31,595 nucleotides of DNA, from IMG/VR virus record IMGVR_UViG_3300008217_000040, positions 1 to 31,595 of that record. The stretch is one strand, 5' to 3'. This document shows positions 1-31,595 of the stretch, piece by piece (within the stretch, counting starts at the first letter, position 1; every line of letters starts with the position of its first letter). A model generated the notes under the pieces. It ran no database searches, was not told the origin of the DNA, and saw only the letters and a list, made by a program, of their open reading frames with translations. This DNA comes from a virus (taxonomy: Duplodnaviria; Caudoviricetes). The translations under genes and the position numbers were made by a program.

Positions 1-330
1 ATGTACGCAAGCTCCTCTGGACAGCAAAATAATTTTTCCAGTGAAATCGTATTTATCCCAGACTCCGAGATTTTCTGCATATTCATCGCTGAAAACTACC
101 GCCCCACCGCATACATTTTCAAAGAAAATTCCGTAACAAACTTTTACCATTGCTGGCATACATCCGAGCCATTCGTATTTTTCTATAATTTCATTTGCCT
201 GCCCGTAGCTAATCTCTCTGACCTCAGCCTTTCTGATGTCTGTATCAATCTTTTCCCACCATCTTCCAAATAAATCTTCAGAAGGTTTGAGTGCCTTTTC
301 CTCGCGTATTTTTCTTTGATGGGCTTTGAT
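1..330 (-). CDS. Mom-like DNA (adenine) modification protein, N-terminal part; runs off the left edge of the window
   Basis: Not in the ORF track (no stop in window). Manual translation: KAHQRKIREEKALKPSEDLFGRWWEKIDTDIRKAEVREISYGQANEIIEKYEWLGCMPAMVKVCYGIFFENVCGGAVVFSDEYAENLGVWDKYDFTGKIILLSRGACVH. The YEWLG..CYGIFF..LSRGAC pattern is recalled from phage Mom-like GNAT-fold proteins. The only SD-backed start is ATC at 330. Confidence 0.55.
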   Translation of the reverse strand, partial: MKAHQRKIREEKALKPSEDLFGRWWEKIDTDIRKAEVREISYGQANEIIEKYEWLGCMPAMVKVCYGIFFENVCGGAVVFSDEYAENLGVWDKYDFTGKIILLSRGACVH

Positions 331-351
331 GGGCTTTCCTGTAGTTCGGTT

Positions 352-413
352 AAAAACCCCCCTACCAACCTTGTATACCTATTGGTGATTTCAATAGATG
401 ATTGATAGAGGGG
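352..413 (-). terminator. Intrinsic terminator-like hairpin with internal stem-loop (copy 1)
   Basis: Minus-strand CCCCUCUAUCAAUC...GGUUGGUAGGGGGG followed by U5; inner helix AUCUAUUG/CAAUAGGU. Confidence 0.6.
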
Positions 414-500
414 CGTTGATATGCACCCAAAGAAGTGCTAAAAAAGGTACAACCAACTATTAATAATTTTAACACGATGGTTTTGATCCTTAACCCAAAC

Positions 501-554
501 AAAAAACCCCCCCTACCAATCTCGGTGCACCTACTTGTAAGTTTGGTAGAGGGG
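501..554 (-). terminator. Intrinsic terminator-like hairpin (copy 2)
   Basis: Minus-strand CCCCUCUACCAA...UUGGUAGGGGGG followed by U6, downstream of the 615..950 stop; outer stem nearly identical to copy 1. Confidence 0.65.
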
Positions 555-614
555 TAAAGCAGCCAAGGAACTTGTTGGAGTTACGCCAAGCTGCTTTGAT
601 TGTGGAAATAATTA

Positions 615-950
615 CTAAGCTCCATATCGTTTGCGTTCCTCTCTCGCGGTGACGACCCTAGTGCGCCACTCTTCGAACCCTATCTCGATAGCCTTTAACT
701 GACAGCGTACAGCAGCGAGGTGGCCTTTGGCTTTGGCAAAGTTAATCCTTGCCTGATAGACCTCAGGTTGCACCTCTGCATACCGTTCTTGGGAAGCACT
801 CGTCTTGCACCCATCACCTAGTGCCTCAGTCTTTTTCAAGGCTAGGATTTTTTTTATCTCAGCATCCCACCTGTGGACGCTCTCTTCTGCTTCACGCAAG
901 CCTGCAGAAAAGTTTCTTATTTTATCCATCCAGCTTTCTTCGATTTCCAT
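615..950 (-). CDS. Helical phage protein, possibly UvsY-like recombination mediator
   Basis: 111 aa coiled-coil with SASQERYA..Y and C-terminal FEEWRT..A.ER pattern; lies in recombination gene cluster. Confidence 0.45.
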   Translation of the reverse strand: MEIEESWMDKIRNFSAGLREAEESVHRWDAEIKKILALKKTEALGDGCKTSASQERYAEVQPEVYQARINFAKAKGHLAAVRCQLKAIEIGFEEWRTRVVTAREERKRYGA

Positions 951-953
951 TTA

Positions 954-1169
954 TTATCCCTCTTTCTGCGGAACCAGAATAGCATCGCGATCAGGCCACA
1001 CAACCAGAAGGCCATCTTCTGGAATGCCAACGCAAGTTATTGAGTCCGAGACTTCCACTTTATCTTCTGGATTTGTTTTTCCAAGCATCGTCATTGCTTT
1101 TGAGACTGTTTCGTCCGAAGCATTTGTGCCTTTGATAATTTGAATGTTAGAAACTTTAGAATGGGACAT
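954..1169 (-). CDS. Hypothetical protein
   Basis: Tightly packed ORF in operon; GGAGG upstream of ATG 1169. Confidence 0.65.
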   Translation of the reverse strand: MSHSKVSNIQIIKGTNASDETVSKAMTMLGKTNPEDKVEVSDSITCVGIPEDGLLVVWPDRDAILVPQKEG

Positions 1170-1470
1170 CGTCACCTTCCTCCATAGAAATATCTACGGG
1201 TTCCTCAGCTGCCTTCTCTTGTTTTTTCATCGGAAGATCAACCCTTATAAATTTAAACTCAGTTCCCTTTTCGTTAGAGACCCTGTCCCACATTGCAACT
1301 TTTATTTCAATTGTTGGAGATTTATCCCCACTATTGATTTCGGTCACAATCTCCTTGAGAAGCTCCCTAGTAAGGTCAATCTTTCCAGTCCAATCAGGGT
1401 GGTTTGCACCTTTTTTGAAACTGTTTTTCCATGCTGCCCCGTCTGCCTGTGGTCTACTATTTGTCGTCAT
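1156..1470 (-). CDS. Single-stranded DNA-binding protein (small OB-fold type)
   Basis: G.AWKN..K...HPDWTGKI motif, acidic tail ending DDVPF typical of SSBs; AGGAGG SD. Confidence 0.7.
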   Translation of the reverse strand: MTTNSRPQADGAAWKNSFKKGANHPDWTGKIDLTRELLKEIVTEINSGDKSPTIEIKVAMWDRVSNEKGTEFKFIRVDLPMKKQEKAAEEPVDISMEEGDDVPF

Positions 1471-1481
1471 GTTTTTCCTCC

Positions 1482-1613
1482 TTAGTCATTATCATATTCG
1501 TCACGGTATCTACTTCTTCCTTCTAACACATCAAAGCCAAATCCCCTATACTCCAATTCACAAGAATAGAAAAATTTGCTGATATCGTGCAGATGCTTTT
1601 TTCTTGCACTCAT
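1482..1613 (-). CDS. Small hypothetical protein (43 aa, MSARKKHLHDISKFF...)
   Basis: Below ORF-track cutoff; ATGA overlap with upstream stop, fills the gap exactly. Confidence 0.55.
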   Translation of the reverse strand: MSARKKHLHDISKFFYSCELEYRGFGFDVLEGRSRYRDEYDND

Positions 1614-2467
1614 TTGGAAGTACCCCTCACTTCATCTGGAAATCTGTTCAGATTTTTCTCTAGGGCCTTGTCGAATTCAATCTTGAGTTCTGGAAACTGC
1701 TTGCCCATGATATCTATGTTGTCCTTTTCTGCACGGTACAGGGATCGAAATTTCTTCATAGCTTCATCATCAGTGCCATCGCTAAGAATTGCATCTGAAA
1801 TTTCATTGTAGTCCTCAAGAAATTTGGAAGCCCAAGCCTCATCAAAAACCTTCCCGTTTTTAGTCAGGACTTGGGTCAGTTCTTGCCCGTCTCCAGCCAC
1901 GATGTGGCTGTCGGAAACCTCTGTGACCAGAATTTCTTTTTTGAAATCTGACTGGTCAGTTTTCTTTTCAGCCTTCTTCGGTTTCTTCTTTTTCGATGGT
2001 TCTGGATTTGGTGCTTCTGCTTTCTCGTTGATAGCGTGGTCCACTTCCTCAAAGCTTGCATAACTTCCACCGCTTAGGCCGCAAGCTGCGAGTGACCGGC
2101 CAATCGAACTTGTCAAGCAGTTTTCAACCGCACTGGTCTTATTAACCATGCCAGCGCCACGGAACTCTTCAGCAAAATCGTTAGCAAGTTGTCGCCACGA
2201 GCCATCCACAAAGACGCTGATTACCGTTTCCGTCATAACTTTTGTTTCGTCCGCTTGATGGATGGTTGAAATTATTTTTCCTCTTTCTCCATAAGCTTCA
2301 CGAAAAGCCTGCACACGAACATGGACCTCAGCGTAATATTTTCCTCTGATGTTAACTTTGTCATCATCGCTCAGGGTGGACATATTCTTCACTGCGTCTT
2401 TCAGCGGGTCGTCTATCTTCTTCAGTAGGGTTTCAACCAAAGTTGTCGGTTTTGTTTCTTTGCTCAC
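1610..2467 (-). CDS. Single-strand annealing protein (Rad52/Sak-like superfamily, probable)
   Basis: VNIRGKYYAEVHVRVQAFRE and NKTSAVENCLTSSIGRSLAACG motifs, Lys/Pro linker, position between exonuclease and SSB. Confidence 0.6.
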   Translation of the reverse strand: MSKETKPTTLVETLLKKIDDPLKDAVKNMSTLSDDDKVNIRGKYYAEVHVRVQAFREAYGERGKIISTIHQADETKVMTETVISVFVDGSWRQLANDFAEEFRGAGMVNKTSAVENCLTSSIGRSLAACGLSGGSYASFEEVDHAINEKAEAPNPEPSKKKKPKKAEKKTDQSDFKKEILVTEVSDSHIVAGDGQELTQVLTKNGKVFDEAWASKFLEDYNEISDAILSDGTDDEAMKKFRSLYRAEKDNIDIMGKQFPELKIEFDKALEKNLNRFPDEVRGTSK

Positions 2468-2685
2468 GAATCTTCCTCCTCAACCAGAACTGGTTTCATT
2501 TCAAATGGCTCATTAATAATTACTATTTCCGAGATCACGTTGGCTCCACGATAGGCTCGCGAGACCCAACCCTTCGCATCTTCATCGTCTTTGAAAGGCC
2601 CGAATCCACACGTTAAAGCAAGGTGTGAATTAGGGTCTCCGTATTTTATGACGGCTATGTAGCATCCTTCGAATTCTTCGTCCAT
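2464..2685 (-). CDS. Hypothetical protein
   Basis: GGAGG SD, overlaps both neighbours as in a coupled operon. Confidence 0.65.
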   Translation of the reverse strand: MDEEFEGCYIAVIKYGDPNSHLALTCGFGPFKDDEDAKGWVSRAYRGANVISEIVIINEPFEMKPVLVEEEDS

Positions 2686-3605
2686 TGTTCCCCTCCTTCG
2701 GAGTTTTTAACTTCCTCCTGATACTGGCTGCAAAAATTAGAAACAGGGCAGTAAGCCTTGCAGCGTGTGGCTTCTCCCTTGATAAAAACTATGCTGATAT
2801 CTTTATGAATTTTTTCTGGTACGTTTTTCTTTATCCATTCATTCGCTTCTTCTTCGGACGGCAATCTTCGCATTGCGCTCTTCCGTCCTTTCTTTGTGAC
2901 GCGGAACTCGTCTGGCTTCATCCAGCGTTCTTCGTCAGTACAGACTGGCATTACCCTTATTCCCATTTCCACTGCGATGTCGGTTTCTTTGTGAAGTGCA
3001 ACCCTGTCAGTAAGGAACTTCTCAGTTTTCTCTGTTTCCCAAATTTCAACTGGCAAGGTTGCAATGGGACACTCAGGATAGGGCGATCCGCTTCGTTCAA
3101 ATTCCCAACGATTCCAGTCCCTGCACAAACAAATAATATTTAACTGGTCTATTTTCTTTCCTGTGGATTTCTCGTAGAGATACTTATAGCAATTGAGTTG
3201 GGAGACCCATTCACTTTTAATACCGTTCTTGATTGCGTTCTTGACGGTATAGGAACTGGTTACCTTCCAGTCTTCAAGTTTCTTTTCGGGTACGTTGAGA
3301 TTGTCAATCTGTCCACTTACCTTCTTTCCAAGAATATCCACAGTGAACCTCTGCTCAGTGAGGTTGTCCGTGTAGTTTTCGTTGGCTCTTTCTATTACAG
3401 CATGAATGCCACTGCCGAGTAGTTTCCAGATTTCGTCTGAATAATCAATTGTAATCTCTGGCCTGTACATTTCCTTGAGGACTCGCTGCTGTGGTGGGGT
3501 GATAAGCCCAGTGATGGAAAAATCACTATCCCCCTTGCTGTACTTGTCATTGTGATAAGCGCGGATAATCTCGCTAGGCACGTTAAATTTATTCGTAAAC
3601 TTCAT
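2655..3605 (-). CDS. Cas4-like PD-(D/E)XK exonuclease
   Basis: G..IH..IE, GQID...LEDWK, QLNCY motifs and C-terminal Cys cluster (C..EERW; RCKAYCPVSNFC). Confidence 0.8.
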   Translation of the reverse strand: MKFTNKFNVPSEIIRAYHNDKYSKGDSDFSITGLITPPQQRVLKEMYRPEITIDYSDEIWKLLGSGIHAVIERANENYTDNLTEQRFTVDILGKKVSGQIDNLNVPEKKLEDWKVTSSYTVKNAIKNGIKSEWVSQLNCYKYLYEKSTGKKIDQLNIICLCRDWNRWEFERSGSPYPECPIATLPVEIWETEKTEKFLTDRVALHKETDIAVEMGIRVMPVCTDEERWMKPDEFRVTKKGRKSAMRRLPSEEEANEWIKKNVPEKIHKDISIVFIKGEATRCKAYCPVSNFCSQYQEEVKNSEGGEQWTKNSKDAT

Positions 3606-3835
3606 TCGGGTAAAAACCTTTTAATTGACTTACCCTGATCCCACTCTTCAAGGTCTTTTTTTAACTTTTTATTTTCTGATTTCAATGATTCCATCTTTCT
3701 CTCTTCCTCAATCCGTTTTTTTCTTTCTGCTGCATACTTTTTTTTAAGTGCTTCCACTTGCTTATCAAGATCAGCTTGTTGCCTCTCTTCGTTGTTGACC
3801 TGATGCCAAGCATCAGAGTTGTCTTCAATGGTCAT
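3602..3835 (-). CDS. Hypothetical coiled-coil protein
   Basis: AGGAG SD, ATGA overlap with downstream gene. Confidence 0.65.
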   Translation of the reverse strand: MTIEDNSDAWHQVNNEERQQADLDKQVEALKKKYAAERKKRIEEERKMESLKSENKKLKKDLEEWDQGKSIKRFLPE

Positions 3836-5363
3836 AGTTTTCTCTCCTGATCACTTTGTTATCGATGTCTTTTCCATCTGTCAGTACATGGGGCTTCATT
3901 CCCTTTATCCAAGCATCCCGAACAAATACAACCCGACTGCCCCTTGGTTTTCGTGCGTGTTCTCCCTGATAGTATTTTTCGTGGGTAAGTGTTCTGAAAT
4001 GAAAACGCCTGTATCCGCCTGCTCTGGATGTGAACGACCGCTTGGGTCCTTTCAAATTAAATATTACTGGTCTACTTTTCTTTTTGCTCGGCATTTCCCG
4101 AAGTGACATCGGTATTCCGCCATGCCCGTTCCTCTTTTTGAGAGGCACTCCCTCGATCAGAACTTCGTCTCCCAAGGCTTGGATGTACACTAAAACGGAT
4201 GTAACCAGTCTGGTTATTTCACAGAGTTCTTCTACTGGGCTTTTGTCACCTAGGAACATCTCTTTGCTCGCGTTGCCCTGACCTTCCAGAATTAAATTCA
4301 TAACTTCATCATCGATTTCCTTGTCTCCGCGCCCGTAATTAGCAGTTTTTTGTAACTGGTCAGGAGACACGGAAATTGCACCAGTAGATTCGTTGCCATC
4401 AAAAACAATTGACACTCTTTTGTCGTTGTTTTTGATGTCGTCCTTTGGCGATAATTTAAGGTCAGGATGTCCTCTCATAATTTTTTCCTGCAAATTAAGA
4501 TGCAGTTGATAATATCTTCCAAGTGCCTCTTTCTGAGTAATCCATTCTACTTTTTCTTCTTCTTCTCCAGATAACCCCAGTGAATGAAGTTCTTTGTCGG
4601 TTATCGTAATTGCCCCTCCTTCCACCTGATACTGGACTCCCATCCTTCCAGAATTCCAAGGAATTAGTTCGTTGTCTCCTCTCACGCAACCTAGGAGGTT
4701 TATCAAATGGCAATACCATCGAAAAACCGTTTCCGATCTTGAGGAATAAGAAAAAAGTAAACTGTTCATGGGTTTGCCGTCACGCATAAAATCATTGGGT
4801 ATCATCAGAAGAAAGCTTGGAGTGTCATTCAAAAGCTTGAATCCGTCAGTTTGGTAGTCGGCATCCATGATGCTGTGGAGCAGTTCTGCGGACTCAGGAA
4901 ATATTATATTTTTGGGGGTTGAGTTCAAGTAATGGTTTTCGATTTGCAGTTTTATTTTTTGATTGTCAATTTCAGTATCAGAGAAAAAATCACTATAACC
5001 AGAACTTGTTTTATTAATATCCTCCAGACTGATGGGTATATTATTGGTGTCGTCCAGTTTTGCCACCTTAGACCGATTGTCCCCACTTCCAAGCAAAGCA
5101 ATTCTGCTTGAGGATGTGGTGTCAGCATCTGACAGTCCCTGCACTACCTCGCCCGTGTTCCACTTGTTTGCTCCAGTCTGATGGGCGCACGAAATTTGCT
5201 CAACCAGAAAGCACATCAAGTTCCACGGGTCTAGGTTTGCATGACTGCGCGAAACTGGATGCCACAATTCTGGTTCGTGTTTAGCTGATTTTTTTACTGT
5301 CTTAGCCAGAGAACTGCGGTGTGAATTGGGTTTGACCCACCTCCAAGGGCGGTAATTTTTCAC
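3825..5363 (-). CDS. Hypothetical protein (512 aa)
   Basis: Long ORF; basic C-terminal R.G.RRFHFR..R..FVRDAWIKG pattern of the kind seen in uncharacterised phage proteins. Confidence 0.8.
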   Translation of the reverse strand: MKNYRPWRWVKPNSHRSSLAKTVKKSAKHEPELWHPVSRSHANLDPWNLMCFLVEQISCAHQTGANKWNTGEVVQGLSDADTTSSSRIALLGSGDNRSKVAKLDDTNNIPISLEDINKTSSGYSDFFSDTEIDNQKIKLQIENHYLNSTPKNIIFPESAELLHSIMDADYQTDGFKLLNDTPSFLLMIPNDFMRDGKPMNSLLFSYSSRSETVFRWYCHLINLLGCVRGDNELIPWNSGRMGVQYQVEGGAITITDKELHSLGLSGEEEEKVEWITQKEALGRYYQLHLNLQEKIMRGHPDLKLSPKDDIKNNDKRVSIVFDGNESTGAISVSPDQLQKTANYGRGDKEIDDEVMNLILEGQGNASKEMFLGDKSPVEELCEITRLVTSVLVYIQALGDEVLIEGVPLKKRNGHGGIPMSLREMPSKKKSRPVIFNLKGPKRSFTSRAGGYRRFHFRTLTHEKYYQGEHARKPRGSRVVFVRDAWIKGMKPHVLTDGKDIDNKVIRRENYDH

Positions 5364-5364
5364 T

Positions 5365-5610
5365 TTATTTTATTCTCCAAATCCCCACACCTTCTGGAAG
5401 CTGCCTGATGGTGAATTTTTTAGAAGGATTTTTGTGCGTGTATCTCAGTACAAAATTTCTTATAATTTTCACTTCCTGTCCGATCTGATTCTTCGGAATA
5501 GGAACCAGTACATGGTCACCTGATCCAAGCTCATCCAGATCGAGCGGATATTTTCTAGGCTTTCCTTTCGTTTCTGGAATAGGAACACCGCTCACTACTT
5601 CAAGCTTCAT
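5365..5610 (-). CDS. Small putative DNA-binding protein
   Basis: AGGAGG SD before ATG 5610; VPIP..RKYP....L..GD and GVGIWR pattern. Confidence 0.6.
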   Translation of the reverse strand: MKLEVVSGVPIPETKGKPRKYPLDLDELGSGDHVLVPIPKNQIGQEVKIIRNFVLRYTHKNPSKKFTIRQLPEGVGIWRIK

Positions 5611-5827
5611 TTTGTGCCTCCTTATGATTCTCAATTTTTCTTGAATCCAGTTCCTTTTTCAATTTCCCGATTCTGTTTATCCTAGCTGGAATAACCTTTG
5701 TAAAATTGCAGGCATTGCAGCACCTTCCCTCTTGAACGGGCAGGGAATTGTTTCCTTGGGTCCAGTAGATTTTTCCCTTATCGTCACGGTCTGGGAGGAT
5801 TGGTTTTTTACATATTACACAATTCAT
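5600..5827 (-). CDS. Small zinc-finger protein
   Basis: CVIC...GNN..P...GRCCNACN...VIPAR; GGGGA SD. Confidence 0.7.
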   Translation of the reverse strand: MNCVICKKPILPDRDDKGKIYWTQGNNSLPVQEGRCCNACNFTKVIPARINRIGKLKKELDSRKIENHKEAQNEA

Positions 5828-5836
5828 ATTATCCCC

Positions 5837-6022
5837 CTAAGTTTTTGACCATTCGCAGATTTCAACGGTGAGCCTTCTGTCTTTACATAGAACAGTTACT
5901 TCGCTTTTGCTGAGTTCAGAACCGATGTCGTGGGTTGTGAGATTGACTAGGCCGATTACCAAGTATCCTTGGTGTTCGTTGCCTAGCATGGGTTTTTGAG
6001 CCAATAAAATCTTGGCTTTCAT
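5837..6022 (-). CDS. Hypothetical protein, first gene of the leftward operon
   Basis: AAGGAGG SD, directly downstream of the promoter at 6061-6089. Confidence 0.65.
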   Translation of the reverse strand: MKAKILLAQKPMLGNEHQGYLVIGLVNLTTHDIGSELSKSEVTVLCKDRRLTVEICEWSKT

Positions 6023-6060
6023 ATAGATGCCTCCTTGATGATTTCGATGGGGTGGTGCTG

Positions 6061-6089
6061 ATTATAAAAGAGTTGGTTGGTGGTGACAA
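6061..6089 (-). promoter_or_regulatory. Sigma70-type promoter for the leftward recombination operon
   Basis: TTGTCA (6089-6084), 17 nt, TATAAT (6066-6061). Confidence 0.75.
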
Positions 6090-6106
6090 GCATGAGACAC
6101 AGATGG

Positions 6107-6135
6107 TTGATGGAGCTTTTTTCTGGTGCTAGACT
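6107..6135 (+). promoter_or_regulatory. Sigma70-type promoter for the rightward replication operon
   Basis: TTGATG, 17 nt, TAGACT with TGn extended -10; ATG 6142 lies 6 nt downstream. Confidence 0.55.
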
Positions 6136-6141
6136 TGGGCA

Positions 6142-6414
6142 ATGAATTTCACGGCACTCAAAATTAATTCGGCTATTCTCAAGCAGGCAATCAGAGATGT
6201 TGGAAGTAGTGATTCTGAGCTAAAGAAAAATGGACTAGAATATTTTCTTTCTGATGACTTCCTGAAAATTTCACAGGAGCTTGGCATCGATTCAGGTGGT
6301 GCAAGAAAAAATGTTCTGAGAATTTTAGAATATCCTCAGGTCTCAAGGAAAAGAATTTCAGACTGGATGGCGCGTATGGTGGACAAGAGAATCACAAGGA
6401 AAGCAAATGGCTAG
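6142..6414 (+). CDS. Hypothetical protein
   Basis: AIL.QAIRD...A/G..YF.S.DF pattern of small phage proteins; probably leaderless. Confidence 0.7.
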   Translation: MNFTALKINSAILKQAIRDVGSSDSELKKNGLEYFLSDDFLKISQELGIDSGGARKNVLRILEYPQVSRKRISDWMARMVDKRITRKANG

Positions 6415-6847
6415 CATAGGTGGTTTGATTTTCTTGCACACTCCCCCCAAGCACGGGGAAATTATCAAACCGATCAGAAGGATATTGAGCGTCAAGGTTT
6501 GTTTGGGGTGCGGAATCGAGAGTCCCAGTCTGGGGAAAAATAAATTTTGCAATGCCCTGTGCCTCAAAAAATACCGAACACTCAAACGCAAGAAGCCCCT
6601 GTCTGTTGGCAAGATCAACGTAGGGTTAGATGAGGACATTTACACGCCACCCACACATCTTGGATCGTTTCCGCACGATCTGAAACAAGCACTTGAGTGG
6701 GCAATTTATCAGAATGATATCAACGAGGAATCTTTCTGCCACGACCCACAGCTTGCTGAGTATCACGATTTTGTGAATGACAGCTTCCGCGAGAGGCGCA
6801 TGATCAGGAAAATTTCGAAATTTATTTCATCTTTAGAAGAGGTATAA
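6407..6847 (+). CDS. Hypothetical protein with CxxC...FCxxxC zinc motif
   Basis: CLGC..FCNALC; overlaps the upstream stop. Confidence 0.6.
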   Translation: MASIGGLIFLHTPPKHGEIIKPIRRILSVKVCLGCGIESPSLGKNKFCNALCLKKYRTLKRKKPLSVGKINVGLDEDIYTPPTHLGSFPHDLKQALEWAIYQNDINEESFCHDPQLAEYHDFVNDSFRERRMIRKISKFISSLEEV

Positions 6848-6917
6848 GAATTATATAATAATAATCTTATACTAAGTCTTAGTTAGAACTACTTAGTAAG
6901 AACTATGAGGAGGACCA

Positions 6918-8708
6918 ATGCAAATCCAAGAACGAGAGAAGAGAGAATTTTTTTTAGCACATATCGAAAAACAGCCACCTACCCAAGGACTTCCAATCGG
7001 GCAATTCAAAATCAGCTGTCCAGATTGCCAGTCCCAGAGAAAAAACAAAGCCGACAGGCCCTTGTCGGTGAAGATCGAAAGCGACAGATTGGTTTTCCAC
7101 TGCCACCACTGCGGTGAGCGCGGGTCTGTATTTACCAATAAGACCATAAATTTCAACAACTTGGAGCGTCCTGTTAAGGCTGCCCCAAATATAAAAAATA
7201 TTCCTCCCAACCACCTGTCTGGACAGGCAGCTGATTGGTTGAAGCAACGCGGGATCGACCCAGTCATTGCTGATAAGGCTGGCGCAATCCTCAACCAAAA
7301 GAATAATAAACCAGTAATAGGTTTTCCCTATCTGACAGACGGTAACGTGGACGCAGTAAAGTGGAGGTCTGCCAATGGAGCGAAAACTTTCTGGTGGGAG
7401 GGAAAAGCATCCCGCCTGTGGGGTCAGCAAATTTTCGATCCTGATCTTCCTATTCTGGATGGCATTATTATTACCGAAGGAGAACTCGATTGCCTTGCCG
7501 TGCAAAACGCATTCGCTGGGCACATGAATATCCAGTGTTATTCAGTTCCGAATGGCGCACCGTCAAAAATCTCAGAGAACCGCGTTGCTCCAGAAGAGGA
7601 AGGTAGATTCAAATTCATATGGGAAGAAAGGGACAAGTTCAAAAGCCAGACAAAAATTATCCTAGCTACCGATGCTGACAAATGCGGGGACCTACTCGCT
7701 GCAGAATTAAGCAGAAGATTAAATGCAGGACGATGTACGAGAGTGAGCTACGGGACACACAAGGATGCCAATGAATTACTGATGGCAGATGGCTCGGAAG
7801 CCGTGAGGGAATCCATCATCAATGCAACTCCGATGCCGTTGCACGGGCTGAACGACATTTCCAGTTACCACGAAGAATTCCAGAGGCTCTATGATCAGGG
7901 AGTGCCTAGGGGAATTTCAACTGGCTACACCTCTGTCGATAAGTTATTCAAGCTTACTACCAGCAGTCTAGTTGTGATCAGCGGTTGGCCGTCAGAAGGC
8001 AAGTCAGCTTGGCTCGATTCATTGATCGTAAACGTAGGACGCTCGACTGGACTCAAGACCTGTTTCTGCTCTTTCGAAAAACCTCCAGCCATGCACTCCG
8101 CGCTGTTGTCTCAAGTTCTGATTGGTAAAAGTTTCTTTTCCGATGGCTCTGGACCCCGCATGACACAGTCCGAAAAAGACTGGGCGGCAAGCTGGATCAA
8201 GGATCACATCCTGTTCCAAGATTACAGGTCCGATGAGCTTCCGACCATTGAGAAAATTCTAGAGAAAGCCGAGGGAGCCGTCATGCGTGGCTGCAGAATT
8301 CTCGTAATCGATCCGTTCAATTTCATCCACGCTAAGTCGATTGATACTGATTTTATCTCCAGTGTACTTACCAAAATTCAACTTTTCTGCAGGCATTATG
8401 ACGTTCTTTGCCTTTTTGTGAGCCATCCCGCAAAGCCAAGTTATCGTGACGGCAAGCGTCCATTGGTGGGAGGACTCGATGTGGCTGGATCGATGCACTG
8501 GTTTTCGAAGTGTGACGTTGGATTGACGATCAGGAAAATTGATGATGAAAGACCAGAAGATGGAAACTGTGAGTTGATCGCTTGGAAAGTCAGGTGGGGT
8601 TGGTGCGGAAAGACTGGAAAGGTTTCTCTTATCTTTGACCCAAGGACTGGGCGTTATTCAGAAGTGCAGGGAGATATCGAGGATGAAGACTTCGACTGGT
8701 CCCTGTAG
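6918..8708 (+). CDS. DNA primase-helicase (T7 gp4/Twinkle type)
   Basis: Zn finger CPDC..CHHC, TOPRIM ITEGELD and ATDADKCG, Walker A GWPSEGKS, Walker B LVIDP, SHP motif; GAGGAGG SD. Confidence 0.93.
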   Translation: MQIQEREKREFFLAHIEKQPPTQGLPIGQFKISCPDCQSQRKNKADRPLSVKIESDRLVFHCHHCGERGSVFTNKTINFNNLERPVKAAPNIKNIPPNHLSGQAADWLKQRGIDPVIADKAGAILNQKNNKPVIGFPYLTDGNVDAVKWRSANGAKTFWWEGKASRLWGQQIFDPDLPILDGIIITEGELDCLAVQNAFAGHMNIQCYSVPNGAPSKISENRVAPEEEGRFKFIWEERDKFKSQTKIILATDADKCGDLLAAELSRRLNAGRCTRVSYGTHKDANELLMADGSEAVRESIINATPMPLHGLNDISSYHEEFQRLYDQGVPRGISTGYTSVDKLFKLTTSSLVVISGWPSEGKSAWLDSLIVNVGRSTGLKTCFCSFEKPPAMHSALLSQVLIGKSFFSDGSGPRMTQSEKDWAASWIKDHILFQDYRSDELPTIEKILEKAEGAVMRGCRILVIDPFNFIHAKSIDTDFISSVLTKIQLFCRHYDVLCLFVSHPAKPSYRDGKRPLVGGLDVAGSMHWFSKCDVGLTIRKIDDERPEDGNCELIAWKVRWGWCGKTGKVSLIFDPRTGRYSEVQGDIEDEDFDWSL

Positions 8709-9168
8709 GGAGACTGGCACTCGATGCCTACATAAGAGGCATCGAGTAGGTGTTGACCGACTTGGGCAGGCTGTTGTCCTCGATCAACACGCGATTGACA
8801 GGCTGTATCTTTTGAAACAACTGTCGGCACAGCAGCACAACGTAGCAAACCAGTATTTGGGATTGATTTCGAAATCGGGTGCTTTTGGCGGAAGTGTTTC
8901 TTGGGAAAGAATATTTACTGATCATAATTCTTCTCCGAAACCGTTCCACAGGTCCGTTGTATTACTAAAGGTTCAAAGATTAATTTCCCAAGAATGCGGG
9001 AATGAGGATGAGAAGATTTTCTGGGCATTGATGGTGGGGAATCCCATAGAGATCAGGGATGGAGTCGTAAATGTCGCCCAAAGATGCTGCGACACCTTGA
9101 TTAATTTTTGGGGTCTTGGGGAATCACCTTCTGAAGGCTTTTTGCAAGCTCTACCAGACCATACTTAG
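8683..9168 (+). CDS. Hypothetical protein
   Basis: ORF overlapping the helicase 3' end; start uncertain (8635 or 8683). Confidence 0.65.
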   Translation: MKTSTGPCRETGTRCLHKRHRVGVDRLGQAVVLDQHAIDRLYLLKQLSAQQHNVANQYLGLISKSGAFGGSVSWERIFTDHNSSPKPFHRSVVLLKVQRLISQECGNEDEKIFWALMVGNPIEIRDGVVNVAQRCCDTLINFWGLGESPSEGFLQALPDHT

Positions 9169-9370
9169 TCTCTTTCTTGTTGGGGTAAACGGTTTTCCTC
9201 CTGCTTAATTCTCCAGCCAGTATTGGATTCTTCTTCGCGGCAGAATGAATCAGGTGGATGATTTGTTTATTCACTGATCGATCTTCATGTTCAGCGAGTG
9301 CCTTTGCCAACAGCAGCGTTTCCTCGCTACATCTAATGAAGATTGTTTTTTCGTTTTTCATTGGATACAA
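9101..9370 (-). CDS. Arc-like ribbon-helix-helix DNA-binding protein
   Basis: IFIRCSEET...AKALAEHEDRSVNKQIIHLI matches the Arc/RHH pattern. Confidence 0.75.
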   Translation of the reverse strand: MYPMKNEKTIFIRCSEETLLLAKALAEHEDRSVNKQIIHLIHSAAKKNPILAGELSRRKTVYPNKKETKYGLVELAKSLQKVIPQDPKN

Positions 9371-9692
9371 ATTCCTTTGCTGATTCTTCCCAGTCTGGAG
9401 AGCCTTCTTCCTGCGTTAATCCGAATCCCTCAACCGTGTTCATCACGACCCCTACAGCTACGCTCTCGCCACCGATCTGGTAGTAGCCACGTTTTTCAAG
9501 TTGCTCAACAGCATCAGCCAGAGCAAATTCATTCTTCAGAAGCGGACTGTCGAGCAGGGTGATGGCGAATGCGATGGAGTCTCTTTCATCATCGAAAAGC
9601 CAGACAAAATGTTCCCAACTGCCTTCGCTTTCTGGCGGGTCTTCTTGTATTTGGGTGAGGACGAAGGTGTGCCGAATGACAGCAAACTTCAT
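9333..9692 (-). CDS. Hypothetical acidic protein
   Basis: TAATG coupling with upstream ORF. Confidence 0.7.
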   Translation of the reverse strand: MKFAVIRHTFVLTQIQEDPPESEGSWEHFVWLFDDERDSIAFAITLLDSPLLKNEFALADAVEQLEKRGYYQIGGESVAVGVVMNTVEGFGLTQEEGSPDWEESAKEFVSNEKRKNNLH

Positions 9693-9844
9693 TATTGAGA
9701 AACCTTTTCTTTTTTAAAGTGTTTACGCATCAAATGGATTCCGAAATAACAGGGAAGGAAAAGGATCATCATAAGACCGATGAATATAAAGAAGGGTACT
9801 TCCCACCAACGCTGCCAAGAAAAAACTGGTACTGAAACTTCCAT
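9692..9844 (-). CDS. Small membrane protein (50 aa, MEVSVPVFSWQRWWEVPFFIFIGLMMILFLPCYFG...)
   Basis: Below ORF-track cutoff; GGGAGG SD, one hydrophobic segment plus basic tail, TAATG overlap. Confidence 0.6.
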   Translation of the reverse strand: MEVSVPVFSWQRWWEVPFFIFIGLMMILFLPCYFGIHLMRKHFKKEKVSQ

Positions 9845-9910
9845 AATCATTGCCTCCCTTTATCTTCATCATAATAGCATATTGCTTGCTCTATGAAAGC
9901 GTATGCACAT

Positions 9911-9938
9911 AAAAAAAGGGGCCAATTGCTTGACCCCT
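9911..9938 (-). terminator. Intrinsic terminator
   Basis: GGGGUCAA-GCAA-UUGGCCCC followed by U7. Confidence 0.75.
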
Positions 9939-9980
9939 CAGGAGGTGAACCGAAAACGTAAACCCAAAACGTCTCGATGT
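9911..9980 (-). ncRNA. Candidate ~70-nt small RNA carrying an anti-Shine-Dalgarno sequence
   Basis: TTGATC-18-TACTAT promoter-like (10014-9985), UUCACCUCCU at 9949-9940, terminator at 9938-9911. Confidence 0.4.
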
Positions 9981-10014
9981 GCTCATAGTAAACCATCTGG
10001 CCGACTTGGATCAA

Positions 10015-10069
10015 GAGGAAAGACACACGATCCGAGGAAAGGCACACGATCCGAGGAAAGGCACACGAT
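10015..10069. repeat. 3 x 19-nt tandem repeat GAGGAAAGRCACACGATCC
   Basis: Units at 10015, 10034, 10053 (last one 17 nt). Confidence 0.9.
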
Positions 10070-10082
10070 TGGAGGCGCGGCT

Positions 10083-10122
10083 CAGACCACCCCCCGTTAC
10101 TGGAATAACGGGGGGTGGTCTG
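10083..10122. repeat. Perfect 17-bp inverted repeat, 6-nt loop
   Basis: CAGACCACCCCCCGTTA-CTGGAA-TAACGGGGGGTGGTCTG; no U-tract on either side. Confidence 0.9.
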
Positions 10123-10330
10123 CCCTAAGTCTTTGAAATTCAAGAAGTTTCTGGTCAAAACGAAATTTTACCAGTAAATATTTTGTTAACTACGCTCGCG
10201 GTTGCCAGCTTCTCTCGGCTCTTCCGTATAAGCTTTTGAATATTAAGAAGTTTATGCAGTTCAAAAATAAACGCCTGAGCTTCCACAGTCGGGATCACCA
10301 GAACATAAAAAAATAAGCGACAAGGAAAAG

Positions 10331-10369
10331 ATAAAAAAGTTTATGCCGGCATAAAAAAGTTTATGCCGG
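10331..10369. repeat. 2 x 20-nt tandem repeat ATAAAAAAGTTTATGCCGG(C)
   Basis: Direct read of the sequence. Confidence 0.85.
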
Positions 10370-10546
10370 AGAACTTTTTCAAAAATATTTTTTTCACCTA
10401 ACTATTCAAAACTTAACAGGGGGGGGAGACATTTCTCCCTAACCGCCCACCTTTTTAAAAGTCTCCCCAAGAAAGTTATCTTTTGAAAGGTTTATGGACT
10501 GGTAAATATTTATTTACCTGAAGTAAGCAGGTACGTTTTTTCAGGC

Positions 10547-10582
10547 AAAAAAAAAGGGCAGTAGCATTTCTGCTACTGCCCT
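10547..10582 (-). terminator. Strong intrinsic terminator ending the hammerhead operon
   Basis: GGGCAGUAGCA-GAAA-UGCUACUGCCC (11 bp) followed by U9. Confidence 0.9.
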
Positions 10583-10744
10583 AATTTTGCACTGCTTGTT
10601 TATGGAACCTGTTACCAGTGTTGTTCCCATCGCAACTAGACTGTGACTGACCGTCTTCCAACCTTCCCTGTCGAATTTGTCAGTAGGGGAATCTTGGTAT
10701 GACCTACTCTCATCGCATTTTAGCCATCGACTGGCCGCGTTGGG

Positions 10745-11311
10745 CTAACCGCCAACGCTCGGTTTCAAGATACGAAAATCAGTAACCGCGTATCCCCATC
10801 TGCTGCTGAGAACTTTACCGCTATGCTCTTTGCACTTAGCGTCCCAAATCCACTGAGGGATGGTTCCGTCCTTCTCATCATAGATTTTCTTTCCAGCACG
10901 AGTCACGAGAGGAAAGAAGAGACGAACCTTTTTCTTGAGCGACCCTGATCGTCCGTTCTGCAGCGGAACACTGTCGGACAGAGTCCAATCGAATGCAACT
11001 GATCTTTCACCTATCCAGTCTGGATCGGTTCCGACAAAGATGCGCATATCCTGTTTCGCCTTCCAAGCTTTCTTTTCTGCCTCAAGCTCATTCTTTCTTT
11101 CGTCAGTGCAATCACTGGCAAAGTCAAGATTTTTAAGACCTATGAAAACAGGACTCGTTTCGCCCTCAGCAAAAGCAACCGCAAAGAATCCGAACTTCCC
11201 ATCCTTGATCGAGCGCACTTCAACTTCTTTGCCCTTCTCAATTTTGGATTTGATTCGGTCAGTAGATACGACTGCATTGAATGGGCAGCTTTGAGATTTT
11301 TCAACTGACAT
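10745..11311 (-). CDS. Hypothetical protein (188 aa)
   Basis: GGAGGUGA SD, coupled to upstream gene. Confidence 0.8.
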   Translation of the reverse strand: MSVEKSQSCPFNAVVSTDRIKSKIEKGKEVEVRSIKDGKFGFFAVAFAEGETSPVFIGLKNLDFASDCTDERKNELEAEKKAWKAKQDMRIFVGTDPDWIGERSVAFDWTLSDSVPLQNGRSGSLKKKVRLFFPLVTRAGKKIYDEKDGTIPQWIWDAKCKEHSGKVLSSRWGYAVTDFRILKPSVGG

Positions 11312-11573
11312 TTTTCACCTCCCTTTCCTTAGATTTTAATAGTTCAATTCTATCTCTTAGTAATTTAATCTCACGTTGATAGGCTTTCTTCTTTTCTTCG
11401 ATAGCGTTCAGTTTTTCAATAACATTATCAGCACTAGCAGTGCCGAGTTCCAAAAGATGGCCTATTATTTCCTCAACTGCGCCTACATCATCAAAATCAT
11501 AGAGTAGGTTATGGTTCGCCATTTTTAAGAAAGTCTCATCTACTAGCGCATCTATTTTTAACAATTCATCCAT
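11301..11573 (-). CDS. Hypothetical coiled-coil protein
   Basis: GGAGGUGA SD. Confidence 0.75.
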   Translation of the reverse strand: MDELLKIDALVDETFLKMANHNLLYDFDDVGAVEEIIGHLLELGTASADNVIEKLNAIEEKKKAYQREIKLLRDRIELLKSKEREVKNVS

Positions 11574-11715
11574 TTTTCACCTCCCTTTCCTTTAACGAAA
11601 GATCATCTTTCATTTTCTTTCGAGTACCCTTGGACGCTGCACGTTTTAATTTCCTCGTGCCTAATCGTCCGTAAGTACCAGAAATACGCCGGCCTAACTT
11701 TTTTTCACTACTCAT
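11566..11715 (-). CDS. Small basic protein (49 aa, MSSEKKLGRRISGTYGRLGTRKLKRAASKGTRKK...)
   Basis: Below ORF-track cutoff; GGAGGUGA SD; overlaps the next start. Confidence 0.7.
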   Translation of the reverse strand: MSSEKKLGRRISGTYGRLGTRKLKRAASKGTRKKMKDDLSLKEREVKNG

Positions 11716-11769
11716 ATTTCACCTCCGACTATTTCATTTCAATCAAGATTGGCGATAAAGCCAATCCAC

Positions 11770-11823
11770 CCCTGTTTCGTCCTTTTGGACTCATTCAGCC
11801 AGACTTTCAGTCTGAGACAGTGG
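11770..11823 (-). ncRNA. Hammerhead ribozyme HH6, type III, core variant CUGAAUGA
   Basis: CUGUC^UCAGAC-UGAAA-GUCUGG CUGAAUGA GUCC-AAAA-GGAC GAAACAG; predicted cut 11816/11815. Confidence 0.85.
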
Positions 11824-11959
11824 TTTTTGGAAATTCGGAAGCCCACATTTGCGCTTAGACGCGATAAAAGGGAGTGACCCTTGTCGTGATATCACCGAAA
11901 ACAGCCCCTCTCAGATCGCCTCTAATTTTGCCGCCCTCTGCAGGCCGCGCTATAAAAGG

Positions 11960-12005
11960 GATGAAAGACACCCGATGAATGACACTCGATGAAAGACACT
12001 CGATG
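11960..12005. repeat. 3 x 14-nt tandem repeat GATGAAWGACACYC
   Basis: gatgaaagacaccc gatgaatgacactc gatgaaagacactc gatg. Confidence 0.85.
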
Positions 12006-12061
12006 GCTTTCTTTCCGTGAGATTCTAGGATCAAAAAAAAACGAAATAAAAAAAACAAGAT

Positions 12062-12095
12062 GAATTGTTATTTCACAAAACGAATTGTTATTTCA
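12062..12095. repeat. 2 x GAATTGTTATTTCA, 20-nt period
   Basis: Copies at 12062 and 12082. Confidence 0.8.
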
Positions 12096-12134
12096 TCTCG
12101 GTCCAAAATAATATTTTACCAGTCAAAACTTTTG

Positions 12135-12185
12135 TCTGTTTCGATCTTTCGATCTCATCAGGTGGAACACACATTCCACGACAGA
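12135..12185 (-). ncRNA. Hammerhead ribozyme HH5, type III
   Basis: UCUGUC^GUGGAAU-GUGU-GUUCCAC CUGAUGA GAUC-GAAA-GAUC GAAACAGA; canonical core, all three stems; cut 12180/12179. Confidence 0.95.
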
Positions 12186-12238
12186 TTATCCCCGCCCAGA
12201 GGGCGCGACTTTTGTCGCGCCCTCTTTCTCTCTCTCAC

Positions 12239-13738
12239 CTACCAACGCAAGTCTATCGGATCAATGTAGACGATCTCTCCGAAGGGAAGCTCCTCAGACC
12301 AGCAACTCTCAGAAGTCACTGCCCAGATTACGGGTACGTCTGGCTCCACATCCTCATCAACTTCTCCCTCGCCGTCAGTGAAGTAGATGATCGCAACTAC
12401 GTCATCCACTTCGCCTTCGGACCAATCGTTGAACAGGTTGAACGGGGGGGTGAAGGATGTACCACCACCACCTCGCCTAACCATTTTCAAGTCCTCTTGA
12501 TCGAGGTCAAAAACGTCCCACCACTCGCCGTCACTGTTTTTCTTAACGCTGGTATCGCAGTAGCAGATTCTGACCCGCTCAATCCCGCATTCCTCCAGAA
12601 GAATCTGAAGCTCTGCAGAAAAGACATCTAGCTCACGCTGTGAAACAGAACCTGACGTATCAACCATCACCGCAACTTCGCCGCCATTAGGCGATTTAAG
12701 CCGCGATGGAAGATAAGTCCCAGACCATGCAAATCGGCGGTTTGGCCGCGACCAAGTCGTATCGTCCGAAAGTGAATCCATGAGTTTATCCTTCATCAAT
12801 TCCTTCCAGTTGATTTCGCCTTGGTGCTTCGGGTTATCCGCTGCCGCTGTGGTCCAATTGCCAGTGTCACTTCCAGCTGGCAAGGTTGCTTCGAGTTTTT
12901 CCGCAAGGGTTTTAGCCCGTTGGAATTCACCTCGAAGCTCTTCCATCTCGTTGCTATCAAGCTTGGTCCCATCATCATGCCTTGGCGCAACAACACCTCC
13001 AGCCAGCTCGGGCAAATCAGAATATTTATCAGTCTGATTTTCTTTGCCATCGCCTTCGCCTTCGGAACCTGAGTCGGAGTCTGAATCTTCTTCATCTGCG
13101 CATGGATCACAGCGACCCCAGTTTCCACCGTTGTCGATTTCAGTCCCGCAGTTATTGCAAGTTTCTTCGGACTCTTCGCCTTCGCCTTCGCCTTCGGATT
13201 CGCCTTCGGACTCTTCGCCTTCGGAGCCGTCTTCGCCGTCTTCTGAACGGGTCCACATGGTCTCTTCTTCGCCGTCATCGTCCTTAGTTAATTCCTCGAC
13301 AATTTCCTTAAGCTTCTCAGGGTTGTTGTCCAGATCGCGGCATATAGCTTCGACCGCCCATCCCCGATACTCAGGCAGCAACAGACCGCCCTTAGGCATT
13401 GTCAAGCCGCATTCATAAACGAGAAAAGAATTGATCGAAAGGTCTGCAGCTATATTAAAGAGCTTCAGATTCCACGATCCAATTCGGAGCGGATGTTCAA
13501 AGTAATCATGTCCAACTTCATGCGTCACAACAAAATCCAATTCATCCTCAGTCCGACTGAGAACGTATTCTGGATTATAGAAAAAGTGAATCATGTCGGT
13601 TGCACAAGTGCCACTCTCTAACATCACAGGTTTGAGGTTCAATAATATCTTCGACAAGCTCATGTGATCGCGCATGACGCGAAGGTTAGAGCGTTTCAAA
13701 GCTATCATTGCTTGCTCATTCATCGTTTCAATATTCAT
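12239..13738 (-). CDS. Metallopeptidase-VWA protein (DUF2201-type)
   Basis: CATD..FYNP, HEVGH (HExxH), NIAADLSIN, acidic linker, W.RPNRR, MIDAS DTSGS, GGGGTSF, YFTDG. Confidence 0.9.
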   Translation of the reverse strand: MNIETMNEQAMIALKRSNLRVMRDHMSLSKILLNLKPVMLESGTCATDMIHFFYNPEYVLSRTEDELDFVVTHEVGHDYFEHPLRIGSWNLKLFNIAADLSINSFLVYECGLTMPKGGLLLPEYRGWAVEAICRDLDNNPEKLKEIVEELTKDDDGEEETMWTRSEDGEDGSEGEESEGESEGEGEGEESEETCNNCGTEIDNGGNWGRCDPCADEEDSDSDSGSEGEGDGKENQTDKYSDLPELAGGVVAPRHDDGTKLDSNEMEELRGEFQRAKTLAEKLEATLPAGSDTGNWTTAAADNPKHQGEINWKELMKDKLMDSLSDDTTWSRPNRRFAWSGTYLPSRLKSPNGGEVAVMVDTSGSVSQRELDVFSAELQILLEECGIERVRICYCDTSVKKNSDGEWWDVFDLDQEDLKMVRRGGGGTSFTPPFNLFNDWSEGEVDDVVAIIYFTDGEGEVDEDVEPDVPVIWAVTSESCWSEELPFGEIVYIDPIDLRW

Positions 13739-13769
13739 TGTTTCACCTCCAAGTGATATGAATATATTT

Positions 13770-13820
13770 GCTGTTTCGATCTTTCGATCTCATCAGTTGG
13801 AATACACATTCCAATACAGC
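13770..13820 (-). ncRNA. Hammerhead ribozyme HH4, type III
   Basis: GCUGUA^UUGGAAU-GUGU-AUUCCAA CUGAUGA GAUC-GAAA-GAUC GAAACAGC; paralogue of HH5 with compensatory changes; cut 13815/13814. Confidence 0.95.
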
Positions 13821-13850
13821 GGGGGGAACAAAATCGTTCCCCCCTTCACC

Positions 13851-14837
13851 TTACTTAAACGCCTTGCCCAAGAAGCTGTCTTTCAGATTGTCCACTGACT
13901 TGTCGAGACTCTCGGAGAGAGTGTCCCTTTTCGCCTTCGACTCTGCAGTGTCTTCCCTGTATGACTCCAAATCGCTTCCAATTGTTGAGAAAGTTTTCAC
14001 CAATTTCTGGTGAGCTTTCTTGATGTCTGAATTTCCACCAAGAATGTCCTCGTTAATTGTCGGCAATTTGGACAGCGTATCTCGCAAATTGTCAAAGCTT
14101 GCATCCTTGAAGAACGACTTCTGTTTATTCTTCGGATCATACTCAACCAACTTGGTAGCGAGATGGCTAACCTCGGACAGTAAGCTCTCGACAGTATCCT
14201 TCGCAGCATTTTCCACGCTTTGTCGAATACGTCTTTCAGCGTCCGCTTCGATTCGCTCGCGAAGCTCTTTGCTGAGATTGAGTCGAATGTCCACCTCACC
14301 TTCTTTCTTACCTGTTGGAACTCCTCCAACTTCAAGGTGGTAGTAGAACTTATCCTCAACCTCAGACTGCGATGGGTAGTCTTGCCGTTTCCAGAGACCT
14401 CCCAAAGCTTTCTTCGAAGCTTCAACCCTCTTCGGGTAATCCTTAATGAATTCCTCTTTTAGCGAATCAAACTCGCGTTTGGATTCTTGGAATTTATCAA
14501 GCAAGCCCTGCAATTCCTTGTTGGGACAAATGCGCCATCCGACAACCTGAGTTTTATTCGAAGTGTTTTCGGCTGGCGTATTGTCATGCCAAGGTAAGGT
14601 GACCTCAAGGTATCCCCCGTTATCGTTCCGAAAACGATTCACGATGGACCGAAAGGGCGCAGAGCATGGAGTTCCTAGCAGATGTTTGTTGCTTTGCAGA
14701 GACTTTTCATTTGCATTGAACTCTTTCGCGAGTGCTTTCCGCGCTTCCCTGTCAACCTTAACGCCCGAAAAATTCTTCGCGGTAAGCCTAACAAGAGTAG
14801 CGTTTTCAGCTAAGGTACTTTTGGTTTTCTTAACCAT
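13851..14837 (-). CDS. DUF3150-like helical protein
   Basis: L...A.LV.L....SG.K.D, K.LL, TLPW, DYP...V..KF pattern; position between AAA and VWA genes; strong SD. Confidence 0.6.
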   Translation of the reverse strand: MVKKTKSTLAENATLVRLTAKNFSGVKVDREARKALAKEFNANEKSLQSNKHLLGTPCSAPFRSIVNRFRNDNGGYLEVTLPWHDNTPAENTSNKTQVVGWRICPNKELQGLLDKFQESKREFDSLKEEFIKDYPKRVEASKKALGGLWKRQDYPSQSEVEDKFYYHLEVGGVPTGKKEGEVDIRLNLSKELRERIEADAERRIRQSVENAAKDTVESLLSEVSHLATKLVEYDPKNKQKSFFKDASFDNLRDTLSKLPTINEDILGGNSDIKKAHQKLVKTFSTIGSDLESYREDTAESKAKRDTLSESLDKSVDNLKDSFLGKAFK

Positions 14838-14895
14838 GTTTCACCTCCAAGTGATCATGTTTAACCAATTATAAATTGATGCACAAAGTGCATCC

Positions 14896-14999
14896 CCAAA
14901 CGCGCAACCTCCCGTGCGCGTTTCGCCTGCCCTCACCGAATAAATATTTACTGGTAAATAATTATTTGGAATTGGAATTCCTGCAGGTCTCATCAGTGG
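14896..14999 (-). ncRNA. Hammerhead ribozyme HH3, type I, with long stem II insertion
   Basis: CCA CUGAUGA G(A)CCUGC..insert..GCAGGC GAAA CGCGCA-CGGGAGGU-UGCGCG UU^UGG; 3-bp stem I, GUU site, begins 2 nt after the AAA stop; cut 14899/14898. Confidence 0.75.
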
Positions 15000-15001
15000 T
15001 T

Positions 15002-16108
15002 TTAAATTTCAAAAGCCTGATTGGCGATTTTGAAATCGGAATAAATAGAAGTCTCAGCAAGGTCAGGACGCTGACCAATTACCTGACGCATGAAGAAGAA
15101 CGCAAACTCATCACTTGGCATCCTTTGAATGTACGCGAGTGCGTTTTCAAAGTAGCCAGTCACTTCGCCTGCTTCGGCTTCTTTCATTGTGTGGACCAAC
15201 GCTATGCAAGTGGCGTAGTGCATTTTGTTGTCGTCAGGAATTTGGACGTTCCCGCCGTCCTTCATAATCTCCGACAGATTGGGAATGTCGTTTTGAAGCT
15301 TAACGAATGTTGCAAAATCAATCGCCGCTGCATCACCAATAGATTGTGACGTAGTGCGCTGCAAGTCGTCCTCGTTCTTAACAACTTCTGGTGCGACAAT
15401 TAATATGTCGCTAAGGCGCACCCAACTTCTTGAACTCGGTTGCTGTCCCGCAATCTTCGGATCGAAGACGTTCAAGTTTTCGGGTTGGTAAGATATGTAA
15501 CCCGTAATTAACGGGGAAACATAATTCTTCGCTGCCCAGATCAACCATTCCTTTGTGCTGGCTTCGAACTCAATAAGCTGAACCCTACTGACCACATGGG
15601 TTGGAACCTTGTTGCTACCAGCACGGTCTGTACTCCGATTTCCAGCACACACTATTCGCCAACCTGACGGGAAAATATAGGACCCAAGCCTACGCTCATG
15701 GAGCAATTGTCCAATGATGCTTTGCAACGAAGCATGAGCTTGTGCAAATTCATCCAAGAACAAAACGCCTTCACCAGACTGTGGAAGATTCTCAAGAAAT
15801 GCTCGTTGCTGAATTCCAATATCTGGGTTGTCCTTGCGGAACATGATGTGCGGCAAGCCGCCAAAATCTACCGCTTCATACAAGCCCAGTCGCACCGACA
15901 CATAGCCGAATGAACCCTTTGGGGGTGCAACAGCTAGCGGGAGGGATTCCTTGTCAGTAACGAGCTTCCGATCACCGCGAAGTATGTTCACACACACATC
16001 TACGATGGCCGACTTCCCGATACCAACTTGTCCCTCCAGATACGGCACATGGTTGGCCTTCAAACAATTGAGAATATCTTGCACTGCTTTTGTTGGATTT
16101 GTTTTCAC
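15002..16108 (-). CDS. MoxR-like AAA+ ATPase (AAA_5 type)
   Basis: Walker A GQVGIGKS, Walker B LFLDE, AGNR..DRAG, SRSW; GTG start at 16108 behind UUGGAGGU. Confidence 0.9.
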   Translation of the reverse strand: MKTNPTKAVQDILNCLKANHVPYLEGQVGIGKSAIVDVCVNILRGDRKLVTDKESLPLAVAPPKGSFGYVSVRLGLYEAVDFGGLPHIMFRKDNPDIGIQQRAFLENLPQSGEGVLFLDEFAQAHASLQSIIGQLLHERRLGSYIFPSGWRIVCAGNRSTDRAGSNKVPTHVVSRVQLIEFEASTKEWLIWAAKNYVSPLITGYISYQPENLNVFDPKIAGQQPSSRSWVRLSDILIVAPEVVKNEDDLQRTTSQSIGDAAAIDFATFVKLQNDIPNLSEIMKDGGNVQIPDDNKMHYATCIALVHTMKEAEAGEVTGYFENALAYIQRMPSDEFAFFFMRQVIGQRPDLAETSIYSDFKIANQAFEI

Positions 16109-16139
16109 GATTACCTCCAAGTAAATGAAATCAAAAGCT

Positions 16140-16166
16140 AAAAAAACGTAACCCAAAATGGGTTAC
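16140..16166 (-). terminator. Intrinsic terminator-like hairpin between HH2 and the AAA gene
   Basis: GUAACCCA-UUU-UGGGUUAC-G-U7. Confidence 0.6.
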
Positions 16167-16263
16167 ACCAAGACGATTCAACCTTGAACAGGAAAAACTT
16201 GTTATACAAAACAAGTTTCATTACGAATCGTTTCGCTAGAGTTTCGCTAGCTCTTCAGTTGGT
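16167..16263 (-). ncRNA. Hammerhead ribozyme HH2, type I, with extended stem III
   Basis: ACCAA CUGAAGA GCUAG-CGAAACU-CUAGC GAAA CGAUUC..(9-bp inner hairpin)..GAAUCG UC^UUGGU; cut 16172/16171. Confidence 0.9.
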
Positions 16264-16270
16264 TTACAAA

Positions 16271-16504
16271 TTATGCAAAACGATTTTTGAGAAGTTTTGC
16301 CACCGCTACCCAATGTCTGGGTTCCGCGAGTGAATCAATTTCATCGTGAATCGAAATTGCACTTACAGACTCCACCAACGACATCCACTTACCTTTATTT
16401 TTAGCCTGCCGCTCAGCGCGAATGCGACACTGTTTCTTGTGTGCGCGAATCGTCTTTCGGTAGTTGGTTTGTCGGTACTTTTCTTTCAATGCTTTAGCAG
16501 TCAT
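16271..16504 (-). CDS. Small basic hypothetical protein, first gene of the operon
   Basis: UUGGAGGUGAA SD before ATG 16504. Confidence 0.75.
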   Translation of the reverse strand: MTAKALKEKYRQTNYRKTIRAHKKQCRIRAERQAKNKGKWMSLVESVSAISIHDEIDSLAEPRHWVAVAKLLKNRFA

Positions 16505-16512
16505 TTTATTCA

Positions 16513-16620
16513 CCTCCAAGTGAATTGGTTTCGATTTAAAACAAAATATTTACTAGTCAATATTTTGTTCTGGCTATCATCTTCAGGAGCTAGTCGCCAC
16601 ACTAGCTCGACCCTTGGAGG
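16513..16620 (-). ncRNA. Hammerhead ribozyme HH1, type III, stem III extension pairs with the downstream SD
   Basis: CCUCCAAG GGUC^GAGCUAGU-GUGGCG-ACUAGCUC CUGAAGA(U) GAU..12-bp helix..AUC GAAA CC AAUUCA CUUGGAGG; cut 16609/16608. Confidence 0.8.
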
Positions 16621-16742
16621 AAGGTCCCAACGTAGTCCGATTGTCTTCGCCGCTATTTTTATTCTGGCCTGATGAATTCAGATTCGACAGCGTTGGGAAT
16701 TTCTTGTTGACGTTGCATCAAAAAACTTATCCCGTCCTGCTT

Positions 16743-16961
16743 TCCCCGAGGGTACTCCTAGCAAGACTAACCGCCTGCACTGAACCCAACCAAAAGACAA
16801 GGCTTCCTTGTTGGATTTTCTGGCGGTCTTGGTTCACTTGGTGAACCTCTCCGCTCTACCCGCTACCTCTTAACTCCTGATGGAGTTCCAGCGATTTGAC
16901 TTGCGGACATTTCGAACCGTGTCATCGCGACAGTGTTGAAACAACCGCAGGCCCTCGGGGA
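16743..16961 (-). ncRNA. Candidate large multi-stem structured RNA (operon leader)
   Basis: 10-bp closing helix UCCCCGAGGG/CCCUCGGGGA enclosing four sub-domains; no convincing ORF; strand inferred from the operon. Confidence 0.55.
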
Positions 16962-17150
16962 CTGGTTTCATGATATGAGGGTTGATCCAATCAAACTTGC
17001 TGCATATCACTTCTACTAAGAATTTTAGATCAGTCAAACATCATTCGCAACATCAACTGCACACGATAGCTAAGTGCAAGCGTAGCTTTGGTTAGTGGCA
17101 CGAGATAATATTTTACTGAGCCAAAAACAATCTCAGGTTGCGCAGGAATT

Positions 17151-17636
17151 ATGGTCAAAAAACCGAAAGCAAAATTGGAAGTTGTCCCGCAGATTGATCT
17201 CACGTTAACGCAAAAGCAACGTGCATTTGTTGACGCAGTTTCGCGCGGCAAGTTGGGTAGTCACAAGGCGGCGTACGCAGAGGCGTACAGCGTTAGGCTG
17301 AACAAGAATGGTTCGATACCAAAGTGGGTAGAAGTCGAAGCCAGCAAGCTGCTAGCGACTCCTAAGATTGCACTAAGCTTGCAACGTGCATTGCAGAGGA
17401 AAGAGCACGAGTCGGTAGCATCCGCGCTTAGGATCAGGAATCACGTTATCTCACGGCTCTACACAGAGAGCACCGAAGCAGAGTCTGACGCATCGCGGGT
17501 ACGGGCACTCGAACTTCTCGGCAAGCTTGATCATGTGTCACTGTTCAGCGACAAGGTGGAGGTGCGCGAAGAGTCGAGGTCACCTGAGGAAATCGAGTCT
17601 GAGCTACACCAACGGCTGTCTGAGCTACTGGCCTGA
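17151..17636 (+). CDS. terS: Terminase small subunit (probable)
   Basis: LTQKQRAFV..AY..AY..ASKLL..PKI HTH-type N-terminus and RVRALELLGK; upstream of TerL. Confidence 0.75.
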   Translation: MVKKPKAKLEVVPQIDLTLTQKQRAFVDAVSRGKLGSHKAAYAEAYSVRLNKNGSIPKWVEVEASKLLATPKIALSLQRALQRKEHESVASALRIRNHVISRLYTESTEAESDASRVRALELLGKLDHVSLFSDKVEVREESRSPEEIESELHQRLSELLA

Positions 17637-17751
17637 CATGACCTTCACTGGACTCACACACAGACGCGCCACGCCTGTGCGCGCCCTGAGTGCGCCTGAG
17701 CGGGTGAGTGGCCGATCCAAGGCAGAATAATGAGTTGAGAAAATCCTTATA

Positions 17752-17809
17752 AATCAGTAACTTAGAACCCGACTGAGAAAGGAAAAAACCCTTGACAATC
17801 AATAACTTA
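17752..17809 (+). promoter_or_regulatory. Two IHF-like sites
   Basis: AATCAATAACTTA (17797-17809) matches WATCAANNNNTTR exactly; AATCAGTAACTTA (17752-17764) has one mismatch. Confidence 0.5.
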
Positions 17810-18391
17810 CAGATTCCATCCCGTAGTTCCCGCGCCCGACAGACACCCACCCCCCACGGAAGAAAAAAGGTGTAGCGACCGACTGTATTTACATAGTGAT
17901 CTGCTCATCCATAGCCCACTTTTCATACCCCACCGGTACTATATTACTGAAATCACAGCCTTTTTTGCCCATACCACCCCTTGTTTTCACTATTTTTACC
18001 CGAATTACGCCATACCCGGCCGGTATTTTTTGGTATTTGCGCAGACAATGGCCCAGTTATTTGAGTTTCGTGTGAAGATGTGGTCAGATGCTAAAATCTT
18101 GAGCTACTTACGCCCCGTAAGTAGCTTCTACTAAATAGTACTTAGTAAGAGGTATTAGCTATGAATGATTAATACAATGGTATTTAGTAAGGCAACTATC
18201 TAGGAAGAGATTCTATACAGAAAGAAGTTCTTACTAAGTTATATCTTATTATGGGGAGGAGCAGGCCGGATGTTTTGGATCACAGTAATAGTTCACCTTA
18301 AAGGAAAGCCTGTTTCCTCTTCTTCTTGCAGACGAGTTGCAGGTTGCATTCCCCTAGTAGACGCAACGTGCAACTCATATGTTTTCGTCCT

Positions 18392-19891
18392 ATGAATAAT
18401 GTTGCACTAACCCAGTTACAAAACGCTTCCATCGAGCAAAAGCAGGAAATTCTGGTCCTGCTGGATGAATTACAGGACGCTAGGGCGAGACAAGCCTGCG
18501 GACAGAACTTCATGCCCTTTGTGAAAGAGATGTGGTCTGCCTTTATCGAAGGTGCTCATCACTCGATCATGGCCGAAGCCTTTGAAAGGGTTGCAAAAGG
18601 GGACTTGAAGAGGCTTATTATCAATATGCCGCCTAGGCATACCAAGTCTGAGTTTGCTTCCTACCTTCTTCCTGCTTGGTTTCTCGGAAGATTCCCCGAA
18701 AAGAAGATTATTCAGACTGCCCATACTGCTGAACTTGCTGTGGGGTTCGGCAGAAAGGTCAGGAATCTGGTCAATAGTGCTGATTTTAAAAAGATTTTCC
18801 CCAAAACCAGCCTTCAGGCCGACTCCAAGGCTGCAGGCAGGTGGAATACGAACCGTGGAGGGGAGTATTTCGCCATCGGTGTGGGCGGTGCGGTAACGGG
18901 TAAGGGCGCAGACCTGCTGATTATCGATGACCCGCATTCGGAGCAGGAAGGCGCTAGCGCAGACTTCAATGTTTTCCAGCGTACTTATGAGTGGTATACC
19001 TCTGGGCCGAGGCAGAGGCTCCAGCCCGGCGGGGCCATAGTAGTCGTGATGACGCGGTGGCACGAGAAAGACCTTACAGGTGAAGTGGTCGATGCTAGCG
19101 TCAAAAGAGGAGGCTCCGATCAGTGGGAAGTGGTTGAATTACCAGCTATTTTACCATCAGGCAGGCCCCTTTGGGAAGAATTCTGGAAACTGGAGGAGCT
19201 TGAGGCGTTACGCTCTGAACTGCCTACCTCAAAATGGTCTGCCCAGTATCAGCAGAACCCGACATCTGAAGAAGGCGCTCTCGTAAAACGGGAGTGGTGG
19301 AAGGAATGGAGCGGGATCGATCCCCCGAAATGCGAGTTTGTTATCCAGTCATGGGATACTGCCTTCCTGAAAACAGAGAGGGCTGATTATTCTGCCTGTA
19401 CTACATGGGGGGTTTTCTACCTAGAAAACAAGGATGAGGGGACAATGGCCCCAAACCTGATCCTGCTCGATGCCTACAAGGAAAGGCTTGAATTTCCAGA
19501 CCTGAAGAAGACTGCAATGGAAAAGTACAGGGCCTACAAGCCAGATGCTTTCATTGTGGAAGCGAAAGCTGCAGGTACTCCGCTCATTTTCGAGTTGAGG
19601 CAGATCGGTATTCCCGTATCTGAATACACGCCTAGCCGTGGAAATGACAAGATTGCGAGGGTTAATGCGGTTGCTGACCTGTTCTTTTCTGGGGTGGTCT
19701 GGTGTCCAAAGACTAGATGGGCCGAAGAAGTGGTGGAGGAATTTGCTGGATTTCCGAATATGCAGCATGATGATCTGGTGGACAGCAGTACTCAGGCGTT
19801 GCTCAGGTTCAGGCAGGGAGGTTTTGTTTCCCTGTCATCTGACGAGGAAGATGAGCCGATGGAGCCGAACAGGATAGCGGATTATTATTAG
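18392..19891 (+). CDS. terL: Terminase large subunit
   Basis: MPPRHTKS Walker A, LIIDD Walker B, MTRW, YQQ.P, nuclease QSWDTA and HDDLVD. Confidence 0.96.
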   Translation: MNNVALTQLQNASIEQKQEILVLLDELQDARARQACGQNFMPFVKEMWSAFIEGAHHSIMAEAFERVAKGDLKRLIINMPPRHTKSEFASYLLPAWFLGRFPEKKIIQTAHTAELAVGFGRKVRNLVNSADFKKIFPKTSLQADSKAAGRWNTNRGGEYFAIGVGGAVTGKGADLLIIDDPHSEQEGASADFNVFQRTYEWYTSGPRQRLQPGGAIVVVMTRWHEKDLTGEVVDASVKRGGSDQWEVVELPAILPSGRPLWEEFWKLEELEALRSELPTSKWSAQYQQNPTSEEGALVKREWWKEWSGIDPPKCEFVIQSWDTAFLKTERADYSACTTWGVFYLENKDEGTMAPNLILLDAYKERLEFPDLKKTAMEKYRAYKPDAFIVEAKAAGTPLIFELRQIGIPVSEYTPSRGNDKIARVNAVADLFFSGVVWCPKTRWAEEVVEEFAGFPNMQHDDLVDSSTQALLRFRQGGFVSLSSDEEDEPMEPNRIADYY

Positions 19892-19908
19892 GAGAAATGG
19901 AGTTATCT

Positions 19909-22392
19909 ATGGCTATAGAACGAAACCCAGCAACACCTATTGAGGGTCTTGTGGAGCAGGAACCAGAAGAGGCACTCTCTATCGCGATAGAGAACCCAGA
20001 GTCCGTATCCATTGATACGGAAGACGGGGGGATGATTATTGATTTTGATCCTAACCGAAAAGAGACAACGGATCAGGATTTTAATTCCAATCTTGTTGAT
20101 TTTATTGAAGATGATGAACTTCAGAGAATAGGCTCTGAACTTGTCCAGTCATTTAAATCGGATAAGGAATCACGCGCTGAATGGGAAGAAGCCTATATCA
20201 AGGGACTTGACCAGCTTGGGCTGAAGATCGAGGAAAGGACAGCACCTTGGGCTGGCGCTTGCGGGGTCTTCCATCCCATGCTGAGTGAGGCAGTGGTTCG
20301 GTTCCAGTCACAGGCGATTTCTGAAATCTTTCCCGCTCAGGGACCAGTCAGGATCAAGATTGTAGGAAAAATAACAGACGAGAAAGAATCTCAGGGTGAA
20401 AGAGTCAAGAATTACCTGAACTACCTTCTCACCCATGAGATGGTTGAATATCGGTCAGAGACCGAGAAGATGCTTTTCTCACTTCCTCTGGCAGGGTCTG
20501 CTTTCAGGAAAATATACTACGATCATAACCTTGGAAGGCCGTGCGGTATTTTTGTACCTGCTGAGGATGTGGTGGTGAATTACGGGGCCAGTGACCTTGA
20601 GACCTGTGAGAGAGCCTCCCATGTAATGAAAAAATCGACCAATGACATCAGGAAGATGCAGGTTAGCGGCTTTTACAGGGATGTGGAACTTCCAGACGCA
20701 ACACCCAGTTCAAGCGATATCACGGAGAAATATGACCAGATGACTGGCGAAATGGATGTATTTAATTACGACAACCGCCATGAATTACTTGAAATGCAGG
20801 TAGACCTTGATCTGGTCGGGTTTGAAGATACCTCCGAAAACGGTGAGCCTACTGGGATTGCGTTGCCCTATGCAGTTACTCTGGACTATCCGTCTGGAGT
20901 CATACTCAGCATCCGAAGGAATTATTATGAGGATGACCCTAAAAAATTACGCAGGATGCACTTTGTCCATTACCAGTACCTGCCCGGTCTGGGATTCTAC
21001 GGGCTAGGTCTGGTCCATCTTGTTGGCGGCCTGTCAAAGTCTGCAACCAGTCTTCTCAGGCAACTCGTGGATGCGGGGACTCTTTCCAATTTACCGGGTG
21101 GCCTCAAGGCGCGTGGATTGCGTATCAAGGGCGATGACACGCCAATCATGCCGGGCGAGTTCCGTGATGTGGATGTGCCGGGCGGGGTTATTCGGGACAA
21201 TATCACCTTCCTTCCCTACAAGGAGCCGAGCGCAACCCTGTACCAGTTACTGGGAAATATCGTAGAAGAGGGGAGGCGTTTTGCAAGCATTACTGACCTG
21301 AAGGTTTCAGATATGAATAATCAGGCCCCAGTGGGTACGACTCTGGCCCTTCTTGAGAGGAACATGAAGGTAATGAGTGCGGTACAGGCTAGGTTACACG
21401 CATCCATGCGCAAGGAATTTGGGATTCTGGTCACTATCGTCAAGGATTTCACGGATGCAAGCTATCCCTACGAAGTTGAAGAGGAAGAAGCGGTCAAGAT
21501 GGAAGATTTCGATGAAAGGATCGATGTTCTTCCTGTTTCTGACCCGAATGCCGCCACGATGGCGCAGAGGATCATGCAGTATCAGGCGGCTCTGCAACTG
21601 GCCTCCCAGTCACCACAGATGTATGACCTTCCCAAACTGCACAGGCAGATGCTCGATGTACTCGGTATCAGGGATGCAGAAGATATTATTCCAGATAAGA
21701 ATGATGTCCCTCCTGTTGATCCAGTGACGGCTGTTCAGAACCTCCTGAATGGAGTTCCAGTAAAAGCTTTTGAATTCCAAGACCATGAAGCACACATACA
21801 GACCGTTACATCTGCGCAACAGGACCCGAATATTACACAGAAACTGGAACAGGCCCCGAATGCACAGATGATAATGATGACGGCTTCTGCCTATATTACG
21901 GAACATCTTGCCCTGCAGTTCAGGGAGCAGGTCGAGCAGGAAATGGGGACCCAGCTTCCGCCTGTAGGGGAGCCTCTGCCGCCCGATGTGGAGAAGCGTA
22001 TTTCTGCTCTGGTTGCGCAGGCAGCGACCCGGGTAGCTGCAACGAATGCAGCGAAGGCGGAACAGCAGAGAATTCAGGAACAGCAGGAAGACCCGTTGAT
22101 ACAGGCCAAGCAGAAGGAACTTCAGATCAAGGAATCCGAAGTGCAGCGTAAGGCGCAGAGTGATCAGGCAAAAATTCAGCTTGAAGCACAAAAGGCTGCG
22201 GCCAAGGATGCAGTGGAAAACAAGAGGATTGATTCTCAGGAGAGGATTGCTGGGGCCAGTATAGGGCAGAAAATTGCTAGCGATTTGCTAGAAGAGAAAA
22301 AACAAAAGGATAAAGAGGCCAGAGAGGATTACAGAAAAGGTGTTGACATTGGGATACAGGTAGCTAAAGATAACAAAACTAATGAGGAATGA
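19909..22392 (+). CDS. Portal protein
   Basis: About 830 aa directly after TerL; HP.L.EAV.RFQ, FYGLGL.HL.GGL, long coiled-coil C-terminus (P22-like barrel); alternative start 19897. Confidence 0.9.
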   Translation: MAIERNPATPIEGLVEQEPEEALSIAIENPESVSIDTEDGGMIIDFDPNRKETTDQDFNSNLVDFIEDDELQRIGSELVQSFKSDKESRAEWEEAYIKGLDQLGLKIEERTAPWAGACGVFHPMLSEAVVRFQSQAISEIFPAQGPVRIKIVGKITDEKESQGERVKNYLNYLLTHEMVEYRSETEKMLFSLPLAGSAFRKIYYDHNLGRPCGIFVPAEDVVVNYGASDLETCERASHVMKKSTNDIRKMQVSGFYRDVELPDATPSSSDITEKYDQMTGEMDVFNYDNRHELLEMQVDLDLVGFEDTSENGEPTGIALPYAVTLDYPSGVILSIRRNYYEDDPKKLRRMHFVHYQYLPGLGFYGLGLVHLVGGLSKSATSLLRQLVDAGTLSNLPGGLKARGLRIKGDDTPIMPGEFRDVDVPGGVIRDNITFLPYKEPSATLYQLLGNIVEEGRRFASITDLKVSDMNNQAPVGTTLALLERNMKVMSAVQARLHASMRKEFGILVTIVKDFTDASYPYEVEEEEAVKMEDFDERIDVLPVSDPNAATMAQRIMQYQAALQLASQSPQMYDLPKLHRQMLDVLGIRDAEDIIPDKNDVPPVDPVTAVQNLLNGVPVKAFEFQDHEAHIQTVTSAQQDPNITQKLEQAPNAQMIMMTASAYITEHLALQFREQVEQEMGTQLPPVGEPLPPDVEKRISALVAQAATRVAATNAAKAEQQRIQEQQEDPLIQAKQKELQIKESEVQRKAQSDQAKIQLEAQKAAAKDAVENKRIDSQERIAGASIGQKIASDLLEEKKQKDKEAREDYRKGVDIGIQVAKDNKTNEE

Positions 22393-22591
22393 TTTCAAAG
22401 AGCAATCACTTTCTGACTTTTTGAAAAGACGGTTCTCAGAGATGAAGAGTGAGCATACCGATCATCTTTCTGGGGGCAGCTGCAAGGATTTTGGTGAATA
22501 CCAGAAAATGGTAGGAATTGTGGAAGGTCTTTCTCTTGCCGAAAGAGAGATGTTTGAATGGGTAGGTAAATTCATTGAATCAGACGGTTAA
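22382..22591 (+). CDS. Small head-region hypothetical protein
   Basis: G.C.DF.EYQKMVG..EGL..AE pattern, overlaps portal and GroES genes. Confidence 0.75.
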   Translation: MRNDFKEQSLSDFLKRRFSEMKSEHTDHLSGGSCKDFGEYQKMVGIVEGLSLAEREMFEWVGKFIESDG

Positions 22592-22949
22592 GAGTCCAGT
22601 TCGGGAACTGGATACAAAAAGCCAGCTTCCAAACCCTAAGGGATGGAGGATACTGGTTGTTATGCCAGATGCGGAAGAGAAGACCGAAGGTGGCATTGTT
22701 AAGGCGAAACAAACGATCAGGGACGAGGAAGTCAGCAATATCTGCGCTTATGTGCTTGATCTTGGGCCAGATTGCTACAATGATTCCGCGAGGTTTCCTT
22801 CTGGGCCTTGGTGCAAGAAAGGGGATTGGGTGGTTTTCAGGTCATATTCTGGAACCAGAATCAAAATGTACGGGAAAGAGTTCAGGCTTATCAACGATGA
22901 TACCGTGGAAGCGGTGGTTGAAGACCCGACAGGAGTGGTCAGGACATGA
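22575..22949 (+). CDS. groES: GroES-like co-chaperonin
   Basis: P.GWRILV...EEKTEGGIV mobile loop, GDWVVF..YSGT, FRLINDD.V.AVV. Confidence 0.9.
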   Translation: MNQTVKSPVRELDTKSQLPNPKGWRILVVMPDAEEKTEGGIVKAKQTIRDEEVSNICAYVLDLGPDCYNDSARFPSGPWCKKGDWVVFRSYSGTRIKMYGKEFRLINDDTVEAVVEDPTGVVRT

Positions 22950-23944
22950 GTGAAGAAAATAAAGTTGAGGCAGAGATTCCAAGACAATCCGAAGAAGAAA
23001 AGTTTTTTGGGGTAAAAACGGAAATTACGGATACCGTCTCTGGTGACAACCTGAGCATAGAGGTTGTGGAGGATTCTCCAGAGATTCCAGAAAAAAAATC
23101 TTCTTCCAGTGAACATGATCCTTCTGAGGTGGATAACGAAATATCTGAACTCAGCCAACGTGCAGGGGATCGTATTTCCCACCTTAAATACCAGTACAGT
23201 CAGGAGCAGAGGGAAAAAGAATCTATAAAGCAGGAACGTAACGAAGCTGCCAGACAGATGAAGGCTCTCATGTCTGATAACCAGCGCCTTCAGGCAATGC
23301 TGACTTCGGGTTCCGAAGCCTTGAATAAACAGGCACTGAATAATGCGCAATGGGCCAAGCATAGTGCGCAGGCCCAGTTCAAGAAAGCTTATGATGACGG
23401 GGACGCGGATGCCATGAGTAAGGCTCAGGAGCAGCTGTCAAAGGCTACTCTGGCAGAGCAGCAGTCTCCTAATTATGCGCAGCAATTACAACATAACGTA
23501 GCACAGCAGTTTTCGAATCAGCCCCAGCCTCAGCCAGAAGAGCAGGCGCAGCCTGATCCTGATATGCAGCAATGGGCGAACAGGAACCCTTGGTTTATGG
23601 GATCAGAACCCTTCCAGAGGGAGATGACTGCCTATTCAATGTGGGTTGACCAGCACCTTCAGGGGTCTGGAGTTGATCCTGCCAAGGAGCCAGATCGTTA
23701 CTACAAAGAAGTCGATACTATGATGAAAGCGCAATTTCCATCATTTTATGGTATACAATCAACATCTGAGGCTGTCGTGGAAGCGCAGCCTGAGAGGCGG
23801 CAACCATCGAGTGTTGTTGCACCAGCCACGAGGAATAGCGGGAAAGCTACTCGTGAAATAAAACTGGAAGGTAGCCAAGTTAGACTAGCTCGCCAACTTG
23901 GGATAACGCCTGAACAGTATGCGAAGGAGCTTTTGAGGAGATAA
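22946..23944 (+). CDS. Capsid scaffolding protein (probable)
   Basis: Acidic coiled-coil, W...NPWF, C-terminal ARQLGITPEQYAK; between portal and capsid genes. Confidence 0.75.
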   Translation: MSEENKVEAEIPRQSEEEKFFGVKTEITDTVSGDNLSIEVVEDSPEIPEKKSSSSEHDPSEVDNEISELSQRAGDRISHLKYQYSQEQREKESIKQERNEAARQMKALMSDNQRLQAMLTSGSEALNKQALNNAQWAKHSAQAQFKKAYDDGDADAMSKAQEQLSKATLAEQQSPNYAQQLQHNVAQQFSNQPQPQPEEQAQPDPDMQQWANRNPWFMGSEPFQREMTAYSMWVDQHLQGSGVDPAKEPDRYYKEVDTMMKAQFPSFYGIQSTSEAVVEAQPERRQPSSVVAPATRNSGKATREIKLEGSQVRLARQLGITPEQYAKELLRR

Positions 23945-23949
23945 CTTGT

Positions 23950-24480
23950 ATGTCTGAGCAGGATCAAACGGTAGATAATATCGAGAAAGAGCTTTTGACT
24001 GAAAGTTTGCCTGAAGAGCAGGAAGAGCGCACCCCGAGGGGTTCAGAAAGCCGGGAGGCTACCCAGCGATATGAAAGTTGGGAAAATCCATCTAATTTGC
24101 CTGACCCTACACCACAACCGGGATGGGTTTTTCGTTATATCAGAACCAGTGTTACTGGAGAAACTGATGTTACGAATGTGTCCAAAAGATTTCGGGAGGG
24201 ATGGAAGCCTTGTAAGCTTGAGGATCATCCTGAACTCCAGATGCATATGATGGACCATAAATCTGACTGGGCGATGAAGGGCCATGTGGAAATAGGTGGG
24301 TTATTATTGTGCAAGATGCCTGAAGAAAGGGCGAAAGCCCGTGATGAGTATTTTAGCAAAATGGCTCAACAACAGATGGACTCTGTGGACAATGTTTACT
24401 TTAAGAATCAGGATTCCCGTATGGCGACAAAGCAAGTCTTTGAGCGCAAATCGAGAACCTCTTTCGGGCGCGACTCGTGA
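23950..24480 (+). CDS. Head-region protein of unknown function
   Basis: LP.P...GW.FRYIR, REGW.P, GGLLLCKMP pattern. Confidence 0.75.
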   Translation: MSEQDQTVDNIEKELLTESLPEEQEERTPRGSESREATQRYESWENPSNLPDPTPQPGWVFRYIRTSVTGETDVTNVSKRFREGWKPCKLEDHPELQMHMMDHKSDWAMKGHVEIGGLLLCKMPEERAKARDEYFSKMAQQQMDSVDNVYFKNQDSRMATKQVFERKSRTSFGRDS

Positions 24481-24515
24481 AGTCGCATTCTGTTTAATTT
24501 TTTTGGAGAGATACT

Positions 24516-25103
24516 ATGGCTGCTTCAGCTGCTCCACACGGAGCGAGACCTACTGGATCGCTGGTATCTTGTGCATTTAATAACAAGATCACGCACTACA
24601 AAATCAAAAACGCCTACGGGACAAGTATTTTCTTTGGCGATTTTGTGAAGTGGGGCGATGATAATCCCAATACGACCATACAGAAAGATACGGGGACAAC
24701 TGCGTTGACTCCGATTGGGATTTTTGTTGGATGTGCATATACCGATCCGACCACGAAGCAATTCACGCCTAACCAGTATTTCCCAGCCTCAACGGCTGCG
24801 GATGATATTGTGGCGTATGTTGCTTCTGACCCGTACCTGATCATGCGTATGCAATGCGATGGCGCTGCTGACCAAGATGACCTTGGCAAGAATTGTGCTG
24901 TTGTGCAGACCGCTGGCTCTACGGCTATCGGTACGAGTAAAAATTCGGTTGACATATCTACTGTTGCAACCACCAATACATTGCCTGTAAAGATTATCGA
25001 TTTTATCGATGGTCCTGACAGCGCGGTTGGTGATGCTTACACGGATGTGTTGGTTATGTTTAATGTAGGGCATCAATTGCTCAATGCAACTGGCGTAGGC
25101 TAG
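24516..25103 (+). CDS. Capsid decoration/cement-like protein (probable)
   Basis: Small Ala/Gly/Thr-rich beta protein immediately before the capsid gene; GGAG SD. Confidence 0.65.
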   Translation: MAASAAPHGARPTGSLVSCAFNNKITHYKIKNAYGTSIFFGDFVKWGDDNPNTTIQKDTGTTALTPIGIFVGCAYTDPTTKQFTPNQYFPASTAADDIVAYVASDPYLIMRMQCDGAADQDDLGKNCAVVQTAGSTAIGTSKNSVDISTVATTNTLPVKIIDFIDGPDSAVGDAYTDVLVMFNVGHQLLNATGVG

Positions 25104-25116
25104 TAAGGGGTAAATC

Positions 25117-26031
25117 ATGGCTGCTATATCAAGAGCTAATGAGCTTAAACAACTCCTTCCGGGCTTAAATGCCTTGTTTGGAGATAGTTATGCTCGATAC
25201 GAAAATGAACACACGGAAATTTACTCTTCTGAGAATTCCGAGCGTTCATTCGAAGAGGAACTGAAACTGTCAGGTTTTGGCGCTGCACCGGTAAAGGATG
25301 AAGGCTCCGCTATCGAATACGATACGGCGCAGGAGTCCTTTGTTGCACGTTACACGCACGAAACTATCGCTTTAGGTTTTTCTATCACGGAAGAGGCAAT
25401 GGAGGATAATCTCTATGTTTCTGTTTCTGGTAGATATACCAAGGCGCTGGCAAGGGCGATGGCGTACACGAAGCAGGTAAAGGCGGCTTATCCGCTAAAT
25501 AATGGTTTCTCCACTACTTTCAAGTCAGGTGATGATGTGGCTCTTTTCAGCACAGCACATCCGCTTGTTACTGGTGGAACCAATAGCAATAGGCCATCTA
25601 CTGCGGCTGACCTGAACGAGACTTCGCTTGAGAATGCTGTAATTCAAATCTCTAAGTGGACTGACGAAAGGGGTTTGAAAATTGCTGCAAAGCCGAAGAA
25701 ACTTATTATTCCGACTGATCTTCAGTTTGCTGCTACACGATTACTAGAAAGTACTTATCGGGTAGCTACTGCTGATAATGATGTGAATGCAATCAAGACG
25801 AATGGTGTGATTCCAGAGGGCTATGCGGTCAATAATTATTTGACCGATACAAATGCTTTCTTCCTGATCACTGACGTTCCTGATGGAATGAAGCATTTCA
25901 CGAGGTCGGCACTAAGTACCAATATGGATGGAGACTTCGATACCGGTAATGTCCGGTATAAAGCGAGAGAGAGATACTCTTTTGGAGTAAGTGATCCACT
26001 TGGTATCTTTGGATCGCCGGGAGCTTCGTAG
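25117..26031 (+). CDS. Major capsid protein (HK97 fold)
   Basis: AISR...KQLLPGLNALFG, DFDTGNVRYKARERYSFG.SDP.G.FGSPG; followed by a terminator. Confidence 0.92.
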   Translation: MAAISRANELKQLLPGLNALFGDSYARYENEHTEIYSSENSERSFEEELKLSGFGAAPVKDEGSAIEYDTAQESFVARYTHETIALGFSITEEAMEDNLYVSVSGRYTKALARAMAYTKQVKAAYPLNNGFSTTFKSGDDVALFSTAHPLVTGGTNSNRPSTAADLNETSLENAVIQISKWTDERGLKIAAKPKKLIIPTDLQFAATRLLESTYRVATADNDVNAIKTNGVIPEGYAVNNYLTDTNAFFLITDVPDGMKHFTRSALSTNMDGDFDTGNVRYKARERYSFGVSDPLGIFGSPGAS

Positions 26032-26047
26032 ACTGAAAGCAGGAATC

Positions 26048-26071
26048 GGAACGCCTTCGGGCGTTCCTTTT
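26048..26071 (+). terminator. Intrinsic terminator after the capsid gene
   Basis: GGAACGCC-UUCG-GGCGUUCC-UUUU. Confidence 0.85.
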
Positions 26072-26127
26072 CCCTTTTCCTGACTGTCACATCGTGTGGC
26101 AGACACTAGCCGAGACAGGAGAAAGAA

Positions 26128-27033
26128 ATGGCTAATACAACTTTCACAGGAGCAGTACGCTCCGAAAATGGTTTTAAAACCATTGATATCAATTCAACGA
26201 CAGGGGCCGTTACTGAAGGTTTTGTAATAAACAAAGACGGTAATGTCTATACTGATGATGGTGGACATATTCAGTATGCAGCAGCAACAGGATATGGGCC
26301 TGCTGACCTTATAGTCGGTAAAGGGGGGAGCCAGTACGGGACAGTTGATCCCTACACAGAAAGTTCCTCGCAACTCTTCCCTCTGGGAAGCACTCTGGTT
26401 TACGGTAATAATGTTTATCGTTATGTTGAAATAGGCGGAACAGCAGTAACTGCTGGTAAACTTCTTCAACACGCAGCAGTAGTTGCTCATCACTCTAATA
26501 TGACAGCAACAGCAGCAGTAGCAGCAGGTGAAACTGTAATATCTGTTGAAACTGGGGGTACTGACTTAACAGCTAACCAATATGCAGATGGCTATCTTTG
26601 GGTAAATGATGTGAATGGTGAAGGACAATGCCTTAGAGTAAAATCCAATCCAGCACACGATCATTCAGAGGACCCTTCTGTTGAGATTACTTGCTACGAT
26701 GATTTAGCGACTGCACTAACAACTAGCTCACAACTATCTCTAATAGAGAACCCAAATACCAACCTAATTGTTGCACCAGCAACAGAAACAGGTGCGTTGA
26801 TGGGAGCTACTGTCGTTGATATGACAGCAGACTATTATGGTTGGGCAGTTATAAAAGGACCAGCAGCACTTCTCACAGTAGGCACTTTGGTTGTAGGTAA
26901 TGCAGCAGTTCGCTCTGGCGGTACAGCAGGCGGTGTTGCACCAGCAACTGACAACGTACTACAAGAAGTTGGTGATGTAATGGCTGTATCAGCAGATACC
27001 GAGTATTCATTGATTAATATGAATTTAGGTTAG
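26128..27033 (+). CDS. Virion structural protein (head fibre/decoration-like)
   Basis: MANTTF.G.VRSENGF N-terminus, Ala/Gly/Thr-rich, follows the capsid gene. Confidence 0.7.
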   Translation: MANTTFTGAVRSENGFKTIDINSTTGAVTEGFVINKDGNVYTDDGGHIQYAAATGYGPADLIVGKGGSQYGTVDPYTESSSQLFPLGSTLVYGNNVYRYVEIGGTAVTAGKLLQHAAVVAHHSNMTATAAVAAGETVISVETGGTDLTANQYADGYLWVNDVNGEGQCLRVKSNPAHDHSEDPSVEITCYDDLATALTTSSQLSLIENPNTNLIVAPATETGALMGATVVDMTADYYGWAVIKGPAALLTVGTLVVGNAAVRSGGTAGGVAPATDNVLQEVGDVMAVSADTEYSLINMNLG

Positions 27034-27057
27034 ATGTGTTAAGACGGGAGACAGAAA

Positions 27058-27465
27058 ATGGCTGATGCTGTTACTTCTCAAACCATTGATGATGGAGAGA
27101 GGATTGCTGTGATGAAGTTTACCAATGTCAGCGATGGCAGTGGCGAATCCGCTGTTACCAAAGTAGATGTATCCGCACTTGCTTCGAACAGTTCTGGAAC
27201 GTCATGCTCAGAAGTTAGGGTACTTCGGGTAAGTCACGCAATCGTTGGTATGTCTGTAAAATTATTACTTGATGCAACTTCTGACGTTTTATTGCTTGAT
27301 CTTGCAGAGAGTAGTAACGGACATTTGGATTTTACTTCTTTTGGCGGTATTCCTAATAATGCAGGATCGGGTAAGACTGGAGATATCCAATTTACTACAA
27401 CTGGAGCTTCGTCTGGTGATACTTATTCGATTATTTTAGAGATGATAAAAGTTTATTCAGATTGA
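27058..27465 (+). CDS. Virion-region protein
   Basis: MADAVTSQT..DG.R.AVMKFTN.SDG.GES.V.KVDVSAL pattern. Confidence 0.75.
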   Translation: MADAVTSQTIDDGERIAVMKFTNVSDGSGESAVTKVDVSALASNSSGTSCSEVRVLRVSHAIVGMSVKLLLDATSDVLLLDLAESSNGHLDFTSFGGIPNNAGSGKTGDIQFTTTGASSGDTYSIILEMIKVYSD

Positions 27466-27476
27466 GGAGATACTCT

Positions 27477-27794
27477 ATGAGTGACTTTGTTATTGCTGAA
27501 AATGGTCAGTTTCCACCTCAATACAATGTATTGGAAAAGGGTGAGGATGGAATTTATAAGCTTATTTTCGGCCCAGATGACCTAGATGATGCTAAAAGAA
27601 AATTATCTGAACTGTCTGATCCGAAAAGGGCCAGAGATGATTCTGGTCAATATATTGCTGATGATCCTGAAACTCCAGAAGTCAATGAAGCCTATGTAGG
27701 TGGAAGGAAGAAAGAGTCTTCTAAGAAAAAATCTTCTAAGAAGAAGACTTCTAAGAAGAAGACTTCCAAGAAGAAGACTTCCAAGAAGAGGTAG
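27477..27794 (+). CDS. Hypothetical protein with Lys-rich repeat tail
   Basis: RAR...G.Y.ADDP.TP.VNEAY motif and (SKKKT)n tail; GAGGAG SD. Confidence 0.75.
   Translation: MSDFVIAENGQFPPQYNVLEKGEDGIYKLIFGPDDLDDAKRKLSELSDPKRARDDSGQYIADDPETPEVNEAYVGGRKKESSKKKSSKKKTSKKKTSKKKTSKKR
27720..27791 (+). repeat. About 5 x 15-nt coding tandem repeat (TCYAAGAAGAAGACT)
   Basis: Encodes SKKKS/SKKKT. Confidence 0.9.
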
Positions 27795-27807
27795 AAAAGT
27801 GTTCATC

Positions 27808-27846
27808 AAACCATACCGTCTGTTGTAGCGGTCGGTATGGTTTTTT
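27808..27846 (+). terminator. Intrinsic terminator
   Basis: CCAUACCG...CGGUAUGG followed by U6. Confidence 0.8.
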
Positions 27847-27874
27847 ATTGCGTGTAATAAGTAGGGGTGCAAAT

Positions 27875-28087
27875 ATGTCGAGAACCATAAGAAGTAAGAG
27901 AAGGGGATACCGCAAGGGAGGCGTTGGAAAATTCAGGGACCGAACACCTTATAATAAGGGCGGACCCGGAAAGCTAAGGAGAGTAGAGGATGATCTTCCT
28001 GCCTCTAATCTAAGCGGGGGTAGAGGAGCCAGCACCAGAGGGATGGTTGTTAAAGGTGCTGAGAAAAAGCGCAAACCAAAATATTAA
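27875..28087 (+). CDS. Small basic protein
   Basis: Arg/Lys/Gly-rich, YRKGG/YNKGG repeats, RGASTRG. Confidence 0.65.
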   Translation: MSRTIRSKRRGYRKGGVGKFRDRTPYNKGGPGKLRRVEDDLPASNLSGGRGASTRGMVVKGAEKKRKPKY

Positions 28088-28088
28088 G

Positions 28089-28223
28089 ATGCCCCCTATC
28101 AGGAAAGTAGAGGGTGGCTGGAAGATCAAGAATGTAAAAGGTAAATCTTCATCCAAGCAAGCCGCAAAGAGAAGGCTTAGGGCCGTAAAGGCAAACCAGA
28201 AATCGCGTGGAAAGATATTATGA
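28089..28223 (+). CDS. Small basic protein (44 aa, MPPIRKVEGGWKIKNVKGKSSSKQAAKRRLRAVKANQ...)
   Basis: Below ORF-track cutoff; fills the gap, ATGA overlap with next gene. Confidence 0.65.
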   Translation: MPPIRKVEGGWKIKNVKGKSSSKQAAKRRLRAVKANQKSRGKIL

Positions 28224-28510
28224 GAAAATCCCATAGAGACAGAAAAGCATTAGGCAAACAGAGATTAGCTCAAGACGCAAAAACAGCAGGTAAAGCAGGA
28301 GCATTGGCGGCAGGAATTGCCATAAATCCTATTGCCACTGCTGTAGGATATATGGGAGCCACAGCTGCTAAACAACTTAAAAAGTCTTCGGATAATCCTT
28401 CTCCAACAACAAAGGTTTTATATCCTGCGCCCTCTGGTAGGGGAACAGTTCATGGTGAATCTGTACCCAATCCTAAGTGGAAGCCTAAACCTTCTGATTT
28501 TGAAATATAA
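28220..28510 (+). CDS. Hypothetical protein
   Basis: Coupled ORF with a central hydrophobic Gly/Ala stretch. Confidence 0.6.
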   Translation: MRKSHRDRKALGKQRLAQDAKTAGKAGALAAGIAINPIATAVGYMGATAAKQLKKSSDNPSPTTKVLYPAPSGRGTVHGESVPNPKWKPKPSDFEI

Positions 28511-28538
28511 AATATTAATATTAGGGGATATACGGTAA

Positions 28539-29234
28539 ATGGCAACGAGCGGAACTTATACATTTAATCTTGATTTGGCTGATATCATGGAAGAAGCTTT
28601 TGACCTGTGTGGGATGGAGCTTCGTACAGGGTATGATTTCAAAAGTGCCAAAAGGGCTTTGAATCTTGTATTTCTTGAGTGGCAGAACAAGGGACTTAAC
28701 TTGTGGGCAATAGAACAGGCCACAGATACCCTTGTGGAAGGAACCAGTTCGTATGCACTTGAGAGTAGTGCGATGGAAGTGGTGGATGCTTTTATAAGGA
28801 CAGATGCTGCTGATGTAAATAAGCAACAGGATCAAGCACTTATCCGTATATCAAGAACAGCCTACGACCATCTGGCAAATAAACTGACCCAGTCCAAGCC
28901 TACCCAGTACTATGTGGATAAAGGGACAAGTTCTATGAGTATTGTTCTTTGGCCTACACCAGACGGCTCTCAGACCTATACTCTGGTTTATGACTACATC
29001 CAGAGGATCGAGGACGCTGGAACTGTCGCAAGTAATAATGCTGATGTTCCTGCCAGATACCTTCCATGCCTGACCTATGCCTTGGCCTATAATCTTGCCT
29101 GCAAGTCAGTTCAGGCGCAGAACAGGATTCCGATGTTACAGCAGAGATACAATGAACTCTGGCGTGATGCTAGTGATGCAGACAGGGACAGGTCTACAGT
29201 TCGTTTTGTCCCAGATAATACGAGTTACAGGTAA
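28539..29234 (+). CDS. Head-tail adaptor-like virion protein
   Basis: MATSGT..FNLD...IEEAF..CG, W.NKGLNLW, P.QYY, LWPTPD, VP.RYLPCL...LAY. Confidence 0.75.
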   Translation: MATSGTYTFNLDLADIMEEAFDLCGMELRTGYDFKSAKRALNLVFLEWQNKGLNLWAIEQATDTLVEGTSSYALESSAMEVVDAFIRTDAADVNKQQDQALIRISRTAYDHLANKLTQSKPTQYYVDKGTSSMSIVLWPTPDGSQTYTLVYDYIQRIEDAGTVASNNADVPARYLPCLTYALAYNLACKSVQAQNRIPMLQQRYNELWRDASDADRDRSTVRFVPDNTSYR

Positions 29235-29573
29235 ATGGCATATGCTGCTGGGAAAAGGGCGCTTGGCCTCTGTGACAGGTGCGGGTTTACCTATAAACTT
29301 TCGGAACTCAAGTATGAAATAGAGGATCAGGTCAGGAATGGATTGAGGGTATGCTCTTCTTGTTTTGATCAGGACCATCCTCAGTTACAGCTTGGTAAGG
29401 TAAAATTTACCGATCCTCAGGCTTTGTATAATCCAAGGGCGGATAGTGGAGAAAAATCCTCTACCAGTTATTATGCGTTTAATCCTGTTGGAGGCGGCGT
29501 AACAGAATTTGGTTCCAGTACTGTCGGGCTTAAAATGACAGGAAAGGTTGGTAAGGTTAAGGTGGTGACCTAA
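29235..29573 (+). CDS. CxxC-CxxC protein in the neck region
   Basis: CDRCGF.Y...L, VCSSCFD.DHPQL, DPQAL.NPR.D. Confidence 0.75.
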   Translation: MAYAAGKRALGLCDRCGFTYKLSELKYEIEDQVRNGLRVCSSCFDQDHPQLQLGKVKFTDPQALYNPRADSGEKSSTSYYAFNPVGGGVTEFGSSTVGLKMTGKVGKVKVVT

Positions 29574-30214
29574 TGGCTTGGACATTTACAACATTAAAAT
29601 CTGCCATACAGGACTATACCCAGAATAGTGAAACTACATTTGATAGCTATCTGGATGAATTTATTGTTCAGGCAGAAGAGCGCATATTAAAAAATGTATA
29701 CCTTCCGTTTTTCAGAAAAAATGTGACTGGTACAACAACTTCTGGAAATGCTTATTTATCTACGCCATCTGATTTTCTTGCTCCGTTTTCACTCGCAGTT
29801 GATAACAGCGGATATGAGTATCTTCAATTTAAGGAAGTAAATTTCATCAGGGAAGCCTATCCAGTAAGCAGTACTACTGGAATTCCAAAATATTATTCAT
29901 TATTTGATAATGATTCTTTTATATTAGGACCTACCCCGAATGCCAATCTGACAACCGAATTGCATTACCAGTACAGGCCAACTTCAATTACTGCATCTGG
30001 AGACGGAACAAGCTGGATTGGGACTAATGCAGCGGATACTCTTTTATACGGTTCATTGGTAGAGGCTTATACTTTTATGAAGGGTGAGCCGGATATAATG
30101 AAAAATTATGAAATCAGGTTCAAGGAAGGTATGTCAAGATTGAAGGTTCTTGGAGAAGGTCGGGATACAAAGGATTCTTATAGAACTGGTACAGTCAGAC
30201 AGCAAGTTACTTGA
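29573..30214 (+). CDS. Head-tail connector/adaptor-like virion protein
   Basis: LK.AIQDYT.N.ET.F, AE.RI, G.PKYY, GPTP, LLYGSLVEAY.FMKG. Confidence 0.75.
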   Translation: MAWTFTTLKSAIQDYTQNSETTFDSYLDEFIVQAEERILKNVYLPFFRKNVTGTTTSGNAYLSTPSDFLAPFSLAVDNSGYEYLQFKEVNFIREAYPVSSTTGIPKYYSLFDNDSFILGPTPNANLTTELHYQYRPTSITASGDGTSWIGTNAADTLLYGSLVEAYTFMKGEPDIMKNYEIRFKEGMSRLKVLGEGRDTKDSYRTGTVRQQVT

Positions 30215-30504
30215 TGCTTGATATTGATATCAAATCTCCAGTAGGGGAAGTGAAGGTAGAAACAACTCAGTACAGGGGATTTACCCCAGAAGAGATAGCA
30301 AGTCGATCTATAGAAAAAATAGTGTCAGTGGCAGATTGTGCTGACCCAATTGTCAAAGAACAGGCAGAGGCATTTAAGAGAAGGGTATATCATGTTATTT
30401 TGAAAGCCTGTAAGGATTCAATCCAGAGTGACAGGACCAGTCTTTATAATATTTTAACGCAACAGGGCCATGAGGACATGGCGGATATTTTGAGGAAAAT
30501 CTAA
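30214..30504 (+). CDS. Hypothetical protein
   Basis: TGATG and TAATG coupling on both sides. Confidence 0.75.
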   Translation: MLDIDIKSPVGEVKVETTQYRGFTPEEIASRSIEKIVSVADCADPIVKEQAEAFKRRVYHVILKACKDSIQSDRTSLYNILTQQGHEDMADILRKI

Positions 30505-30974
30505 TGGCACATACACAAGCAGTAACTACGAGTTTTAAGTCTGAGTTGTTGCAGGGCATCCACAACTTTCATAACGGCTCAGGCGGAGGCACGACCACAA
30601 CCACGGGAACAGGCAACACATTCAAGATCGCGCTCTATACATCGAGTTCGACCATGAGTGCCAGTACGACTGCATACACAACCACGAATGAAGTTTCGGG
30701 TACAAATTATTCAGCGGGAGGTAACACTCTCACGAATGTCGATCCCTCCACTTCAGGGACTACAGCCCTGACCGATTTCGCGGACTCCACATGGTCAACA
30801 GCTACGATTACAGCTAACGGGGCATTGATTTATAATTCCAGTACAACCGCAGGTAGTGCGAACCGTGCAGTGGTGGTTCTGGCTTTCGGTGGCGACAAGA
30901 CTTCAACGGCAGGCGATTTCACGATCACATTTCCCGCAGCAGATGCGAGTAATGCCATCATCAGAATCGCGTAG
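30504..30974 (+). CDS. Tail/baseplate-associated structural protein
   Basis: TSFK.ELL.G.HNF, FKIALYTS, GALIYN, FGGDKTSTAGDFTI.FP.ADASNAIIRIA. Confidence 0.7.
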   Translation: MAHTQAVTTSFKSELLQGIHNFHNGSGGGTTTTTGTGNTFKIALYTSSSTMSASTTAYTTTNEVSGTNYSAGGNTLTNVDPSTSGTTALTDFADSTWSTATITANGALIYNSSTTAGSANRAVVVLAFGGDKTSTAGDFTITFPAADASNAIIRIA

Positions 30975-30986
30975 TGAGTAGATAAT

Positions 30987-31493
30987 GTGGCTAACGCAAA
31001 AGTTGCATGGCAAGGCTGGAACTCTAGCAATATTGCTTGGGGTGAGAGCACTTGGGGTAACGCAGAAGAGGCATTGCCGGGATCAACAGCGTCTGTTAAT
31101 TCCGTCACTGTCACTGCCGCAGCGGGTGTCTCTGCTTCAGGAAACTCGACAACCGTATCTACGGCCAGCGTTACTGTTACGGGTAAGGCGGCAGTCACTG
31201 CAAGCGGGAATGTGGCAACTTCTGCGGTCGGCTCAGTCTCGCTTGTCACGAATAACACGATTGAAGTTACCAGTGATGCGTCTACTGCATATACCGCTTC
31301 TGTCACAGTGGTTGCCAAGGCAGCGGTCGAAGTTACAGGTAATGAAGTTGAAGTATCTACAGCCAGTGTTTTGGTATGGAGTATTGTGGATGACGGACAA
31401 ACACCTTCTTGGTCAACGATTTCTGATTCACAAACACCAAGTTGGAGTTCAGTGGATGACGGACAAACTCCTGATTGGAAAGAGGTAGCATAG
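30987..31493 (+). CDS. Ala/Ser/Thr/Val-rich tail-associated protein
   Basis: GTG start, WG...WG N-terminus, beta-repeat body, three C-terminal D.QTP.W repeats. Confidence 0.7.
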   Translation: MANAKVAWQGWNSSNIAWGESTWGNAEEALPGSTASVNSVTVTAAAGVSASGNSTTVSTASVTVTGKAAVTASGNVATSAVGSVSLVTNNTIEVTSDASTAYTASVTVVAKAAVEVTGNEVEVSTASVLVWSIVDDGQTPSWSTISDSQTPSWSSVDDGQTPDWKEVA

Positions 31494-31494
31494 T

Positions 31495-31595
31495 ATGGCG
31501 ACTTATGTAAATGATTTAAGGCTCAAGGAAATATCAACTGGAGATGAGTCCGGTACTTGGGGAACATCCACAAATACAAATTTGGAGTTGATAGG
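31495..31595 (+). CDS. Tail fibre/baseplate protein, N-terminal fragment
   Basis: MATYVNDLRLKEISTGDESGTWGTSTNTNLELI, GAGG SD; runs off the right edge. Confidence 0.7.
   Translation, partial: MATYVNDLRLKEISTGDESGTWGTSTNTNLELI

Follow-up and report, generated by a model that had tools for sequence, protein, structure and literature searches.

What would six hammerhead ribozymes, set between the genes of one phage operon, do to its transcript, and what is the role of the first of them? We addressed this question in a 31,595-nucleotide stretch of viral DNA (IMG/VR record IMGVR_UViG_3300008217_000040), referred to here as the window. An earlier note on this DNA had placed six hammerhead elements (HH1–HH6) in intergenic positions on the minus strand, and had proposed that they process a polycistronic mRNA without any protein. 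Sequence inspection confirmed the elements and their locations (Table 1), as well as the predicted cleavage positions (N17 at 16609, 16172, 14899, 13815, 12180 and 11816). Several sense-strand motifs are present between the genes of one phage operon, the arrangement that characterizes clustered phage hammerheads. The AAA+ ATPase and peptidase-VWA gene labels were borne out by PHROG and Pfam matches, respectively, while the DUF3150 match is weak. The ATPase is 28–31% identical to ATPases of cultured phages, and DUF3150 is present in 18–25% of the members of atlas clusters.

Table 1. Features of the operon in transcript order, with window coordinates.
Feature	Position	Strand	Basis or remarks
Top-scoring sigma70-like site ahead of the operon; a ~400-nt leader may start here	17022..17050	-	9/12 matches; divergent from terminase small-subunit gene (17151, +)
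Leader RNA, putative non-coding, with the decoy hairpin at its end; predicted to arise as the 5' side of HH1 cleavage	16609..17015	-	Inferred; fold z -2.5
HH1, type III leader hammerhead	16513..16626	-	Sequence, two folds, family class; decoy strand 16626-16621, anti-SD loop 16620-16615, cleavage strand 16614-16609 (N17 16609), core 16586-16580, U insertion, GAAA 16532-16529, SD strand 16520-16513; possible loop I pseudoknot, 16599-16596 with 16574-16571 (4 bp, read by eye)
77-aa gene	16271..16504	-	No family match
HH2, type I	16167..16263	-	Descriptor scan; stems 5/5/8 bp; GUC site 16172
Hairpin and U run after HH2	16169-16145	-	
AAA+ ATPase, 368 aa	15002..16108	-	PHROG 1297, E 2.6e-66; no Pfam family at 0.01
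HH3, type I, weak	14896..14999	-	3-bp stem I, bulged stem II, GUU site 14899, palindrome in loop II
Hairpin after HH3	14894-14878	-	
DUF3150-like gene, 328 aa	13851..14837	-	Pfam E 8e-5, below cut-off
G/C hairpin (13844-13821), then HH4 (13820-13770), type III	13770..13844	-	GUA site 13815
DUF2201_N metallopeptidase-like + DUF2201 VWA-like gene, 499 aa	12239..13738	-	Both domains pass Pfam cut-offs
G/C hairpin (12225-12198), then HH5 (12185-12135), type III	12135..12225	-	GUC site 12180
Non-coding spacer	11824..12134	-	Palindrome 12111-12129; three 14-nt-spaced repeats 11960-12006; long hairpin about 11919-11860
HH6, type III	11770..11823	-	Insertion after A6; GUC site 11816
Three overlapping small genes (49, 90, 188 aa)	10745..11715	-	No family matches
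Intrinsic-terminator-like hairpin with U run; likely transcript end	10555..10582	-	Sequence
A/T-rich palindrome, core TTAC(C/T)(A/G)GTAA, five copies	14943..14962, 16545-16564, 12111-12129, 10491-10510, 10163-10182	strandless	Candidate protein-binding site

The six motifs differ in quality. The CUGANGA and GAAA core is canonical in HH1–HH5, and HH6 has a one-base insertion after A6. The earlier note had assigned three stems and an NUH site to every element; this holds strictly for HH2, HH4, HH5 and HH6, for HH3 only with a 3-bp stem I, and for HH1 only with a 3-bp stem III extended by the Shine-Dalgarno sequence (SD). A strict descriptor, requiring at least 4 bp in stems I and III, matched HH2, HH4, HH5 and HH6 and nothing else in the window, with a mean of 0.05 and a maximum of 1 match per shuffled window (200 dinucleotide shuffles). 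Relaxing the descriptor added HH3 (shuffle mean 0.145, maximum 2); HH1 was missed by both versions. A looser first scan found all six elements, but gives no support to HH1 or HH3 because of its high background (7 other matches in the window and a mean of 5.6 per shuffle). Searching the whole window with Rfam models, as the note had suggested, matched only HH6, below the gathering score (Hammerhead_3, 33.7 bits versus 48.5, E 0.001). In a local scan HH1 was a sub-threshold Hammerhead_II match (23.8 bits versus 37, E 0.021), and none of the hammerheads in the 9 family loci scanned reached its gathering score. The Rfam models derive from other lineages, and the missed score therefore concerns the Rfam family label only. 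We also trained a covariance model on 46 type III motifs, all taken from relatives outside the window's own cluster. This model scored HH4 at 69.3, HH5 at 66.8 and HH6 at 36.5 bits; it did not find HH1. As the note had stated, HH4 and HH5 differ by three pair-preserving stem changes; HH5 is a 92% copy of HH4, with neither an SD nor a gene after it. HH3 is an outlier and may be weak or decaying: the remaining 35 of 36 type I matches have a 5-bp stem I, its fold penalty of 5.2 kcal/mol exceeds the family 90th percentile of 4.2, and no homologue was informative for covariation of its stems. The A6a insertion of HH6 and the U10.1-U11.1 mismatch are variants described in the available text of PMC3088659, where a hammerhead with A6a had low activity.

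We next turned to related marine phage loci, a survey the note had also proposed. The set of 147 loci was collapsed at 90% DUF3150 identity into 33 clusters, the window's own included. Across these clusters we observed 96 sense matches and 1 antisense match, compared with 1–5 in shuffles; the total includes 2 matches inside genes, and the covariance model added 12 further motifs. The hammerhead array is a family trait: the ATPase/DUF3150/DUF2201 module carries 5–6 motifs, with 9 detected in locus L049. In the type III alignment (46 rows), the only one on which stem covariation was counted, 92.6% of stem cells were paired versus 35–46% in slid controls, and 13 of 15 stem pairs change on both sides. 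All 59 type III matches of the family have a U at position 1.7 or 1.8, which may have a role in a stem I–stem II tertiary contact. An SD lies no more than 100 nt downstream of the motif in 92 of 94 cases. The ATPase/DUF3150 junction holds a motif in 27 of 32 clusters, and the other five have gaps of 0–47 nt; by contrast, DUF3150 and DUF2201 are split in only 7 of 32. Gene-by-gene punctuation, as claimed for this operon, is thus found in this phage, although HH5 and HH6 flank no gene, but not throughout the family. Four features support the proposed protein-free processing into gene-sized units: family-wide conservation, the sense-strand bias, stem covariation, and a constant location ahead of an SD.

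HH1 stands apart. On the family evidence, we assign it to a separate hammerhead class, the leader class, in which a decoy hairpin pairs the cleavage triplet, the hairpin loop is complementary to the SD, and stem III is short (mostly 3–4 bp, versus 7–8 bp in other type III motifs). The class is present in 74 of the 95 loci reaching the terminase gene (19 of 24 clusters; it is absent from the other 5), always as the first hammerhead (74/74), never twice in a locus and never antisense. N17 is paired in a hairpin of 5 or more Watson-Crick pairs in 94 of 111 leader-class motifs and in none of 114 other type III motifs. The decoy, N16.3 and N15.3 match three ways in 96 of 99 sequences; mapped on a quick DUF3150 tree of 48 rows, this covariation amounts to only 3 changes (minimum 2). 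By these comparisons HH1 has two mutually exclusive pairings, both kept by compensating changes. The note's span for HH1, 16513–16620, corresponds exactly to the extended stem III; the two-state element, and the SD of the next gene as the stem III extension, had been missed. HH1 is not a type II hammerhead (RF02276): the upstream strand in the leader class is NNGAC, never GAAAC, and its G pairs with C17. Two extra bases precede G12 in 103 of 111 leader-class motifs, a core change not found among tested variants, and many of these motifs may therefore cut poorly; by eye, the core of one (L013) is damaged. The leaders of the family are mostly without long ORFs, and their stability resembles that of shuffles (median z -0.19).

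Computed folds and complementarity place the SD in a pairing inside the HH1 ribozyme fold. In energies that omit tertiary contacts and magnesium, the ribozyme fold lies a median of 1.3 kcal/mol above the decoy fold across the leader class, rising to 8.2 with the SD held open; for HH1 of the window the values are +2.9 and +9.8 kcal/mol. The HH1 ribozyme fold is thus predicted to depend on SD pairing. The computed cost of opening the SD was hardly altered by cleavage (4.2 versus 3.8 kcal/mol; 4.3 versus 4.3 in the window), so that by this measure the SD is not predicted to become more accessible after cleavage, as it would in an aptazyme. A longer-window estimate of the unpaired SD differs (0.22 versus 0.55), indicating that the accessibility result varies with the folding window. 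In 17 of 19 clusters every base of the leader-class loop is complementary to the first SD, and this full complementarity extends to 68 of the 69 SDs that follow other hammerheads in these loci. The register of the loop follows SD style (21/21 versus 46%, and 8/8 versus 13%), a pattern that reflects only two clade-level events. TGGAGG was present at none of the 13 plus-strand starts inspected. When the whole hairpin was tested for duplex formation, SDs of the same genome were not favoured (they scored better in 4/19, 6/18 and 6/19).

In our view the hammerheads probably divide the early transcript into gene-sized pieces. HH1 is probably an element with two states, which cuts only on SD pairing and releases a leader RNA. 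HH2, HH4 and HH5 would cut fast, and HH6 and HH3 slowly, giving products of ~437, 1273, 1084, 1635, 364 and 1260 nt. Each product would have a hairpin near its new ends, and each gene's RNA would therefore decay and be translated separately. At HH1, the decoy hairpin would fold first and hide the GUC triplet; an SD without a ribosome would then pair with the decoy loop, completing the short stem III and allowing cleavage, after which the 5' product would refold into a blunt 3' hairpin showing the anti-SD loop, and depart. On this reading the HH1 device is regulatory, most likely a translation-sensing timer. Alternatively, all motifs, HH1 included, could be constitutive processing sites, with the decoy aiding release of the 5' product and blocking re-ligation, and the SD merely lengthening stem III. 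The near-equal energies of the two HH1 folds, a hairpin that ends exactly at N17 like a product-end structure, and equal SD access before and after cleavage are all consistent with this simpler scheme. However, internal motifs attain a 7–8-bp stem III with neither SD nor decoy, the design is limited to the first motif in all 74 loci, and the HH1 loop matches other SDs of the locus too; we regard constitutive cleavage at HH1 as unlikely.

The ends that cleavage would create bear on the fate of the products. A stable hairpin lies ahead of 44 of 57 type III motifs and behind 27 of 35 type I motifs, versus 10 of 66 coding windows, and the 5' leaders that would remain after the cut are A/U-rich and have a set length, with medians of 56 and 79 nt. 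Products with 5'-OH ends may be stabilized, as the note suggested. The opposite effect, with the array as a timer that clears early messages by destabilizing them, has a precedent in the degradation that follows glmS cleavage in the available text of PMC6765202; the U run after HH2 is compatible with it. Nevertheless, hairpins at both new ends are commoner than in controls, the leaders suit products made for translation, and RNases E, J and Y favour 5' monophosphates (PMC7509114, in the portion available), making destabilization improbable.

The A/T-rich palindrome offers a further reading, in which the palindrome marks a separate promoter for every unit, and the hammerheads do no more than trim 5' ends, without any long polycistronic RNA. 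The pattern, drawn from the window copies themselves, has 11 strand matches in the window versus 0.27 expected; relatives contain 128 matches, compared with 5–14 when shuffled. Of 31 near cases, 28 place it 20–54 nt ahead of the cut, and it occurs in both orientations, as expected of a DNA site; a possible function is protein binding. By contrast, sigma70-like sites are not significantly in excess in the region (12 versus 8.9 in shuffles), two window palindromes sit within ribozyme loops, and 25 of 29 type I motifs start just 0–21 nt past the preceding stop codon, too close for a promoter to fit, so separate promoters are very improbable. That the motifs are repeats spreading with gene cassettes and serving recombination, with cleavage incidental, is scarcely credible: the 103 hammerhead-led ORFs do fall into 38 mostly single-member groups, and HH5 does copy HH4, but motifs of one genome resemble each other no more than those of different genomes do (type III 0.50 versus 0.51; nearest neighbour in the same genome for 5 of 51), the stems covary and the core is fixed.

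The least supported step of the favoured mechanism, in which HH1 regulates and the other motifs process, is that the released leader RNA dampens translation of hammerhead-led early genes; we propose it tentatively, and a loop of just 6 nt offers little grip for action in trans. Doubtful, too, is the full scheme, in which HH1 cuts when the first SD is ribosome-free, and a 250–400-nt leader, its 3' loop mimicking the 16S anti-SD, shuts hammerhead-released early mRNAs in trans as an all-RNA early-to-late timer. The family maps the array position by position, and its junctions that lack motifs serve as internal controls for those that carry them; HH1 yields a precise prediction, that cleavage depends on both SD and decoy. 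If this is true, HH1 is a natural regulated hammerhead that senses translation, in a widespread marine phage family.

In T7, too, a single early transcript is cut into gene-sized RNAs, by RNase III; this needs a host protein and leaves 5' phosphates, whereas the array here is proposed to be protein-free. The earlier note knew of no description of such an operon, but one exists. Perreault 2011 (PMC3088659), in the text available, reported prophages in which several mixed-type hammerheads lie on either side of a single gene or short block, proposed the same processing to single-gene mRNAs, and found three triple arrays cleaved in vitro and one in E. coli. The genes flanked there are 'not constant', whereas here the ATPase/DUF3150/DUF2201 module is fixed, and that text makes no mention of a decoy or anti-SD loop in a first motif. 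Prokaryotic hammerheads in the accessible parts of PMC6155905 and PMC6765202 are also close together, phage-linked, and flank small non-conserved ORFs, but come without a regulatory fold or family-level position map; both reviews call the function of bacterial and phage self-cleaving ribozymes an open question. Taken by itself, the array adds one more good example of a layout already in print; the novelty lies in HH1. The glmS ribozyme, as covered in PMC6765202, resembles HH1 in being natural, self-cleaving and located in a 5' leader, and its role is regulatory, but it has another fold and a metabolite cofactor, and its cleavage leads to decay. We found no paper on a natural counterpart of HH1, and SD-coupled hammerheads only as engineered switches. 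Synthetic aptazymes and thermozymes (PMC5367253 and PMC12192606, as far as their available text goes) likewise couple a ribozyme fold to SD pairing in a bacterial 5' leader, but are ligand- or heat-driven, and their cleavage frees the SD. HH1, by contrast, is natural and has no visible aptamer, its SD belongs to stem III in opposition to a decoy, and cleavage is not predicted to raise SD access.

The phage contig, 31.6 kb long, is an entire assembly. Its plus strand encodes terminase, capsid and adaptor proteins, and a primase-helicase gene is also present. The minus-strand operon points away from the gene for the terminase small subunit, and its limits are listed with other window features in the table. 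An earlier note on this DNA had placed six hammerhead motifs between the genes of the operon (HH1–HH6 in transcript order, HH1 preceding a 77-aa gene), and all six are present there. A strict descriptor matched only HH2, HH4, HH5 and HH6 (0.05 matches per shuffle), superseding a looser first descriptor that gave 1–6 chance matches per shuffle; a relaxed version added HH3 (0.145 matches per shuffle), and HH1 failed both. The family covariance model scored HH4 at 69 bits, HH5 at 67 and HH6 at 36.5. HH6 carries a one-base insertion after A6 (A6a), for which low activity is reported (PMC3088659), and HH3 alone among 36 type I matches has a 3-bp stem I. Among the window and its near-identical copies (L005, L007, L003), HH2 shows four substitutions, confined to its loop II and its stem III insert, and the other five motifs are invariant. 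A long hairpin lies upstream of HH6; many relatives have a comparable one after the DUF2201 stop, with or without a hammerhead. HH5 and its spacer may be a later insertion.

The earlier note had also proposed a search for conserved intergenic hammerheads in related loci. ATPase and DUF3150 queries against viral and metagenome collections yielded 147 loci in 33 clusters, the metagenome part being the best 80 of 175, and marine names occur on several of the records. We observed 96 sense-strand matches and 1 antisense over the 33 clusters, compared with 1–5 in shuffles. Two matches inside genes were left out of later counts. A covariance model, made without type I motifs because their alignment was unusable, added 12 motifs to the descriptor's set, and the hammerhead stems covary strongly among relatives. 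Hammerheads occupy the position before the ATPase in at least 18 of 27 clusters, the ATPase/DUF3150 junction in at least 27 of 32, the DUF3150/DUF2201 junction in at least 7 of 32 and the position after DUF2201 in at least 19 of 26; these are lower bounds, because core variants are visible by eye in further gaps and because the leader class described below is missed by descriptor and model alike. One locus, L049, has nine hammerheads. A Shine-Dalgarno (SD) sequence lies within 100 nt downstream of 92 of 94 motifs. Stable hairpins are found upstream of type III motifs (44/57) and downstream of type I motifs (27/35), as against 10/66 coding windows. The ATPase/DUF3150 slot holds a type I motif in the window and type III motifs in relatives, indicating that position was kept while topology changed. 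Concerted evolution within genomes was not seen among the family motifs. We consider it very probable that the array cuts the transcript.

Within the family, the cleavage base goes with the type of the first base pair in stem II: a U10.1-U11.1 mismatch occurs with A17 in 39 of 42 motifs, and a U insertion after A9 accompanies C17 in 13 of 13. Where that pair is canonical, the cleavage base is C in 22 motifs, A in 15 and U in 1. Shared ancestry may account for this association.

Among the cultured phages searched, we found neither a DUF3150 gene nor a similar hammerhead motif, and a search of genome collections gave a single match, to a contig of 3.6 kb from a metagenome bin, which is too slight a basis for host assignment. 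No solved-structure relative of the ATPase was detectable by sequence search. The cultured Roseobacter phage CRP-7 (MK613349), which has a related ATPase, carries one type II hammerhead (locus L148, 570–633) that precedes its second gene and scores 50.1 bits, above the Rfam cut-off; cleavage by a phage hammerhead could readily be studied in CRP-7.

HH1 stands apart from the other motifs. Assignment to type II is ruled out by the missing upstream GAAA. In a constrained fold, 16620–16613 pairs with 16520–16513, the SD of the 77-aa gene, lengthening a 3-bp stem III. A decoy hairpin (16626–16609) carries these anti-SD bases in its loop, and its stem pairs the whole cleavage triplet, including C17. 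Inspection of the sequence beyond the terminase gene of relatives revealed the same design in 45 distinct sequences from 15 clusters. Among loci reaching the terminase gene, this leader class is present in 74 of 95 (19 of 24 clusters), 309–542 nt from the terminase start; in these 74 loci it is always the first hammerhead, never duplicated and never antisense. A pattern scan with the decoy strand left unspecified found about 130 viral stretches. A pooled set contains 111 motifs with an upstream CUCC, some of them internal motifs there by chance. In 94 of these 111 the cleavage-site base (N17) is covered by a hairpin with five or more Watson-Crick pairs, versus 0 of 114 others. Stem III position 16.3 pairs both with the decoy and with 15.3 in 96 of 99 true-decoy sequences, the decoy/16.3/15.3 combinations being U-A-U (62), A-U-A (33) and, in the window, C-G-C. 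This three-way covariation represents three changes, with a minimum of two, on a DUF3150 tree built quickly from 48 rows; the remaining decoy positions show more kinds of variation. The decoy module occurs on two scaffolds, most with two extra bases before G12 that are absent from the window, L014 and L050. Both folds of HH1 are probably under selection.

In computed ensembles, the ribozyme fold lies a median of 1.3 kcal/mol above the decoy fold, rising to 8.2 with the SD held unpaired; for HH1 the values are 2.9 and 9.8. This rise in penalty predicts that ribozyme folding needs a free SD. Cleavage-activated translation, the reverse dependence, was favoured for HH1 and HH6 by a longer-window estimate, in which the unpaired SD goes from 0.22 to 0.55 upon cleavage; it is unsupported by the computed cost of opening the SD, which is 4.2 versus 3.8 kcal/mol after cleavage and so shows no clear freeing. 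Since the ribozyme fold is predicted to need the SD and cleavage does not clearly free it, we take control to pass from the ribosome to the ribozyme: ribosome occupancy of the SD would control the HH1 ribozyme. We put forward such gating of HH1 cleavage tentatively, as a possibility raised by the modelled folds.

Because the decoy hairpin ends exactly at the cut position, HH1 cleavage would release a non-coding leader of 250–400 nt with a blunt 3' hairpin. Complementarity of the decoy loop to the first SD is complete in 17 of 19 clusters; of the other hammerhead-led SDs, 68 of 69 likewise match the loop in full. Inspection of 13 plus-strand starts of the window found TGGAGG at none. Two rarer loop registers follow the SD style of their own genomes (21/21 versus 46%; 8/8 versus 13%). 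This tracking amounts to two clade-level events and could reflect homogenisation of the SDs inside each genome. In a duplex test of the whole hairpin, no preference for a genome's own SDs appeared; action in trans is therefore a lead and not a result, and we consider repression in trans by the released leader rather doubtful. Family leaders are not strongly folded on average, and sigma70-like sites scoring at least 9 are in weak excess (28 of 76 leaders versus 25% in shuffles). One leader group (L105, L115–L117, L142, L143) has, by eye, the look of a non-coding RNA of several domains in which short stems covary; one of its modules resembles a stretch of the L013 leader and one of the window's leader at about 16860–16810, and there was no Rfam match.

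Other elements occupy the slots in some relatives. In two clusters, comprising 15 of 154 loci, the hammerhead slot ahead of the ATPase is taken by a structured element of another kind (L032 6671–6760; L092 1647–1740). It matched no Rfam family above noise, a widened pattern found about 360 viral stretches, and we regard it as a candidate alternative processing element. In two clusters without hammerheads (L035, L062), a long imperfect hairpin before the ATPase is possibly a protein-cut site. An A/T-rich palindrome, matched 128 times in relatives versus 5–14 times in shuffles, caps, itself or as a variant, a G/C-clamped hairpin directly before the hammerhead at the ATPase/DUF3150 junction, and is a possible regulator site.

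Features of the window other than the hammerhead motifs
Feature	Position	Strand	Remarks
Weak sigma70-like site	17050-17022	-	upstream limit of operon, from sequence
Terminator-like hairpin	10582-10555	-	downstream limit of operon, from sequence
A/T-rich palindrome copies	16545-16564, 14943-14962, 12111-12129, 10491-10510, 10163-10182	both orientations (family)	
Long hairpin	11860-11925		
Three short direct repeats	11960-12006		spacing 14 nt; iteron-like in look
Three short direct repeats	10015-10071		spacing 19 nt; same repeat family, iteron-like in look
20-nt duplication	10331-10369		
Arc-like gene	9101-9370		weak PHROG match
Mu-gpT-DE RNA motif	26078-26130		downstream of capsid gene; 62.7 bits, above cut-off

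The earlier note knew of no such ribozyme-punctuated operon. That claim of novelty fails, since clustered hammerheads flanking phage genes had been described (Perreault 2011, PMC3088659), and two reviews repeat the finding and call its function open (PMC6155905, PMC6765202). Literature searches on SD or anti-SD pairing with hammerheads gave engineered devices and reviews only; marine sequences of this kind, or their association with these genes, may already be in earlier catalogues. HH1 is like the engineered SD-coupled aptazymes in anatomy; in those devices, however, cleavage frees the SD, which in the computed folds of HH1 it does not clearly do. The array itself, known here from sequence, belongs with the clustered phage hammerheads of Perreault 2011 on every feature tested.

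Follow-up and report, generated by a model that had tools for sequence, protein, structure and literature searches.

A predicted type III hammerhead in phage early leaders carries a conserved complement to the Shine-Dalgarno sequence of the first gene

Hammerhead ribozymes occur in clusters in phage and prophage genomes, and their function there is left open in the accessible text of Perreault et al. 2011 (PMC3088659). Likewise, the roles of bacterial hammerheads are called an open question in the available part of PMC6765202. Here, we ask what such an RNA does directly in front of a ribosome-binding site: in an uncultured phage, a hammerhead-type RNA, HH1, precedes the first gene of the early operon, and one of its arms is complementary to the Shine-Dalgarno sequence (SD) of this gene. 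An earlier note on this DNA had read the arrangement as a switch that turns translation on by cleavage. The window, that is, the whole stretch of 31,595 nucleotides analyzed (IMG/VR record IMGVR_UViG_3300008217_000040), encodes terminase, portal, and head genes rightward from 17151, and its leftward early operon includes genes for an ATPase, a DUF3150-like protein, and a DUF2201 protein. The large terminase shares 52-58% identity with those of HTVC027P, HTVC023P, 023Pt_psg01, and DSL-LC04. The features of the locus are compiled in Table 1.

Table 1. Coordinates of the HH1 locus and its surroundings in the window
Feature	Position	Strand	Remarks
Terminase small subunit gene (terS)	17151..17636	+	Divergent anchor defining orthologous leaders
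Candidate sigma70-type promoter of the early (leftward) operon	17022..17050	-	Consensus match alone, 9/12
Structured leader RNA, ~390 nt	16627..17015	-	Release by cleavage predicted; putative start site; no Rfam family
Leader-closing stem, 16698-16691 with 16632-16625	16625..16698	-	2 nt in common with H0 in the window
H0, rival 6-bp hairpin	16609..16626	-	Anti-SD in loop; 3' arm is the GUC strand
Anti-SD arm	16613..16620	-	Exact complement of SD 16520-16513
Stem III 5' strand and GUC triplet (16611-16609)	16609..16612	-	Predicted cut site
Stem I, 8 bp	16587..16608	-	Loop I 16600-16595, with UGGC 16599-16596
Core C3-A9 (16586-16580) and extra U (16579)	16579..16586	-	Extra U between A9 and G10.1
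Stem II, 3 bp	16533..16578	-	Internal loop with GCCA 16574-16571 (pseudoknot partner)
Distal part of stem II	within 16533..16578	-	Long AU-rich hairpin with repeated palindrome 16562-16547
G12-A15.1 (16532-16529), stem III 3' strand (to 16527), 6-nt bulge (16526-16521)	16521..16532	-	
SD (16520-16513) with its own 6-bp hairpin	16508..16525	-	Loop complementary to H0 loop
First gene, 77 aa, basic N-terminus	16271..16504	-	No family; not conserved among relatives
HH2, canonical type I hammerhead	16167..16263	-	Cut predicted after 16172; closes first cistron
Hairpin 3' of HH2	16145..16169	-	Terminator-like in window; A-rich tail behind it in relatives
ATPase gene	15002..16107	-	First gene in 8/70 related leaders

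Judged by its sequence, HH1 is a type III hammerhead-type RNA, with self-cleavage predicted between 16609 and 16608. All bases and coordinates named in the earlier note are in place on the minus strand. The hammerhead consensus core (C3 U4 G5 A6 N7 G8 A9, G12 A13 A14 A15.1, U16.1, H17) is present, stems I and II are closed by loops, and stem III is open, with 8, 3, and 3 bp, respectively, and the 108-nt element folds with z = -4.4. The extra U after A9 recurs in relatives, and hammerheads tolerate an extra nucleotide at this place. An Rfam search returned no match for HH1 at E<=1, RF00008 included, which places HH1 outside that alignment, though it has the consensus core. The contact between UGGC of loop I and GCCA of stem II, suggested earlier as an activating one, is a predicted pseudoknot and covaries in relatives. 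A scan with the central pair left free in the pattern gave 44 loci and 37 distinct matches, and in the 36 with an intact stem I this pair is G-C in 26, C-G in 5, A-U in 4, and U-A in 1. Twenty-two of these 36 are ordinary type II hammerheads, classed as such for the absence of an anti-SD loop (the four tested all pass the RF02276 threshold); 10 carry the anti-SD/H0 module described below, and 4 are in neither class, with two of the latter (L584 and L597) carrying the module with a wobble. Hammerhead-like variants were also seen: one in L012 (238-340) and 60 relatives, predicted only, combines a stem I of 4 bp and an AU-rich loop I with two additional A inserted between C11.1 and G12, and a fold in the leaders of L063 and L067 has an inverted 15.1-16.1 pair and lacks an anti-SD.

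As described in the earlier note, the 3-bp stem III is followed by a 6-nt bulge (16526-16521) and then by an 8-bp helix, in which the anti-SD (16620-16613) is perfectly complementary to the SD (16520-16513), located 8 nt upstream of the ATG at 16504. The anti-SD 8-mer occurs once on the minus strand and its complement five times. That reading missed two helices, H0 and the SD's own hairpin. H0 pairs the GUC strand including N17 and thus excludes the active ribozyme. Its 5' arm is a copy of the stem III 3' strand, and both change together, which is a strand-exchange layout. Loop complementarity between H0 and the SD hairpin extends over 5-6 nt in 66 of 71 elements, with exact hexaloop pairs in 23, and hexaloop kissing complexes can be stable. 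H0, the SD hairpin, and the ribozyme helices are likely to constitute a three-state switch.

The module recurs in related phages. Relatives anchored on terS were taken from the best 80 of 201 matches; six are copies of this phage with an identical HH1, and of the other 74 loci, 63 have at least 700 nt upstream of terS. Among the best 80 matches, 52 of these 63 loci have a type III hammerhead whose anti-SD lies in a hairpin loop (51 by script, L043 by eye). The remaining 11 comprise seven identical loci with a leader hammerhead but no anti-SD and four without a passing hammerhead. With terS sequences clustered at 95% identity and the window included, the module is present in 15 of 17 clusters, and the losses represent two clades. 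Since the rows are related, these counts overstate independence. A sharper comparison is offered by the hammerheads further downstream in the same genomes. When the count is restricted to distinct type III hammerheads that have an SD core no more than 40 nt away, one false positive (L355) dropped, and Watson-Crick pairs only, G-U excluded, an anti-SD of at least 5 nt is present in 42 of 43 leader hammerheads (window included), compared to 5 of 84 downstream ones and 4.7% of shuffles. It lies in the H0 hairpin loop in 42 of 43 and 0 of 84, respectively. Stem III measures 3-5 bp in all 43 leader hammerheads and at least 6 bp in 75 of the 84 downstream ones, and the anti-SD:SD helix skips as many as 20 bulged nt on its way to the SD. 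Four stem I scaffolds carry the module (61, 5, 4, and 1 of 71), and it occurs on leaders of several unrelated sequence groups. The first genes behind it belong to 32 protein families among 70, suggesting that the module is tied to the position and not to the gene; for the same reason, the first gene is not taken to be a conserved N-like antiterminator. Taken together, the sequences show the link between anti-SD and SD to be under selection.

Loose pattern scans of 120 and 125 loci returned mostly noise. In these scans, the type III folds were copies of this phage plus one unrelated fold, a search anchored on the ATPase retrieved five near-identical copies and nothing else, and a scan of genome contigs gave no matches, so that no host or prophage was found there. 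In the terminase relatives HTVC027P, HTVC023P, DSL-LC04, 023Pt_psg01, and MinM2 (26-41 kb each), no convincing hammerhead was detected; one weak match within a gene was seen among these five annotated genomes. Further placements of the anti-SD occur in single relatives. In the second-position hammerheads L071:1350-1454, L072:5317-5420, and L080:299-405, it is prepaired to an upstream purine run and not in an H0 loop, and in L407:1457-1554, a noninitiating SD-like run right behind stem III could take it, the likely real SD being ~35 nt downstream.

The earlier note had pointed to covariation in homologous phages as a check, and the outcome differs between helices: the loop contact, H0, and stem III covary, but covariation of the SD helix is thin. 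All pair counts were taken on anchored positions. H0 has 22 distinct sequences among 71 elements. Its pair 5, not forced by the selection, is Watson-Crick in 50 of 53 with four pair types, compared to 17.9 in shuffles; pair 4 holds partly by construction, given that the set was selected for at least four pairs, and still has three pair types. The pair with N17 is G-C in 51, A-U in 1, and broken in 1 (n = 53). Pair 3 of stem III is paired in 52 of 53, compared to 25.3 in shuffles, and covaries. Among 80 distinct hammerheads, most of them retrieved with a stem I pattern that makes no demand for an anti-SD, 59 have both H0 and anti-SD, 15 have neither, and 6 have one only. For the SD helix, the core is invariant, direct covariation amounts to one compensatory pair (L337) and one wobble (L584/L597), and flanking positions perform no better than shuffles; thus, the partner in cis is inferred from the invariant match. 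Sequence and comparison, then, establish the three helices, their mutual exclusion, and the restriction of the module to leaders. On this comparative basis, HH1 is a real, conserved, and selected element.

Dependence of stem III on the SD and easier product release with H0 come from computation. Nearest-neighbor folding includes no core, pseudoknot, or kissing terms and is unstable on HH1; the precursor states are close in energy in this model, which cannot rank them. With the SD blocked in the model, the probability of H0 has medians of 0.99 and 0.94, and stem III becomes ~200-fold less probable (family median, H0-only context), consistent with the earlier proposal that a bound ribosome should prevent folding; in a 200-nt context, the decrease exceeds 10-fold in 37 of 71 elements. 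With the SD free, the median probability of stem III in the 200-nt context is 0.002, and activity would therefore rest on core and pseudoknot energy missing from the model. H0 is computed to weaken product binding by 3.1 kcal/mol (median), and by more than 1 kcal/mol in 65 of 71 elements (local context).

We propose, with a confidence that puts this reading at an even chance, that HH1 is an SD-gated switch, in which cleavage needs a ribosome-free SD and then ejects the leader for good. HH1 cutting and ribosome loading are likely to be mutually exclusive. Following the order of synthesis, H0 would fold first, pair the GUC triplet, and keep the ribozyme off. Its loop would next pair with the unoccupied SD of the first gene, probably loop to loop, and the stem III 3' strand, as a copy of the H0 5' arm, would displace H0, while the SD helix would prop up stem III, which is too short to hold by itself; the helices of this step are conserved, and we infer the path between them. 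A 30S subunit bound at the SD would prevent this capture. Given the intact core, the RNA would then be cut after 16609. As computed, H0 would refold on the upstream piece and weaken the product duplex; in addition, it may pair N17 against religation and leave a blunt 3' end. As a net effect, translation of whichever gene is first would time the removal of a structured leader, and cutting would permanently strip the anti-SD from the mRNA; that cleavage leaves the anti-SD on the upstream fragment agrees with the earlier note. 5'-OH ends alter mRNA stability. The thin covariation of the SD helix, the low computed probability of stem III in the 200-nt context, and the two clades (11 of 63 loci) without the module count against SD gating.

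The earlier note had instead assumed that the folded ribozyme blocks translation and that release of the leader frees the SD. In a strict version of this ON-switch, the precursor would be masked in both states, by the kiss or by the extended helix, and the first gene would be translated only after the cut; at the operon level, polarity could pass the control on. The complementary loops (66 of 71, 23 with exact hexaloop pairs) and the computed ease of product release with H0 speak for it, and engineered hammerheads operate in this way according to the accessible text of PMC3664830. The catalytic fold indeed masks the SD, but predictions disagree on whether the precursor is translationally silent: at 37 C, SD masking in the window is computed as 0.995 if 91 nt upstream of the cut are included, which favors the ON-switch, but as 0.21 for H0 alone and 0.04 for 200 nt. 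Across the family, the medians are 0.62 and 0.03, and in the 200-nt upstream context just 11 of 71 elements are predicted to be masked. Since H0 can sequester the anti-SD, an uncleaved precursor is not necessarily masked. Leader release, in turn, is predicted to do little to free the SD. In the window, the cost of opening the SD is 4.33 versus 4.29 kcal/mol, a gain from cleavage of 0.04, because the SD returns to a hairpin of its own once the RNA is cut; the median gain in the family is 0.64 kcal/mol, exceeding 1 in 29 of 71. Unless the precursor is masked by a kiss between the two loops, so small a gain counts against a strict ON-switch; the lack of conservation of the first gene counts against it as well. 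We consider this mode of control unlikely, if still worth serious attention, and ribosome-gated cleavage fits better.

The SD might also do no more than clamp a weak stem III, with every transcript cut fast and without regulation and H0 just releasing the leader and protecting its 3' end. This would suit an operon predicted to be cut by at least five hammerheads and a leader that resembles a structured RNA in its own right, and processing of polycistronic RNA has been proposed for clustered phage hammerheads (PMC3088659, accessible text). However, downstream hammerheads manage with adjacent stems of 6-8 bp and no anti-SD, and mere processing needs neither a variable-bulge skip to the SD nor a ribozyme-blocking hairpin; we regard it as improbable. 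Slightly less probable still is a silencer acting in trans, in which the anti-SD loop of the released leader binds SD loops of early genes and damps early translation. It draws on the abundance of the extended SD motif before early genes (125 of 172 SD-like sites before open reading frames on the early strand, compared to 5 of 43 on the late strand), on covarying SD hairpins present at 65 of 84 downstream hammerheads, and on the prediction of H0 in 45 of 71 5' cleavage products. Yet just 5-8 bp would form, an H0 piece on its own is predicted to bind only at mM concentrations, kissing terms left aside, and the SD hairpins are kept in phages without an anti-SD (L015, L063), so that they probably serve another reader. 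Finally, H0 could be a functionless relic, the leftover stem III hairpin of a type II ancestor with an inherited anti-SD match. Loop I and the GCCA tail of the window match the RF02276 consensus, and H0 is located where RF02276 places its stem III hairpin; but H0 covaries, N17 stays paired, scaffolds that lack type II features retain the hairpin, and the 22 true type II matches were so classed for their lack of an anti-SD loop. We judge a relic to be very improbable indeed.

The SD hairpin type is common to four early genes of the window and covaries. Early-gene SDs in the loops of small hairpins were noticed at 16520, 16121, 14851, 13753, and 5347 (minus strand), a motif missing from late genes. 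These hairpins are possibly the site of a translational regulator. CsrA was considered as such a regulator, but most loops do not fit the CsrA consensus. Returning to SD gating, one may speculate, as a long shot, that in a starved cell the SD is empty, HH1 cuts, and the freed leader kisses early-gene SD loops, pausing the infection until translation resumes. If true, the phage would sense host ribosome availability by means of a ribozyme.

A descriptor scan placed five hammerheads in the window, each on the early strand and predicted to cut after 16609, 16172, 13815, 12180, and 11816, respectively; Rfam detects one of them, that cutting after 11816. The four beyond HH1 (cuts after 16172, 13815, 12180, and 11816, minus strand) split the early operon into gene-sized pieces, and relatives have up to five or six hammerheads per 6 kb. 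A possible sixth in the window, of type I (15000-14896, minus strand), was read by eye and has a full core and a 7-bp stem III, together with a stem I of just 3 bp and U at N17. A near-palindromic 14-16-mer is repeated at 10167-10180, 10493-10506, 12115-12128, 14945-14960, and 16547-16562, the last copy being within HH1 stem II; 7 matches at these 5 places compare with 0.06 expected. It is also present in promoter regions of relatives and appears operator-like. Among the promoters listed by a scan of the window, none is internal to HH1 stem II. On the plus strand, a Mu-gpT-DE RNA (RF03012, 62.7 bits) is located at 26078-26130, directly behind the major head gene.

The leader upstream of the cut has a minimum free energy of -123, compared to -109+-5 for 40 shuffles. 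In relatives, an equivalent covarying stem adjoins H0, and in the largest sequence group (20 leaders), 14 of 22 predicted leader pairs have two-sided changes; the window leader is only faintly similar to this group. L024:5206-5540 and 19 related leaders represent a covarying leader RNA of 250-400 nt without an Rfam family, and at least four leader sequence groups can be told apart. No Rfam family was detected in the window leader or the 14 related loci searched, among them none that would provide HH1 with a ligand or RNA sensor domain, and no further ribozyme turned up in the leader in Rfam and descriptor scans. The leader, which is structured, could itself be a sensor domain of the switch. 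At the 5' ends of the leaders L384, L338, L033, and L015, SD-like runs precede AUA, AUU, or AUC and short frames, close to where transcription is predicted to start.

The relation of HH1 to type II hammerheads is close. Its loop I and AGCCA pseudoknot tail fit the RF02276 consensus, with the loop I/3' tail pseudoknot of type II present and a GUC-ending hairpin upstream of stem I, and the relatives L384 and L576 score 30.5 bits against this model. At the place upstream of the closed stem III hairpin where type II has G12-A13-A14, HH1 has three G (16628-16626), and none of the leaders listed has GAAA upstream of H0. As the G12-A14 segment is downstream in HH1, the active fold is type III and the upstream hairpin cannot be catalytic. 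Judging from these sequences, it is plausible that a type II ancestor gained a downstream GAAA and kept its old stem III hairpin as a regulator. The type II members L568-L611 contain purine-rich SD-like runs with GAAA close behind the pseudoknot tail, a possible route to the type III permutation.

How does HH1 compare to known systems? The clusters in the accessible text of PMC3088659 similarly have several hammerheads flanking single genes of changing identity, a loop I/II pseudoknot, and, commonly, a weak stem III; HHphage lies there 13 nt upstream of the first start codon in an early transcript of a halovirus. Unlike for HH1, neither SD pairing nor a rival hairpin is described in that part of the paper. 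In the engineered RBS-sequestering E. coli switches of PMC3664830, as far as its accessible text goes, the SD is likewise paired in an extended ribozyme stem and cleavage parts it from its mask, and to this extent the earlier comparison with engineered ON-switches stands. In those devices, however, stem I is extended and a sensor is added on stem III, whereas in HH1 the mask extends stem III and sits in a rival hairpin loop, and the SD has its own hairpin. PMC5737381, in its available part, concerns a design other than an SD-paired hammerhead. Type I hammerheads in 5' untranslated regions of fungal and plant RNA viruses have been linked to translation initiation (bioRxiv 10.1101/2024.05.16.594327, accessible part), but these are eukaryotic RNA viruses and involve no Shine-Dalgarno sequence. 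The glmS ribozyme (PMC6765202, available part) likewise occurs naturally in a bacterial 5' leader, cleaves itself, and controls expression, as HH1 with its predicted cleavage would. It differs from HH1 in its fold. glmS uses a metabolite cofactor and acts through mRNA decay, not SD pairing. A full-text literature search, with most subscription papers outside its coverage, found no natural hammerhead pairing with an SD, and in the literature found, SD-coupled ribozyme cleavage appears only as an engineered device.

The HH1 family provides a conserved, testable link of phage hammerheads to translation initiation, with controls built in: downstream hammerheads of the same genomes and two clades lack the module. 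What looks like a permutation from type II to type III, with the old stem III hairpin turned regulator, would also have yielded in H0 a compact solution to product release, as the model suggests. HH1, if confirmed, would represent a natural coupling between ribozyme cleavage and a ribosome-binding site.
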